Assembly: GCA_965197745.1 (NCBI GenBank)
Contig: CBDANS010000007.1
Location: 1,792,001 to 1,856,000, forward strand
Reading direction: 5' to 3'
DNA: 64,000 bases
Origin: Opitutales bacterium
GTDB lineage: Bacteria; Verrucomicrobiota; Verrucomicrobiia; Opitutales; PNEW01
Shown here: in pieces, positions 1 to 64,000 of the stretch
How the letters are laid out: every line of letters starts with the position of its first letter
Numbering within the stretch: the first letter of the stretch is position 1
The notes under the pieces: generated by a model
The model's input: the letters and a program-made list of their open reading frames with translations, nothing else
Told to the model about the DNA's origin: nothing
Databases searched by the model: none
Program-made: the position numbers and the translations under genes

Positions 1-1175
1 AATACCCGCATACCTTTACCTGGCCTGTGCGCTTCAGGGGTGTGAGAGGAAGTGATAAGACGATAATTCAGGTAGGCAAATGCAGGTGCCGCGAGAAAAG
101 CTATTATGGTGGCAAGGTCGACGAGTGCCGTGAGGCGATTAAGAAAAGAATTAATAATGGTAATACTGATCAGGCAGCCAACTCCTATCCCTATCCACTG
201 TAAATGACGGCTGCTTGTTTTAATATTTTTAAAGGCCAATTTAACGCCAACTGCCAGTGAACGAGGATAGGCATCAATGACCGTTAAAGTCGTTGAAAAC
301 ATGGCCGTGAGGGCTGCTATAGCTATAAAAGGAGTAGCCCATTGGCCGAGATTATGGGTGTAAAGATTGACGATTTGGGCGGCAAATTTTGATCCCGATT
401 TTTCAATCACTTCCCCTGATCCATGCATCACGAGATAACCCAGCATTAGAAAAATAACCGCTAATATAACGGTTAAAAAAAATCCGAAATTAAAATCAAA
501 TTTCGCCTCTTTAATTGATGTTCGTCTCCCCAAATTTTTCTCATTAGCCATGATCCAGAGTGACTGCCAGACAGAAAGCTCAATGGGGGCAGGCATCCAA
601 CCCATAAGGGCTATGATAAATCCCAGGCTCGCTCTGTTCCATGCGGAAGGGCTGTTAAATTCGCTTGCTGCGACCGGGCCGTGAATAAATGCCATGAGAA
701 AAGCAATAATTGTGGCTAGAAAGAGGACAAACATGGTTGTTTTTATGCAATAGTCTAACCAAGTATAATGGCCGACTATTATAATGGTTGCGCAAATCCC
801 CATAAGGATAGCACTCCAAATAGTCCCATTTAAATCAATACGAAAAATATTCTCCATTAGTCCGGCAGTGACAAAGGTTACAGCCGCGATACTGACAATT
901 GCGCTTATTAAATTAAGGAGGAGGAATACATATAAAAAACCAGGACCTAACCGTTGGTAGCCGTGCAGTAAACTCTCTCCAGTAGCAACCGCATACCTAT
1001 GTCCGTATTGAAAAAAGGGGTATTTGAAAAGGTTTGCGAGTAGAATAATTACTATTAATTGAGTGCCATAATCGGCCCCAGCTCGTGTTGACTGGACTAG
1101 ATGAGACACACCAACGGCCGCGCCGGCCATTAGTATGCCAGGTCCTATCGTTTTAATAGCATTAAATTTAGGCAT
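1..1175 (-). CDS. NRAMP-family divalent metal cation transporter (3' end beyond window)
   Basis: Hand translation of the minus strand from ATG at 1175 gives MPKFNAIKTIGPGILMAGAAVGVSHLVQSTRAGADYG, the NRAMP-like N-terminal motif. GWMPAPIELSVWQSLW follows later, with many hydrophobic helices. Not in the ORF track because it is truncated. Confidence 0.85.
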   Translation of the reverse strand, partial: MPKFNAIKTIGPGILMAGAAVGVSHLVQSTRAGADYGTQLIVIILLANLFKYPFFQYGHRYAVATGESLLHGYQRLGPGFLYVFLLLNLISAIVSIAAVTFVTAGLMENIFRIDLNGTIWSAILMGICATIIIVGHYTWLDYCIKTTMFVLFLATIIAFLMAFIHGPVAASEFNSPSAWNRASLGFIIALMGWMPAPIELSVWQSLWIMANEKNLGRRTSIKEAKFDFNFGFFLTVILAVIFLMLGYLVMHGSGEVIEKSGSKFAAQIVNLYTHNLGQWATPFIAIAALTAMFSTTLTVIDAYPRSLAVGVKLAFKNIKTSSRHLQWIGIGVGCLISITIINSFLNRLTALVDLATIIAFLAAPAFAYLNYRLITSSHTPEAHRPGKGMRV

Positions 1176-1649
1176 TCAGGCTTTTACTTCACAACAAAAC
1201 ATAGACGTTATGGTCGAGATAAAAATTTCCCCTGGCGCCCGGACAATAAAAAATTGCAAGCTTCCTGCCAATGAGAATCCCTCGAAAACAGTCCGTGTTT
1301 GGCTGCATCCTGCTTAATGAATCTCACCAACACCGAGGGAGTCAGCGGTTTTCTTCTTTTCTTCTACTATTGTAAATTCCCCTACTGCAGGATCATAAGT
1401 CAGGATCTCAGACCTCCGAATCGGATACAGACACTTAATTTTGCAATGGATTTTAATTTATCTTCCATTCAATTGAAAGCAATCGAGCTATAAACTTTAT
1501 CCATAAATTAACCCAGAATAATTGCATATTCGTGAAAGTAAATAATTTGTGAATCTCAAATAAAACGTAAATTATTATTGCAGAATGGGCGTAAATTCTA
1601 AGATTGTTAAATTAGCATTTTATTTATAGAGTATTGATAAATTACCTGT

Positions 1650-2312
1650 ATGAAAAGCGTTGTTATTATTGAAGACCAGACTGCAGTTCGGGAAATGGTT
1701 GCCCAAATCGTGCAATCGGAGCCTGGGTTTGAAGTGGTAGCGGAAACGGGGGACGGTCAAGTTGCCTATAATCTCTGTATGGATCTCAAGCCGGATTTTG
1801 TCATTCTGGATATTATGCTCCCGGGCCTTAATGGGGCCGAAGTCCTGCGACGTCTCACAAAACACCTCAAAAACACCCGTGTCCTCGTTTTTTCCGGATA
1901 TCAGAACCACAGCCTGGTGCGCGACCTCCTGCAAGCTGGAGCTCATGGATTTGTAGAAAAATCAGCCCCCCTCTCAGAATTGAAAAAAGGCATACAGGTA
2001 GTAGCAAGTGGAGGCAGTTATTTTGGTCCTGAGGTCGCCCAATTTCTTCGTGAAGCAGTTGCTAATCCCTCAACCTCAAAAGCCCCTAGTATTGATGTTT
2101 TAACCGCCAGAGAACGGGAAATCCTTCAACTCATTGCGGAAAGCAATAGCACCAAAGAAGTTGCAGCAAAGCTGAGTATTAGTGTCAAAACGGCGGAAAA
2201 TCATCGCACTAATCTGATGAAAAAATTAGATCGGCATGATGTTGCAAGCCTGACCCGTTACGCTATCGAACAGGGCTTAATTGAGAGTACGAGTATCAGT
2301 AATAGTATTTAA
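1650..2312 (+). CDS. NarL/FixJ-family response regulator (REC + LuxR HTH)
   Basis: REC motifs IIEDQ and [12 protein letters not shown]-terminal [14 protein letters not shown]...[26 protein letters not shown]. Confidence 0.93.
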
Positions 2313-3158
2313 CTCCTGCTCTAATCGCTCTTTTAAAAGAGGTATCAATTTTTTTTCCTGACCGATAAGACCCGTTAGGTAGGTTGTTAATTCCAGGTGC
2401 TTTTTTTCTGCCCTCTGGCAAATGATGGCGATATCGCCGTTTGCCGCGGCATGATGCCCCGGTGAGAAGAATAACAAAGCTATTATGACATCACCTTGGC
2501 AATATCGTTCTTCATCCAATAAGTGTTCCAGTAAAGGATCATTAAATGAATATTTATCACCCGCTCTTCTTTCCATTGAGGCACTTGCTATCTCCCTCAC
2601 TTTACCTCGCAGTGATGTGTTCAATTGCCGGGTAAGGTAAATGCGCACTTTATTAACCGCTGGCTCCGGAGTTCCATGATCAACGAGAATGACGGCTGGA
2701 TTTTTCAGATTATTATTCTTTATAACGCGAAGAATTCCTTCGGTCAGTATATGTGACATGGAAAAATCAGTACCCTCATCAACATCGACAAGGTGCTTGG
2801 CAATGCGAATTTTTAATTGAGGATAAGTTTTTTTAAGATGTGTTATGCGATCGGGTAAATAGCGTGTTAATGCTCTACTGGGGCCAAAAAAAAGTGGAAT
2901 TACGATGAAATTGAAAACTCCATCTTGTGCCAAGGATCTTACCGTTGGTTCGAATAATTCTGCTTTTTGACAATTCAACCGATCAATCTTAATAGAACTG
3001 GAATGAAGCAATGATATCGGTCTTATCTTATGCCCTGATAATGCTGTTAATTGTTCTGCAATGTGCCTTAAGTTTAAAGTAGCTTCAGGTTTTAGTGACC
3101 CATTATCCATTAGCAAGCATACCGGCTCATTGTTAATCCCATGTGATTGTCTTGCCAT
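2277..3158 (-). CDS. CbiX/SirB-family sirohydrochlorin chelatase-like protein (two domains)
   Basis: [24 protein letters not shown] and LFFSPGHHA motifs of duplicated CbiX domains. Confidence 0.75.
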
Positions 3159-3241
3159 TTTATAATTTCATCGTCTATTAAATTGCTTGCACCCTTAACA
3201 GTTTAAATATAGTAGATAAACTTTCATAAAATTTTCAAATC

Positions 3242-3790
3242 ATGATAAAGCTTTGTAAATTTTCAATAATCGTTACTCTTTCCTTTTTATTTCTGCTTGC
3301 ATGCTCGCAAACGGTTCCACCAAGTCCGGGGGATACGATGGGAAGCAGCCAGACAGGTAACCGAAAGGATTGGGTCGACGCTACTGATATTTATGGTTCC
3401 GGTGCGGCAGGTTTGGAATTGCGGGGTGATGGCATATCGGGGAATTATGTTGAAGGCATATTGCCTACCATATTTTTTGATTTTGACCAGTCTTTCATTC
3501 GACCCGGTGAACGCGATAAAATTGTCCAGGCTGCAAATTACCTTAATTCCAGCCCTCAAGATCGAATTCTCATTGAAGGTCATTGCGATTGGAGGGGCAC
3601 TGCGGAATACAATCTTTCTCTGGGTGATCGACGCGCCAACAGTGTAAGTGAATATTTAGCTACCCTTGGAATTGAAGCAAACCGTATTGAAACTGTTTCA
3701 AAGGGAGATCTTGAAGCAATTACAGATAGCAGTGAAAATCAAATGCAGGAAGATCGCAGAGCGGACCTGATTGTCATTCAACCGCTATAG
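3242..3790 (+). CDS. pal: Peptidoglycan-associated lipoprotein (Pal/OmpA family)
   Basis: Lipobox LLAC; IFFDFDQS, IEGHCDWRGTAEYNLSLGDRRANSV, ETVSKG. Confidence 0.85.
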   Translation: MIKLCKFSIIVTLSFLFLLACSQTVPPSPGDTMGSSQTGNRKDWVDATDIYGSGAAGLELRGDGISGNYVEGILPTIFFDFDQSFIRPGERDKIVQAANYLNSSPQDRILIEGHCDWRGTAEYNLSLGDRRANSVSEYLATLGIEANRIETVSKGDLEAITDSSENQMQEDRRADLIVIQPL

Positions 3791-3895
3791 TCGCAGTCAA
3801 AAGAAATAGCGGCCATTCATTTCGTATTCTATCCTTTCTTCGGGGAAAATTTTTCTTCAGCGCAATGGATGAAATAAAAATCTATAGAATACTTT

Positions 3896-4681
3896 TTAAT
3901 TATCAGCCAGTTTACTTTTGGCAATGGTAACGAGCTGAATAAAAGATTTTGTTTCAAGAGAAGCACCGCCAATCAAGCCGCCATCGATGTCAGGTTGATC
4001 AAGTAATTCTGAAGCGTTACCGATATTCATCGAGCCACCGTAAAGAATTCTAATTTTTGATGCGGGCAATTCTCCGAAGTGCGAAGCGAGTGTTGCTCGC
4101 AATGCCAGGTGTGCTTCCTGGGCTATTTCCGGTGTTGCATTCCGGCCCGTACCAATGGCCCACACAGGTTCGTAAGCTATTACCAGTGAAGTATCTTTAT
4201 TAATGGTAACCCCTTTCACGGCACCGTCTAGCTGTCCCTTCAGAACCGCCATAGTTTTCCCCTGCTCCCGTTCCGCTAAAGTTTCACCAATGCAGATAAT
4301 GGGTTTGAGATTATTTGCTAAAGCAGCCAGGACTTTGGCATTGATGAAACTATCGGTCTCTCCAAATGAGGTGCGTCTTTCACTATGGCCGATAATAACA
4401 TAATCGCAAAAGAAACTCCGGAGCATCTCCGCCGATATTTCACCGGTAAAAGCACCAACGGATTCGGAGTGCATATTTTGAGCGCCAAGCTCAATGTTAG
4501 AGTGTTCGAGAACATTTGCGACACGCTCAAGGGCGATAAAAGGAGGACATACAATCACCGTGATATCTGTTTCTTCACCCACTGCATCAGTAATTTCAGC
4601 AGCGAGTACACCCGCTTCGACGGGTGTTTTGTTCATCTTCCAGTTACCGGCAATGATACATTTCCTGAGTTCGCTATTCAT
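3896..4681 (-). CDS. tpiA: Triosephosphate isomerase
   Basis: IAGNWKMN, IGHSERR, AYEPVWAIGTG, LYGGS, LIGGASL. Confidence 0.98.
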   Translation of the reverse strand: MNSELRKCIIAGNWKMNKTPVEAGVLAAEITDAVGEETDITVIVCPPFIALERVANVLEHSNIELGAQNMHSESVGAFTGEISAEMLRSFFCDYVIIGHSERRTSFGETDSFINAKVLAALANNLKPIICIGETLAEREQGKTMAVLKGQLDGAVKGVTINKDTSLVIAYEPVWAIGTGRNATPEIAQEAHLALRATLASHFGELPASKIRILYGGSMNIGNASELLDQPDIDGGLIGGASLETKSFIQLVTIAKSKLADN

Positions 4682-4710
4682 AACATATTTAAAATTTGAA
4701 AATTGCCTTA

Positions 4711-5913
4711 TTACTTTTTATCGAGAATTGAAACACCGGGTAAGATTTTACCTTCGAGGAACTCCAAGCTCGCGCCACCGCCCGTGCTGATAAAGGAAAC
4801 CTGGTCTGCATACCCACTTTTCCGCATGGCGGTCACTGAATCTCCTCCCCCCACAATTGAATTGGCTCTGTTGTTTTCCGACACTGCTTGAGCCATAGCA
4901 AATGTTCCTCTATTACAGGAATCAATTTCAAATATACCCATGGGGCCATTCCAGAGAATGCTATTTGCTTTGGCTATCTCCGATTGAAATAGTTGAATGC
5001 TTTTGGCTCCTATGTCTACACCTTCCCATCCATCCGGTATATCACCGGTGACTGCTTTGATTGTTCCCACTGTCCCGTTATCGAAATCAAGGGTGTCGGT
5101 AATAAGGTTGTCGACAGGAAGGATTAATTTAACCCCAAACTTCTCCGCTTTTTCCATACTGGATCTAGCCACTTCAATTTTGTCAGGTTCTACTGGGCTC
5201 TTCCCAGTTTTCCTGCCTTCAGCCAGGTAAAAAGTATAAGCCATCGCTCCACCGATAAGGATGGTATCTGCCCTTTCGATGAGTGAATTGATAACATTAA
5301 TTTTGCCACTTACTTTTGCTCCCCCCAGGATGATAACATAAGGTTTCTTTGGGGTCTTTGTTTGCTCCCCCAAATAAGTAAGTTCTTTTTCCATGAGAAA
5401 TCCAGCAACTTTAATCGGCATATATTTTGGGGCGCCGCTAATAGAGGCATGTTCCCGATGAGAGGCTCCAAAGGCATCGTTTACATAAATCTCACCTATT
5501 GCCGCCAAAGCTTCGTTGAATGTATTTTCATTCCCCTCTTCTTCTGCGTGGAAGCGTAAATTCTCAAGGAGGATAACCGAGCCAGATTTCATGTTTTTCG
5601 CGGCTTCTTCTACCTCAGCACCGATACAGTCATCAAGGAATATTACCGGACGACCTATTTTCGCGGCGAGATCAGCGGCAACCGGTTTGAGACTGTATTT
5701 GGAATTTCGTTTCCCCTTGGGTCTTCCTAAGTGGCTGCAAAGAATCAGTTTTCCTTCATGCTCAAGGATGTATTTAATGGTCGGTAATGCCGCTTCTATA
5801 CGTGTGCCATCTGTGATCTTGCCATTTTCGTCCAGAGGGACATTGAAATCAACCCGTAGCAGTACGCGCTTGTCAGTTAGATCAACGGACCTGATAGATT
5901 TAAATTTTTCCAT
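4711..5913 (-). CDS. pgk: Phosphoglycerate kinase
   Basis: RVDFNVP, SHLGRPKG, LLENLRF, ISTGGGASLEFLEGK. Confidence 0.98.
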   Translation of the reverse strand: MEKFKSIRSVDLTDKRVLLRVDFNVPLDENGKITDGTRIEAALPTIKYILEHEGKLILCSHLGRPKGKRNSKYSLKPVAADLAAKIGRPVIFLDDCIGAEVEEAAKNMKSGSVILLENLRFHAEEEGNENTFNEALAAIGEIYVNDAFGASHREHASISGAPKYMPIKVAGFLMEKELTYLGEQTKTPKKPYVIILGGAKVSGKINVINSLIERADTILIGGAMAYTFYLAEGRKTGKSPVEPDKIEVARSSMEKAEKFGVKLILPVDNLITDTLDFDNGTVGTIKAVTGDIPDGWEGVDIGAKSIQLFQSEIAKANSILWNGPMGIFEIDSCNRGTFAMAQAVSENNRANSIVGGGDSVTAMRKSGYADQVSFISTGGGASLEFLEGKILPGVSILDKK

Positions 5914-6015
5914 TTCTGAGCGGCAGTTTTCCGCAGTTTGCTAATTTATATTATTTCTTGATAATATAAAAAGAGATGGCATCGACTAATGATCATTATA
6001 TTATACATCGAATGC

Positions 6016-7941
6016 TCAGACAACGGTGGCTAATGCTTCAGCAATTGGTCCTTGTGAGACGCCATCTATACGTAATTCTGCAGTTACGAGCTGACGACCA
6101 TGGCCATTGCCTGATGGCGCCCGCATTTTTAATTTGATCTCACCCCGGGCTTGGACATCCAGAGTAATAGAGACATATTCGTTTGATGCGATCCACCCTT
6201 CAGGAGGTAAAAGTCTCGCTTCGTATGTAGTTTGACGATCAAAATTATTTCGAAGAAGAAGCACGTAATCCAATTCCTTATCTGGTTCCACTTCTGCGAC
6301 ATAGGGCAACATCCTGACCCAGAATAAGTCAATATAGTGATCGGCGGGAGCGGCGACAAGGTTTCGGAAGGCCCGCTCTTTACTTATAATGAAGTTTGCA
6401 TACTCATCCAAAACCGACTTATCACAATTTAAAACATCATTATGACCTGGACAGATTAATTCCGGAGAAATTTTACGCATTACTTCTATGCATTGGCGAT
6501 GCATGTCCAACTGAAAACTATTACGCAAAACGGTTGTCTGGAAGGGTCTGCTTTCAGTTTTCAGCCCTACTAAAACATCCTGAAAGAAAATATTATCTCC
6601 AGTGAATGCGACTTTTCGGCCATCAATCTGGCCGGAAATTATTGAATGATATTCTGTCTGACCGGGAGCAAAGCAAACATCGAAAGAATATTCTTCCCAT
6701 TCAAGTCTTTCCTTATCCTTCAATTGACGGTCAATACGAATAGGTTGATGAAATGTACAGGGGGTAGATGCCCAAGCAGCCGGATCTTTCAATACTTGTG
6801 CTACTTGCTCTAAGGCAAAGCATTTTGTGCCGTAATATTTCTGCAAATGAGGAATACCACAGGTGTGATCATCATGAATATGTGTGGGGACCGCCAGGTC
6901 GATTGCCGTCACATCATAGTCTTCACGTAGTTCTTTCAAGTGATGTTCAATGAAGCGCATGGATTCAAAGCCATCATGATCAGAGCCAATGTGCATATTG
7001 GGTATAAATGCGTGCCCGTAATCGATGAACATCGCCTTGCCTGAATTGGAAAGAATGACATAGAAGTTGGAACAAGTCCAACTACCGCCCCATAAAAGAT
7101 GGGGTGAAAGGCGAACGAATTTCGGATTTGGTAGAAATGTTACTTCAGGATTGGATGATTTATCATTTGATATTCTTAATCCCCGCCCCAGAGATGCCAG
7201 GTCCATCAGTCGGGCTTCGAGCTGATCGATATCTTTCAAAGGTTTTTCTATGGGATCGCCATGCGAAGGTAAAAATAGTGGGGCCTTTTCAAAATCGCTA
7301 TTTTTCCATGATCGTCCGGCTACTATATCGCCATTGAGACAGTCTCTTAAGGCTTGAATAGACTGCAGTGTAAATATTACTCCTATCATATCGCCATAAG
7401 TATATTCCATGGCATGAAGTTGATAGAGGTGTCCCCCCATTGTCATTAAATCTCCGGTAAATCCAATCAGACACCCATCTATTGAGACCAAAAGCGTGAT
7501 CGAACCCAAGGTGTGGCCCTTTCCCGGTAAAATATAAAATTCATATCCTCGCCACTCAAAGCTTTCATAATCTATCAGCGTTGCCGATACGGGAATATTC
7601 TGACCTATAGAAAAGAACGTGTTGCGGTCATTGTAATTATCAAATACACGACGTGATTGCCAAAAAACCTCTGCTTTATCGAAAAGATGCTTTTCATATT
7701 GGGGTACCGCAATTTGCGTCCCGCCTGCAATCAGTTTGGAATCACCCCAGCACTGATCACGGTGATGATGGGTATGAAGTATCCACTCGATTTTACGACA
7801 CCCTATTTCAGAAAGTTTTTCCGCAACTATACCGGATCCGCTATCTATTAATAGGGCCGCATCACCTTCCTTAATTACGTAGACATTACAAGTATCTTTA
7901 ATCAGCCATAAATGTTCTGATAATTGTTTTAATTCCTGCAT
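6016..7941 (-). CDS. Metallo-beta-lactamase-fold hydrolase with two MBL domains
   Basis: Two HxHxDH-like motifs (HTHHHRDQ, THIHDDH), each followed by GHT/GQT, FTGD and PSHG/PGH. Confidence 0.8.
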   Translation of the reverse strand: MQELKQLSEHLWLIKDTCNVYVIKEGDAALLIDSGSGIVAEKLSEIGCRKIEWILHTHHHRDQCWGDSKLIAGGTQIAVPQYEKHLFDKAEVFWQSRRVFDNYNDRNTFFSIGQNIPVSATLIDYESFEWRGYEFYILPGKGHTLGSITLLVSIDGCLIGFTGDLMTMGGHLYQLHAMEYTYGDMIGVIFTLQSIQALRDCLNGDIVAGRSWKNSDFEKAPLFLPSHGDPIEKPLKDIDQLEARLMDLASLGRGLRISNDKSSNPEVTFLPNPKFVRLSPHLLWGGSWTCSNFYVILSNSGKAMFIDYGHAFIPNMHIGSDHDGFESMRFIEHHLKELREDYDVTAIDLAVPTHIHDDHTCGIPHLQKYYGTKCFALEQVAQVLKDPAAWASTPCTFHQPIRIDRQLKDKERLEWEEYSFDVCFAPGQTEYHSIISGQIDGRKVAFTGDNIFFQDVLVGLKTESRPFQTTVLRNSFQLDMHRQCIEVMRKISPELICPGHNDVLNCDKSVLDEYANFIISKERAFRNLVAAPADHYIDLFWVRMLPYVAEVEPDKELDYVLLLRNNFDRQTTYEARLLPPEGWIASNEYVSITLDVQARGEIKLKMRAPSGNGHGRQLVTAELRIDGVSQGPIAEALATVV

Positions 7942-8087
7942 GATAAATACTCTCCATTTAAATTACCTATCTGTGTTATTAATGAGAAGCTGGATGGCGC
8001 AATTAAAATTTCAGTTAAATTGCCTATATCTTCCCCTCTCAATCTTTAATTGAGGAGAATTAAGTTCAGGCATCCTGAGAAAATCGT

Positions 8088-9137
8088 TTAATTCGATAAA
8101 ATCTCAGCAACCTTTTCTATTAATTCTGCGCAGCGACAACTGTATCCCCATTCGTTATCGTACCAACTAATTAATTTAAAGAATCGGCTATTGAGCTCGA
8201 TCCCGGATCCTGCGTCAAATATGGAAGAGGCAGGGTCATGAATGAAGTCTGTGGAAACCACTTCGTCTTCGGTATAGACCAGAATCCCCTGCAACGGGCC
8301 TTCTGCTGCTGCTTTCATTTTATCGCATATTTGCGTATACGAAGTTTCTTTAACTGTTTTTACAGTGAGGTCGACCACCGATACGGTCGGTGTAGGGACG
8401 CGAAATGACATGCCGGTAAGTTTACCTTTTACTTCCGGTATGACTAAACCAACGGCCTTAGCCGCACCCGTAGTCGCCGGGATAATATTAATGGCCCCAG
8501 CACGGCCCCCTTTCCAGTCTTTACGGGAAGGGCCGTCATTTGTAAATTGCGTTGCCGTGTAGCTGTGAACCGTCGTCATCAACCCTTCGTCTATACCAAA
8601 ATTATCAAGAACAACTTTTGTAATGGGGGCCAGGCAATTAGTGGTGCAGGATGCATTGGATATAATCTCATCATCCGATGTGAGTGAATCATCGTTCACT
8701 CCAATGACTACGGTCTTTACATCTCCTTTAGCGGGAGCTGAGATAATAACTTTTTCAGCGCCAGCTTCGATGTGACCTTTTGCCTGGGTATCCTCAGTGA
8801 AAAGACCGGTTGATTCTAAAACAATCTCTGTGCCTAGCTCTTTCCATGGCATGGCGGCAGGACCGTCTCTTACGGATAGACATTTTATTTTATGCCCATT
8901 GACTACTAAAGTGTCATCTGCTTCTGCCTCAGGAGATGATTTTTCGCTGCTGACAGTTCCCTTGAAACGTCCTTGAACGGAATCATACTTAAGCAAGTAA
9001 GCAAGATTATCAGCAGGAACAAGATCGTTCAACGCAACGACTTCTAATTTCTGGTCGAGTAAATTTTTCTCGATGAGGGCCCGAAAAACGAGTCGCCCAA
9101 TACGGCCAAAACCATTAATTGCAATTTTTACTGCCAT
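8088..9137 (-). CDS. gap: Glyceraldehyde-3-phosphate dehydrogenase, type I
   Basis: [30 protein letters not shown]. Confidence 0.98.
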
Positions 9138-9308
9138 CGTTCTCTTTTATAAATACCAATTGTTATATTCTGATCCCCTGATTTATTTATAATGAACGGA
9201 CAAAAAAACTTACTCCTCTACTTTTGGCAAGCGTCATTTACTCCTGAAGTAAGAATTCTTCTAATTGGGTCCTCGTCAAATTAATATCCCTTTCAGAGAG
9301 GATATCAG

Positions 9309-11738
9309 CTAAAAATGTTCTACCCATAACCCACAGCTTAATGGGGGCATGATTAGCTCTCTCCCTGAGAATTCAATTGTTGCCTTCAGCATTCCGTTTT
9401 CGTCAATACATTCGTGGTCAGCTATTTGCAATAATTTTGAAAAATCTAAACCCTCGGACGTAATTTTTACTGGCTGCATGTGAGGATTGATGGCAAATAA
9501 AATCCTCTCTGCATCGTAACTGAAATCCGCATTGTAGAGCGTGGCGACAGAAGTAAATTCTCTATTTGCGAAAAATTTAAAATATGCAGGTCTGGGACGA
9601 TCTCCGAGGCGAAATAATTTACCTCTATCGCTGAGGCGAAAATGTATCCACTGACGAAAATAATTATGGGTCTCTGAATATACTACTGCTCGCTGGTAAT
9701 CTATGGCGTTTAGATCTCCCTCCCGGTATGTATTCTTGTGGCCCCTCTTCGAGTGTAACATATCCTGACCTGAAGCAAGCATGGGAATACCCAATGAGCA
9801 CATTAGAATAGAGATCATAAGATGAGTCCGCCTGCGATCATTGGGAGTCGGTTCGTGTCCGTCGTGTTTCGGATTTTCCGTAATACTATCTATCCAGCAA
9901 TAATCATCATGAGAAGCGAGATAATTGACCGATTGGGCCGGCCAATTGGCGTGATAATCAAGTGAACCTGCAAGGTAATAGCGAATGCCCTTTTGACTAC
10001 CTTGCCCTAGAAGGTATCCTTTTATAAAATCGCGATAACCATCATTCCAAAACGCATAACCTGTATTTTTAAGGGGGCGGGCAATATGGCCGCGAAAACT
10101 CCATGGCTCAGCGATGAGGATAATAGAGGGTTTAATTCTTTTTAATTCCCGCTCTATTTCTTTGAGTGTTTTTATCCCCAGTAACTCGGCCAAATCAAAA
10201 CGAAATCCATCCACATCATAAATTTCAACAAGATGTGTGAGGCTATCGATAATTAACCTGCGCACCATAGGTGAGTTACAACGCAATGTGTTACCCGTGC
10301 CGCTCCAGTTCGTGAATTCACCATTCCAGTCGAGATCAAAATAATAATATTTATCTATATATTTGAGATGATTAGGTTCGCCTACATGGTTAAATACGAC
10401 ATCGATTATTACCGCCAGCTCCTGGGCGTGAAAGGTTTTTACCAAAGATTGAAACTCTTCAATTTGCGAACCTCTAAGGGGATCACTGGCATAACTGCTT
10501 GCAGGTGAAAAGAAACTAACCGGCATATATCCCCAATGATACTGGGTGGGATCATATCCATCGAATTCGAGGATTGGTTGTAATTCTACTGCATTAATCC
10601 CAAGTTTTTTAAAATAATTATCGTCCCTTTGCAGCCATTTACTAAGTCCCTTAAACCCTAGGCGGTCTTTATCTTCTAATTCAATAGGCGCGTTGTGCAT
10701 GATGTCACGAAGATGGGCTTCGACAATCACCAGATCATGCCAAGAGGGGGGATTAAATACTGTTTCCGGTTTTTTAATCTTATTCTTTTCCCATATAATA
10801 GCGGATTCTGCAGGACCCGTGGTGACGATAGCATAAGGATCAAGAATCTTGAATGATGAGTCAAAATGGGTGTATGGATTAATCCTATCACCAGCTGCCT
10901 GGTAATAATAATAGTAGCCCTGTAGATTTTCGGGGTAACTCTCCTCCCATACATTTCCATCAATTTTCTTCATATTCAGTGACTGTCGATCTGATTTATC
11001 CGGGTTTCGATAAAAGGTAACGGTTACCTGGCGCGCTCGTGGAGCAAACAAGCGAAACACTGTTTTCTCACCTTCGATAAGAACTCCCAGAGTCGAATCA
11101 GAATTTACTTTTTGATAAAATATACCTGGTGAAATAGACGCGACTTCTTCATAATCCCCTTCTGCCCACATCACCTGAGTTTCAGTGTCAGCTATCATCT
11201 GATGGGGCAATGAAAACCTGAAGAGGTGATGGCCTGTTCGTATTGGATCTATTTCATAATTCAAGGACATATTGTTCACGAGAACCGAATTTGATGCTTC
11301 CGCGGGAACTTCCTGCCACTGCCGGTCGTCTGTTACAAATTTGAAATTTGCGGGTTTCTTTTCGTAAACAAGATTACTGCGAACCTTCAATTGATAGTAA
11401 GTTTTTTCAACCTTTTTAGAGGCGTTCATTCTCCATTGCTTGTCCCCTATCGCCTTGGACCAACCATTGAAGTCACCTGCCACATACAGGGGGAGACTTT
11501 CCACGTCCAGATTCTGATAGCGATCTGGATCGAAAATAAATGTTGTCCATTGGTTTTCGGAGTAAAAGGCGCATAAATCAGCATTCTTTTGCGGCGGCGT
11601 TTTTTTCAGTTTATGAAGAGGGGTTCGCATTGGATATAAATATAAGGGGGGTAACTCATGGCTCTTCCAATCGCTTGATAATTCGACCATCCCGGACTCA
11701 TTATCAATCCAGTAAGCCGATATAATTTTATTTTTCAC
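9309..11738 (-). CDS. GH13 pullulanase/glycogen-debranching enzyme with N-terminal CBM48-like module
   Basis: VAGDFNGW; FRLFAPRA; YHWGY; DVVFNH; DGFRFDL; AEPW; YLASHDD. Confidence 0.85.
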   Translation of the reverse strand: MKNKIISAYWIDNESGMVELSSDWKSHELPPLYLYPMRTPLHKLKKTPPQKNADLCAFYSENQWTTFIFDPDRYQNLDVESLPLYVAGDFNGWSKAIGDKQWRMNASKKVEKTYYQLKVRSNLVYEKKPANFKFVTDDRQWQEVPAEASNSVLVNNMSLNYEIDPIRTGHHLFRFSLPHQMIADTETQVMWAEGDYEEVASISPGIFYQKVNSDSTLGVLIEGEKTVFRLFAPRARQVTVTFYRNPDKSDRQSLNMKKIDGNVWEESYPENLQGYYYYYQAAGDRINPYTHFDSSFKILDPYAIVTTGPAESAIIWEKNKIKKPETVFNPPSWHDLVIVEAHLRDIMHNAPIELEDKDRLGFKGLSKWLQRDDNYFKKLGINAVELQPILEFDGYDPTQYHWGYMPVSFFSPASSYASDPLRGSQIEEFQSLVKTFHAQELAVIIDVVFNHVGEPNHLKYIDKYYYFDLDWNGEFTNWSGTGNTLRCNSPMVRRLIIDSLTHLVEIYDVDGFRFDLAELLGIKTLKEIERELKRIKPSIILIAEPWSFRGHIARPLKNTGYAFWNDGYRDFIKGYLLGQGSQKGIRYYLAGSLDYHANWPAQSVNYLASHDDYCWIDSITENPKHDGHEPTPNDRRRTHLMISILMCSLGIPMLASGQDMLHSKRGHKNTYREGDLNAIDYQRAVVYSETHNYFRQWIHFRLSDRGKLFRLGDRPRPAYFKFFANREFTSVATLYNADFSYDAERILFAINPHMQPVKITSEGLDFSKLLQIADHECIDENGMLKATIEFSGRELIMPPLSCGLWVEHF

Positions 11739-11852
11739 AATACTTTAAATTAATGCCCGCCCCGGAATTCAAGGTGAGGGGAAATATTAATTATTAGTTC
11801 TTGATATTATTTGGATCAATTTATTGTTTAAAACTTAATCAATCTATTTCAA

Positions 11853-12923
11853 ATGAAGAAAATTCTGGTTGCCATGTCAGGTGGCGTAGATAGCAGTGTT
11901 GCCGCTCTCTTATTAAAACAAGAGGGATATCTTGTCTCTGCTGCGTATATGAAAAATTGGATAAACGAAGAAAATATATTTAGTGATTGTCCGTGGCAAC
12001 AAGATATAGATGATGCACGCGCGGCAGCTGATATAATAGGAGTTGATTTTCAAGTGATTAATTTCATTAAAGAATATCACACCCATGTAGTAAGTTATCT
12101 CGTAGATGGTTACCGGAAAGGATTTACTCCCAATCCTGATGTGATGTGTAACCGTAAGATGAAATTTGGTCTATTTTTAGATTATGCTTTAAATCATGGC
12201 TATTCCGCCATTGGAACAGGTCACTACAGCCGAATTAAAAATAACGCCGATGGCAGCATCGATATCCTCGAGGGTGTTGATAAAAATAAAGACCAGTCTT
12301 ATTTTCTATCGATGCTTAATCAACACCAACTAAAGCATGCTCAATTCCCTATTGGTCATCTGGAAAAAAAGGAAGTGCGTGAAATCGCCCGTCGTGAAAA
12401 ATTGCCTAATGCCGATAAAAAGGACAGCCAGGGGATATGTTTCATTGGTAAAGTAAATATCAATATATTTTTAGAACACTATCTACCGGAAAACCCAGGT
12501 GAAATTATAAATACTGATCAGACGATAATCGGACGACACCGGGGTTTACATCGATACACACTGGGGCAGAGAAAGGGCATAGGGATACCATCAAACACCG
12601 ATCATAAAAATTATGTAGTCGTAGGTAAGGATCTCGCTCATAATCGATTAATAGTTGCTTTTGACGAAGAAGAAGCCGCTGGCCTGTATACGAAAAGGAT
12701 AAAAGTGCATTCATTGAGTTTTACAAACTATAGCTTAAAGAAGGAAGCCCTATGCCTTGCTAAACCGCGTTACCGCGATCCATCCCAAGGCATTATATTC
12801 AAGGAGCAGAGGAAAAGCGAAGCACAGATTATCTTCGAGCGAGCACAGCGCGCATTGGCTCCGGGTCAGATCGTGGCTTTATACGATGGCGAAAAACTGC
12901 TGGGTGGCGGAATATATCATTGA
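11853..12923 (+). CDS. mnmA: tRNA-specific 2-thiouridylase
   Basis: AMSGGVDSSV, TPNPDVMCN, KDQSYFL, DSQGICFIG. Confidence 0.97.
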   Translation: MKKILVAMSGGVDSSVAALLLKQEGYLVSAAYMKNWINEENIFSDCPWQQDIDDARAAADIIGVDFQVINFIKEYHTHVVSYLVDGYRKGFTPNPDVMCNRKMKFGLFLDYALNHGYSAIGTGHYSRIKNNADGSIDILEGVDKNKDQSYFLSMLNQHQLKHAQFPIGHLEKKEVREIARREKLPNADKKDSQGICFIGKVNINIFLEHYLPENPGEIINTDQTIIGRHRGLHRYTLGQRKGIGIPSNTDHKNYVVVGKDLAHNRLIVAFDEEEAAGLYTKRIKVHSLSFTNYSLKKEALCLAKPRYRDPSQGIIFKEQRKSEAQIIFERAQRALAPGQIVALYDGEKLLGGGIYH

Positions 12924-12972
12924 AAAGATAATCTGGTAGCCTATATTATTTTGTCCCTGGTCGATCTTCAAT

Positions 12973-14733
12973 TTAGGAATTTTTTTGAAGAGCATATTCT
13001 TTATGCAGTAAATTAAGATCTTCCATGTCGGGTGGCACTGTAGCAATGGCTTCTTCCAGTGAGGTTAATCCCGCCGCAACTTTTTTCATGCTATCCTGGT
13101 GCAAGGTGGACATTCCATTGACAACCGCAATGCGCTTAATTTCTGCAGTTTCCGCTTCATCATTAATCCCCTTAACTAATGCTTCACTCGTGGCCATTAC
13201 TTCGTGAATTCCAATCCGACCTTTAAAACTTGATCTTCCACAGCTTGGGCAACCCTCTGGGTTAGGTTTAAAGATCTGTCCATCGTATTTTATTGCTTCA
13301 TAAATAATATTCGCTTCATTCCCCTCCGGCGAGAATGATTGTTTACAGTTTTTACACAATCGTCGAATTAACCTTTGGGCGCAGACACAAAGAAGTGATG
13401 TCGAGATCATAAATGGAACAACATCTAACTCAGTGAGTCGTGAAATAGTACTGGGAGCATCGTTTGTGTGAAGCGTACTGAAAAGCATATGGCCGGTAAG
13501 GGCTGCCTCTGTCGCTATGGAGGCAGTCTCTTTATCTCGAATTTCACCAACAAGAATGATATCCGGATCTTGTCTTAAGAAAGCACGGAGGGCTAAAGCA
13601 ATGGTAAGCCCTATTTTTCTATTCATCTGCATTTGCAAGAGCCCAGGTAAGGTATATTCAATTGGGTCTTCTGCGGTGCGAATACAGCGATCGGGAGTGT
13701 TAATCTCAATTAAAGCTGAGTAGAGGGTCATTGATTTCCCCGAGCCCGTTGGACCGCAGTGAAGTATCATCCCATAGGGGCGTTTTATGAGCTCACTATA
13801 AGTCTCCATATTTCCAGGTTCAAATCCCAGGGATGTTAATGGCAGGGTGCTTTTCTGCTTGTCGAGAATACGCATAACTACACCTTCCCCATAATTTAGG
13901 GGTGCCGTAGATACACGTAAGTCGATGTCGATATCTTTTTTCGTATACTGCTTGAAGACAATACGCCCATCTTGAGGAAGTCGTTTCTCTGCAATATCGA
14001 GATTTGACATTATCTTAATACGGGCCACCAGCCCATTTAACACTTTGAACGGCAAACTCAGTATTTCATTGCATTTCCCATCAATTCGAACCCGCACAAG
14101 AGTAAATTCCTCGAATGGTTGAATATGAATATCACTCGCGCCCGAATAATAGGCATCTTCGATAATTCGATTGGCCAATTGAACGATGGGGGCTGATTCC
14201 TCTTCGAGATCAGCTTCGGTGAGGTCACCGTCCTCGCTCTCGAAATCCATGTCCAGGGCGTCAACAACATCGCCAAATCCTAAGCTTTTCGACATCACTT
14301 CTTTTTCTTCGAGGAATGTATTTATATCACTTTCCAGAGCTAAAAGAGGTGACACTTTAAGTTTTGTCATATCTTGGATTTTATTGATCACATTGAGATT
14401 AAATGGGTCCGCTAAAGCGATAACCATAAAATCACCTGCCTGTCCCACCGGGAGTATTTTATTTTCTCGACATATATCCATATCAAGTTTTTCAAATGTG
14501 GTTTCATCCCGCTCATAATTTTTGGCATTAAAGGGGGTAAGATCAAAAGCTTTGCTTTCAGCGACAAGTATTTGAAATTCAGTAAGGTTATAGTCATTCA
14601 TAAGAAGACTTTCCAATGCTTCTCCGGATAAATCATGAGGAGAATTTTTAATCTCACTGGTTTGATCTTCGGTCAACCGTCCCAGATCACCCAGCTTATT
14701 AATGATTCTGGTCTGAATTCGCGCTAATGGCAT
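12973..14733 (-). CDS. GspE/PilB-family secretion/pilus assembly ATPase
   Basis: [15 protein letters not shown], Walker [32 protein letters not shown], Zn-binding CxxC pairs. Confidence 0.93.
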
Positions 14734-14741
14734 CTCACTGA

Positions 14742-15260
14742 TTAATTAAGGGCGACTGCTCTCTCGGTTTCGTTGCGATCTCTGCGTTTCTTCAACGAAT
14801 CCAGTTTGCTGCTAAGACGGTTAAAATGACTTACATACCAGATGATGTCTCCGTCCAGAGATTCCTCCCAAAATTTTCTCACGGCAGGACTTAAATAGTA
14901 GGCACTGGAAACAAACCAAAATCCGGAAATACAATCGATGGGCATTGACCAGGTGGATAGACAATCGTTAAAATTGATCTGCTCCAATACTTCTTCGGAG
15001 ATATTGTATTTATCCAAGTCACAGTAACCGAGACCAAATTCCTCAATTTGATAATTAAGCAAATCTTCCTCCTTAAGTTTCTCTACATCATATAAAAGAA
15101 TCTTAAGAATGGATGCATCTTGGGGATCTTCTGAACGAAGTTTTTCAAGAAAATGAGAATTGGCCGTTTCCAAATCTTCCAGGTCGATAATGTTCGAATC
15201 GACAATTTTCGCCCCAAACATTCGATTCGCTTTGATTAATAAATTTTGACCATTTCTCAT
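14742..15260 (-). CDS. Hypothetical protein resembling a stand-alone GspE/MshEN N-terminal domain
   Basis: [23 protein letters not shown] resembles the RLGxxLxxxxxIxxxxLxxAL motif; ends 8 bp before the ATPase start. Confidence 0.5.
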
Positions 15261-15373
15261 AGTCTATATTTTATCTTTTTAGATCCAATTAGACAATAGA
15301 GCCTAATCCCCAATTACCGTTAATAATATGTAAAAGTGATCGTCTCTGAAGTTTGTATTGCATTCTCCAATTG

Positions 15374-16768
15374 TTATATCAATGCCTGCGAAACCTCTTC
15401 CTCAAGAATTTCTGGATACAATAAATCAAGATCATTTAAGGTCATATCATTTTCAATTAAATCAGGATTTTCTCCTATGGCAATGAGTGCCGCTTTAGCA
15501 TTACCACCAATTATATCTTTAAGGGCGGAAAGGTACCCTGCCTGTTTTTGCTGCAGATACTGGGGGAGATGAGGTGAATAAAGATATCGATCTATCTTGC
15601 TTCCGTTGCGTCGCAATATTCTTTTTAAATCGGCGCTCTTCACTTTGCCTGGGTGTCCTGTAATTACTGCATTTCGTAGAGTATTTACGAGTTCGACAAA
15701 GTTACCGGGCCATTGATAAGTGAGAAGAAACCCCACTGCTCCGAAACTGAGGGTTTTCTTTTCTGGACGTTTCTCCTTTTCAGCATAAAACGCGAGATAC
15801 CGTGACGTGAACAACGCGAGGTCAGTAATTCTCTCTCTTAGTGGGGGAATATTTATAATTTCATTTTTATTGAGAAGCGCTGATAGAGCATCGGTTCTTT
15901 TATTTGCTAGCTTTATAAGTTTGGGAGCATTCAAATTTACTATAAATGTCAGATTGTCGCAGTCATCTGATAGCCCATCTGCAAGTAACTTGATTATCTT
16001 AATCGAGCCGCATAAATCATTTCGAAATACATTTTCCGAATCAATAATGGCAACTACATTGCTAAGTGCCGCATCTGAATTGATTGACTCCAGTAATTTT
16101 ATAGTGTCATGCGAAGGTAATGATGAAGTAGACAGATATAGGGATGGTTTTCCATCGAGAAACTTCGCGAACGACCAGCTCAAATTCTGACCCTGAAGGA
16201 GCATTCACATAGTGAACGTGTTTCTCATTGCTACTGTTCCATAGCATTTGAATAAATTCTCTGGATGAGGAATGAGCATCAGCGAGATAGCTGAGTTCTT
16301 GAGGATAAGTATTCTTTTTATTTTTGCTTTGTTCATTATTCCCTGAGCGCAGCATGCTTGTAACACCCTTATTTTCTTTTATTTGTTTTTTTTCGTCTAT
16401 TAAAGGGAAGGCGTACTTTCTGACATGATTGATAAAGTTTTGAGTATCGAAAGGTTTTTCCAAAACCACGGAAACCCCGATATTAGCTACTTTAACAAGT
16501 TCTGGAGTGTTCATGTGTCCAGAGATCATGATCACAGGGATAGATGGATCTATTTTGCGGGCGTGTTCTAAAAATTCGGCTCCTCCCATAACGGGCATAT
16601 TATAATCAGAGATAATGAGTGCATACCTTTTCTCTCTAAAGCTTCTAAAGCTTCCACCGGTTTAGTGATTGTATCCACGCAAAAGTGATGGGCGCACAAC
16701 AAATCGTTGAGCATCGCTGCGTAATTTTCCTCATCATCGAGAACTAATATATCACTGCTCAACATCAT
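15374..16768 (-). pseudogene. Response regulator (REC + degenerate sigma54-activator AAA), split by two frameshifts
   Basis: ORFs 16568-16768, 16107-16598 and 15374-16204 join into one protein. One extra A in the run near 16630 restores ...ALERKRYALIISDYNMPVMGG; the second shift is near 16150. C-terminal part has IPPLRER and YQWPGNFVEL. May be an assembly error. Confidence 0.7.
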
Positions 16769-17450
16769 TTTTGCCTAGAGTGCTATTAAAAAATTGTCAG
16801 GTATGAACCTACTTCAGCAGACAGTTTGCTCCCCATGTGTGTGTAATTTTCATGTTCATTAAATTTGTTTGTTCAGGTATATTTATTCTTTCTTCTTAAT
16901 AATAATGGACGATATACTCCTTAATTGAAGTGGTGTTCTGATTAGCGATGTATTTATTGTAAACCCTGTCAAAAAATTCACAGGTTATTTTATACAAGTC
17001 ATTAGGCAAGATAAGACAAGTATAGTGAGAAGTATTTACCTTCTCTTTACATGCTGATTGGCAATGAATCTGAGTTAATATAGTGCCGAAACTGCGTTAC
17101 CAAAAATTAAAATATTGTAACAATACAAGGCAACTGGATTATTATCCAAATACTACATCTTATCAACGCATGAGAATAAAATAAACGTGCCGATTGGTTT
17201 TATAAATTTTCCCGTAATACTTGAAGTCCCCCGTTCTATCTTCATAAAAAATTTACATCAGAATTCACTTATTAACATCTCTTTTACATGCTAAAACAAT
17301 TCGCCCCGTTCAATTACAGAATATTAAATCAGAACTAATGAATTATATAAACTTACTCTGACTTCGGGGTGACGAAAGAGGAGGCTTAACTCCCACCGGC
17401 ACAGCAAAATGATGCAGGGAAATAAATATCACCCGCAGAATATGCGGTAA

Positions 17451-18752
17451 TCAATTATGGAGACAATTAATGAGTGCTTCAATTTTTTCAATTCGAAGCC
17501 CCAAAACTCTTGCTGTCTTATTGACATTCCCTCCGCAAAGATGAAGGACAGCCTGTAAATATTCATCGCGCGCGTCGCGCAAGTGACTTTCAAGTTGTTG
17601 AAATATAACCCGTGGTTCTTCACCGTTTAATTCATGGGTCAAATGTAAATCATCGTAAGATATTGTTGCTCCTTGAGAATAGCGAATCGCTGCTTTAATG
17701 GTTTGTTTCAACTCTAAATTATTTTCATCCCAATTTAGATTTTCAAGGTAGTCTAATCCTTTAGGTTCGATAATTAAAACTACCTCATACCCCTTTTCTT
17801 TAACCACATTATAAATAATTTGCTCGGTTAAAATTGCAATATCTTCCCGGCATTGGCGCAGAGGAGGAACGTGCACTTCGGTGGTCCCTAAAAAAATATA
17901 AAGATTTTCATCTATCAGACCTTGGTCATATAATGCATCAATATCTTGGCGCAAAGAATAGACAAATCGGATATGCGCCTTTAAATCATGAAATGGCTTC
18001 TCCCTGTTGGCTATTTTTAAAATGATTTCGGTTTTATATGAGTCCAAATGTTCTATGTCCATAACGGCAACGGTAATACGTTCTACCCTTTCTGCTTCTT
18101 TAATCTTTATGGTTTCAATAAGTTTCGAATCTTCAAAATTGTCATCGCACAAGTAAATTAATTCTTCTTTTAGACCTTCAGCAAATCCACATATATCCTC
18201 ACAGATTTCCTTAAAGGGAACCCCTTTTTCACCAATTATCATCAGATTTGATTTAAAATTTCTTATCGCAAAAAGTTTCTTGGCAAAGGCTGCGGATTTG
18301 ACAGCTCTACAGGGATAAGATCTGAACTTAAACCCGAGAGAGTTATTAAACTTCGGTCCCGAAGTTTCGGTAACTAGCTCTTTTTCACCGTTTACCGAAT
18401 TTCCCAATAATTCAGCTGTTCTTTTCAGGAGAGAAAAAATATTCAGTGGTTTTAGAAAAATTCCGTTTACCCCATTATTGATGAGCTCGCGAATGGTATC
18501 ATGCTCTAAGAAACCCGAAACCATAATGATCGGCATATTTTCATGGATGCTTCTAATCTTGCGAAAGAACTCGAGACCGGAGAGATGGGGCATGCGCTGA
18601 TCGGTAACGATGAGATCAACGGGTTCTTCTTTTACAATATCCAGCGCTTGTTTTGGATCGTGAGAGGAAATGACTTCATAATCAGCATGTGTAAATACAT
18701 CTGTTAATAGAGTATTAAAATCTGCGTCATCATCTAATATTAATATCTTCAT
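17451..18752 (-). CDS. Response regulator with degenerate sigma54-type AAA domain and Fis-like HTH
   Basis: REC ILILDDD...VTDQRMP; IIGEKGVPF in place of GESGTGK; VPPLRQCREDI; WDENNLEL; GGNVNKTARVLGL. Confidence 0.8.
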   Translation of the reverse strand: MKILILDDDADFNTLLTDVFTHADYEVISSHDPKQALDIVKEEPVDLIVTDQRMPHLSGLEFFRKIRSIHENMPIIMVSGFLEHDTIRELINNGVNGIFLKPLNIFSLLKRTAELLGNSVNGEKELVTETSGPKFNNSLGFKFRSYPCRAVKSAAFAKKLFAIRNFKSNLMIIGEKGVPFKEICEDICGFAEGLKEELIYLCDDNFEDSKLIETIKIKEAERVERITVAVMDIEHLDSYKTEIILKIANREKPFHDLKAHIRFVYSLRQDIDALYDQGLIDENLYIFLGTTEVHVPPLRQCREDIAILTEQIIYNVVKEKGYEVVLIIEPKGLDYLENLNWDENNLELKQTIKAAIRYSQGATISYDDLHLTHELNGEEPRVIFQQLESHLRDARDEYLQAVLHLCGGNVNKTARVLGLRIEKIEALINCLHN

Positions 18753-18988
18753 CGAATTTTTATTAATACTCTAAGTTTGGCACTATAATAAATGGCACGA
18801 TTCAATACCTATGTTTAAAATTATATCATTATAATTTTTAGGCAAATCCATATTAGCAATGTCGATGAAATTCAATTCCAGGAGGAAAATCATGTGCGCT
18901 CAGAAATAGGACTCCCCTATGAAGTTATATTTATCGAGATATTATTATCATATTTAATAAGAAACTTTTTTTCCGCATTATGCATTCA

Positions 18989-20050
<1,062 letters not shown>

Positions 20051-20110
20051 TCAGATTTTTAAAATAATATTATATATTATTTTTCTTAATTTATTTAATT
20101 TGATTTATAA

Positions 20111-20491
20111 ATGACAAAAAAACAGCATCCCTTAGAATGGGTTATTGAGCCACTCATTGATAAACCAAACTTTTTACAAAAAGCAATGTTTGGATGCGAG
20201 GGCTGCTATTTTAACGGTCGATTAGTACTGTTGCTCGCTTCGCGTGGTTCAGAGCCCTGGAATGGCCTACTGATTCCAACGGAAAGAGCGCACCATAGGT
20301 TTCTCATGAACGATATCCCTTCATTAATAAAACACTCCGTGATAGGTAAATGGCTTTACCTGAGTGAGGGAAAAGATGATTTTGAAAAAATAGCGGGACA
20401 ACTAATAAAGATGATCGAGAACAGTGACCTGCGAATTGGTATTTCTCCAAAACCAAAAAAGAGGAAAAAGAATACACCCTTTAAGGGGTGA
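20111..20491 (+). CDS. Hypothetical protein, TfoX-N-like
   Basis: KAMFGC..YF.G; PWNGLLIPT; KWLYL; Lys-rich tail. Confidence 0.5.
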   Translation: MTKKQHPLEWVIEPLIDKPNFLQKAMFGCEGCYFNGRLVLLLASRGSEPWNGLLIPTERAHHRFLMNDIPSLIKHSVIGKWLYLSEGKDDFEKIAGQLIKMIENSDLRIGISPKPKKRKKNTPFKG

Positions 20492-20528
20492 AGCCTCGGA
20501 TTATCCAGCTCGAAAGAGGGTGTAGAAA

Positions 20529-21953
20529 CTAATATTTATAGTGAGATGATTTATAGGGACCTTCGACAGGTACTCCAATGTAGTCAGCCTGTTCACTGGT
20601 GAGCTTAGTCAGCTTGACTCCAATCTTCTCAAGATGGAGACGGGCCACTTCCTCATCCAGGTGCTTCGGTAATATATAAACGCCAGGAGAATATTTTTCT
20701 AAATTTTCCCATAATTCAATTTGCGCAAGCACTTGATTTGAAAATGAATTAGACATGACGAAAGAAGGATGACCCGTAGCACAACCCAAATTCACTAAAC
20801 GTCCTTCTGCCAGTAAGTAAACGGAATGGCCATCGGGAAATGTGTAGCTATCCACCTGCGGTTTAATATTCTCTTTTATTATACCCGGAGTGTTCTCTAG
20901 TTCGCTGACCTGGATTTCATTATCGAAATGACCTATATTGCAAACAATTGCCTGGTCTTTCATTTTTTCCAAATGTTCCACTTTGATAATGTCGATATTA
21001 CCAGTAGTCGTTACATATATATCAGCCCATCCCAAGGTATCTTCGACAGTCGTTACTTTATAGCCTTCCATAGCGGCTTGGAGCGCACATATAGGATCTA
21101 CTTCTGACACGACAACCTGAGCCCCCATTGCCATAAGCGCTTTTGCGCAACCTTTTCCCACATCGCCGTATCCGCAAACGACCCCGACTTTGCCTGATAT
21201 CATTACATCGGTTGCACGTTTGATCCCGTCTATCAGTGATTCACGGCAACCATAAAGATTGTCAAATTTCGATTTTGTTACCGAGTCATTTACATTCATG
21301 GCGGGGACTAAAAGGGCCCCTTTTTCTTGCATTTGATATAGCCGATTGACTCCTGTTGTTGTCTCTTCGGAGACCCCTTTCCAATCATTCACGATATTAT
21401 GCCAATGATCTGAGCTTTCAGAATATATTTTTTTGAGCAGAGACTTAATGACAGCTTCTTCTTTGCTGCCGGCAGTTTCATCTGCCCATGTGCTACCATT
21501 TTCCAGTTCATAGCCTTTATGGATAAGCAAGGTAGCGTCTCCCCCATCGTCGACGATTAAATTAGGCCCTTTGCCATCCGGCCAAGTGAGGGCTTTGAAA
21601 GTACAATCCCAATACTCCTCTAAACTCTCCCCTTTCCAGGCGAAAACCGGCGTTCCGCTTTTGGCAATAGCGGCGGCGGCATGATCCTGGGTAGAAAATA
21701 TATTGCAGCTGGCCCAGCGGATATCAGCTCCCAAGTCTTTAAGTGTTTCTATAAGGACCGCGGTTTGAATCGTCATGTGAAGCGAACCGCTGATACGAAC
21801 CCCCGATAAGGGTTTTTTTTCAGTGTACTTTTCACGCATGGACATGAGCCCCGGCATCTCTTTCTCTGCTATGGCAATTTCCTTTCTTCCCCAACTGGCC
21901 AAACTTATATCCTTAACCTTATAATCCTGCTCAACTTCTGTATGTGTGCTCAT
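20529..21953 (-). CDS. ahcY: Adenosylhomocysteinase
   Basis: [40 protein letters not shown]. Confidence 0.98.
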
Positions 21954-21973
21954 ATTGAATAATGTCAGATCTT

Positions 21974-23140
21974 TTATCTTATTGCTTTTAGTAAATCTCT
22001 TGCTTTACCCGTGTCTTCCCAGGGTAAACCTCTCTTAGCAAAATGCCCGTAATTTGTTGTATCCCGATAGATTGGCCGGAGCAACTTGAGTTGTTTGATA
22101 ATATCGGCAGGTTTAAAACTAAAGACCTTTTTTACCGCGGAGACGATAGTATTATCATCAAATTTTCCGGTCCCAAAAGTATCGATATGGATGCTTGTGG
22201 GGAGAGGATGCCCTATTGCATAGGCAACCTGAATCTCTACGGCAGAAGCAAGCCCGGCCGCGACAATATTCTTTGCCGCCCATCGCGCCATATATGCTGC
22301 AGATCTATCTACCTTCGAAGGATCCTTTCCTGAAAAAGCGCCTCCGCCGTGACGGGCCCAACCGCCGTAAGTGTCAGCGATAATTTTTCGTCCGGTTAAT
22401 CCTGCATCTCCCTGGGGACCCCCAATAACAAACTTCCCTGTTGGATTTATAAGAAATTCGGTATTTTTCGATAATAAATTATCTGGCAATACTTTTTTAA
22501 TAATTTCATTTCTACAAAATTTATCGATCTTGTGATGAGGCATTTCCGCAATGTGCTGGGTAGAAATAACAACGTTTTTTATTCTCGTTGGCTTCCCATT
22601 TGCGTATTCTACCGCCACCTGAGACTTACAGTCAGGCCTTAGCCATCGGCCATTTTTACCGTTTCGTTCTTTTGCTAATCGACGATTTAACCGGTGCGCA
22701 AACATTATCGGGGCAGGCATTTTTTCCGGGGTATCATTGCATGCATAGCCAAACATGATGCCTTGATCGCCCGCGCCCTGCTGAGCGGTCTTTTTGCCCC
22801 TCGCTCTTTTCGCATCGACACCTTGTTTAATGTCAGACGATTGTGAAGTTATATGATTAGCGATAAACACCTTATCTGCATGAAAGATATCATCATCATT
22901 TGTGTAACCTATTTCACGAATCGCGTTCCTTATAACTTTTTCATAATTCAATTTTGCTTTCGTCGTAATTTCACCCGCGAGAATGACACAGTTACTCTTA
23001 ACCATTGTTTCACAGGCTACGCGGCTTTTCTTATCTACGGCCAGGCAGGCATCAAGAATGCTATCTGAAATATAGTCGGCAACTTTATCGGGATGGCCTT
23101 CACCAACTGATTCGGATGAAAATATAAAGGTATCGGCCAT
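21974..23140 (-). CDS. metK: S-adenosylmethionine synthetase
   Basis: [33 protein letters not shown]. Confidence 0.98.
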
Positions 23141-23180
23141 AAAAATTAGATTAGTATTCGCACATTGTTATCAATCTAAT

Positions 23181-24992
23181 TTACAGCCGACTCACCAGTA
23201 GCTCGCGTTCATAGCTCATTTCGTGAGGCAGGCGATCAAAGAGTTTCAGGAAAAGCGCTTCATGCTGCAAGGTTTGCATTTTAGCTTTTCCCCGATCGAA
23301 ACTCATAAGCTGGTCCCATTGCTCCCGGCTGTAGGCGAGGCCTCTCCAATCAATATCTTCGTAGCGTGGTATCCATCCAAGCGGTGACTCTTTAGCCTCT
23401 ACCCTGCCATTTGCGCGTTCGACAATCCATTTGAGCACGCGCATGTTCTGCCCATAACCTGGCCACATGAAAGTCCCATCATCATCCTTGCGAAACCAAT
23501 TAACATGGAAAATGAGCGGTTTTTCTGATGAAGCCTTTCCCATTTTAATCCAATGTTGAAAATAATCCCCCATATGGTAACCACAAAAGGGCAGCATTGC
23601 CATCGGGTCATTGCGAAGTTCGCCGACTTTACCTTCTGCCGCAGCGGTTCTCTCTGATCCCATAGTGGCACCAACATACACCCCGTTTGTCCAATTGAAT
23701 GATTGATAAACGAGGGGTATATCCGACATGCGTCGTCCGCCGAATATAAAGGTTTTAATGGGCACCCCTTTCGGGTCTTCCCATGCCGGATCGATAGTGG
23801 GACATTGGTTCGCAGGTGCGGTAAAACGCGCATTGGGGTGGGCTGCTGGATGGTCGCTATCGGGGGTCCAATCGTTACCGTGCCAGTCGATAAGATGAGC
23901 GGGCGTCTCTTTCGTCATCTCTTCCCACCACACATCGCCATCATCGGTCATCGCAACATTAGTGAAAATAGTATTAGCTTTCAACGATTCCATTGCATTG
24001 GGATTGGTATCATAGGACGTTCCAGGTGCTACGCCAAAAAAGCCCGCCTCAGGATTGATGCCATAGAGTTTGCCGTCTTCACCAGGATTGATCCATGCGA
24101 TGTCATCGCCAATTGTTGTAACTTTCCAACCCGCAATCTCTTGAGGAGGGACAAGCATGGCGAAATTCGTTTTACCGCAAGCGCTGGGAAAAGCGGCGGT
24201 CACATATGTTTTCTCCCCTTCTGGGGATTCCACACCAAGGATAAGCATGTGTTCGGCAAACCACCCCTCATCACGCGCCATGCAGGAGGCAATGCGTAAG
24301 GCAAAACATTTTTTTCCTAAAAGTGCGTTTCCCCCATAGCCGCTTCCGTATGAATAAATCGAGCGTTTTTCTGGAAAATGGACAATATAGCGATTATCCG
24401 GATTACAGGGCCAGGGGACATCTTTTTCATTATCCTTCAATGGCATACCAACCGAGTGCAGGCAGGGAACATAAAATCCTTCATCCCCAAGCGCCTCGAT
24501 CACCATGTCCCCTACCCGCGTCATGATATGCATACTTACAACGACATAGGGAGAATCGGTGACTTCCACACCGATTTGAGAAATTGGAGAACCGACAGGC
24601 CCCATACTAAAGGGAATAATATACATAGTGCGTCCGCTCATACACCCCTGGTATAAATTTTTTAATGTCTTCCACATTTCCTCTGGATCCAACCAGTTGT
24701 TTGTCGGTCCGGAATCTTCTTCTTTTTCACTGCAAATAAAGGTTCGGTCTTCTACACGTGCGACATCACGAGGGTCAGAACGACAGAGAAAGCTGTTGGG
24801 ACGTTTTGCCGGATTTAACTGAATAAAAGTACCGCTCTCAACCATTTGCCGGGATAGTTGATCATACTCTTCTTTTGATCCATCACACCAGTAAACATCT
24901 TCCGGTTGGCATAAGGTGATGAGATCATCAATCCAGTTTAATAGATTTTTATTGTTCGTTTTGAGATTTTTCTGAATATTAACTGCGCACAT
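23181..24992 (-). CDS. pckG: Phosphoenolpyruvate carboxykinase (GTP)
   Basis: [51 protein letters not shown]; exact start uncertain. Confidence 0.96.
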
Positions 24993-25155
24993 TGTGTTCT
25001 TAGCTGCTCTCGATTAATTAATTGTTTCTTCATTATGAGGATCGTTGTTTCCAAGAAGAAATAAGTCCTCTCAATACTGGCAAACTGATAAAATGATAGA
25101 CTATTTTTACATGGCCATAAAGAGATAGGAGAAAAATGCAATGACCAAATGGAAA

Positions 25156-25446
25156 TTAGTTTTGCCTCTGCTCCTGCTTTTGGCGATGTGCTTTAATAAA
25201 ACAGAGGACAATAGCGATGCCGGGCGCCCAGATAAGAGCAAGGTGAGAAAGGTCTGCAACGCCATTTTGAGCCATCAAATATAGAGAATAGTCAAACCCT
25301 AATAAAATTCCAGTCAGGGGATAGAGGATGCCCCCAAGAATTGCTGCGGTGGTAATAATTGCCGCTGAATAAACTGTAAATAAGGATATCCAGTAAGCTA
25401 TTATTTTGAATAGTTTAATGGATAATATAAATTTAGCATTCTTCAC
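25156..25446 (-). CDS. Small membrane protein, hypothetical
   Basis: 96 aa with two hydrophobic segments; fills the gap between pckG and the thioesterase gene. Confidence 0.55.
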   Translation of the reverse strand: MKNAKFILSIKLFKIIAYWISLFTVYSAAIITTAAILGGILYPLTGILLGFDYSLYLMAQNGVADLSHLALIWAPGIAIVLCFIKAHRQKQEQRQN

Positions 25447-25457
25447 ATTATAAATCC

Positions 25458-25856
25458 ATGTATATTTCGGATACTAAAATTCGTGTTCGCTACGCTGAAA
25501 CAGATATGATGGGCGTAGCTTATTATGGCAATTTCTTTACCTGGTTTGAAGTTGCTCGAATTCGGATGCTCGATAAGATGGGTATGCCCTATCGGGAGAT
25601 GGAACTCCAGGGCATACGACTGCCCGTTCTTGAAGCCAATGCGGTGTATAAATTTCCTGCCCGATTTGATGACGAAGTAGAAATAAAAACATTATTAAAA
25701 AATATACCTGCCGTCCGCTTTAAAATTGATTACGAACTGTATATCGAAAGTAAATTGATTGCCACGGGGTTTACAATCCATGCTTTTACAAATTCTAAGG
25801 GCCAGGCGACAAGACCTCCTAAAGATTTTATGGCCCGGATGAAAGAATACTTTTAA
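25458..25856 (+). CDS. YbgC/FadM-family acyl-CoA thioesterase
   Basis: RVRYAETDMMGVAYYGNFFTWFEVAR, PARFDD. Confidence 0.9.
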   Translation: MYISDTKIRVRYAETDMMGVAYYGNFFTWFEVARIRMLDKMGMPYREMELQGIRLPVLEANAVYKFPARFDDEVEIKTLLKNIPAVRFKIDYELYIESKLIATGFTIHAFTNSKGQATRPPKDFMARMKEYF

Positions 25857-25883
25857 CGGGGCGTATTCTCAGGTATCTGAAAC

Positions 25884-26432
25884 TCAGAAAAAAATCTCAG
25901 CCTGATTATCATAAATACGCAGAACGTGTTCTACAATTTCAGAAATAGATCCATTGTCGGTGTATATTCCCGTCCCTGCTTGAAGGTAAATTGGTTCACG
26001 TTCAGCCAGTAGTTCACGAATTTTTTTTTCGGGGTCATCAACATTCAAAAGCGGCCGGTTTCGATTGCTGGAGATTCGTTTTAATATCGTGCTGACCGAG
26101 GCAAAGAGACAGATCAGCACTCCTTTGGACTTTAAGATACTGATCATGTCGGGTTGGATTATAAGACCTCCTCCGCATGCAACGATACATCCTTTTGGGG
26201 GATGCCCGGATTCAACAAACTCCCGTTCCATTTTTCGGAATTCCTTTTCTCCCTCTTCAGAAAAAATCTCCTTAACAGATTTGCCCGCGATCTTGGCAAT
26301 AGCAGAATCAGAATCCAGGTATTCCATCTTCATCTTCTGGGCTACCTGGCGACCAATAGCAGACTTGCCGGTACCCATAAATCCGACAAGGTACAAATTT
26401 ATATTTAAATTAGGATCGTCAGGCATGAGCAA
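25884..26432 (-). CDS. aroK: Shikimate kinase
   Basis: LVGFMGTGKS, GEKEFR, CGGG, RPLL. Confidence 0.93.
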   Translation of the reverse strand: MLMPDDPNLNINLYLVGFMGTGKSAIGRQVAQKMKMEYLDSDSAIAKIAGKSVKEIFSEEGEKEFRKMEREFVESGHPPKGCIVACGGGLIIQPDMISILKSKGVLICLFASVSTILKRISSNRNRPLLNVDDPEKKIRELLAEREPIYLQAGTGIYTDNGSISEIVEHVLRIYDNQAEIFF

Positions 26433-26495
26433 AGATTAACGCATGACATAAGTCAGCATGCAATAACGCTGAAATTAAGTGATGATCAATATTAT

Positions 26496-27875
26496 TTAAA
26501 TATCGGAAATCGAAGATAAAATACGCTCGATGGCATCAGTAGCTTTATTCATGAGCTCCAGGTTAAAGCTTTCATTCGGCGCATGAATATTATCTTCAGG
26601 AGTGACTAAACCTAACATTAGAGTATCCAAACCAACGACTTTCTTTAAGTCCGCGATAATAGGGATGCTTCCTCCTTCGCGCAGGTACAAAGGAGGTTTA
26701 CCGAAAACGTCGGTTATTGCCACTTCGGCAGAACGAAATGCCTGAGTCAATAGCGGGGATTGATCCGATTGTGAATTGGGACGATCAGGAGGGACAACAA
26801 GATAAGGCGATCCTCCATGACCTTCCCTCAACTCCAGAGAAACATGGGGAGGGCATCGCTCTTGAATCGCCTCTGAGATTAATTTTTTGATTTTATCAGG
26901 ATCCTGATCAGCGACCAGTCTACTGGTTATTTTTGCAAAAGCCTTTTTAGGGATGATCGTCTTATTACCTTCTCCCTGATAGCCACCACCAATACCATTA
27001 AACTCTAAAGTCGGGCTAAATCGTGTTGCTTCGAAAGGTGAATATCCCCCACTTGTATGAAATTTTTTTACTCCTAAGATTTGTGCGAATTCGTGTTCGC
27101 TTAATTCTATGCCTTTCAGTTCTTGGAATTCCCAATCAGGAACTTCGCGAACATCATTATAAAACCCCTCTATATTTACACTGCCATCCTCATTATGCAG
27201 TGACGCACATATATCTGAGACAACTTGTATAGGATTAAGGACCGCACCCCCATAAAATCCCGAATGAAGATCGGAGTGCGCTCCTGTTATCTCAAACTCA
27301 ATACCCACCACTCCTCGTAGTCCGATGGTGATAACAAGTTGGTCTGAATTAATACATCCGGTATCAGAAAGAAGGAGAAAATCCCCCTGTATTCTATCTT
27401 TATACTCATTGAGAAACCCGGCAAAGCTCGGGCTTCCGGTTTCCTCTTCCCCTTCAATGAGAAATGTGATGCGCAACGGCAAATTGTTGTGTTTATCTAA
27501 TAATCGAGCAACCGCTGAAATAAGGACCAGCAGTGGGCCTTTATTGTCAGCTGCACCGCGTGCGTAAATGCGACCGTCACGGATTTCAGGTTCAAATGGG
27601 GGACTGGACCATAAATCAAACGGGTCGGCTGGTTGCACATCGTAATGGCCATAAATTATCACATGAGGCCAGGAAGAATCGCCATTAAGGGTAGCGAGAA
27701 TAATCGGGTGCAAGGGTGTTTTAATGACTTCAACCGAACAACCAATACTATCCAGCAGACCACTGATATAGCTCCTGGCTCCCTCCATACCATCTTTATA
27801 ATCCGGATCGGTTGAAACACTGGGAAAGCGCAAATAATCCTTGGCAACTTCAATAGGATCGAACATGGGGGACAA
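26496..27875 (-). CDS. M20-family dipeptidase/deacylase
   Basis: YGHYDVQP, ARGAADNKG, EGEEE, DLHSG, HAPNE. Confidence 0.92.
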   Translation of the reverse strand: MSPMFDPIEVAKDYLRFPSVSTDPDYKDGMEGARSYISGLLDSIGCSVEVIKTPLHPIILATLNGDSSWPHVIIYGHYDVQPADPFDLWSSPPFEPEIRDGRIYARGAADNKGPLLVLISAVARLLDKHNNLPLRITFLIEGEEETGSPSFAGFLNEYKDRIQGDFLLLSDTGCINSDQLVITIGLRGVVGIEFEITGAHSDLHSGFYGGAVLNPIQVVSDICASLHNEDGSVNIEGFYNDVREVPDWEFQELKGIELSEHEFAQILGVKKFHTSGGYSPFEATRFSPTLEFNGIGGGYQGEGNKTIIPKKAFAKITSRLVADQDPDKIKKLISEAIQERCPPHVSLELREGHGGSPYLVVPPDRPNSQSDQSPLLTQAFRSAEVAITDVFGKPPLYLREGGSIPIIADLKKVVGLDTLMLGLVTPEDNIHAPNESFNLELMNKATDAIERILSSISDI

Positions 27876-27987
27876 CTAGGTTTAATTGGTTGTTTTAATA
27901 AGTATCCCGCGCCGATCCGCTGTAAACGAAAAAGATATAGCCACACGGCTGGAAACACACCAGGAACATTAATTAAAAATAGAATTA

Positions 27988-28812
27988 TTACTGAATAATT
28001 CGAATTTTCGGCTTACCTGAGCTACCTTCAAAAACTTCTACAGCTTCGGGCATATGCCTGTGCAATAACAAGATACGATCCTGATGTGAAGGGTGAGTGG
28101 AAAGCCATTGAGGGGGGACAGGTTTCCCTTGAGTCTCCTTGTGCATGCGCTCCCAAAAATCTATAGCTAACTCAGGATCATAACCAGCGCGGGCCATGTA
28201 TATAAGTCCTATATAATCGGCTTCAATTTCCTTTTTTCGAGTAAAAGCATAGGTCCCTAACTGGCTCCCCAATCCATATGCGTCCATGACCGCATTTCGA
28301 ATTAACACCTCTTGGCCACCCGTAGCAACTGCCGCAGCAATACTACCCCCTTTGATAAGTATGTCCTGGGATAGTCTTTCATTTACGTGTTTTGCCGCTA
28401 CGTGGGCAAGTTCATGCCCGATGACAACAGCTAAATCCTCTTCACTTTCTACAATTCGGAAAAGACCGGAAAAGACCCCTACCTTGCCACCCGCCATGGC
28501 AAAAGCATTTATTCTATTTGGATTTTCAAAGACGACAAATTCCCAATCGGCATTGAGCATATCCCAGGAGATGGCCTTAGCCATTCGCTCACCGACTTTA
28601 TTTACTAAGGCAATATGTTGATGATTTCTTGATTGACCATACCGAAATTTCATCTCCGCAAAAGCGGCGTTACTCATTTTTATCACTTCCTCGTCAGAAA
28701 CGATATTTATGGCAGAACGCCCTGTAACCGGCACGGTGTTGCAGGCTGTAATGATTATGGAGAGGCATAAAATGCCACATCCTACACAGAACTGTGTCTG
28801 TCTCGTGATCAT
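27988..28812 (-). CDS. M48-family metallopeptidase lipoprotein
   Basis: Lipobox ITAC; NAFAMAGG; GHELAH; EIEAD; LSTHP. Confidence 0.92.
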   Translation of the reverse strand: MITRQTQFCVGCGILCLSIIITACNTVPVTGRSAINIVSDEEVIKMSNAAFAEMKFRYGQSRNHQHIALVNKVGERMAKAISWDMLNADWEFVVFENPNRINAFAMAGGKVGVFSGLFRIVESEEDLAVVIGHELAHVAAKHVNERLSQDILIKGGSIAAAVATGGQEVLIRNAVMDAYGLGSQLGTYAFTRKKEIEADYIGLIYMARAGYDPELAIDFWERMHKETQGKPVPPQWLSTHPSHQDRILLLHRHMPEAVEVFEGSSGKPKIRIIQ

Positions 28813-28914
28813 AGATCAGGGTTTATTCAATCGAAGCGGTAACTATAATATTGAAAAATTACAGGCCGATTTATAATTTATATAGACACTTTTTTAAGAT
28901 CAAAGTTTCACTTA

Positions 28915-30462
28915 TTAATGCCGAAAGTGTCTCGTTCCAGTAAACACCATAGCCATATTCTGCTTATTAGCTGCCTCAATTACTTCATTATCACGAAGGG
29001 ATCCACCCGTCTGAATGACCGCGGTAGAACCAGATTCTGCCGCGGCTATTAACCCGTCAGCAAATGGAATCAATGCGTCTGAAGCCATTATTGATCCATG
29101 CAAAGAAAGATCAGCTTCTCCAGCTTTCCAAATAGCAATTTTTGAACTGTCCACTCTCGCCATTTGACCTGCGCCAATTCCCAGTGTGCGTTCTCCTTTG
29201 GCATAAACAATAGCATTTGATTTAACATGCTTCACTACACGCCAACCGAATAACATTGCCTCCCATTCGTCTGATGTCGGCTTTCGCTCCGTAACGACAT
29301 TGAAGTCTTTTACATTAACTGGTTTTAAATCTCTTTCCTGCACGAGGATGCCCCCTGCTACTGTTCGAATTTCCTCAATCGTTTCCTCTTTCAAAGCACC
29401 CTTCCATACCATTAATCGCAGATTCTTCTTTTTCTTAATAATGTCTCGTGCTTCTTCGGTAAAATCGGGAGCAATGATAATCTCACAAAATATTTCCCGT
29501 ATTTTTTCGGCGAGGCCGATGTCAAGCGTCCGGTTAGTTATGATAATACCACCAAATGGGGCCTGTCTATCGGTGGCAAAAGCCTGTTCCCATGCTTCCA
29601 GAGTATTTTCCGCACTCGCTACCCCACAGGGGTTGGTATGCTTTAATATCGCGACTGTGGGTTTTTCAAATTCTCTTAAAAGATTACTCGCTGCCGTTAT
29701 ATCCAGGATATTGCAAAAACTTAAATCTTTTCCCTGAAGCTGATCATAGCAGTCAAAGAATTTTCCGTAGAGGGATCCCTGCTGATGGGGATTTTCACCG
29801 TAGCGCAAAGTTGCAGAAAGAGGAAGCGTTAAGGTGTAATTTTGAGGTGTTTTAATTGCATCCACGCGATCCGACCTGTCGCTATTCTTCTCAAGATATT
29901 GATTAATTACCTGGTCATATTGTGAGGTGCATTTAAATACTTTTAAAGCCAGTTCTTTACGCAAAGAAGGAAGTGTTTCCTCATCTTTAAATCCATTAAG
30001 GACTCGATCGTAGTCAGCGGGATCACATACAACGGTAACACTTGAAAAATTTTTGGCCGCGCTGCGCAGCATGGAAGGTCCTCCGATATCAATATTCTCT
30101 ATGGCTTCTTCCTCTGACACCTCCGGGTTTGCCACCGTCTCTTCAAAAGGATAAAGATTGACGACGACGAGATCGATGAGATCGATCTTATGTTGTTCAG
30201 CTTGACTGAGGTGTTCCGGTTTGTCTCGCCGGCATAGCAGTCCCCCGTGAATTTTTGGATGGAGCGTTTTAATTCGCCCTTCCATCAGTTCGGGAAATCC
30301 TGTGTAATCACTCACCTCGGTAACGGGCATGCCATTATCTTTCAACATTTTAGCGGTGCCTCCTGTCGATAATATGCGATAGTCGTAGTGATTGACCAAA
30401 GTCTCCACAAAAGGCAATAATCCCGTTCTGTCACTGGCTGATATAAGTGCTGTTTTTCCCAT
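28915..30462 (-). CDS. purH: Bifunctional AICAR transformylase/IMP cyclohydrolase
   Basis: STGGT, KTLHPKIHGG, IDIGGPSM, LRYGENPHQ, TGTRHFRH. Confidence 0.98.
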   Translation of the reverse strand: MGKTALISASDRTGLLPFVETLVNHYDYRILSTGGTAKMLKDNGMPVTEVSDYTGFPELMEGRIKTLHPKIHGGLLCRRDKPEHLSQAEQHKIDLIDLVVVNLYPFEETVANPEVSEEEAIENIDIGGPSMLRSAAKNFSSVTVVCDPADYDRVLNGFKDEETLPSLRKELALKVFKCTSQYDQVINQYLEKNSDRSDRVDAIKTPQNYTLTLPLSATLRYGENPHQQGSLYGKFFDCYDQLQGKDLSFCNILDITAASNLLREFEKPTVAILKHTNPCGVASAENTLEAWEQAFATDRQAPFGGIIITNRTLDIGLAEKIREIFCEIIIAPDFTEEARDIIKKKKNLRLMVWKGALKEETIEEIRTVAGGILVQERDLKPVNVKDFNVVTERKPTSDEWEAMLFGWRVVKHVKSNAIVYAKGERTLGIGAGQMARVDSSKIAIWKAGEADLSLHGSIMASDALIPFADGLIAAAESGSTAVIQTGGSLRDNEVIEAANKQNMAMVFTGTRHFRH

Positions 30463-30657
30463 ACATTTGTTTTGATCAGGATTAATTTCTTGGGCAAGGA
30501 AAAACCTGTTAAGAGAGCTTAATCCAATATAAATATGGGCAGGCTTCTTTTATAATTGATCTACACCATCACTCGCTGTCATTTCCTCTTTATTAATTTA
30601 CAAATCTTCTACTTATACTAGATTTAGATATAGGCAGAATTTTAGATCTAAACTAAT

Positions 30658-31452
30658 ATGTTCGAATCATTACAGGTAGAACCACTGAAGATAGCTGACC
30701 GTGTTTTTTCCTCTCGCCTTCTGGTGGGGACCGGGAAGTTTTCCTCGGGGGAAGCAATGCGCGACAGTTTAGATGCATGCGAAACGAGCATGGTAACCGT
30801 GGCCTTAAAAAGAGTTAATCTTAATGCTGAAATAGATCCTTTCGCCAATATCCTGGATTTTCTCGATTCAGAGAAATATCTTATTCTCCCCAATACAGCC
30901 GGGGCAATGAACGCAGAAGAAGCAGTGCGCATAGCGCGACTGGCAGCAGCAGCAGGTCTTCCGCAATGGGTGAAACTGGAGATTCACCCCGATCCCAATT
31001 ATCTCTTACCGGACCCTATCGAAACTTTAAAAGCCGCTGAAATTCTTATCAAGGAAGGTTTTGTTGTTATGCCTTATATTAACGCAGACCCTGTTCTTGC
31101 GGCACGATTGCAGGATATTGGCTGCGCTACGGTAATGCCTTTAGGATCCCCAATTGGGAGTAATCGCGGCATCGAGACGCGTGCTCAAATTGAAATAATT
31201 CTTGAACAAGCGCGGGTGCCCGTGGTTGTTGATGCCGGGCTAGGGGCTCCATCCCATGCGGCTGCAGCTATGGAGATGGGTGCTGATGCGGTTCTTGTGA
31301 ATACCGCCATCGCCATTGCCGCAGATCCCATTAGAATGGCGCAGGCATTTGCTGCTGCGGTGCAAGCAGGACGTATTCTACACGAGATAGGGACGACAGG
31401 AGCGAGCAAGATGGCTAAAGCCACGAGTCCTCTTACAACATTTCTCGATTAA
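30658..31452 (+). CDS. thiG: Thiazole synthase
   Basis: [35 protein letters not shown]. Confidence 0.97.
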
Positions 31453-31543
31453 GTATCAACACCGCTTTATAAATATATTACTCTGCGGATTGATATAATT
31501 TTTATGTATATATATTGAGTATAGGTAAAGAGCAGTAACAAAC

Positions 31544-32704
31544 ATGCATAATTTTTCAGATATCTATCAGACGCTCCCTGTTGAGTCCTGGGTCCGACAA
31601 TCACTCGATACCAGTAATCGAACACTGGCTCCCCTCTTGCGTAAAGGTAGAGCAGAGACTTTGGCCGATTTTGCCGCCCTTATATCCCCTTGTGCTGCTC
31701 AGTATTTAGAGGACATGGCTCTTCACTCACAATTGATTACTCAGCGCCATTTTGGAAAGACGATCCGTCTTTTCGCCCCCATTTACCTTTCCAATGAATG
31801 TATCAATATTTGTAAATACTGTGGGTTTTCACGCGATAATGATATTCCCCGCATTACCATTCCTGTCGATCAAGTTGTTGCGGAAGTAAAATTATTAGCG
31901 AAACAAGGCTTCCGATCATTGCTTATTGTCGCCGGAGAACATCCAAAATATGTTTCCAACGGTTATGTTGAAGAATGTATTAATCGTTGCATGGATATCA
32001 TGCCCAGCATCGCACTCGAACTCGGACCTTTGGAAACCGATGCTTATGAACCTCTTGTTAATGCAGGGAGCGAGGGGTTGGTTGTTTACCAGGAGACATA
32101 CCATAAACCCACTTATGAGGAACTTCATACCGCAGGACCCAAAAAATATTTTGGTTGGCGAATGGACACTCCCCAACGAGCATATAATGCCGGATTTCGC
32201 AGGTTAGGTATTGGAGCCCTATACGGATTTTACGACTGGCGGTATGAGGCACTCTCGGTAGCTGCTCACGCGCAGTTTTTATTACAGCACTGCTGGAAAG
32301 CTCAATTATCGATCAGCCTCTTGCGCCTGAGACCCGCTGCTGGAAATTTTCAATCCGATCCACAATTTCAGGTGAGTGACCGAGAGCTGGCACAACTTAT
32401 TTGTGCTTTCCGCATGCTGTTACCGCATGCCGGCATTGTCCTGTCGACAAGGGAATCGCCTCATATGCGCAATGGGTTGGTTCGTCTTGGTATCACCACA
32501 ATGAGTGCCGGCTCCAGCACAGAACCAGGCGCTTATAGTCATTTTGATGAAACTAACTGGACTCCAAAAAATGAACAACCGGGTGAGCAGTTTCACATTG
32601 CTGATGAACGTCAACCACGAGAAATAGCTGAGATGATATCCGCACAAGGTTATGAACCGGTATGGAAGGATTTTGATCGATCATTAGTTACAACCGATGG
32701 ATGA
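31544..32704 (+). CDS. thiH: 2-iminoacetate synthase (radical SAM)
   Basis: APIYLSNECINICKYCGF (CxxxCxxC), YQETY, LSTRE, PVWKD; lies between thiG and thiS. Confidence 0.93.
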   Translation: MHNFSDIYQTLPVESWVRQSLDTSNRTLAPLLRKGRAETLADFAALISPCAAQYLEDMALHSQLITQRHFGKTIRLFAPIYLSNECINICKYCGFSRDNDIPRITIPVDQVVAEVKLLAKQGFRSLLIVAGEHPKYVSNGYVEECINRCMDIMPSIALELGPLETDAYEPLVNAGSEGLVVYQETYHKPTYEELHTAGPKKYFGWRMDTPQRAYNAGFRRLGIGALYGFYDWRYEALSVAAHAQFLLQHCWKAQLSISLLRLRPAAGNFQSDPQFQVSDRELAQLICAFRMLLPHAGIVLSTRESPHMRNGLVRLGITTMSAGSSTEPGAYSHFDETNWTPKNEQPGEQFHIADERQPREIAEMISAQGYEPVWKDFDRSLVTTDG

Positions 32705-32719
32705 TCTGCCTACAATTAA

Positions 32720-32938
32720 ATGAATCAGGAGAATCACATTCATTTCATCGCTAATGGAAAAGAATATGCGGTTGATAAAAGAACGGCGCTTCCTCATTTT
32801 TTGGAGAGCATCAATCTTTCCCTTTCGAATGTCGTGATCGAGCGTAACAAAATTGCTCTTTCACCAGCCGAAGCGCAAAAAACGATAATTGAAGACGGGG
32901 ATTCATTGGAAATAGCACGCATTGTCGCGGGCGGGTAA
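32720..32938 (+). CDS. thiS: Sulfur carrier protein ThiS
   Basis: 72 aa ubiquitin-like protein ending IVAGG, in the thi operon. Confidence 0.9.
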   Translation: MNQENHIHFIANGKEYAVDKRTALPHFLESINLSLSNVVIERNKIALSPAEAQKTIIEDGDSLEIARIVAGG

Positions 32939-32941
32939 AGT

Positions 32942-33334
32942 ATGCGATCAGATAGTATGGAGTTGAAAGGGCTGCAAGTACAACTCAACCGTCTGGTTCA
33001 TTACAAGGATCCCGTCAATCTCCCCGCGGATTCTCCTCACGCATTTATATATTATCTGACTATTTGCAATCAATCGGATCGGAAGGTTACCCTTTTAGGG
33101 CGTAAGTGGGTAATAAAGAATGAAGACGGAAATACACTTGTCATTGAAGGTGATAAAATCGTGGGGCAAACGCCAAAAATTGAACCGGGTGATGAGTTTT
33201 CCTTTAATAGCTATCATGTTACTGGTATCAGTGGCCGTGCTTATGGAAGCTTTCATGGTGTTGATGAATATCAAAATCAGATTCATGTTAAAGTTCCTAT
33301 GCTAGAAATGGTAATTCCAGGGAACGAGGCATGA
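32942..33334 (+). CDS. apaG: ApaG domain protein
   Basis: YYLTICNQSDRKVTLLGRKWVI, EGDKIVGQTPKIEPG. Confidence 0.85.
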   Translation: MRSDSMELKGLQVQLNRLVHYKDPVNLPADSPHAFIYYLTICNQSDRKVTLLGRKWVIKNEDGNTLVIEGDKIVGQTPKIEPGDEFSFNSYHVTGISGRAYGSFHGVDEYQNQIHVKVPMLEMVIPGNEA

Positions 33335-34689
33335 TCCTGACCGACTTAAACCGTCAGGGTGGCATAGGAGCAAATTCACTTTATGTTGAGTTGGGTTCCT
33401 TTAGATTCCTCATCGATGCCGGATTACACCCTAAAGTAGCAGGAAAAGAGGCCATGCCGGTTTACGATGGGACGGAAAATAAAAACCTCGATTTTATTAT
33501 TCTGACACATTGCCATCTTGATCATATAGGATCTTTACCCCTGCTAATTCAACATCATCCAGATGTTTCAATCCTCATGAGTCTGCCCTCGCAGATAATT
33601 GCTCCTGTTATGCTTCATAACTCTTGCTCCGTAATGCGCAAACAGCGGGACGAACTTAATATCCCGGAATACCCACTCTATTCCCATGATGATGTGGATA
33701 ATCTTAGAGAAAAAATATTACCCGTAACCTATGGCTCTTCATACAGCTTTAATCATAATAATGATTTACTTGAAATATGTTTTTACTCTTCAGGACATGT
33801 TGCCGGTGCCGCGGGATTCAGCATTAAGCATGAAAACAGGAAGATTTTTTTTACTGGAGATGTCCATTTTACGGAACAACAAACAATTCTCTCCGCGGAT
33901 TTTCCCCATGAAACATTCGATACCGTAGTAATGGAAACGACACGAGGCATGACCGAGCGCTCAATAGATAAATCACGAAAAATGGAAGAAAATCGTCTTA
34001 TTGAAATCATCGATGAGACCTTGTCCCATGGGGGATCCTGTCTCGTTCCGGTCTTCGCATTTGGGCGCATGCAGGAGATCCTCACAATGATTTATCATGC
34101 GCGCAAAGAAGGAGACCTTCGCGAATCGCCGATATTTTGTGGTGGTCTGGGTGTTAAACTTGCCCATGCCTTAGATCAGATTTCACGCGATAGTGAGCAC
34201 ATAAAATTCAGCCTTGAGATCTTTAAAGAGCTGAAAATAAAATCTTTACCTAAAAAAATATTTTCGCGCGGGAGACGAATAGAGAGCGGTCTTTACATAG
34301 TGAGCAGTGGAATGATGGTAGCCAATACCCCTTCATATCTTATAGCTGCCAGTTTACTTTCGAAGCACAGAAATACTATATGTTTTGTTGGTTATTGTGA
34401 TCCCGACACACCGGGCGGCAAGTTATTGAATACCCCTGCTGGTGATAATTTTCTTTTTGAATTTCTCGATTACAGCTCACCGGTAAATGCGCGTATCGAA
34501 AAACTTGATCTCAGCAGCCATGCCGACAGGGAAGACTTGTTAATGTTTGCCCTCAATGCTAAACCTCGCGCGGTAGTTCTTACCCATGGTGAGACTAAAT
34601 CTAAAAAATGGTTTACGGAACAAATAAAAAATCACGACAAAAAAGCCAAGGTTATCGATCCTCACCCTTTAGAATCCTGCATCGTTTAA
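33331..34689 (+). CDS. MBL-fold beta-CASP ribonuclease
   Basis: THCHLDHIG, GHVAG, FTGD, PVFAFGRMQE, LSSHAD, LTHGE. Confidence 0.88.
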   Translation: MILTDLNRQGGIGANSLYVELGSFRFLIDAGLHPKVAGKEAMPVYDGTENKNLDFIILTHCHLDHIGSLPLLIQHHPDVSILMSLPSQIIAPVMLHNSCSVMRKQRDELNIPEYPLYSHDDVDNLREKILPVTYGSSYSFNHNNDLLEICFYSSGHVAGAAGFSIKHENRKIFFTGDVHFTEQQTILSADFPHETFDTVVMETTRGMTERSIDKSRKMEENRLIEIIDETLSHGGSCLVPVFAFGRMQEILTMIYHARKEGDLRESPIFCGGLGVKLAHALDQISRDSEHIKFSLEIFKELKIKSLPKKIFSRGRRIESGLYIVSSGMMVANTPSYLIAASLLSKHRNTICFVGYCDPDTPGGKLLNTPAGDNFLFEFLDYSSPVNARIEKLDLSSHADREDLLMFALNAKPRAVVLTHGETKSKKWFTEQIKNHDKKAKVIDPHPLESCIV

Positions 34690-34716
34690 AATGACGCGGG
34701 TAGGGTTATAAATTTA

Positions 34717-35562
34717 TCAGCGCGCAAAACGCTTTTCTTCTGTTGATAGATCACTGATCGTAATCGTGCGGCTGTAAAGTCTTTTAACCATCCGGCAAAA
34801 GGAAAGAGATCCTGAAAAATATTCTATTTCAGGTAAAGCGGGTTGTAATTGTTTAAGGGGAAAAATTGACTTTCCAAGAAAGTGAAATGCTCCTCCACCC
34901 GCCAGGCATAGGGCGTAAGATGCGGCAATATTCCATATTTTATCATCGAATCCCAGACACCCATCGAGAATTCCAATAGCAGTGTATGCCGGATTTAAGA
35001 CACTGCTCTGCATACTACAGAGGTGATAACTGGATAAGAGTGGTTTTAATTGTTCACCCTTCTCATAAGTTAGGGGAAAATTCATGCCAATAATACTATG
35101 CTCGTCTAGGGGCGTGCTCTTAATAGATACTTTTCGACAACCATCATAAAGCCCCTGCTGCGGTCCGCCTTCGATTAGCTTTTGTCGAGACATATCATAA
35201 ACGTAGCCATAAACAGGAATTCCGTTCTTAAGCAAAGCCAGTGAAATAGAGCAAAATGGAATTCCTAATGCGTAATTATGAGCGCTATCAACTGGATTTA
35301 GAATCCAGGCATATTGCGCATTCAACTCCAACTGTTCATCTAAGGGGTTGGATTCTTCTGAACAATAATCATCTTTGGCAAAAGACTTACGTAATTCAGA
35401 AAATATCTTTTCGGAAATAACAAAATCGGTAAAAGAAACACAAGTCTTATCATCTTTCCAATCGCTATGCCCTTGACCGAATTGTTCATGAAAAAAATCA
35501 ACCTGTTTATTGATGGCCACTCGACCCGCATTAATGCGATGTTTAAGTTTATTATCCGCCAT
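34717..35562 (-). CDS. Inositol monophosphatase-family protein (degenerate active site)
   Basis: CSEE; WILNPVDSAHNY versus canonical DPIDGT; KIWNIAA versus canonical WDxAA. Confidence 0.75.
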   Translation of the reverse strand: MADNKLKHRINAGRVAINKQVDFFHEQFGQGHSDWKDDKTCVSFTDFVISEKIFSELRKSFAKDDYCSEESNPLDEQLELNAQYAWILNPVDSAHNYALGIPFCSISLALLKNGIPVYGYVYDMSRQKLIEGGPQQGLYDGCRKVSIKSTPLDEHSIIGMNFPLTYEKGEQLKPLLSSYHLCSMQSSVLNPAYTAIGILDGCLGFDDKIWNIAASYALCLAGGGAFHFLGKSIFPLKQLQPALPEIEYFSGSLSFCRMVKRLYSRTITISDLSTEEKRFAR

Positions 35563-35654
35563 TTTAAATATTTAAATTATCTATAGTTCCGGGCCAATGA
35601 TTATATATTATTTCTTATCTTTTATTACTAAGATCAAGTTTCATTATAAGGAAT

Positions 35655-36194
35655 TTAAATATAATCGGTAAAGTCGTAAAGTTTGGGATCACGCGTCATG
35701 GGGCGCTTATATCGGCGATCAATTTTTTTATGTTTTTCATCACTCTTATCTTCAGAATCATTATTTAATACTTCTGCTTCATCATCGAGTAAGTCGCCAT
35801 ACTCTACCTCCAGTTTTTCGGGATCCTCACCTTCTTCTAAACGCCGCATTATTTCTTCCATGCTCACCGGCATCTTTTCACCACTGATCTCGGTCATTCT
35901 TCTCATTAACTGTGCCAGCTGTCGCGGATCAGGATTTTCCTCATCTATTTTGGCCACCTCACTTTCCATGCCTGCCAACGCTGCCTGCATTCCAGGATCG
36001 TCGAAATTTCTATTGTCCGTTCCTTCCCCTGATTTAGCGTGTTCCCTGGAGACAGAAAACTCGGATATCATTTTAACCATTTTATATTTCAGGTTATCGG
36101 GGCAACGAGGAACTCGATTAGCGTGCGGAATAGTTTTAAGATAAAATGAATATATTCGGTTATTGTCAGGACTGTAATATTCGTAAATTGGCAT
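35655..36194 (-). CDS. FmdB-like regulatory protein
   Basis: MPIYEY start, PRCP, acidic helical region, RDPKLYD end. Confidence 0.65.
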   Translation of the reverse strand: MPIYEYYSPDNNRIYSFYLKTIPHANRVPRCPDNLKYKMVKMISEFSVSREHAKSGEGTDNRNFDDPGMQAALAGMESEVAKIDEENPDPRQLAQLMRRMTEISGEKMPVSMEEIMRRLEEGEDPEKLEVEYGDLLDDEAEVLNNDSEDKSDEKHKKIDRRYKRPMTRDPKLYDFTDYI

Positions 36195-36235
36195 ATGACA
36201 GTTTTAATTGTATATAAATTAACGTGTTTATCCCC

Positions 36236-36264
36236 TTGACATACTTAAAAATATGTGGTATTGT
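36236..36264 (+). promoter_or_regulatory. sigma70-type promoter for the transposase, -35 inside the left TIR
   Basis: TTGACA-17 nt-TATTGT with an extended TG. Confidence 0.6.
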
Positions 36265-36283
36265 TTATTTAGAAAGGTAAAAA

Positions 36284-37137
36284 ATGACAACGTTTTATAA
36301 ATTCCAAAAGCAATTCCCAGACGATAACGCGTGCTTGCATCAAATTATGATTTCTCGCTATGGGGGAACACGATTTGATTGCCCTAAATGTGAACATCCC
36401 AGCAAGTTTCACCGCATGAAGGAACAAAGAAACTATGTTTGCCAAAGGTGCGGACATCATTTGTATCCATGTGTCGGCACTCCGTTTGAACGCTCTCGCA
36501 CATCTTTGCATAAATGGTTTTATGCTATGTATCTGTTTGCCACATCCCGCCACGGGGTTGCCGCTAAGGAACTTCAACGGCAACTTGGCGTAACTTACAA
36601 AACAGCATGGCGTATGGCGCACGAAATCCGCAAATATATGGCTGAGGTGGATGGGGAAAGTCCTTTGAGAGGTATTATAGAAACTGATGAGACTTATATT
36701 GGAGGAAAAAGCTCTGGAGGAAAAAGAGGACGAGGTGCCCTAACAAGACAGTAGTTTTCGGCATGTTGGAACGCGATGGGGAAGTAATGACCAAGGTTGT
36801 CCCTAATGTCAGAAAGCGAACTCTTCAACCAATTATGAAAGAAAATGTTGAACCTAAAAGCACTGTTCATACCGACGAACTTCGATCTTATTCTGGACTG
36901 GCCAAAGATGGTTATATCCACAAGACTGTCGATCATGGATCGGGTGAATATGTAAAAGGTAATTGCCATGTCAACGGGATTGAGGGATTCTGGGCTCGTT
37001 TGAAGCTTTCGATTTGCGGGACGCATGTTCATGTTTCTGGGAAGCACCTTTTGAAGTATGTAAAGGAGTTTGAGTATCGTTACAACCGCCGGAAGGCTCC
37101 CGCTTCGATTTTCGCTGATCTGGTGGCCTGCCTCTAA
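36284..37137 (+). pseudogene. IS1595-family transposase, one frameshift
   Basis: Zn ribbon CPKC...CQRC, TYKTAWRM, ETDETYIGG, HTDE, HVNGIEGFW, EFEYRYNRR. One extra C in the run at ~36738-36740 restores GRGAPNKTVVFGMLER. Confidence 0.88.
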
Positions 37138-37175
37138 CGATCATCGCTTCTAGCAGAGCATTGAATCTGTTCATA

Positions 37176-37817
37176 TTATCCATCTTCTTGATTAGAGGTC
37201 GGCGGAGCATCCTGCCATTGTATCTCCGGAATGCCACCTTCTGCAGGATATTTAAGCAAAACCTTCTTTTGCCCGGTTAGAATGTAGGGCAACTTTTGTC
37301 CCTCTCGACCATATGATATCTTGAACTTAATTAACCCTTCAATCATTTGTCCCAGCGGAAGTGATTCTAGTTTAATAAAATGGTCATCAAACCATGCATC
37401 AGAACGTGGGGGGATCGTGACCCTATCTAGCTCGTATTTTTTCTTTGGCGGATAACATTCTCCTATCTGGGTTGAAACTTCTTGAATTTTTGAAACAATT
37501 GGAAACGATGCAAAATTGCGGACTTCTATACCTATACCTAGCTCTTTGATAACTTGTCCATTATCTGGTTTTTTAGCAATAACTCTAACTCCTGCAAATG
37601 AGAGCTTGTATTCTGGCGTAATTCGATCTTTCCACTCACTAAATCGCAAGAGTCCAGTAACGGTCAGTGTAAACAGTGCCACCATACCAATGTAGAGGTA
37701 AAACAAGGGAATACCACTTAACCATCCAATCACAGCACCGATCCCTGTAACCACTGTTGGGGTAATCAAACTGCGAACGATTTCCAGCAACGTTTCTTTT
37801 GCAAGAAATTTCCACAT
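37176..37817 (-). CDS. IS passenger: hypothetical protein with two N-terminal TM helices and a beta-rich C-domain
   Basis: 213-aa ORF fully inside the TIRs, convergent with the transposase. Confidence 0.75.
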   Translation of the reverse strand: MWKFLAKETLLEIVRSLITPTVVTGIGAVIGWLSGIPLFYLYIGMVALFTLTVTGLLRFSEWKDRITPEYKLSFAGVRVIAKKPDNGQVIKELGIGIEVRNFASFPIVSKIQEVSTQIGECYPPKKKYELDRVTIPPRSDAWFDDHFIKLESLPLGQMIEGLIKFKISYGREGQKLPYILTGQKKVLLKYPAEGGIPEIQWQDAPPTSNQEDG

Positions 37818-37823
37818 AAGATT

Positions 37824-37852
37824 ATGTTAGATTTTATTACTAAGTATGTCAA
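37824..37852 (-). promoter_or_regulatory. sigma70-type promoter from the right TIR driving the passenger gene (probably leaderless)
   Basis: Minus strand TTGACA-17 nt-TAACAT, then 6 nt to the ATG at 37817. Confidence 0.55.
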
Positions 37853-38162
37853 GGGTATAAACACCTAAATTAATATGAAGACAATTGATTTTTCAGATAT
37901 TCTTCTCAATTATATAGGTCGATGGTCACGGGGCGCCATATTAAATCATCTCAATTTGTATTTTAAGCGATATTAAGCCTCTTATTTCAGTCGTCATCGA
38001 CAGGTCGCTATCACATTATTGACAATAAATTTCCAGAGCACACATAATTGAAATTGTACTGTCTCTTTCACTTAATGCGAGACCAGGGAATTAATTTTAT
38101 ATATTTGTGACCACCGAGTTAACTGGCACTGGGAGATAACACGGAAAAGAAAGATAACTTTT

Positions 38163-38867
38163 TTGAAAAAGAATTTAATTATTTTCACCATCATAATATT
38201 GCTGGTTGCGCTATCCTGGGGGTTGTATATTTATCAGAGTTTAAAGCATGAAGAGCAACTTGCTCGCGAGAGAGAACAATCAGCAGAATGGGAAGGCATG
38301 CTGGAAGAGTTAGCTAATGCAAATGCCGAGCTCGAAAAAAAAGCCCGTATAGAAGCTGAAAATGAAGCTAAAGCCCGCAAAGTTGCTGAAGATGCGCGGC
38401 GAATGTCTGAATTGAAAGCCACTACCGAAGAAAATGAGAGGCAAGAATATATTGAAAATCTTAAACTGCGATTAGCGAAAGAAGTGGAAGAAAGACGTGA
38501 AGCAGAAAAAGCGCTTCAAATACTCAGTGAGAAAATGACCTCACTGGAATATGCTCAAAGCCAGGCTGCGGAAAAACTGGCTGGTTTAAATGAGACAAAA
38601 GCCGGGGTGAATATGGAATTGGGTTCTGATCATTCTTATGATAAGGCGCGGTATGAGTTAAAAGAAAAAGAAATGGAAATCGAACATTTATCCGCTGAAA
38701 AGGAACGATTGGAAAAATTATATCAAGTAACCCTTGAACGCCAAATTGCCACCGAAGAAGAGCTCACTGGTGAAGCCAGTAAATTAAGACTTCCCCACCC
38801 GCTTCGCAATGCCATAAACGCATTTCTATATCTTCTGGGATTAAAAACTGAAGAAGAAGTGGAGTAG
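38163..38867 (+). CDS. Membrane-anchored coiled-coil protein, hypothetical
   Basis: N-terminal TM segment followed by an E/K/A-rich heptad region. Confidence 0.7.
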   Translation: MKKNLIIFTIIILLVALSWGLYIYQSLKHEEQLAREREQSAEWEGMLEELANANAELEKKARIEAENEAKARKVAEDARRMSELKATTEENERQEYIENLKLRLAKEVEERREAEKALQILSEKMTSLEYAQSQAAEKLAGLNETKAGVNMELGSDHSYDKARYELKEKEMEIEHLSAEKERLEKLYQVTLERQIATEEELTGEASKLRLPHPLRNAINAFLYLLGLKTEEEVE

Positions 38868-38871
38868 CCAA

Positions 38872-39621
38872 TCAGGGCCTGCGAGCAACCCAAAATCGGC
38901 ATTCGTCCGAAAACTCTCTGACCTCCGGAGGTTCATTTGCTACGTTCATTCTTAAAATATCAGCCTCCACTTTGTAACCCGTGGCTTTCAGGTCTTCTCT
39001 AATTTCACTACAGGTTGGAACGTGAATAAATAATTCACCCATTGATGTTTTTTCAAACCGATCCCCGTACTCATTTAGATTGGCATTTTGCTTTCCTCGA
39101 CTCCACAGGAGTTTTTCTTTTTTCCAAAATTTTGACCATTGCTTGAGTTCACGATCGTGGGTGGTAAAGACAAAAAAACTGCTGGGTTTCAGGACACGCT
39201 TGATTTCTTTCAACGCCAGGCGTCGATCATAACGATTCGGAATTTGCATTAACCCGTTAAACCCGAAAATGGCTCCATCAAAATCATTAGATTTAAATTT
39301 CAACTCTGTCGCGTTTCCCACCTGAAAAGATATATTATATTCCAGCGTTTTTGCCAGGTGGCGTGCTCTCATTATCATCTCTCTGGAGTAATCAATTCCC
39401 AAAATTTTCTGATATCCCAGTTCATAAAGGCCCATGGCGATCCGGCCGGCTCCACATCCCAGCTCAAGGATTGTCTCTTCACCTTTAAAAACACGGGTGA
39501 ATATTTTTTCCTCTGATATCCAAAGACCAATGTTTATGGCTGCTGAAGCATAATGATCAACGATCTCTGATTTCTGGTAAAAGGATTTGATCTGATTCAT
39601 GTCCATAGCATTTGCCGGCAT
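38872..39621 (-). CDS. Class I SAM-dependent methyltransferase
   Basis: ILELGCGAGR, GIDYS, VGNATEL, RVLKP. Confidence 0.88.
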   Translation of the reverse strand: MPANAMDMNQIKSFYQKSEIVDHYASAAINIGLWISEEKIFTRVFKGEETILELGCGAGRIAMGLYELGYQKILGIDYSREMIMRARHLAKTLEYNISFQVGNATELKFKSNDFDGAIFGFNGLMQIPNRYDRRLALKEIKRVLKPSSFFVFTTHDRELKQWSKFWKKEKLLWSRGKQNANLNEYGDRFEKTSMGELFIHVPTCSEIREDLKATGYKVEADILRMNVANEPPEVREFSDECRFWVARRP

Positions 39622-39687
39622 CAGGTAAAATTAAGATAATAGAACTTGCTTTTCTGGCATGGGACTTTTTAATTAACCGCTTTTGTG

Positions 39688-40002
39688 ATGAAAGCCACGA
39701 TTAAAACGCAAGGGAAACAACTCACAGTAGAGGAAGGTGATATCTTCTTCGTCAATCGCTATAGGGATTCAAAGGCCGGAGATACGATTACTATAGATCA
39801 AGTATTAATGGTTGGGGAAGGCGAAAAGGCGGCATTTGGCTCTCCTTATATAGACGGTGCCACAGTCAAAGCGAAAATACTCGAAAATAAACGCGGGCAG
39901 AAAGTGGTTGTTTTTAAAAAGAAACGCCGTAAAGGTTATCGGCGCAAACGAGGACATCGACAAGAGCTTTCTGTAATCAAAATAGAGTTGATAAAAGCTT
40001 AA
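39688..40002 (+). CDS. rplU: 50S ribosomal protein L21
   Basis: [27 protein letters not shown]. Confidence 0.96.
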
Positions 40003-40017
40003 TTGGGGGAATCTATC

Positions 40018-40269
40018 ATGGCTCATAAAATGGGACAAGGAGCTAGTAGAAACGGTCGCGACAGTAAGGGTAGACGTTTAGGGGTCAAGAAATACGACGG
40101 TGAAATTGTGTCCGCTGGCAATATTCTTATGCGTCAGCGTGGGACTCGATTTCATCCGGGGCGCAACGTGGGTCTGGGCAAGGACTTCACGCTATTTGCT
40201 CTTGTCAACGGTAAAGTCAAATGGAATGCTCAGCAGCACATAGTGTCTGTTGAATCGTTAACGAATTAA
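40018..40269 (+). CDS. rpmA: 50S ribosomal protein L27
   Basis: [32 protein letters not shown] at 40018. Confidence 0.97.
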
Positions 40270-40376
40270 TTTATTTCCGATACATACACTATGTCGTGGT
40301 ATGGGTAAGTCAGGCTGGCTCCATATCCCCAATTTTTTCCCACTCCCGGAAATATATTAACAGTTAGGGTTCCCCT

Positions 40377-40751
40377 TTGAAACTGACTCTTCAAGAGCTT
40401 CTCAATCAGAAAGCGATGCTGGAAAAGCATCTCGCATGGCTGAATTCTAAAATAGAAGCGTTAAAAAGCGAATCAGCAGAGAGGGATGATACAACGGGAT
40501 CAATTGATCCAACCCTGGCCAGCTCTCAATCAGGAAACAGTTTGGCAACAGCACCACCAACACCTGAGCTCAGTGAAGGAACTATAACTGAGTCAGAGAA
40601 CGAGGTAGATGCAATTGCCCAGCATCACGTACCCGCACCGAGCGAGATGTCATCCATGACAAAATTTGGATGTGTAGCCGTTATTATAGGGATCTGCCTC
40701 TTGTTTCTTTTTGGTCTGTTTATCCTGCCCAATTGGTTATATCCCGATTGA
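40377..40751 (+). CDS. Hypothetical protein, N-terminal coiled coil and C-terminal TM
   Basis: 124-aa ORF; hydrophobic C-terminal helix. Confidence 0.6.
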   Translation: MKLTLQELLNQKAMLEKHLAWLNSKIEALKSESAERDDTTGSIDPTLASSQSGNSLATAPPTPELSEGTITESENEVDAIAQHHVPAPSEMSSMTKFGCVAVIIGICLLFLFGLFILPNWLYPD

Positions 40752-40776
40752 TTTTCCATATTACAGCAGCAGCCAA

Positions 40777-41817
40777 CTAAAGATTTATTTTTTCACCCTG
40801 GCTACTCCATGATTTGTATACCGCTTCTGTAAATTTCATATATTTTACGCCAAGCTCAAAGTTGGTTAAAGTTACAGGTGTGCCATTGCGTATACTATCG
40901 ATAAAATCTGATTCAACTTGCCATCCTCTTTTTTTCTCAGGAGATATTTCAATACGGCTCTCTTCAGTACTGCCAGCTTCCGCCTTGTAAAGTGCATTAT
41001 TTGCCAGGTCTAAGCGCAGCGATGACTTTGAACCATTGAGTCTCATTTCTGTACGTGACTGCCCGGACTCAATTCCACTGAAATGGTAAATCATGCGTGC
41101 ACCATTTGCGTAGCGCCCGATGATTGATAGACAGTCAGGAATATTTACAGGGCTCATTATCCCTTTTTCGAGATCCTCGCGTTCAGTTGTAAATACTACA
41201 CCATCTGCAATGATCCATGTGGGTTCATCTTTTATCCATCGATTTACTATTTCATGGTAAATGCCCATGCCCATTATGTTATAGCCACTCAACTCAAAAT
41301 CCTGGCGCCACATAATAGGTGTATCCGATCTCGCAAATTGTCCTCCCGTGTCTGTGACACATACTTCCCGTAAATCACCGATTGCTCCACTTGCGACGAG
41401 ATCTATAATCGTTGTATCAAATTCAAATGACATGGGGCCTGGAACAATTTGCGTTACGAGGTCCGGTTTTGCTTCGGAAGCTGCGAGCATAGACTCCGCT
41501 TCTGCTAAATTTCTCGCCATGCGTGCTTCGGTCAGGACATGCTTGTTTTCTTCTAACGCGGCGATGGTAATTTCCGCATGTAAATAAGGCCAGGTCCCTA
41601 TGCAGATGGCATCTATCTCAGGATCTTTAATGACTTCCTGCCATGTCTCTGCGATTCTCGGAATATTAAATTCACTGGCGGCTTTTTCAGAAGATTCTAT
41701 GCTGCGGTTACAAACCACAGAGCATTCCACGCCATCGATTTGCTTGAAACCTGGCAAATGTCGACTGCGAGTGTTTGCTCCAGCACCTATAATACCAATT
41801 CGTATTTGATTGCTCAT
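40777..41817 (-). CDS. Gfo/Idh/MocA-family oxidoreductase
   Basis: IGIIGAG, IGTWPYLH, KHVLTEARM. Confidence 0.88.
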   Translation of the reverse strand: MSNQIRIGIIGAGANTRSRHLPGFKQIDGVECSVVCNRSIESSEKAASEFNIPRIAETWQEVIKDPEIDAICIGTWPYLHAEITIAALEENKHVLTEARMARNLAEAESMLAASEAKPDLVTQIVPGPMSFEFDTTIIDLVASGAIGDLREVCVTDTGGQFARSDTPIMWRQDFELSGYNIMGMGIYHEIVNRWIKDEPTWIIADGVVFTTEREDLEKGIMSPVNIPDCLSIIGRYANGARMIYHFSGIESGQSRTEMRLNGSKSSLRLDLANNALYKAEAGSTEESRIEISPEKKRGWQVESDFIDSIRNGTPVTLTNFELGVKYMKFTEAVYKSWSSQGEKINL

Positions 41818-41898
41818 GATGAATAAATGAGCAAAACATTTTAAAAAGGCAACCTTATCTCCTGTCCTTCTTTAGGATAATTTTTAAATAATAAATTC

Positions 41899-42570
41899 GT
41901 GTCTTATTCTAATAACCCCAGCAATAAACCTTTACGTTCTCTTTTCCCTTCGAAAGTGATTACGATAGAAAGTAAAATAAAAGATGTAGAAGGAAGTTTA
42001 TACCCTGAGGAAGCAAAGATTATCAAGAACGCAGGTGAAAAGCGTAAACAGGAATTTACCGCTGGGAGGATGTGCGCGCGCCTGGCCCTTGAGGAACTGG
42101 GATTCACGAATTTTCCTCTTCTCATTGGTCATGACCGTAATCCTCTCTGGCCTGAGGGGATTATAGGAAGTATTTCCCATACTGAACTCTATTGTGGTGT
42201 AGCTGTCGCGAAAAAAAAGGATTATCAGTCTATAGGTATTGATATGGAATTAACGGATAGACTGGGTAAACAATTATGGCCTCAGATTTTTACTCCAAGG
42301 GAGCAATCCTGGATTCAAAATAGCCCGGATCATGAGCATGTCAGTTGGGCATCGCTTTTCTTTAGTGCCAAAGAATGTTTCTACAAATATCAGTTCCCAT
42401 TGACGAACCAATGGGTGGGTTTTGAAGACGCTGAAATTAAAGTTGATGTTGAAGAAGGTAAATTCAATTTATTTTTACTCAAAGATATATCTTCTCTTGG
42501 TAATATTGGATCCTCATATGCCGGGTACTATCGATATTACGATGATCATATCATTACCGTAATCTACTAG
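41899..42570 (+). CDS. 4'-phosphopantetheinyl transferase (EntD/Sfp type)
   Basis: KRKQEFTAGRMCAR, PLWPEGIIGSISH, IGIDME, FSAKECFYK. Confidence 0.92.
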   Translation: MSYSNNPSNKPLRSLFPSKVITIESKIKDVEGSLYPEEAKIIKNAGEKRKQEFTAGRMCARLALEELGFTNFPLLIGHDRNPLWPEGIIGSISHTELYCGVAVAKKKDYQSIGIDMELTDRLGKQLWPQIFTPREQSWIQNSPDHEHVSWASLFFSAKECFYKYQFPLTNQWVGFEDAEIKVDVEEGKFNLFLLKDISSLGNIGSSYAGYYRYYDDHIITVIY

Positions 42571-42683
42571 TGCGGGTTTTAATCTTTTCCTATTATCCAA
42601 AAGCAGAACAATTGTTATCCATTATTAAAAAGGCTTCCCTACATAATTAAGGGGCTATAAATAGATTAGACCCTGAATCGGTT

Positions 42684-43676
42684 TCACTCTATTAGGTGTT
42701 TATCTTTAAGCCATTGAAGTGTAGGAACTAGCGTTTCTTTTGCTGATCTAAAGTCCAACCCTAATTCTTGGCGTGCTTTAGAATTATCCATATACCAGTA
42801 AAGTAAGGCATATTCTAATGCTGCCGGATTAATGCCCAAAGGTAACCGAAGCCATTGGCTCAATAAGATTATAAATCGAATGAATATTGCAGGGAGGGTG
42901 ATAACGGGCTTGTTCTGTCCCAGTATTTCCAAGGTTAGTGTGGACAGTTCGTAAAAACTTAAATTATCACCACCAAGGATATAACGTTCACCTGATTTTC
43001 CATGATCATAGGCTGCTAAAATACCTTTTGCCACATCGTCAACATGGATGATGCTTGTCCCCCCCTTTGTCACAAATACCCGCTTACCTTTTGCAAATTC
43101 CACGAGTATTTCAGAAGTAATAAGTCCCGTATCGTCAGGTCCATAAACTTCAGTCGGATTTACAATTATGATCGGTAAGCCATCAGTCGCGTAATTCCGG
43201 CAAACTTTTTCCACTTCTGCTTTTGCGACAGCATAAGAGTACTTTTTCCCTTTTAAATTTAAATGAGCATTTTCATTTTGAATCCGTGGTACTTTTGTCC
43301 CCCCTATCGCCGAGGCACTACTGACATAGACTGTTTTTAAGTTACCCTGCTCCCTCGCCGCATCTAATAATTTACGGGATCCTTCAACAATGACTTCAGG
43401 AATCCGGGGTGAAGCAATATCTGCCCAATTGGATATTGCGGCCAAATGAATAACCCCATCACACCCCTTTATTCCTGCTGAGAGACAAGCTTGATCTCGG
43501 ATATCGCCGATAATGCGCTCAAACTTGAGATGATCAATTCGTTCCGTATTGCTGGACTTCCTTAACAGGCATCTTACTGAAAAACCATCAGCTATGAGCA
43601 GAGGCAATAAGTGAGATCCAATAAACCCATTCCCTCCAGTAACAAATATTTTTTCAGAATTCCTGTCCCTGCTCAC
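42684..43676 (-). CDS. NAD-dependent epimerase/dehydratase (DFR/HpnA-like SDR)
   Basis: VTGGNGFIG, VIHLAA, YAVAK, NPTEVYGP, GERYILGG. Confidence 0.85.
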   Translation of the reverse strand: MSRDRNSEKIFVTGGNGFIGSHLLPLLIADGFSVRCLLRKSSNTERIDHLKFERIIGDIRDQACLSAGIKGCDGVIHLAAISNWADIASPRIPEVIVEGSRKLLDAAREQGNLKTVYVSSASAIGGTKVPRIQNENAHLNLKGKKYSYAVAKAEVEKVCRNYATDGLPIIIVNPTEVYGPDDTGLITSEILVEFAKGKRVFVTKGGTSIIHVDDVAKGILAAYDHGKSGERYILGGDNLSFYELSTLTLEILGQNKPVITLPAIFIRFIILLSQWLRLPLGINPAALEYALLYWYMDNSKARQELGLDFRSAKETLVPTLQWLKDKHLIE

Positions 43677-43864
43677 TGTAGATTATCCACTATCAGGTTT
43701 TGCCAGCTACTGATTTAGGGCAATCCTGAATATAAATTTTAACTCTGTTTTAGAGTCAATCCTGATATCTCAAAGTATCAATTATGAAATAAATGCAGCC
43801 CTGTCTTTACAATGGACAGCACAATCAGGCAAAATTAAAGTAGATGTTCCTTCTCTTCTCGCCC

Positions 43865-45036
43865 TCAGGGCCCACAGGTGGCCTTAAGATAGACGGGGCC
43901 ACAATTAATGATCACGGGCTGACCACCAATTTCTATTTCGAAGAATACAACACCATTAAATTCCATACCTGCTTCAGTGGCTGGATTACATTGAGCGGCC
44001 ATCTGGAAAATAAATTGACTTCCAGGATTTAAAACTTGGGGAAGTTGAGTAAATATTCCCAATTGAAAATGGATACCTGGGTCAATATTTATCACGTTAA
44101 TGGCGGTAAGTTCTATGATGAAACTGCTCGTGTTCGTGAATGTTAATTCAGTCACCTCAAATCCCGTTGTCAGATTTCCATAATCAATAAACTCGGTACT
44201 AATTCCACAGTTAGCGGCCTTTTTACCCGCCTCTCCGGGAGGGCCCTGATCGCCCGTTGGACCAATTGGACCGGTAGGACCTGTTTGGTCCCCTGGGTCC
44301 AGTGATGCCTAATACCCTGTCCTCCTTGAGGGCCTGAGGGGCCTTGTAGACCTTCAGGTCCGGCGTCTCCGGTAACGCCAAGAGGTCCTTGAGGTCCAGG
44401 TAAACCTGTTGGTCCGGGAAAAAATCCAGGAGGACCCTGAATCCCTGTAGGACCGGTGGGACCTTGATTACCTGTGAGACCGCTCGGACCGGAGGGACCA
44501 CTGGCACCGGGCACTCCGGTAGGACCTGTCAGACCGGCTGGACCTGTAGGTCCTTCAGGTCCGGTCGGACCTGTGCCTCCCGATCCTCCACCACCAATGG
44601 ACAGATAAAAAATATCAAAGTAGGGATGGTTTCCCCGGTTATGATCATACTTATGCGAATTTTTTCTATTAACAGTGAGCAGGTAAGTTCCTGGAAAATC
44701 AATAATCACATCGGGCAATGCTGCCAGGAGTTCCTGGATAGGTTGATTTTTTTCTATCTCAGGGTCGGGGTCAAAAGCGAGAACATCAAGCACACAGATA
44801 CCCACCGTAGGAATGAAAAGAGTGACTCTGCCACTAAACTCATTGTCTCCAAAATGCACGCCTGATATGAGAACCGTTTTGTCATCCAAGTTGGGTTCGG
44901 CATCTAATATCCTGAGATGTTTATTCCCTTTGTCTTTTTTATCATCATTACCTCCCCCTTTTGCATGAGACAGCGATGGGGTGGATAGTAATAAAATTGC
45001 GGTTATTAAACTTAACAAGCGGTATTTAGATTTCAT
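43865..45036 (-). CDS. Secreted collagen-like protein D (N-domain + ~35 Gly-X-Y + Cys/Ig-like C-domain); frameshifted
   Basis: Signal peptide ending [19 protein letters not shown] domain, GPT/GPS repeats. About three small indels at ~44220-44310 separate it from ORF 43865-44155 (TFTNTS...CNP...FNGVVFFE...[10 protein letters not shown]). Confidence 0.72.
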
Positions 45037-45084
45037 AGGCGTGCTCATCATCTAGTAGTAATAGGTAAAACTTGTAGTTACGCT

Positions 45085-45112
45085 GTCGTCCGCCCCAAAA
45101 AGGGTGGACGAC
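45085..45112. other. Intergenic hairpin between collagen-like genes C and D
   Basis: gtcgtccgccc-loop-gggtggacgac; arms resemble the hairpin at 46337-46365; no clear U tract. Confidence 0.5.
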
Positions 45113-45136
45113 TAACGCTAATGAAAACTGAATGCA

Positions 45137-46103
45137 TCAATCATCACTGATGCAGATTGCAGTGAGAAATACAGGACCGCAATCAGCAGGACCAAAGTCA
45201 ACTTGGATAAAGACAAGCCCGTTAAATTGCAAACCGTCTTCTGTGAATGGATCACACAAAAAATCTATATCTATATTCAGTGTACCTCCTGCCAAGACCA
45301 AAAACAGGTGGAAACGGAAAGGAAGGCGGCGGTGGCGGTGGACTGCTTAAGGTATAATGGGGGCCCAGTATACCATCTGGACCAAAATTTAATATGGAAA
45401 TATCAGTAACCGTAAAGTCGGCCCCGCTGGTATTTGTTAAAATGATAGTTCCAGTGCCTCCAGCAGTTTCACCGTAATCGACTAACTGTGTATCGACGGT
45501 GCAACCGAATACGGCGTCAGCTCCGGTGGGACCAGTTGGACCGGTGGGACCTGATTCTCCGCCACCTTCACCGCCAGTACCAAAAGCTACATAAAAAATA
45601 TCGAATTTAGGCCGATTCCCGCGGTTATCATCCGTATCTTTCTTATCACTTTTGCCACCATTGTCTCCATCATCATCGTCATCACCATCACCAGAGCCCC
45701 GGTGATCAGATTTCTTTCCAATTACAGTGAGAAGGTATGTGCCCGGAAACTCCTCTATAAAATCAACAGGGATAGTCACAAGAAGCTCTTGTACCGGCTG
45801 ATTTTTTTCAATATCAGGATCGGGATCAAAGGCGATTATATCAAGTGGGCATACCCCTTGTGTGGGAATGTATAACTTTACCTTTCCCTTGAATTGATTG
45901 TTTTTTGAAAAATTAATTCCCGAGATGAGCAGCGTTCCGTCATCCAGATTAGGCTCAGCGCCTAATATTCGCAGGTGCTTTGCATCTTTCTTCTTGCTAT
46001 CTTTATCATCATCCTTCTTGCCGCCACCTTTCGCATTTATCAACAGTGGGTTGCACACAATTAATAACGCCAATAGAAAACCAGAGAGATAATTAATTTT
46101 CAT
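45137..46103 (-). CDS. Secreted protein C (N-domain + short collagen linker + Cys/Ig-like C-domain); one frameshift
   Basis: Signal peptide [26 protein letters not shown]. Removing one base from the A run at ~45300-45304 gives ...FLCDPF...FNGLVFIQ...CGPVFLTAIC, with a stop at 45137. Confidence 0.78.
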
Positions 46104-46329
46104 AAAACTCCTTCAGCATGTACATATAGTAGTATTATAGAATATGATACATGTGTATCATAAATGTCTGTTCTTGTAAATTATATACTAAAATGAAAAC
46201 TAATAAACTCGTCCTCGTTAAAATTGCGTCGCCAGGGACAGGGTGATTCATCTGAGCCAGTCACACCCTTTGCAAAAGGTGAAAAAACGGCTGCCCAGAA
46301 ATCGGGTTAATTGGCAATTGGATAGCCTC

Positions 46330-46365
46330 AAAAAAATCGTCGCCCGCTTTTAAGACGGACGACGA
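46330..46365 (-). terminator. Rho-independent terminator after collagen-like gene B
   Basis: Minus strand TCGTCGTCCG-loop-CGGGCGACGA followed by T7. Confidence 0.7.
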
Positions 46366-46388
46366 CAGGGTTAATATTAAATATTTAA

Positions 46389-47209
46389 TCAATCACCGGG
46401 GAACCCTCCTGGAGGTCCTGGAGGTCCTGTCGGACCCGTTGGTCCAGTCGCACCATCAGCACCTGTTGGTCCAGTGGGCCCTGTTGCACCATCAGCGCCA
46501 GTAGGTCCAGTCGCTCCAGTGAGCCCAGAGGAACCTGTTGCTCCAGTGGCCCCAGTAGGTCCTATAGATCCTGCAGATCCAGTCGCGCCGGTAGGTCCAG
46601 TCGCACCCGTTACCCCCGTCGGTCCGGTCGCACCATCAGCGCCAGTTGGTCCAGCAGGTCCCGTTGATCCAATGTTTGCGTAAATAAAATCAAATTTTGG
46701 CCGATTTCCGCGATTATCGTCATGCTTATCACCATCATCGTCATCGCCATTATCGTCATTATCGTCATCATCACCGCCACCAGATCCTCCTCCTTGACTT
46801 CCACTACGATTACTTACTAGTAGTATATAAGTACCGGGAAACGTTTCAAATAAATCAGCGGGGATTTCTGCCAGAATTTCCTGGATGGGCTGATCTTTAT
46901 CGATGTCTGGTTGGGGATCATAAGCGATAACATCAAGGACGCATATTCCCTGCGTAGGAACGAAAAGTTTTACTGTTCCATTAAATTCATCACCCCGAAA
47001 TTAATCCCGGAAATGAGTAGGGTTCCATCATCGAGGTTGGGTTCAGCAGCGAATATACGGACGAAGTGACTTCCATTATCATTATTACCACCGCCACCAT
47101 CATCATCGTCATCATCACTATTGTTCCCGCCACCTTTAGCATATAAATGCAATGGGTTGCTAAGAATTAATAGCGTAGCAAATAAACCCAACAGATATTT
47201 AATCTTCAT
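46389..47209 (-). CDS. Secreted collagen-like protein B (N-domain + 29 Gly-X-Y triplets, no C-domain); one frameshift
   Basis: Signal peptide LYA-KGGG and an Asp run. One extra G at ~46993-46996 continues [23 protein letters not shown]...FPGTY...NRGNRPKFD, then GPT/GAT/GAD repeats to GGFPGD*. Confidence 0.8.
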
Positions 47210-47616
47210 AATCTCCCCTTTGATTTTGCACAGTAGTAGTTAAGAAACCAGTATCATAATTTTGTTGGATATAAGGGCAATCAACAAATTAGACCAGACC
47301 TTAATAATAAGGAATTCTTATAAAATAATCCTCAAGAAATTAAGGCACTAAATTGTTAATCAAATAAGTGAGTTCATTTAACAAATTATCTAAATATACG
47401 CCTTAAATGTAAAAATCATAAGGGTAGAATAAAACAATGTGAGTCGGCTACAGAAATCCGATAGCGCAACCAATATGCTGTCTATAAATCTATAGCCTGA
47501 GGTGTGCAAGCAGGTCACAATTCCTAGTGTAATTTTATAAGTTACAACAGAAACGATTGCAATGCTCGATATCGACATGCTGCCCCCCCTGTGCCTATTT
47601 AAGATTCCCTTAAACT

Positions 47617-48610
47617 TTATGGAAATAAATCTATATCGGGCGGGGGTGGTAAATCTGGAATTGAAATACATGTTCCAGAAAGTGTTACCGGACCGCAGGG
47701 AGCGGGTGCACTGTCAATTTCCACAAATACGCTTCCTGAAATTGGACCTTCTGCTAAACAACTGATTTGAACAACCACAAGTAACGATTCTCCAGCTGGA
47801 ACCGTGGCGGGAAGTGGATTTAAGATTGTTACCCTGGAGTATCCGACGTGATGTCCGAGACAATAAAATCAGCTGAACCTGCATTTGTCAGGGTCACAAA
47901 TTGAGCTACCGGCAATCCAACAAGGACAGAACCAAAATTTATCTCTAAATTATCTATATCACATGAAATGTCAGGTTCCGCTGACACGCACACAGGTCCG
48001 CTCACAGACACATACCCGGGACTGGGTCGATCAGGTTTTCTAATATCCTGATTACCCGCTTTCGTGGCAGCCAGGACACAACCGGTATCAATTACAAATT
48101 CTGGCTCAAGTACTGACTCATCGAGCGTTAAAGAAAAAATCTGGCATTCATTGTCACCCAAATTGAGGTTGTCAAATTTCAGCCCGACTACCTGAGTGGT
48201 AGGATCCGGAAATACAAGTTCCCAGGATTCTGAACCATCCCCGCAATCTCACATCCGGCAACAAGGTCGGCAAGCGTATTGCCCTCGGATAGACAATCGA
48301 GGAACTGGCCCAATCTTATGTCCCAATGGCTTAAGTCTTTAACTTCCGGCCCGACACCTAACTTGCATACCCTGTAAATAAAGGTAGCGGCATCATTTTC
48401 ACGCGTGACATCCAAGAGTTCTATACTGAATTGTCCATTCTCGGCATTCGCTGGATTGTCGTCGCATGTGCTTAAATCCAGGATATTTTCATTAGCAGGT
48501 GGAGTATTCTTATCAGAGGGTCCATTTCCCTTGCCGGGTTTGGCACTGACGACATTCATCAGCATCGATAGAACTATCGAAGCAATAACAGTTGAAATGA
48601 CATTTTTCAT
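47617..48610 (-). CDS. Secreted protein A (DLSHW/DPTT domain + Cys/Ig-like ASH-type C-domain); two frameshifts
   Basis: Signal peptide VSA-KPGKG. Single-G insertions at ~48240 and ~47833 join the ORFs into ...DLSHW...PDPTTQVVGLKFD...ATKAG...INFGSVLVG...TLTNAGSADF...CGPVTLSGTC...DLFP*. Confidence 0.72.
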
Positions 48611-48999
48611 AACAGGTTTATCTTAAACAGGTGAAGAATTAATGAAGCTTAGATTCTTCTATTTAGTAATAGTGGTTTAGTTGTAGTAATTATCGAAATA
48701 TTCTTTTTAATTCAAAAATTACTATAAGCAATATACCCTATAAGTCAACGAGATATATATAATTCCCGGTAAAAAATAAGTAAAAAGCCCTATTTATTTT
48801 AATAATAATAAGAACCCCTTATCATTATTTATGACTTACCGGTACAGTAAATTGTTTCAGTTGACTGCAAAACGAGTGCCTGGGCTTAGCATTGAACCGG
48901 AAAATCATAGCAAATAATATAATGCTAATGACTATCTGTAAATCGCCTTTCTCCAGTTCTGATCCTTGAAGCAGGAGGAGAAAGGTGTCTTATCAGTGA

Positions 49000-49917
49000 T
49001 CACCCACCGAAATCAAATTCGAGTGGCTTCATCTCATAATACTGGTCCCACTTATCGAGGTACTCTGTCTCATATTGGATCGAGTTCACGTGTTCTATAG
49101 CTTTCTCCAAATAAGGATTTAAACCATCAGGATAAGGTTGGGCAAGAAATCGATACAGGCCGTGACAGTCATTTTCAAGTTTTGGGATGACAATCTTTTC
49201 CCAAAAGAAAGGGGTGCCTTTAAGAATATCCGCACTACTTTTAAAAATACGATCCTCCTCGGGAATATCTCGATAATCATCTGATTCCCCAAATTCACGA
49301 AAAAGTAAATTCAGCTTATTTTTATATTCGGGGTCACTAATCTGTCCCAGATAATCAGCGGTGCAAACAGCCTCCCCCATTATTCTCTCAACTTGATTAT
49401 TAAAGGGGACGGCATCGATGATGCTGCGCGGGCCGGTACAGCTTATGAGGTGTTGAACAACGAATATCTCAAAGCGATTCCAATCATTTTTGGTAAGATA
49501 TAATTCGGCAAGTTCACAGCTTCTCTGCTCGTGGACAAATGTATATTTAGCACCTGTTCCTTCGTTGTCTCCACCTTCTTTGAGGAAACCAATATCGTGG
49601 AGGATAATACCGTGAAGTCCGTTTTCAAAATCCCTTTCCGACAACATCGGTTCAATTTCATGAAGTTGTCGATTTGCCATGAGTCTTGTCCAACAGAGTG
49701 CGGCTTGTAAGGTGTGTTCCAAATTATGATAAGCGGCATCCATCTCCTGATATTCCCAGTAAGTGCCATTAAACATGCTATTAACGTCGGAAAAGAGTTG
49801 AGAAATCATTTCCGTATTCGCTTTGGGAAACACTTTTTTTTGTATCTCCTGAACCGCCTTTTCCACAACCAAGTAGTCTCTGGTGTCCACTTCATCCAGC
49901 GTGTAATTTAAACTCAT
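49000..49917 (-). CDS. HD-superfamily metal-dependent phosphohydrolase (PDEase-like)
   Basis: YHNLEHT, LHDIG, HEQRS, ADYLGQ. Confidence 0.82.
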   Translation of the reverse strand: MSLNYTLDEVDTRDYLVVEKAVQEIQKKVFPKANTEMISQLFSDVNSMFNGTYWEYQEMDAAYHNLEHTLQAALCWTRLMANRQLHEIEPMLSERDFENGLHGIILHDIGFLKEGGDNEGTGAKYTFVHEQRSCELAELYLTKNDWNRFEIFVVQHLISCTGPRSIIDAVPFNNQVERIMGEAVCTADYLGQISDPEYKNKLNLLFREFGESDDYRDIPEEDRIFKSSADILKGTPFFWEKIVIPKLENDCHGLYRFLAQPYPDGLNPYLEKAIEHVNSIQYETEYLDKWDQYYEMKPLEFDFGG

Positions 49918-50104
49918 GATAAATTCGTCCTATCCTGTATAAATTAGTAATTAAATAATATTCCTCTTAAAATAATCCGGATAATCGGATCTATATTATC
50001 GTAAATAGTTATTAATATAAATGTGAAACAATAGCAATTTTTTTTACATTTAACTTCAACCGCTTTGTACAATTGTTACCTAACGGTGATAATAAAGGGT
50101 AAAT

Positions 50105-51723
50105 CTATTCGTTTCTCTCGGGGAGAGGAACCATTAAGGGGAGTATCCATCGAGCATGTCTGAACAACGGGTAGGACACCTTTGTCAGATCCGACTGCGG
50201 GTCAATTAATGGTTGAAACTCCCGGCCATTGAGAGAAGCAATTACACGTGCTCTTATTTCAACCTCTTCATACCCTTCATTTTTCATCTTCTGCTCAAGG
50301 AATTGGACAAATTGAATAACTAATCCGGGTCGAGAGGTCATTTTTTCGGTCTGTTTCGGTGTCAAATAATCTTGCGGATCAACAATCCACTGTTCCTTTG
50401 TTGTCGCATCAGTAATGATGAAAAATCCGGCTGACTCTTTATCACGCAATTTCATATGCCATGAATAATTATGGCCTTCCTCGGTCCAATGAACATTGCC
50501 TGAGATGATAAAATGACGCAAGGGAACCAAGATCTGGAGAAGCACCCAAGCGCCAAGCAAGATATACACAACCTTGCTCTCTGGAAAAAAACCAGGCTCA
50601 GATTCACTGATCGACAGTTTTTTTTCTTCTTCGGAGAATGCACTTGCATTAGTGGATGTTGATATAGATTTATTTTCATTCACTGACCGAAATGGTTCGT
50701 CCACGTGAAACGCGGCAATGGCCAGGCCCAACCCACCTACTATAGCTCGGATCGGTGAAAAACTGGTGGGAAGGAATCCGCCAATGAAAAATCCAAAAAC
50801 AAAACCTCCCGTTATTTTACACATGGAGACAAGATCAGCTTTGATTAGACTGCTAACGGCACGACGAGGCCAATCTGTGTCGAAAAATACAGCAGTCGTA
50901 ACGATCATTGTCCAGGGAAAGATACCAATACTGAAAAGCCGTGCATTCATAAAATGGAACAAAAGGGTAATGGCATAACCCAATACACGGGTCCGTCGGT
51001 GAATGAGCAGGAAGACGACTGATAAATCAATAAAAACAAGGCACTGTAAGCCATGAACAATACGAAAACCTCATTGGTAAAGAACTGGCCGAGAAAAGGA
51101 AAATCGGTCCGTGCGGCCAACCAGGCTCTTAAGGGTTCACCATACAACCAGTCCGAATTTAGCTTGGCGACACCGCCAAAGAAATATGGAACACCAACCT
51201 GGAAACGGAGGAGCCAAATCGACCAGGCAGGAATAAATCTCATTCGATGATTAGATTTTCGCAAGACGTCGAGTGAAAAAGAACGATTCGCCGGAACAAA
51301 TATCATGAGGAAAGCGATAAGACAGACGAGATAGAGATGATTGAGATATATCGCTTTCTCCAGTAAAAATATATAAGTGATCATTAAGAAAAAAAGGATG
51401 GCACATATTCGGTAGAACAATCCCAGGATAAGACAGAGGGCTATAATGCCCATCGCTACGATATGAATTTTCATGCCAAGACCCGGCCAGGGCTGAATAA
51501 ATTCAAACGGCCAATATTTAAAATAAAATACAGGGTTTGAAAAATAACGCCCGGTCCAGTCGTGTGCGATGAAACGCCACGCTTCCCAGAGCATGATCGA
51601 GTAGAAGCTGATTCGAATAAAAACGAGGCCGGCAATATCGACAGGGCTGAGAATGAAAGCGAAAATACTATGGAGTGGGTCGTGCTTTCCCCTATCCCTT
51701 TGTTCTCTATGAGGAGTTGTCAT
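50105..51723 (-). CDS. HTTM-domain / vitamin K-dependent gamma-carboxylase-like membrane protein; one frameshift
   Basis: YLNHLYL, YFFGGVAKLNSDWL.GEP, FSIGIFPW, WTEEGHNYSWHMKLR, SLNGR...LIDP. The two ORFs join via an indel in the A run at ~51032-51036. Confidence 0.85.
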
Positions 51724-51883
51724 CTTTGAAAAATTCCCAGCGGAGACTGATAAAAGGCTGTAACTATGTCCTTAAAATCAATTTAGATTCATTATTTAAT
51801 CGTTATGAATAAATAGAATAACTATTTTATCGGGAATAGATATAACTCTTTTTAATTATTTCTAAAAAGTAATTATAAACCCG

Positions 51884-53929
51884 ATGGTGAATTCGAAATC
51901 CAAACTCGAGAATGAATGCCCGGAGAAGGGAACGCGTACGCATTCAAACTGGTTAAAGGTAGGGGTTCACCTCTCAGTGATTTTTATCCTGTCGACATTG
52001 ATATTCGGGAATACCCTGAACAATGTTCTTCACCTGGATTCAATTTACCGTGTAGGGAACAACCCCGAGCTTGATAAGGTCTGGCCTCCCTGGAGGCATT
52101 TTACCGATCCGCGCACAAGCACATCGATACCACAAATTACGGCATTCCGTCCATTGCTTCCGCTGACCCTATCAATAAATAATGCCTTCAGTGATTTTAT
52201 AGGATGTGAAAGGTTAACAGGATTTCATCTCGGAAATATCGCGATCCACATTGGGACCTCTTTTATTCTCTATTTTTTCTTTATAGAATTACTTCAGTAT
52301 TGGGCGAAACTCGCAAAGCCCAAAAGGGATCTATGCAATATAGCGTTTGCCTCAACCTTAATTTTTGCAGTTCATCCTATATCCGGTGTTCCCGTAAACT
52401 ACATAGCGGCGCGTGATCTACTTTTGATGATGTTTTTCCTTATGGGATCTCTTTTCACATATGTGAGAATGAGACGTCTCGGTGAAACATTTACCGGATG
52501 GGCCTTTTCCCTGGGCCTACTCTCTCTATCGATGCTTTCGAAGCAGAATAGTGTGGTCGCGCCTGTATTGATATTTACCTTCGAGCTTCTTTTTGCTCGT
52601 CACTCCTATCGATCATGGAAAACCTGGTTATACCCACTCGCCTTCGGAAGTGTCATCGCCATTTTTTTTGTATGGACAGAAATCATACTCGATTTTTCCG
52701 ATCTGGGTCAGCTCCACACCGAAGCGATGACTCCATGGATTTATGCATGCACTATGGGACGAGTCCATCTCTTATACTATATACGAAATTTTATTTGGCC
52801 CTTTTCCATGCGGCCTCTCCCTTACATCGAAGCAGCGGAAGGAATATTCGATCCCGGAGTTATCATCGGCATTATCTTTATCCTCATAATTCTCGTAATC
52901 GCTTTCGTTTTCTGGCGCCGTGCGCCATTACTGAGCTGGTGCATCCTCTCATACTGGGGACTATTCGCTCCAACTTCATCCATCCGCCCATTTCGCTATC
53001 TTGTCGTTGACTATCGGCAGTACCCTTCGCTCGCATTTTTAAGCCTGGGACTAATACTTGGCCTTACTCTGTTGTTGTCTAATATTCCCAGGCAACGCCT
53101 GATCTGCTCTATAATAGTTGCCGTGGTAATTTGTTATTTTGGGATCTCTACATTTTTTATGAATAGAATCTGGCAAACTGAAGAAAAATTCTGGGGACAA
53201 AGTGTGCGTTATGGGGCAACAGCTCTTGCTCACATGAATTACGCTATGAGCATCCAGTATAAAAATCCACCATTAGCGGAAAAACATTTTCATGACACCC
53301 TAAAACTATCTCCAGGACATACCTATACGCATATAAATCTCGGATTGTTCTACATTCGATCGGGTAAGGTCGAAGAAGGTCTCAGTTACGTAAAAAAAGC
53401 TACTCAACTTGCTCCTAGCTGGGCCATAAGCCACTATTGGCTATCCAAAGCTTATCGTCAGGTAGGAAAATTGGCTGAAGCACAGGTAGAGAGCCATCGT
53501 GCCGCGGACCTGGATCCACGCAACGCTAAATACCAATACCAGGCTGCCTGGGATTTACAGGAACAAGGTGATGTCCTAAGATCACTCCCCTACTTGGAAC
53601 GCGTAGCCCGGATCAGTCCGGGCTATAAAATAGCTAATTTTCTTGAAGGATTTGCTCTCCAGAAAGCGGGGCGCTGGAAAGAGGCTGAATACAAGTACCG
53701 CCATTTTCTCCAGCAAAAACCGGATCATGCTCAGACTCACTTTAACCTGGCTTATGGATTAATGAACCATGGCGAACATACTGATGCTATAGATTTCTTT
53801 ATGGAGGCGCTTCGTCTGAATCCGGATATGAGTTCAACCCACCATTGGCTCTCAATATGCTATGACGAACTTGGGAACTCAGAAAAGGCAGCTTATTATA
53901 GGGCACAATATGAAGCGACTAAACATTGA
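51884..53929 (+). CDS. TMTC-like multi-pass membrane protein (GT-C fold) with C-terminal TPR repeats
   Basis: FRPL, FHLGNIAIH, IFAVHP, LSK, NRIWQTEEKFW; about 11 TM segments, then TPRs. Confidence 0.8.
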   Translation: MVNSKSKLENECPEKGTRTHSNWLKVGVHLSVIFILSTLIFGNTLNNVLHLDSIYRVGNNPELDKVWPPWRHFTDPRTSTSIPQITAFRPLLPLTLSINNAFSDFIGCERLTGFHLGNIAIHIGTSFILYFFFIELLQYWAKLAKPKRDLCNIAFASTLIFAVHPISGVPVNYIAARDLLLMMFFLMGSLFTYVRMRRLGETFTGWAFSLGLLSLSMLSKQNSVVAPVLIFTFELLFARHSYRSWKTWLYPLAFGSVIAIFFVWTEIILDFSDLGQLHTEAMTPWIYACTMGRVHLLYYIRNFIWPFSMRPLPYIEAAEGIFDPGVIIGIIFILIILVIAFVFWRRAPLLSWCILSYWGLFAPTSSIRPFRYLVVDYRQYPSLAFLSLGLILGLTLLLSNIPRQRLICSIIVAVVICYFGISTFFMNRIWQTEEKFWGQSVRYGATALAHMNYAMSIQYKNPPLAEKHFHDTLKLSPGHTYTHINLGLFYIRSGKVEEGLSYVKKATQLAPSWAISHYWLSKAYRQVGKLAEAQVESHRAADLDPRNAKYQYQAAWDLQEQGDVLRSLPYLERVARISPGYKIANFLEGFALQKAGRWKEAEYKYRHFLQQKPDHAQTHFNLAYGLMNHGEHTDAIDFFMEALRLNPDMSSTHHWLSICYDELGNSEKAAYYRAQYEATKH

Positions 53930-53967
53930 GATCTTGCCTCATCACTTCGGGATTATAAAGTAGTAGA

Positions 53968-54044
<77 letters not shown>

Positions 54045-54082
54045 AATTAGGCAAAGTTGAGTAATTAGGAGTGAATTGAATA

Positions 54083-54364
54083 TCAACTCAAGGTTTTTTT
54101 TGCTTTAGGTTGTAATCCCGTCATAGCAAAAAACCCATTTCCACCCTTTTGTCTTTTAAGCTTATTCTACAAAATTCGGGCATGGGATAGATTCATAGGT
54201 CTACTAAACCATACAATACTCCAAGGGCCTCTGCTCCGTGTCCACCGACTTACGCCCGAATTATGATCTTCCTGACGTTTGTGAAAATTATTGCTCAGTC
54301 CAATATAAAAACTCCCCACTGAATTTTGCAATACATAGACATGGTAGAGAGGGTCCGTGCGCAT
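54083..54364 (-). pseudogene. GIY-YIG nuclease with premature TAG
   Basis: YHVYVLQ...FYIG...R..HNSG..WT..RGPW; TAG at 54167-54169 where the second copy has Glu (ILENKLKRQKGG); the frame continues to 54083. Confidence 0.85.
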
Positions 54365-54491
54365 GAGTTTAAGAATAATTAACTCAGAATCTTTTATCGG
54401 CACAACCTGCGCTATGTTAATACTTCCATAACGACAGTTTGGAGATTAATTGGCCATAAGCTGATTTTACGCCGATCCCGCAGTTGCGGGA

Positions 54492-54530
54492 TTATGAGCC
54501 TGACGAGCTACCGGACTGCTCCACCCTGCA
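54492..54530 (-). pseudogene. 5' half of tRNA-fMet truncated in the anticodon loop
   Basis: 39 nt identical to 54006-54044, followed on the minus strand by the hairpin ATCCCGCA-AC-TGCGGGAT instead of the 3' half. Confidence 0.9.
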
Positions 54531-54757
54531 AAGTAGGCAAAGGTGAGTAATTAGGAGTGAATTGATTATCAACTCAAGTTTTTTTTGCTCAGGTTGTAAT
54601 CCAGTCATGGCAAAAACCTCTTTTCCACCCTTTTGTCTTTTAAGCTTGTTTTCCAGAATTTGGGTATGGGATAGATTCATAGAGCGGCTATGCAATACAA
54701 TACTCCAGGGGCCTTTGTTCTGTGTCCACCGATTCACGCATCAATTATGATCATCCT
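54492..54757 (-). pseudogene. 5'-truncated GIY-YIG nuclease copy reading into the tRNA half
   Basis: RWTQNKGPWSIV...ILENKLKRQKGG...CRVEQSGSSSGS*; lacks the GIY/YIG N-terminus. Confidence 0.75.
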
Positions 54758-54942
54758 CGAAAAATGCGTGTCCGCTATCATATAAAATCTTCTTGCTTTC
54801 CTCAAAGCAGTAGCTATTTCTGACTGTTTCACAATGGCTGGGTCTGTCCCGATGATTTCACCCATAAATTTTAATACACCTACGAATATACATTATATAA
54901 TACAGCTAGTATTCGGTTAGCTCCGGCTATTAACGGTCAGAT

Positions 54943-55815
54943 ATGAATATCACCATAAACGATCTACTTGACGCAGGCGTCCACTTCGGACACCAGTTGC
55001 GTCGCTTCAATCCCAAGGTGAAAAAATTTGTTTTCGACAACCGCCATGGAATCTCCGTCATCGACCTGGAACAGACTTTTTCCCTCCTCGAAGATGCGAC
55101 CAAATATATTGAGGAACTTGTAGCATCGGGTAAAAATATACTTTTTGTCGGAACCAAGCGACAGGCTCAGGAGATAATCCGCGAAGCTGCCACGTCCTGT
55201 CAGATGCCCTTTTGTGCTAATCGATGGATGGGAGGAACCCTCACCAATTTTGCCACTATAAAATCCAGCCTGGATAAATATAAGAACTATCTCGCCATGG
55301 ATGCCGACGGTTCACTTGACGAGCTGCACAACAAAGAGGCAGCTGCCATCCGCCGTGAGATGAACCGGATGCAACGCAACTTTGAAGGCCTCATTGAAAT
55401 GGATGGACTGCCCTCGGCCCTCTTCGTGATCGACATCAATCATGAAGAAATCGCGGTAGCCGAAGCCAAAAGAGTAAATACTCCGGTGATCGCGCTCGTT
55501 GACACTAACAGCAACCCTAACCTCGTCGATAAGCCAATTCCCGGTAATGATGACTCGATTAAATCCATACGCGTAATAGTTGAGACGGTCGTAGAAGCAG
55601 TGCAAAATGGGCTCTCTCAAAGGGAAGCTCAATCCTCTACGGCAATAGGGATAACCCCTATTGTGCGTGAATTTACAAAAGAAGAACAGCTCCCCATTAC
55701 CGCTCCAACCATTCCTACGGGTGAAGAAGAAGCGACAAGCGACATTCCTACGTCGTACTCTACAGACTCTGATGATGAAACATCAGGGGGCACACAAGGC
55801 CCGTTGTCTAAATAG
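54943..55815 (+). CDS. rpsB: 30S ribosomal protein S2
   Basis: LLDAGVHFGH, FVGTKRQA, RWMGGTLTNF, VDTN, PGNDD. Confidence 0.98.
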   Translation: MNITINDLLDAGVHFGHQLRRFNPKVKKFVFDNRHGISVIDLEQTFSLLEDATKYIEELVASGKNILFVGTKRQAQEIIREAATSCQMPFCANRWMGGTLTNFATIKSSLDKYKNYLAMDADGSLDELHNKEAAAIRREMNRMQRNFEGLIEMDGLPSALFVIDINHEEIAVAEAKRVNTPVIALVDTNSNPNLVDKPIPGNDDSIKSIRVIVETVVEAVQNGLSQREAQSSTAIGITPIVREFTKEEQLPITAPTIPTGEEEATSDIPTSYSTDSDDETSGGTQGPLSK

Positions 55816-55858
55816 ATATATTTTCTCTCCAAGTTGGAATAATTACTCAGGTAATAAT

Positions 55859-56452
55859 ATGACTGTTGAAATTACAGCTAAAATGGTCAGCTCTTTACGA
55901 TCAGCAACAGGCGCCGGTCTCATGGATTGCAAGAAAGCATTGACCGAGGCTAAGGGTGATTCTGAACAGGCTATCCTGATTCTGCGCAAGAAGGGCATGG
56001 CGGCAGCGGAAAAAAAACTCGACCGCAGCGCCAGTGAAGGACTGATTGAGCAATACATTCACCTGGGAGGCAAGGTCGGTGTTCTCTTGGAAGTCAATTG
56101 TGAGACTGACTTTGTAGCAAAAACGGATGACTTCAAAAAACTTGTTAAAGACATTTGTCTCCACATTGCAGCGGCAAATCCGATTTGCATATCCAGCGAT
56201 GAGGTGCCAAAAGAATTAATTGAAAAAGAGCGTGATATCGCAGCGTCCCAAATTCAAAATAAACCACCTGATATTATTCAAAAAATAATTGAAGGAAAAT
56301 TGGTAAAATATTTCCAGGAAGTCTGCCTGATTGAGCAACCCTTTGTTAAAAATCCAGATCAAACGATAAAGGATCTGATTACAGAAAAGATCGCCAAGCT
56401 TGGTGAAAACATCGTAATTCGTCGTTTTACACGCTACCAGATGGGCGATTAA
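55859..56452 (+). CDS. tsf: Elongation factor Ts (short form)
   Basis: ATG at 55859; LRSATGAGLMDCKKAL, EVNCETDFVA, LGENIVIRRF. Confidence 0.97.
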   Translation: MTVEITAKMVSSLRSATGAGLMDCKKALTEAKGDSEQAILILRKKGMAAAEKKLDRSASEGLIEQYIHLGGKVGVLLEVNCETDFVAKTDDFKKLVKDICLHIAAANPICISSDEVPKELIEKERDIAASQIQNKPPDIIQKIIEGKLVKYFQEVCLIEQPFVKNPDQTIKDLITEKIAKLGENIVIRRFTRYQMGD

Positions 56453-56479
56453 GAGGGTTTTCCAACCCTTAGTGCTGAC

Positions 56480-57409
56480 TTATAAACCCAATAGCTCTGT
56501 CATAAAAGCACTGAGCTTTTCCTGCTCTTCATCACTGAGCGAATAGTACGGCGATCTTCGATAGCGTTTGGAAAGTCCGGCACATTCTAAAATGCCGTGA
56601 ATAGCCGCGTCACGGCTTCCTCTTACGTTATTATTATAATCGAAAAAAGGCATATCGAAATCACGAATAATTACAGCCGCAGTTTTTATATTCCCTTCAA
56701 GAATGGCGTGCCAATAGCGCCAGGTTAATTCAGGCTTAAAAATAATAAAATTCGAGAAATATCCATTAACCCCATAAGGTAGCATGTTCATATGATTCTG
56801 TTTTAATCCCCCTGCAATAATCGCCCACTGTTCATAGGCCATGAGGCATACCTTGCGCACAAATTCACCGCAGACGTCATCTTTCAGGGCAACGACCCCT
56901 GGGGCTCTCTCAATGAGCGCCTCGATAACATTATAAGAAAAAGCTAACGGTCGATACTTGAGATAATTGGTTACAATCATAACGGGAATATGTTTCCCCA
57001 CTGCGCTATAATGACCGACAAGTGAATCCACAGTTGTCGATTGAGCCCAATCAGGCGGTAAAACCATAAGCATGTCCGCACCGAGCTGAACGCAATATTT
57101 TGCGAAATCGACAGCTTTACCGGTCCACCAGGTCCCCGTTGCTGCGACGACAATTACGCGTTTATTGACATGCGCTACAATAAATTTGGTGATCTCAGCT
57201 ATTTCATCATCAGTAAGGACTGAAAATAAGCTATTACCCCAAGTAAGGATAATATTTTTGGCCCCAGCGCTAATGACAGTGTCTATTTGTCGACGCAGTC
57301 CATTCCAGTCGATTTCACCATTTTTTTCAAATGGAGTCCGGACTGAAGGACAAGGTCCGGTCAGGGCTTCACGCAATTCGAGAGGACATTTTTCTTTTTT
57401 TTGCCCCAT
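56480..57409 (-). CDS. DHDPS/NAL-family class I aldolase (paralog 2)
   Basis: RTPF...GEIDW, GADMLMVLPP, VVALKDD (Schiff-base Lys). Confidence 0.8.
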   Translation of the reverse strand: MGQKKEKCPLELREALTGPCPSVRTPFEKNGEIDWNGLRRQIDTVISAGAKNIILTWGNSLFSVLTDDEIAEITKFIVAHVNKRVIVVAATGTWWTGKAVDFAKYCVQLGADMLMVLPPDWAQSTTVDSLVGHYSAVGKHIPVMIVTNYLKYRPLAFSYNVIEALIERAPGVVALKDDVCGEFVRKVCLMAYEQWAIIAGGLKQNHMNMLPYGVNGYFSNFIIFKPELTWRYWHAILEGNIKTAAVIIRDFDMPFFDYNNNVRGSRDAAIHGILECAGLSKRYRRSPYYSLSDEEQEKLSAFMTELLGL

Positions 57410-57447
57410 GGTTTTAGGGGTAAAATATAATTTACCGTTCAGAATTT

Positions 57448-58377
57448 TTATTCGCTGTAGCGCTCAGTAATAAAAGATTGGAGCTTTTCCATTTGTTTAT
57501 CACTAAGCGAATGATAAGGCGCCCTTCTATAGCGTTTTGAATGGCCTGCGAGCTCCAGAATTCCATGTAAAGCTGCGTCTCGTCCCCCCTCGAAGGTGTT
57601 TATGAATTCGAATAGTGGCATATCGTAATCGCGAATAAATGCTGCTGCCTCCTCTATCTTACCATCAAATATGGCATTCCAATAGCGCCAGGCCAATTCG
57701 GGTCGAAAAATAATAAATACTGAAAAGTTACCGTCTACCCCATAGGGCACCATATTCATATGATTTTGTTTTATCCCTCCCGCGATAATAGCCCAGTGAT
57801 CATAAGCGATTAAACATACCTTTCGAACAAACTCGCCACACACATCATCTTTAAGGGCAACCACTCCCGTAGCGCGTTCAACCAGGGATTCTATAACCTG
57901 GTAGGAAAAAGGTCGCGGCCTGTTATTGAGATAATTGGTCACTATCATAACAGGAATATGTTCACCTGCCGTACTGTAATGTGCGACAAGAGTCTCCACA
58001 GTTGTTGATGCCCCCCAGTCCGGCGGTAAAACCATGAGCATGTCAGCACCGAGCTCAGCGCAATATTTTGCGAATTCAACTGTTTTTCCTGTCCACCAAA
58101 TACCACCGGCAGCTACGACCATCACACGCTTCTTAACGTGCTGCACAACCACTTTTGTAAATTCTGCAATTTCGTCGTCAGTGAGGAGGGAAAATAAGCT
58201 GTCCCCATAAGTTAAAATTACATTTTTTGCGCCGGCGTCTATGACATAATCCAGTTGTTGACGCAATCCGTTCCAATCAATCTCACCATCAATTTTAAAG
58301 GGTGTCCGTATTGAAGGACAGGGACCAGTAAGAGCTGCGCGAAGTTCTTGAGGACATATATTTTTTTCTAGCCCCAT
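57448..58377 (-). CDS. DHDPS/NAL-family class I aldolase (paralog 1)
   Basis: Same motifs and length (309 aa) as the adjacent paralog. Confidence 0.8.
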   Translation of the reverse strand: MGLEKNICPQELRAALTGPCPSIRTPFKIDGEIDWNGLRQQLDYVIDAGAKNVILTYGDSLFSLLTDDEIAEFTKVVVQHVKKRVMVVAAGGIWWTGKTVEFAKYCAELGADMLMVLPPDWGASTTVETLVAHYSTAGEHIPVMIVTNYLNNRPRPFSYQVIESLVERATGVVALKDDVCGEFVRKVCLIAYDHWAIIAGGIKQNHMNMVPYGVDGNFSVFIIFRPELAWRYWNAIFDGKIEEAAAFIRDYDMPLFEFINTFEGGRDAALHGILELAGHSKRYRRAPYHSLSDKQMEKLQSFITERYSE

Positions 58378-58393
58378 AAGATATGGTAAAACT

Positions 58394-59185
58394 TTATATC
58401 CCGCTCGCCTTTACGGCATTATCAAATTCCTCACTCCAGCGAGGAATGCTTTGAGCAACAGCCATAAAGTCACCCCCGTAATTAATAAACCTGGCACCCG
58501 CTTCAAGAAGTCCTTTCAAATCATCACCCCCTCCGGTAGGCCTCCCCCAGGCGATCCCATTTTTCTCTGCAGCATCTGCTACGCGTTTCTGTGCTTTCGT
58601 AAATCGAGGGTCTTTCAATTCCGCAGGACAACCCAGACGCAAACTTAAATCACTGGGACCGACAAAGAGGACATCGATGCCTTTGACGGCCGCAATCCCC
58701 TCAACATTATCAACCGCTTCAGGTGATTCAATTTGAACAGCAATCAACGTTTCCTGATTATAATGTTCGGTATATTCTTTCAAATTAAAGTTCGTATAAT
58801 AATCACCGTCCAAACCACCCCCATCTGCGCCTCGATCACCCAGGGGGGGGAACTTAGCGTTCTCGACAATGCTACGCGCTTGTTCCACAGAATTTACGAG
58901 GGGGACTAACAATCCAGTTGCGCCATTATCCAGATATTTCCCGATTGGAGTTCTTTCGCGTATAGAACTGGGACGGACGATACAATCGATATCACTGAAA
59001 TGTAGATTGATTAATAAGTTCTGTATGTCCTTGGGATTCCAAAAATTATGCTCAGTTTCCAGCCAAATGCCATCATAGCCATTAGCGGTGGCATATTTTG
59101 GGAGCATTGATATACTGGTATAAGAACATAGGGTCCTTGCAACTTGACCACTGCGAAGCTTTTTCAGCACTTTTGAACTTCTCAT
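58394..59185 (-). CDS. HpcH/HpaI-family class II aldolase
   Basis: WLETEH, LDNGATG, FPPLGDRG, VQIES, LFVGPSDL. Confidence 0.9.
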   Translation of the reverse strand: MRSSKVLKKLRSGQVARTLCSYTSISMLPKYATANGYDGIWLETEHNFWNPKDIQNLLINLHFSDIDCIVRPSSIRERTPIGKYLDNGATGLLVPLVNSVEQARSIVENAKFPPLGDRGADGGGLDGDYYTNFNLKEYTEHYNQETLIAVQIESPEAVDNVEGIAAVKGIDVLFVGPSDLSLRLGCPAELKDPRFTKAQKRVADAAEKNGIAWGRPTGGGDDLKGLLEAGARFINYGGDFMAVAQSIPRWSEEFDNAVKASGI

Positions 59186-59360
59186 AATCTAAGAATTTTT
59201 AATGGGGTTAAAACATTCGCCAGCTATATATGTGAAATCGACCTGACACCCTAACTTTATAAAAGTCAAGTATCACTTGGCCTTAACCAAATGGTGTCAA
59301 TGACCTATTCAAAAATGAATGGCAGATCAACCTACCCCGTTAAAAATGTGCCGGGTCTTT

Positions 59361-59636
59361 TTAAAGATTCAACCGGTTTTTTATATCATCAATATTCACT
59401 CCCACAATTTCGACAATCTTGCGCCGTGATTTTTCGCCTCGGACCAGGGTAATCGAGAACCTGGGCAGTTTTAATCGATGAGATAAGAATTCAGTCAGAG
59501 ATTTATTCGCACGACCATTTTCAGGTGGAGCCATTAGCTTTACTTTAAGCGTCTCTCCTTGCCACCCGGTTATCTTATTGCTGGAAGCGTTTGGAACTAC
59601 GCCCACTTCAAGTCTTAATCCCCCATTAGTCGTCAT
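59361..59636 (-). CDS. DUF167/YggU family protein
   Basis: VVPNAS, LKVKLMAPPENGRAN, GEKSRRK. Confidence 0.88.
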   Translation of the reverse strand: MTTNGGLRLEVGVVPNASSNKITGWQGETLKVKLMAPPENGRANKSLTEFLSHRLKLPRFSITLVRGEKSRRKIVEIVGVNIDDIKNRLNL

Positions 59637-60710
59637 TCAAGATTTTTTAGTATTAGGGTAACTACCCAGCCATTTAACCATGGGACAAGTGCTTTTTAAT
59701 TCTTCGAGAGCTTCTTGCACTTGAGTGTCTTCGTAATGACCGATAATATCGACAAAAAAGTAGTAGTCCCATAATTTACGTCGACTGGGTCGCGATTCTA
59801 TCTTGTTTAAATTGATCCCCCGCTTACTGAATGGATCAAGCGCTCCCTGCAAAGCACCCGGTTTATCTTGCAATGAAAAAACGAAACTGGATTTATCTCG
59901 CCCCTTACCCAATTTTCCTGAGGAGGCATTTCCGATAACTAAAAACCGGGTCACATTGTCTGTTTTATCCTGAATCTTTTCCGCGATCACCGGCACTTTG
60001 TAAATGGTCGCAGCTGTAGCTCCAGCAATTGCCGCTGTCCCTGGATGATTCTTAACATAGCGAACGGCATCTGCAGTGCTAGGGGCATCAATCTCCGTTA
60101 CATCCGGAAGCTGGCGAGACAACCATTGACGACATTGAGCGATGGCAATGTCTTTGGAATGTATCTCCTTGATTTCTTCCAAAGGGCAATTGGAGATGAG
60201 GCACATTGATACTTCCAGGTAAATCTCGGCAAAAATTTTCAGGTCTGTCTCCACCAGTAAATCGAGAGAATGAGTGACCGCTCCCTCGGTTGAATTCTCC
60301 ACGGCAATCACGCCATATTGCGCCTCTCCATTTTCGACGGCAGAAAATACTTCTGAAAAACTGTTTAGTGGTATGTACTTCAAGCTCGATCCAAAATTCT
60401 TGACTGCTGCTTGATGCGTAAAAGTTGCTTCGGGCCCAAGATAAGCAACAGTAATTGGTTTTTCGCGCGCAATCGCCACAGAGATGATCTCTCTATATAT
60501 TGAATGGATCGCATCATTATCCAGCGGACCCTTGTTCTTAGAATCCAATTTGCGGAAAATCTCAGCTTCCCGATTGGGATCATAAATTTCCTTCCCCGTC
60601 TTCTCTTTCAGGCGACCTATCTCGATAGCCTGTTTCACTCGCTCATTGATAAGCTCAACTATCTTACTGTCGAGGGCATCAATTTTACTTCGTATTTTAT
60701 CCAAGTCCAT
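59637..60710 (-). CDS. pheA: Chorismate mutase/prephenate dehydratase
   Basis: N-terminal CM domain; AYLGPEATF, ENSTEG, NVTRF, IESRP. Confidence 0.96.
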   Translation of the reverse strand: MDLDKIRSKIDALDSKIVELINERVKQAIEIGRLKEKTGKEIYDPNREAEIFRKLDSKNKGPLDNDAIHSIYREIISVAIAREKPITVAYLGPEATFTHQAAVKNFGSSLKYIPLNSFSEVFSAVENGEAQYGVIAVENSTEGAVTHSLDLLVETDLKIFAEIYLEVSMCLISNCPLEEIKEIHSKDIAIAQCRQWLSRQLPDVTEIDAPSTADAVRYVKNHPGTAAIAGATAATIYKVPVIAEKIQDKTDNVTRFLVIGNASSGKLGKGRDKSSFVFSLQDKPGALQGALDPFSKRGINLNKIESRPSRRKLWDYYFFVDIIGHYEDTQVQEALEELKSTCPMVKWLGSYPNTKKS

Positions 60711-60718
60711 TTATGCAA

Positions 60719-61429
60719 TTACATGTTATCTGATTCCGGAAGCCCGACATCAGCATCACTCAAGGATTCGGCTTCACCCGAGGATGCCTGGCGAATCCAT
60801 TCATTTATCTGTTGCGGCGAAAGGACATCTGACGCCGGAAGTTCTTCAATGGAACGCAACCCGCAAAATTCCAGAAACTTATCACAGGTTTCATATTGCA
60901 GTGGACGTCCCGGTAAATCAGCTCTTCCTGTCACCATTATAAGTTCATGCTCAAGCAGGGTGTTAATGGCGCTGTCTGAGGAGACCCCTCGGACGGATTC
61001 TATCTCAGATCTTGTCATAGGTTGGCGATAAGCAACAATGGCCAGAGTTTCCATGGCCGCCTGGCTAAGTTTATGGGGCTTGGGATCGTCTCGCAGCAGC
61101 CGCACCCAATCCGCAAAATCTGGACTCACCGAGAATCGGTAACCTCTCGGACCTTCTACCAACCGGTAAACTTCTTTTTCCTCCAGTACTTCGCTGGCAA
61201 GGGTTTCCATAGCATCACGTATTTGTGTTGCTGTGACTAAGGATGGGACTTGACTGACAATATCCTCCATAATGTCTTGGTCTTCCTCATCCTCTAAGAG
61301 CATATCCTCTCTCGAGGATGCAGGCAGTTCGTGGTAACGGGTAATAACCGCCTGTATATCTTTAATCGTTAGAGACTCAGAAGATGAAAAGAGAAGTGCT
61401 TTAAGTATTTTTTGAAGATTAAACTCCAT
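60719..61429 (-). CDS. scpB: SMC-Scp complex subunit ScpB
   Basis: LSQAAMETLAIVAYRQPMTRSEIESVRGV, GRP, FLEFCGL. Confidence 0.95.
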   Translation of the reverse strand: MEFNLQKILKALLFSSSESLTIKDIQAVITRYHELPASSREDMLLEDEEDQDIMEDIVSQVPSLVTATQIRDAMETLASEVLEEKEVYRLVEGPRGYRFSVSPDFADWVRLLRDDPKPHKLSQAAMETLAIVAYRQPMTRSEIESVRGVSSDSAINTLLEHELIMVTGRADLPGRPLQYETCDKFLEFCGLRSIEELPASDVLSPQQINEWIRQASSGEAESLSDADVGLPESDNM

Positions 61430-61590
61430 TTAAATTTTTATAAGAAGAGATAAGAGACAAGTAAAAGGACGATCTAAGATAATAAAATGTGATTGTAGTT
61501 TAAGCGGCAATCACTTCATATGTAAAACCCAAATCTTTTATCAATATTAAAGTAACTGACCCCAAGAACAACCATATTAAAATATAAGTG

Positions 61591-63282
61591 ATGTCTATAG
61601 AAAAAAAGAATAGGCCTTATTCATCTATCCTCGTGGATGGTTCAAATCGTGCTGGCGCCCGGTCCATGCTCCGCGCGGTTGGTTTTAATGAAGATGATTT
61701 CAAGAAACCGATCATAGGTGTCGCTTCTACCTGGAGCATGGTCACGCCCTGTAATATGCATATCGATGAATTGGCAAAAGAAGCAGGAATGGGAGTCGAT
61801 GAAGCCATTGGTAAATCGATTATTTTTGGGACTATCACAGTTTCCGACGGTATCCCCATGGGCACTGTGGGGATGAAATATTCCCTCGTCTCCCGCGAGG
61901 TTATCGCTGACTCGATAGAAACAGTAGCTGGAGCAGAATGCTTTGATGGCCTTGTCGCTATAGGCGGATGTGATAAAAACATGCCCGGCTGCATGATGGC
62001 TATAGCTCGCTTAAATCGTCCATCGATCTTTGTCTACGGGGGATCTATCCTTCCGGGTATACACCATGAGAAGGAAGTAGATATTGTCTCCGTTTACGAA
62101 GCTATTGGATTAGAATCGAGCAAGAAAATTGATAAAGATGAGCTGCAGCATATTGAATCGTGTGCGATTCCCGGTCCAGGATCATGCAGTGGTATGTATA
62201 CCGCTAATACCATGGCATCAGCAATTGAAGCTTTGGGCATGAGCCTTCCCAATAGTTCGGCACTGCTTGCCGTATCTAAAGAGAAACGGCACGATGCTCG
62301 TAATGCGGGCAATGCGGTTCTAAAGCTGATTAATGAGGGGATCAAACCAAGGGATATCATGACGATGGAAGCATTTGAAAATGCGATCACTACGGTTATT
62401 GCCCTGGGTGGATCGACGAATGCCGTTCTCCACCTCCTCGCTATTGCCCACTCTGCAGAGGTGCCCCTATCAATAGACGATTTTACCCGTATCGGTAAAA
62501 ATGTCCCCGTGTTATGCGATCTCAGACCAAGTGGGCGCTACAGTATGGCTCAGTTGGTGCGGATTGGGGGATTAAAACCGTTGATGAAAATTTTATTAGA
62601 CAATGGATTGCTGCATGGTGATTGCCTTACAGTTACCGGAAACATGGTACGTGAAAATCTCGATGGTGTATCGCCTTACCCCCAGGATCAGGATATCGTC
62701 CGGTCTTTTGACGATCCTATTAAAAGAGAGAGCCATTTACACATACTCTACGGCAATCTTGCGCCAGAAGGAGCGGTTGCTAAAATTACCGGAAAGGAAG
62801 GGTTCAACTTCAGGGGGAAAGCTATTACTTATGAATCTGAAGAGGATGCGCTCAAAGGAATCCTTGAAGGGACGGTAGAGCCCGGTTATATCGTGGTAAT
62901 ACGCTATGAAGGCCCGAAAGGAGCGCCAGGGATGCGAGAAATGCTTGCCCCCACGTCTGCCATCATGGGGCGCGGCCTGGGAAAGGAAGTGGCCCTTATC
63001 ACCGATGGGCGATTTTCCGGAGGAAGCCACGGGTTTGTCGTTGGCCATGTTACACCTGAAGCAATGATGGGTGGCCCCATAGCGGTAATTAAAACCGGCG
63101 ACACCATCACTATAGACGCGTCCAGCAATGAAATTAACATAGAAATATCTGAAGAAGAATTAAAGCAGCGGCTCGCGAACTGGGAAAAACCAAAACCCAA
63201 AATAACGCGAGGAGTCCTTGCGAAATATGCCAAGATGGTCAGTTCGGCTTCGCGGGGTGCCGTAACCGATGACCGGCTATAA
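61591..63282 (+). CDS. ilvD: Dihydroxy-acid dehydratase
   Basis: TPCNMH, GGCDKNMPG, CSGMYTANTM, GGSTNAVLH, ITDGRFSGG. Confidence 0.97.
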   Translation: MSIEKKNRPYSSILVDGSNRAGARSMLRAVGFNEDDFKKPIIGVASTWSMVTPCNMHIDELAKEAGMGVDEAIGKSIIFGTITVSDGIPMGTVGMKYSLVSREVIADSIETVAGAECFDGLVAIGGCDKNMPGCMMAIARLNRPSIFVYGGSILPGIHHEKEVDIVSVYEAIGLESSKKIDKDELQHIESCAIPGPGSCSGMYTANTMASAIEALGMSLPNSSALLAVSKEKRHDARNAGNAVLKLINEGIKPRDIMTMEAFENAITTVIALGGSTNAVLHLLAIAHSAEVPLSIDDFTRIGKNVPVLCDLRPSGRYSMAQLVRIGGLKPLMKILLDNGLLHGDCLTVTGNMVRENLDGVSPYPQDQDIVRSFDDPIKRESHLHILYGNLAPEGAVAKITGKEGFNFRGKAITYESEEDALKGILEGTVEPGYIVVIRYEGPKGAPGMREMLAPTSAIMGRGLGKEVALITDGRFSGGSHGFVVGHVTPEAMMGGPIAVIKTGDTITIDASSNEINIEISEEELKQRLANWEKPKPKITRGVLAKYAKMVSSASRGAVTDDRL

Positions 63283-63332
63283 CCCACCAGGAGATCTGTA
63301 TTATTTGGCCAATCCTCATCTTATCTTCAATT

Positions 63333-64000
63333 ATGAGTTGGGACCGGTTTAAAAAATATTTTTTATCCTTCAAAGAATTAGGATTTTCTCTCGATATTAG
63401 CCGGATGGATTTCCCCGATTCTTATTTTGAGGAAATGGATCCGCTTATAAAAGGGGCTTTCACATCGATGCAGGCATTGGAAGAGGGAACCATTGCTAAC
63501 CCTGATGAAAATCGGATGGTAGGGCATTACTGGTTGCGATCACCTCATCTTGCTCCCTCTGCAGAAATACGAAACGAAATTGAATCTAATCTTCTACACC
63601 TTCAGGAATTTGCCTCTTCGGTCCTATCAGGTAAAATTTCAGGAGAAAACGGTGTTATTAAAAATTTATTGATCATAGGAATTGGAGGTTCAGCATTGGG
63701 ACCTCAGTTGCTGTATGATGCCTTAAGTCATCCTGAGAGAGACCGGGTTCAATTGTATTTTTTCGACAATACCGATCCAGACGGCATAGACCTGATCTTT
63801 TCGAAATTGAAAGATGCTCTGGGTAATACATTGGTCATCGTAATTTCAAAATCTGGAAACACCCCTGAAACGCGCAACGGAATGGAAGAAGCTAGATTTG
63901 CTTATCATGAAGCGGGGTTAAATTTCAACAAGCACGCGGTTGCGGTTACCGGAGCCGGAAGCTTTCTTGATCACTATGCAGCGGACTCTGGGTGGCTGGC
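63333..64000 (+). CDS. pgi: Glucose-6-phosphate isomerase (partial)
   Basis: Hand translation: MSWDRF...LDISRM...ANPDENRMVGHYWLR...IGIGGSALGPQ...DNTDPDG...VISKSGNTPET. Confidence 0.93.
   Translation, partial: MSWDRFKKYFLSFKELGFSLDISRMDFPDSYFEEMDPLIKGAFTSMQALEEGTIANPDENRMVGHYWLRSPHLAPSAEIRNEIESNLLHLQEFASSVLSGKISGENGVIKNLLIIGIGGSALGPQLLYDALSHPERDRVQLYFFDNTDPDGIDLIFSKLKDALGNTLVIVISKSGNTPETRNGMEEARFAYHEAGLNFNKHAVAVTGAGSFLDHYAADSGWL

Follow-up and report, generated by a model that had tools for sequence, protein, structure and literature searches.

A block of seven protein genes in an Opitutales bacterium raises the question of whether bacterial collagen-like proteins can be encoded beside the membrane enzymes that modify them. 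The first-pass annotation of the analysed stretch of DNA (64,000 nucleotides, hereafter the window) had described, at 43865..53929, a secreted collagen-like array with its own modification enzymes, a vitamin K-dependent carboxylase homolog (HTTM) and a TMTC-like glycosyltransferase. The observation is partly confirmed and its interpretation partly supported. We lean towards reading the block as a locus for accessory surface proteins that has come down by inheritance in a single bacterial family and is decaying in this species; the likely modifier of its products would be periplasmic O-glycosylation of the Gtr/Pgf type, the HTTM gene being a neighbour by descent.

The secreted array

The four genes of the array, A to D, lie on the minus strand and all encode signal-peptide-like N-termini, in agreement with their description as secreted. 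Only three of these supposed tandem paralogs (B, C and D) are collagen-like and paralogous from the N-domain through the linker into the collagen part (49-66% identity); the N-terminal half of A differs, the C-terminal Ig-like domain being its only common part with them. Gene D (43865..45051) encodes a signal peptide, an IPT-like N-domain, a short linker, a Thr-rich collagen stalk with Gly-X-Y runs of 17+10 or more triplets and a C-terminal ASH/PapD-like Ig domain. It matches Pfam Collagen with 41.7 bits (cut-off 27.2; E 9.6e-11), and in the model of its ortholog from a sister genus (genome G001) the N-domain matches IPT-like structures (Z 9.5-11.2) and the C-domain ASH/PapD-like structures (Z 10-12). 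Gene C (45137..46103) combines a signal peptide, an IPT-like N-domain, an Asp-rich linker and an Ig-like C-domain with about three GPT triplets, versus 22 in its intact G001 ortholog of 363 aa. Gene B (46389..47209) encodes a signal peptide, an Asp-rich stretch, an IPT-like N-domain, an Asp-rich linker and 29 Thr-rich GXY triplets; it stops directly after the collagen part, without an Ig domain, as does a 224-aa homolog (P0124), and a strong terminator-like hairpin lies by it at 46366-46336. The B gene of G001 carries GPE repeats.

Gene A (47617..48610) ends in a choice-of-anchor-D/HYDIN-VesB-like Ig domain, and no collagen part was found in it. The supporting matches are NF012200 for A itself (4.7e-7, below cut-off), PF22544 (1.9e-4) and NF012200 (3.1e-8) for its intact 324-aa ortholog in G001, both below cut-off, and an Atlas lead to ASH/HYDIN only (score 0.76). 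Beside the array, as annotated, lies an intact gene for an HD-motif protein of 305 aa (49000..49917, minus strand). It is one of five paralogs in the window's genome (G000), with five matches in G001 and four in the related genome G002; it has no Pfam match at E<=0.01, and NF045583 matches it at 2.1e-14, its 53 bits falling short of the 400-bit cut-off.

The GT-C/TPR protein and its neighbourhoods

The intact gene at 51884..53929 (plus strand), divergent from the array, encodes a putative membrane glycosyltransferase with a GT-C domain (residues ~20-445) followed by C-terminal TPR (~445-681). The TPR domain has Pfam matches; residues 1-459 have none and so lack the DUF1736/TMTC signature. Structure prediction with AF2 (pLDDT 91, pTM 0.83) gave a GT-C fold with TPR, and the membrane part is assigned to this fold on the matches of the model in VIA-align: AglB (3waj, Z 20.5), Pmt1-Pmt2 (6p2r_B, Z 19.5), ArnT (5f15, Z 18.8) and PglB (5ogl, Z 17.5). 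The architecture of the "TMTC-like" annotation is thus retained, and membership of the TMTC family is not supported by Pfam. In the loop-1 Asp pair of the GT-C/TPR family, D52 is present in 27/27 sequences and the second position (53) is Ser in the window's protein, as in 9/28 relatives; the family also has a YRP stretch with R89 and P90 in 28/28, an invariant Lys (K220) and a YRxY stretch. A truncated form of 465 aa, 100% identical, occurs in the protein collection (P0196), in line with the frame breaks described below. The nearest relatives, from other taxa, show 51-57% identity, and G001 has no close ortholog, its best match (23%) lying elsewhere in the genome.

Thr/Ser-rich collagen-like ORFs (18-101 triplets, mostly convergent and directly downstream) occur within ~2 kb of GT-C/TPR homologs in 10 of 79 metagenome loci. 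Five of these loci belong to one lineage (85-95% nucleotide identity), so that the ten represent six lineages. In Planctomycetota, close homologs are found in 3/401 genomes, one of the three having a collagen-like neighbour, and overall the pairing recurs in ~7 lineages. At the locus of the closest homolog (L122, 51%), GT2, GtrA and GT-C/TPR genes lie on one strand, the first two upstream, and a collagen-like gene is convergent with the GT-C/TPR gene. As background, G000 has ~4 collagen-like genes in 4.45 Mb (~1 per Mb); this control and the HTTM loci discussed below were drawn from other collections than the GT-C/TPR test set. The remaining 69 loci have no collagen-like gene, only 26 of the 79 being >=10 kb long. 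Neither a match to C or D nor an HTTM gene was found in any of the 79. The linkage proposed at first is thus supported, in part of these loci, for collagen-like genes that do not carry the N-domain of the window's family.

Alternatively, the array, HTTM, HD and GT-C/TPR genes could lie side by side without any functional relation. The interval from tRNA-Met to HTTM would then be a swap site that received different glycosylation genes by chance in two genera. The tRNA-Met gene (anticodon CAT, 53968..54044, minus strand), annotated as tRNA-fMet and presumably an initiator on the basis of A11:U24 and likeness to the E. coli initiator, closes the block and is kept beside the swapped segment at the same place in G001. 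There, the GT-C/TPR gene is absent, and its site is occupied by genes for a PpgS-like GT2 (3.2e-68), which has no close ortholog in G000 (best 30%), and a DUF2304 protein. A swap is also consistent with the distance of the nearest GT-C/TPR relatives and with the arrangement in the window: the gene points away from the array at a distance of ~4.7 kb, with HTTM, HD and A between, whereas elsewhere the two genes are convergent and adjacent. However, GT-C/TPR homologs and collagen-like genes are both rare, and therefore the chance of their lying within 5 kb is roughly 1% by our estimate; their pairing recurs across lineages, and the replacement pair in G001 comes from the same kind of pathway. Chance neighbourhood is, in our judgement, the less likely of the two readings; that of an accessory locus with a glycosylation partner is retained as moderately probable.

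Decay of the locus and the carboxylase homolog

The frameshifts suspected at first are present: placed against intact orthologs, seven frame changes affect five of the seven genes, namely A (~48240 and ~47830), B (~46993, inside the IPT-like N-domain), C (~45300, between 45342 and 45289), D (~44310 and ~44285) and HTTM (~51032, within 51031-51034). These five are pseudogenes, and only the HD and GT-C/TPR genes keep open frames. The locus ranks among the lowest 46 of the 1068 8-kb segments of its contig in long-ORF cover, so degradation is local and not genome-wide.

The breaks are real and not assembly noise. Indeed, a 16,184-base contig from a second study (run X3) spans the entire stretch with two base differences and no gaps, and contigs of run X4 agree with X3 and with the indel state of the window. 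A third study (X6) holds a strain ~0.5% diverged with a different indel set: nine indels relative to the window, four of them at its break points. Applying them restores gene A to a single frame of 331 codons, and the GT-C/TPR gene, like B, D and HTTM, stays or becomes split, X6 having a 4-base insertion in B and its own breaks in HTTM and GT-C/TPR. Assembly artefacts or reversible phase-variation switches, with a locus functional in the population, would fit the B break in a run of four G, the C break near a run of five T and the open state at four sites in X6, minority alleles being invisible in contigs. This explanation is nevertheless improbable: contigs of two studies show one and the same state throughout the 10 kb, the first breaks of A and D lie outside homopolymers, seven breaks in five genes together with the different breaks of X6 fit decay and not a switch, and long-ORF cover is normal in the remaining window and contig.

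The block is dispensable: gene B is also split in G001, and in G002 all that is left is residues 1-67 of HTTM and 20 residues of DUF2304, the rest of the former block being occupied by IS-type integrase genes. As A-D and HTTM are all frameshifted, the system does not work in the window's strain.

The annotated carboxylase homolog is present as a pseudogene (50105..51723, minus strand; PF05090 1.4e-58, VKGC lumenal domain PF22777 1.7e-46), and its G001 ortholog is intact (537 aa). With the family profile, human GGCX chains score E 5e-69 across both domains, and the KL..DW stretch aligns with human GGCX, which, at the level of sequence, marks the gene as a true vitamin-K carboxylase homolog. It differs from GGCX in being broken and in lacking a recurrent neighbour or a propeptide-bearing substrate in the loci surveyed. 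PF22777 occurs in 2/41 related genomes, G000 included; at E<=1e-10 the HTTM/VKGC family counts 3002 members or more, with 45-60% identity across phyla. In 80 loci with such homologs (many phyla, 1.26 Mb), no HD, A, C, D or GT-C relative lies within 10 kb, no convincing collagen-like gene is found nearby, and no neighbour family exceeds 6/80. One locus has >=8 GXY triplets, in a spurious-looking run (GEMGKMGEMGKQ...). The proposed linkage of HTTM with the collagen-like family is thus not borne out beyond one bacterial family, and there flanking housekeeping genes are syntenic on both sides, so this synteny carries little functional weight.

HTTM, HD and A-D occur together in G000 and G001 and are jointly lost in G002; a functional unit would show the same.

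A single extracellular-matrix modification system, in which GT-C/TPR glycosylates the collagen-like proteins and HTTM carboxylates their acidic residues (in Asp/Glu linkers, or in GPE repeats), could draw on the synteny in two genera and joint loss, on the breakage of HTTM alongside its proposed substrates, on the GGCX homology and on the bacterial relative MloH, which carboxylates an aspartyl residue according to an excerpt of bioRxiv 10.64898/2026.08.19.745780, but is very improbable given an HTTM survey without HD, array or GT-C relatives, a GT-C/TPR survey without HTTM, a large family with no recurrent neighbour, synteny that reaches housekeeping genes, and gaps of 195 and 516 nt among HTTM, HD and A in G001. 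The HTTM homolog and the HD protein are best read as neighbours by common descent and not as dedicated partners.

Known systems and the proposed glycosylation

In the streptococcal Gtr/Pgf systems (GtrB + PgtC2; PgfS-PgfM1-PgfE-PgfM2), a GT2 makes a lipid-linked sugar and a membrane transferase passes it to an exported protein; PgfM1 and PgtC2 have the GT-C fold. The GT2s of L122 and G001 match PgfS weakly and PpgS/AglJ-type enzymes more strongly, and L122 has a GtrA-family gene. In contrast to these systems, the window's putative transferase has TPR, and its neighbouring candidate substrates are collagen triple-helix proteins instead of disordered regions. Excerpts of two sources (bioRxiv 10.1101/2024.05.05.592596, PMC5856776) describe Gtr/Pgf-type enzymes as acting on Ser/Thr-rich regions of exported proteins, Cnm and WapA among them.

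The animal O-mannosyltransferases of cadherin and IPT domains, TMTC1-4 and TMEM260, likewise combine a GT-C membrane domain with lumenal TPR, periplasmic in the window's protein. The domain of cMET, RON and plexins targeted by TMEM260 is the IPT domain, and the N-domain of B, C and D is IPT-like. TMEM260 glycosylates a domain common to these proteins (excerpt of PMC10214176), and family residues of GT-C/TPR resemble, by eye and not by alignment, TMTC motifs given in an excerpt of PMC7801869. Unlike TMTC, the membrane domain has no DUF1736/TMTC Pfam match and carries Ser, not Asp, at position 53.

Like the window proteins, BclA, Scl1/Scl2 and Lcl carry a signal peptide and combine a Thr-rich GXY stalk with globular domains at the ends; in NCBIfam, SclB, Lcl and SclA match weakly, over the collagen part only and far below cut-offs (46.9 bits vs 325). 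The window proteins differ in having no LPXTG or other anchor and in their ends, IPT-like at the N-terminus and ASH-like at the C-terminus. The transferase SgtA is soluble and not GT-C. BclA-type proteins are glycoproteins (excerpt of PMC7157674, which also names SgtA).

In the locus as we read it, three secreted collagen-like proteins, each with an IPT-like beta-sandwich, an acidic linker and a stalk expected to form trimers, and in many cases with an Ig head of the ASH/PapD type, would have been exported with one non-collagen protein (A) bearing the same head; B, C and D, with A, may have formed surface or matrix fibres. Among the neighbouring genes, that of the GT-C/TPR enzyme is the likeliest source of an activity on the collagen-like proteins. 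A cytoplasmic GT2 would put a sugar onto polyprenyl phosphate, the lipid-linked sugar would be flipped, and on the periplasmic side the GT-C domain would attach it to the exported stalk at Thr or Ser while the TPR domain holds the substrate. Of the proposal that membrane enzymes modify the collagen-like proteins, which in G000 are pseudogenes, the carboxylase half is not supported; the link of GT-C/TPR genes with collagen-like genes in other microbes is new support for the glycosyltransferase half.

Gene content and decay of the locus

The gene content of the locus is recovered as the first-pass annotation described it, so that its observation is right in outline; its count of four tandem paralogs, however, has to be replaced by three paralogs plus one further gene. 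Indeed, B (47209-46389), C (46103-45137) and D (45051-43865) encode collagen-like paralogs, whereas A (48610-47617) is devoid of collagen repeats; all four are on the minus strand and encode proteins with a signal-peptide-like hydrophobic N-terminus. Upstream of A, on the same strand, lie an intact HD-motif gene (49917-49000) and the HTTM gene (51723-50105), which encodes a homolog of vitamin-K-dependent carboxylases (HTTM, 1.4e-58; VKGC lumenal domain, 1.7e-46). The GT-C/TPR gene (51884-53929), divergent from the HTTM gene, encodes a 681-aa protein with a membrane part and TPRs recognized by Pfam and is next to a minus-strand tRNA-Met (CAT) gene (53968-54044). The HD protein belongs to a multi-copy family in the three genomes compared, with five paralogs in G000 (the genome of the window), five in G001 (same family, other genus) and four in G002 (same genus as G001), and therefore is not a dedicated partner.

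In G001, a single contig, the order is two DHDPS-like genes, Tsf, S2, tRNA-Met, DUF2304, GT2, HTTM (537 aa, intact), HD, A (324 aa, intact), a 41-codon remnant, B, which is split inside its collagen repeats, C (363 aa) and D (349 aa). Beyond D, both G001 and the window carry epimerase, PPTase and oxidoreductase genes. The sole difference in content between the two genera is the segment from tRNA-Met to HTTM, which carries GT2 and DUF2304 in G001 versus GT-C/TPR in G000; since it adjoins the conserved tRNA-Met (13424-13500 in L005, the G001 locus), a swap at a tRNA-adjacent site is suggested. The remnant between A and B (L005 19270-19395) includes the signal peptide of a further paralog, which means that the array once had at least one copy more. 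In G002 (94% complete), PF22777, A and the N-domain of the collagen-like proteins are absent; what is left at the syntenic site is HTTM residues 1-67 and 20 residues of DUF2304. The entire stretch from HTTM to D has given way there to IS-type transposase genes with rve/rve_3 integrase-core and HTH_21 domains, of which one is intact and the other split (523-2700 of L203, i.e. G002:C1:1939900-1944000). The block goes back to the ancestor of the family, is dispensable and has been damaged more than once.

Against intact orthologs, the locus shows seven frame changes, all in minus-strand genes: near 48240 and 47830 in A, near 46993 in B, between 45342 and 45289 in C, near 44310 and 44285 in D, and near 51031-51034 in the HTTM gene, which is not a single open reading frame. 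The cover of the locus by long ORFs is among the 46 lowest of the 1068 8-kb windows of the contig, and the rest of the window is densely coding. Two ORF overlaps lie elsewhere: at 15374-16598 (minus strand), a 276-aa and a 163-aa ORF share about 100 bases, which may reflect a frame change or an upstream start, and the S2/Tsf overlap at 54943-56452, considered as a further frameshift, was rejected, as it corresponds to an upstream TTG in the Tsf frame.

The stretch is represented in three studies. Contigs of run X1, possibly the source run, match it exactly, and a 16,184-base contig from another study (X3) covers all 9,991 bases with two substitutions and no gap; X4 agrees, and the HTTM break is in the same state in all three runs. 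Run X6, of the third study, differs by 43 substitutions and nine indels, four of the latter at break points of the window. Applied by script, these differences join A into a single frame of 331 codons, leave B and D split, add a second break to the HTTM gene and divide the GT-C/TPR gene into parts of 228 and 430 codons. The depth of the X6 contigs is only 4-8, so that single X6 differences could be errors; a truncated GT-C/TPR protein of 465 aa, 100% identical, is also on record (P0196). An X6 contig joins 44563 to 45847, possibly through fusion of C and D or through k-mer collapse between paralogs; no ORF of 90 aa or more results from the join, and no weight was given to it. The lesions differ between strains and several lie outside homopolymers, a pattern better explained by decay than by artefact or phase variation, and a decaying accessory surface-protein block is the best reading of the locus.

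The secreted proteins and their domains

B, C and D share an N-domain of about 110 residues (49-66% identity, G001 orthologs counted), followed by a linker, very rich in Asp in B and C, and then by Gly-X-Y repeats (29 triplets in B, 17+10 in D and about three in C in G000). D matches Pfam Collagen (PF01391) at 41.7 bits for a cut-off of 27.2, and the G001 ortholog of C at 43 bits. Hydrophobic N-termini ending in A-K-G-G are visible in the secreted proteins and constitute a putative export signal. A Cys-containing beta domain forms the C-terminal end of C and D; B stops directly after its collagen part, as does P0124, a 224-aa database homolog. The N-terminal half of A differs from those of B-D, and only the C-terminal domain is common: A of G001 is 43% identical to the C-domain of B of G001, and in the window the domain of A reaches NF012200 (choice-of-anchor D) at 4.7e-7, below cut-off. 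An Atlas search with A gave only a weak ASH/HYDIN lead (0.76). Elsewhere in G000, a 398-codon frame (C6:1231530-1232327) is 43-46% identical to the ortholog of A, including its N-terminal half.

The N-domain family is small: a full HMMER search of 1.84 billion proteins yields 71 representatives at E<=1e-3, of which 19 reach E<=1e-10, versus two proteins by a word-based search. Pfam Collagen (E<=0.001) follows the N-domain in 26 of the 32 members scanned; at the C-terminus, members differ and carry Kelch, phage tail collar or S74 chaperone domains, or no domain at all. No N-domain match was found in metagenome or viral contigs, in 400 other genomes of the phylum of the window or in 401 Planctomycetota genomes, a set that had no positive control. 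One paralog of the family from outside the window (P0122, 308 aa, 77% identical) carries DUF7467 inserted in its acidic linker and a collagen part that is apparently frameshifted. In addition, G000 harbours two identical 11-triplet collagen-like runs (GPTGATGLIGPTGPQG...) on different contigs (C4:32003-32101 and C5:223259-223357), possibly parts of an element that is mobile or has been duplicated.

Structure prediction, which the first-pass annotation proposed as a check, gives a GT-C fold plus TPRs for the GT-C/TPR protein, and a possibly IPT-like N-domain and an ASH/PapD-like C-domain for the secreted proteins, the IPT match being middling. In the model of D of G001, the N- and C-domains are confident and the stalk is unmodelled. 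The N-domain model (residues 48-160, pLDDT mostly 80-96) aligns to 3hrp (Z 11.2) and to the IPT domains of Met (5lsp, Z 10.0), plexin (5l7n, Z 9.6) and EBF3 (IPT/TIG, Z 9.2), middling scores for a common fold, and Pfam finds no IPT/TIG match in it. The C-domain model (residues 235-349) has an ASH/PapD-like fold, aligning to CEP192 SPD-2/ASH (9fh8; Z 12.0, rmsd 2.1, 98 aligned residues), to the PapD-like domain of HYDIN (2e6j, Z 9.6) and to pilus chaperones (Z 9-11). Sequence matches of this Ig-like domain type to the choice-of-anchor D family models stay below cut-off (NF012200, 30.3 and 34.1 bits for 45; PF22544, 22 for 25.5).

The GT-C/TPR protein and its neighbourhoods

The first-pass annotation called this protein TMTC-like, which its modelled architecture bears out and its Pfam profile does not: Pfam sees only TPRs, with no DUF1736 match on residues 1-459 at E<=5. 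In the AlphaFold2 model (28 homologs; pLDDT 91, pTM 0.83), a wide VIA-align search aligns the membrane part (residues ~20-445) to GT-C enzymes, i.e. AglB (3waj; Z 20.5, 325 residues, rmsd 4.2), Pmt1-Pmt2 (6p2r_B; Z 19.5, 352 residues), ArnT (5f15; Z 18.8, 337 residues) and PglB (5ogl; Z 17.5), and also to ALG12, STT3 and Pmt4. These matches (Z 17.5-20.5 over 318-352 residues) exceed the Z of about 13 commonly reached by helical models in VIA-align, and the following TPR part has structural matches at Z 19-23. Foldseek and a sequence profile on the whole protein return TPR matches only, and the membrane domain is recognized solely by VIA-align.

According to PMC7801869, TMTC enzymes carry DD, YRP, Lys and RxxY motifs, the DD being strictly conserved in the first external loop. 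By eye, these motifs resemble D52 (conserved in 27 of 27 relatives) and R89-P90, K220 and Y377-R378 (28 of 28). The residue after D52 is less constant: among 28 sequences, 18 have D at position 53 and nine have S, and the protein of the window has S. On its model, the GT-C/TPR protein resembles a TMTC-type enzyme in its probable mode of action, but Pfam does not place it in that family.

Its homologs were followed in 79 metagenome loci (33-53% identity; 725 kb in total, 26 loci of at least 10 kb). Long ORFs with 18-101 Gly-X-Y triplets, most of them Thr-rich and within about 2 kb, occur at ten loci, usually convergent and directly downstream; five of the ten form one lineage (85-95% nucleotide identity), which leaves six lineages. 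Where the flank is at least 1.5 kb, a collagen-like ORF lies within 3 kb downstream at six of 35 loci, and upstream at two of 50; L122 and L133, with shorter flanks, carry one directly downstream. At L122, which encodes the closest homolog (51%), GT2, a methyltransferase-like ORF, a GtrA-family gene and GT-C/TPR are on one strand, and the collagen-like gene converges on GT-C/TPR at 50 bases. In an independent collection, three of 401 Planctomycetota genomes encode a close homolog, one of them with a 77-triplet collagen-like ORF about 1.3 kb downstream. As a background, the 4.45-Mb G000 contains four collagen-like genes, two of them within the locus, and 1.26 Mb of HTTM loci a single, spurious GXY run.

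None of the collagen-like neighbours at the 79 loci has the N-domain of the window, so that the common feature is the stalk. The literature consulted describes no substrate for the bacterial GT-C/TPR subfamily and links it in no paper to collagen-like proteins; the association is a new, testable lead.

The carboxylase homolog and the proposed modifications

The HTTM product exceeds both Pfam cut-offs (PF05090, 198.9 bits; PF22777, 158.4 bits; each for 27.7), and its family profile matches both domains of human GGCX (E 5e-69). Its GGIAKLNSDW stretch, which presumably holds the catalytic Lys, aligns with AGVKKLDADW of the human protein; carboxylase/epoxidase activity is putative. The family comprises at least 3002 proteins at E<=1e-10 among 8000 scored, 45-60% identical across Chloroflexota, Actinomycetota, Planctomycetota and others. 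PF22777 was found in two of 41 related genomes, G000 included, and G000 has no HTTM elsewhere.

The interpretation of the first-pass annotation, that both membrane enzymes modify the collagen-like proteins, is partly supported. For the N-domain family itself, the comparison of neighbourhoods covers G000 and G001. For collagen-like genes at large, a recurrent linkage is seen with GT-C/TPR (ten of 79 loci and one of the three Planctomycetota genomes) and none with HTTM: a tblastn search (E<=1e-3) of 80 HTTM loci from named genomes of many phyla finds nothing related to HD, A, C, D or the GT-C domain within 10 kb, and at least eight GXY triplets occur at one locus only, in a run that looks spurious. 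Conversely, HTTM is absent from all 79 metagenome GT-C/TPR loci. Outside the synteny of one family, a link between the carboxylase and collagen-like proteins is unsupported. The commonest neighbour cluster recurs at six of the 80 loci; the commonest neighbours (L015-L094), named by eye from their sequences, are an imelysin-like lipoprotein (six) and a DUF1111-like di-haem protein (five). Protein-independent roles are also known: according to bioRxiv 10.64898/2026.08.19.745780, MloH, a relative from bacteria, acts in the making of an antibiotic, where it carboxylates an aspartyl residue. For bacterial VKGC homologs, this is a negative but useful result: the family is large, conserved and without fixed gene neighbourhood, and local synteny should therefore not name its substrates.

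On the glycosylation side, G001 encodes a PpgS-like GT2 (3.2e-68; 229.6 bits for a cut-off of 370) paired with DUF2304 (9.9e-17), and L122 a GT2 (7.9e-32) and a GtrA (1.1e-8). In mycobacteria, a PpgS-type GT2 and DUF2304 pair makes polyprenyl-phospho-sugar, and the G001 pair corresponds to the part of such a pathway that supplies the sugar donor. In such a pathway, GT2 would charge polyprenyl phosphate with a sugar, the lipid-linked sugar would be flipped, and the GT-C domain would pass the sugar to Thr or Ser of the exported stalk while the TPR domain binds the substrate; the secreted collagen-like proteins would assemble as trimers into fibres of the surface or matrix. Among bacterial systems already described, the GtrB/PgtC2 and Pgf machineries of streptococci come closest; their targets are regions rich in Ser/Thr (bioRxiv 10.1101/2024.05.05.592596; PMC5856776). 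The window differs from Gtr/Pgf-type three-part O-glycosylation in having neither GT2 nor its small membrane partner; the best GT2 match of G000, 30% identical, lies elsewhere.

Gene content, predicted folds, breaks and the recurrent neighbourhood are established. That the whole block acts as one unit, in which the VKGC homolog modifies Asp/Glu-rich linkers or GPE repeats, GT-C/TPR glycosylates Thr-rich stalks and a PpgS/GtrB-type synthase feeds the latter, is highly improbable. Its O-glycosylation half, taken by itself, falls somewhat short of even chances; for its putative carboxylation half, the sole arguments are synteny, joint loss and joint decay, all of them inside a single family. If true, the one-unit reading would provide a prokaryotic counterpart of animal matrix-protein maturation.

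Cytoplasmic enzymes that glycosylate collagen-like stalks are known from spore proteins; the present data suggest that a periplasmic lipid-linked route can be used besides them. Because Thr-rich collagen-like genes recur beside their genes, GT-C/TPR proteins now have a concrete candidate acceptor that can be expressed and tested. For this genome, the locus represents an accessory surface-protein block caught mid-decay, with lesion sets that differ by strain and a sister species that lost the block via insertion sequences.
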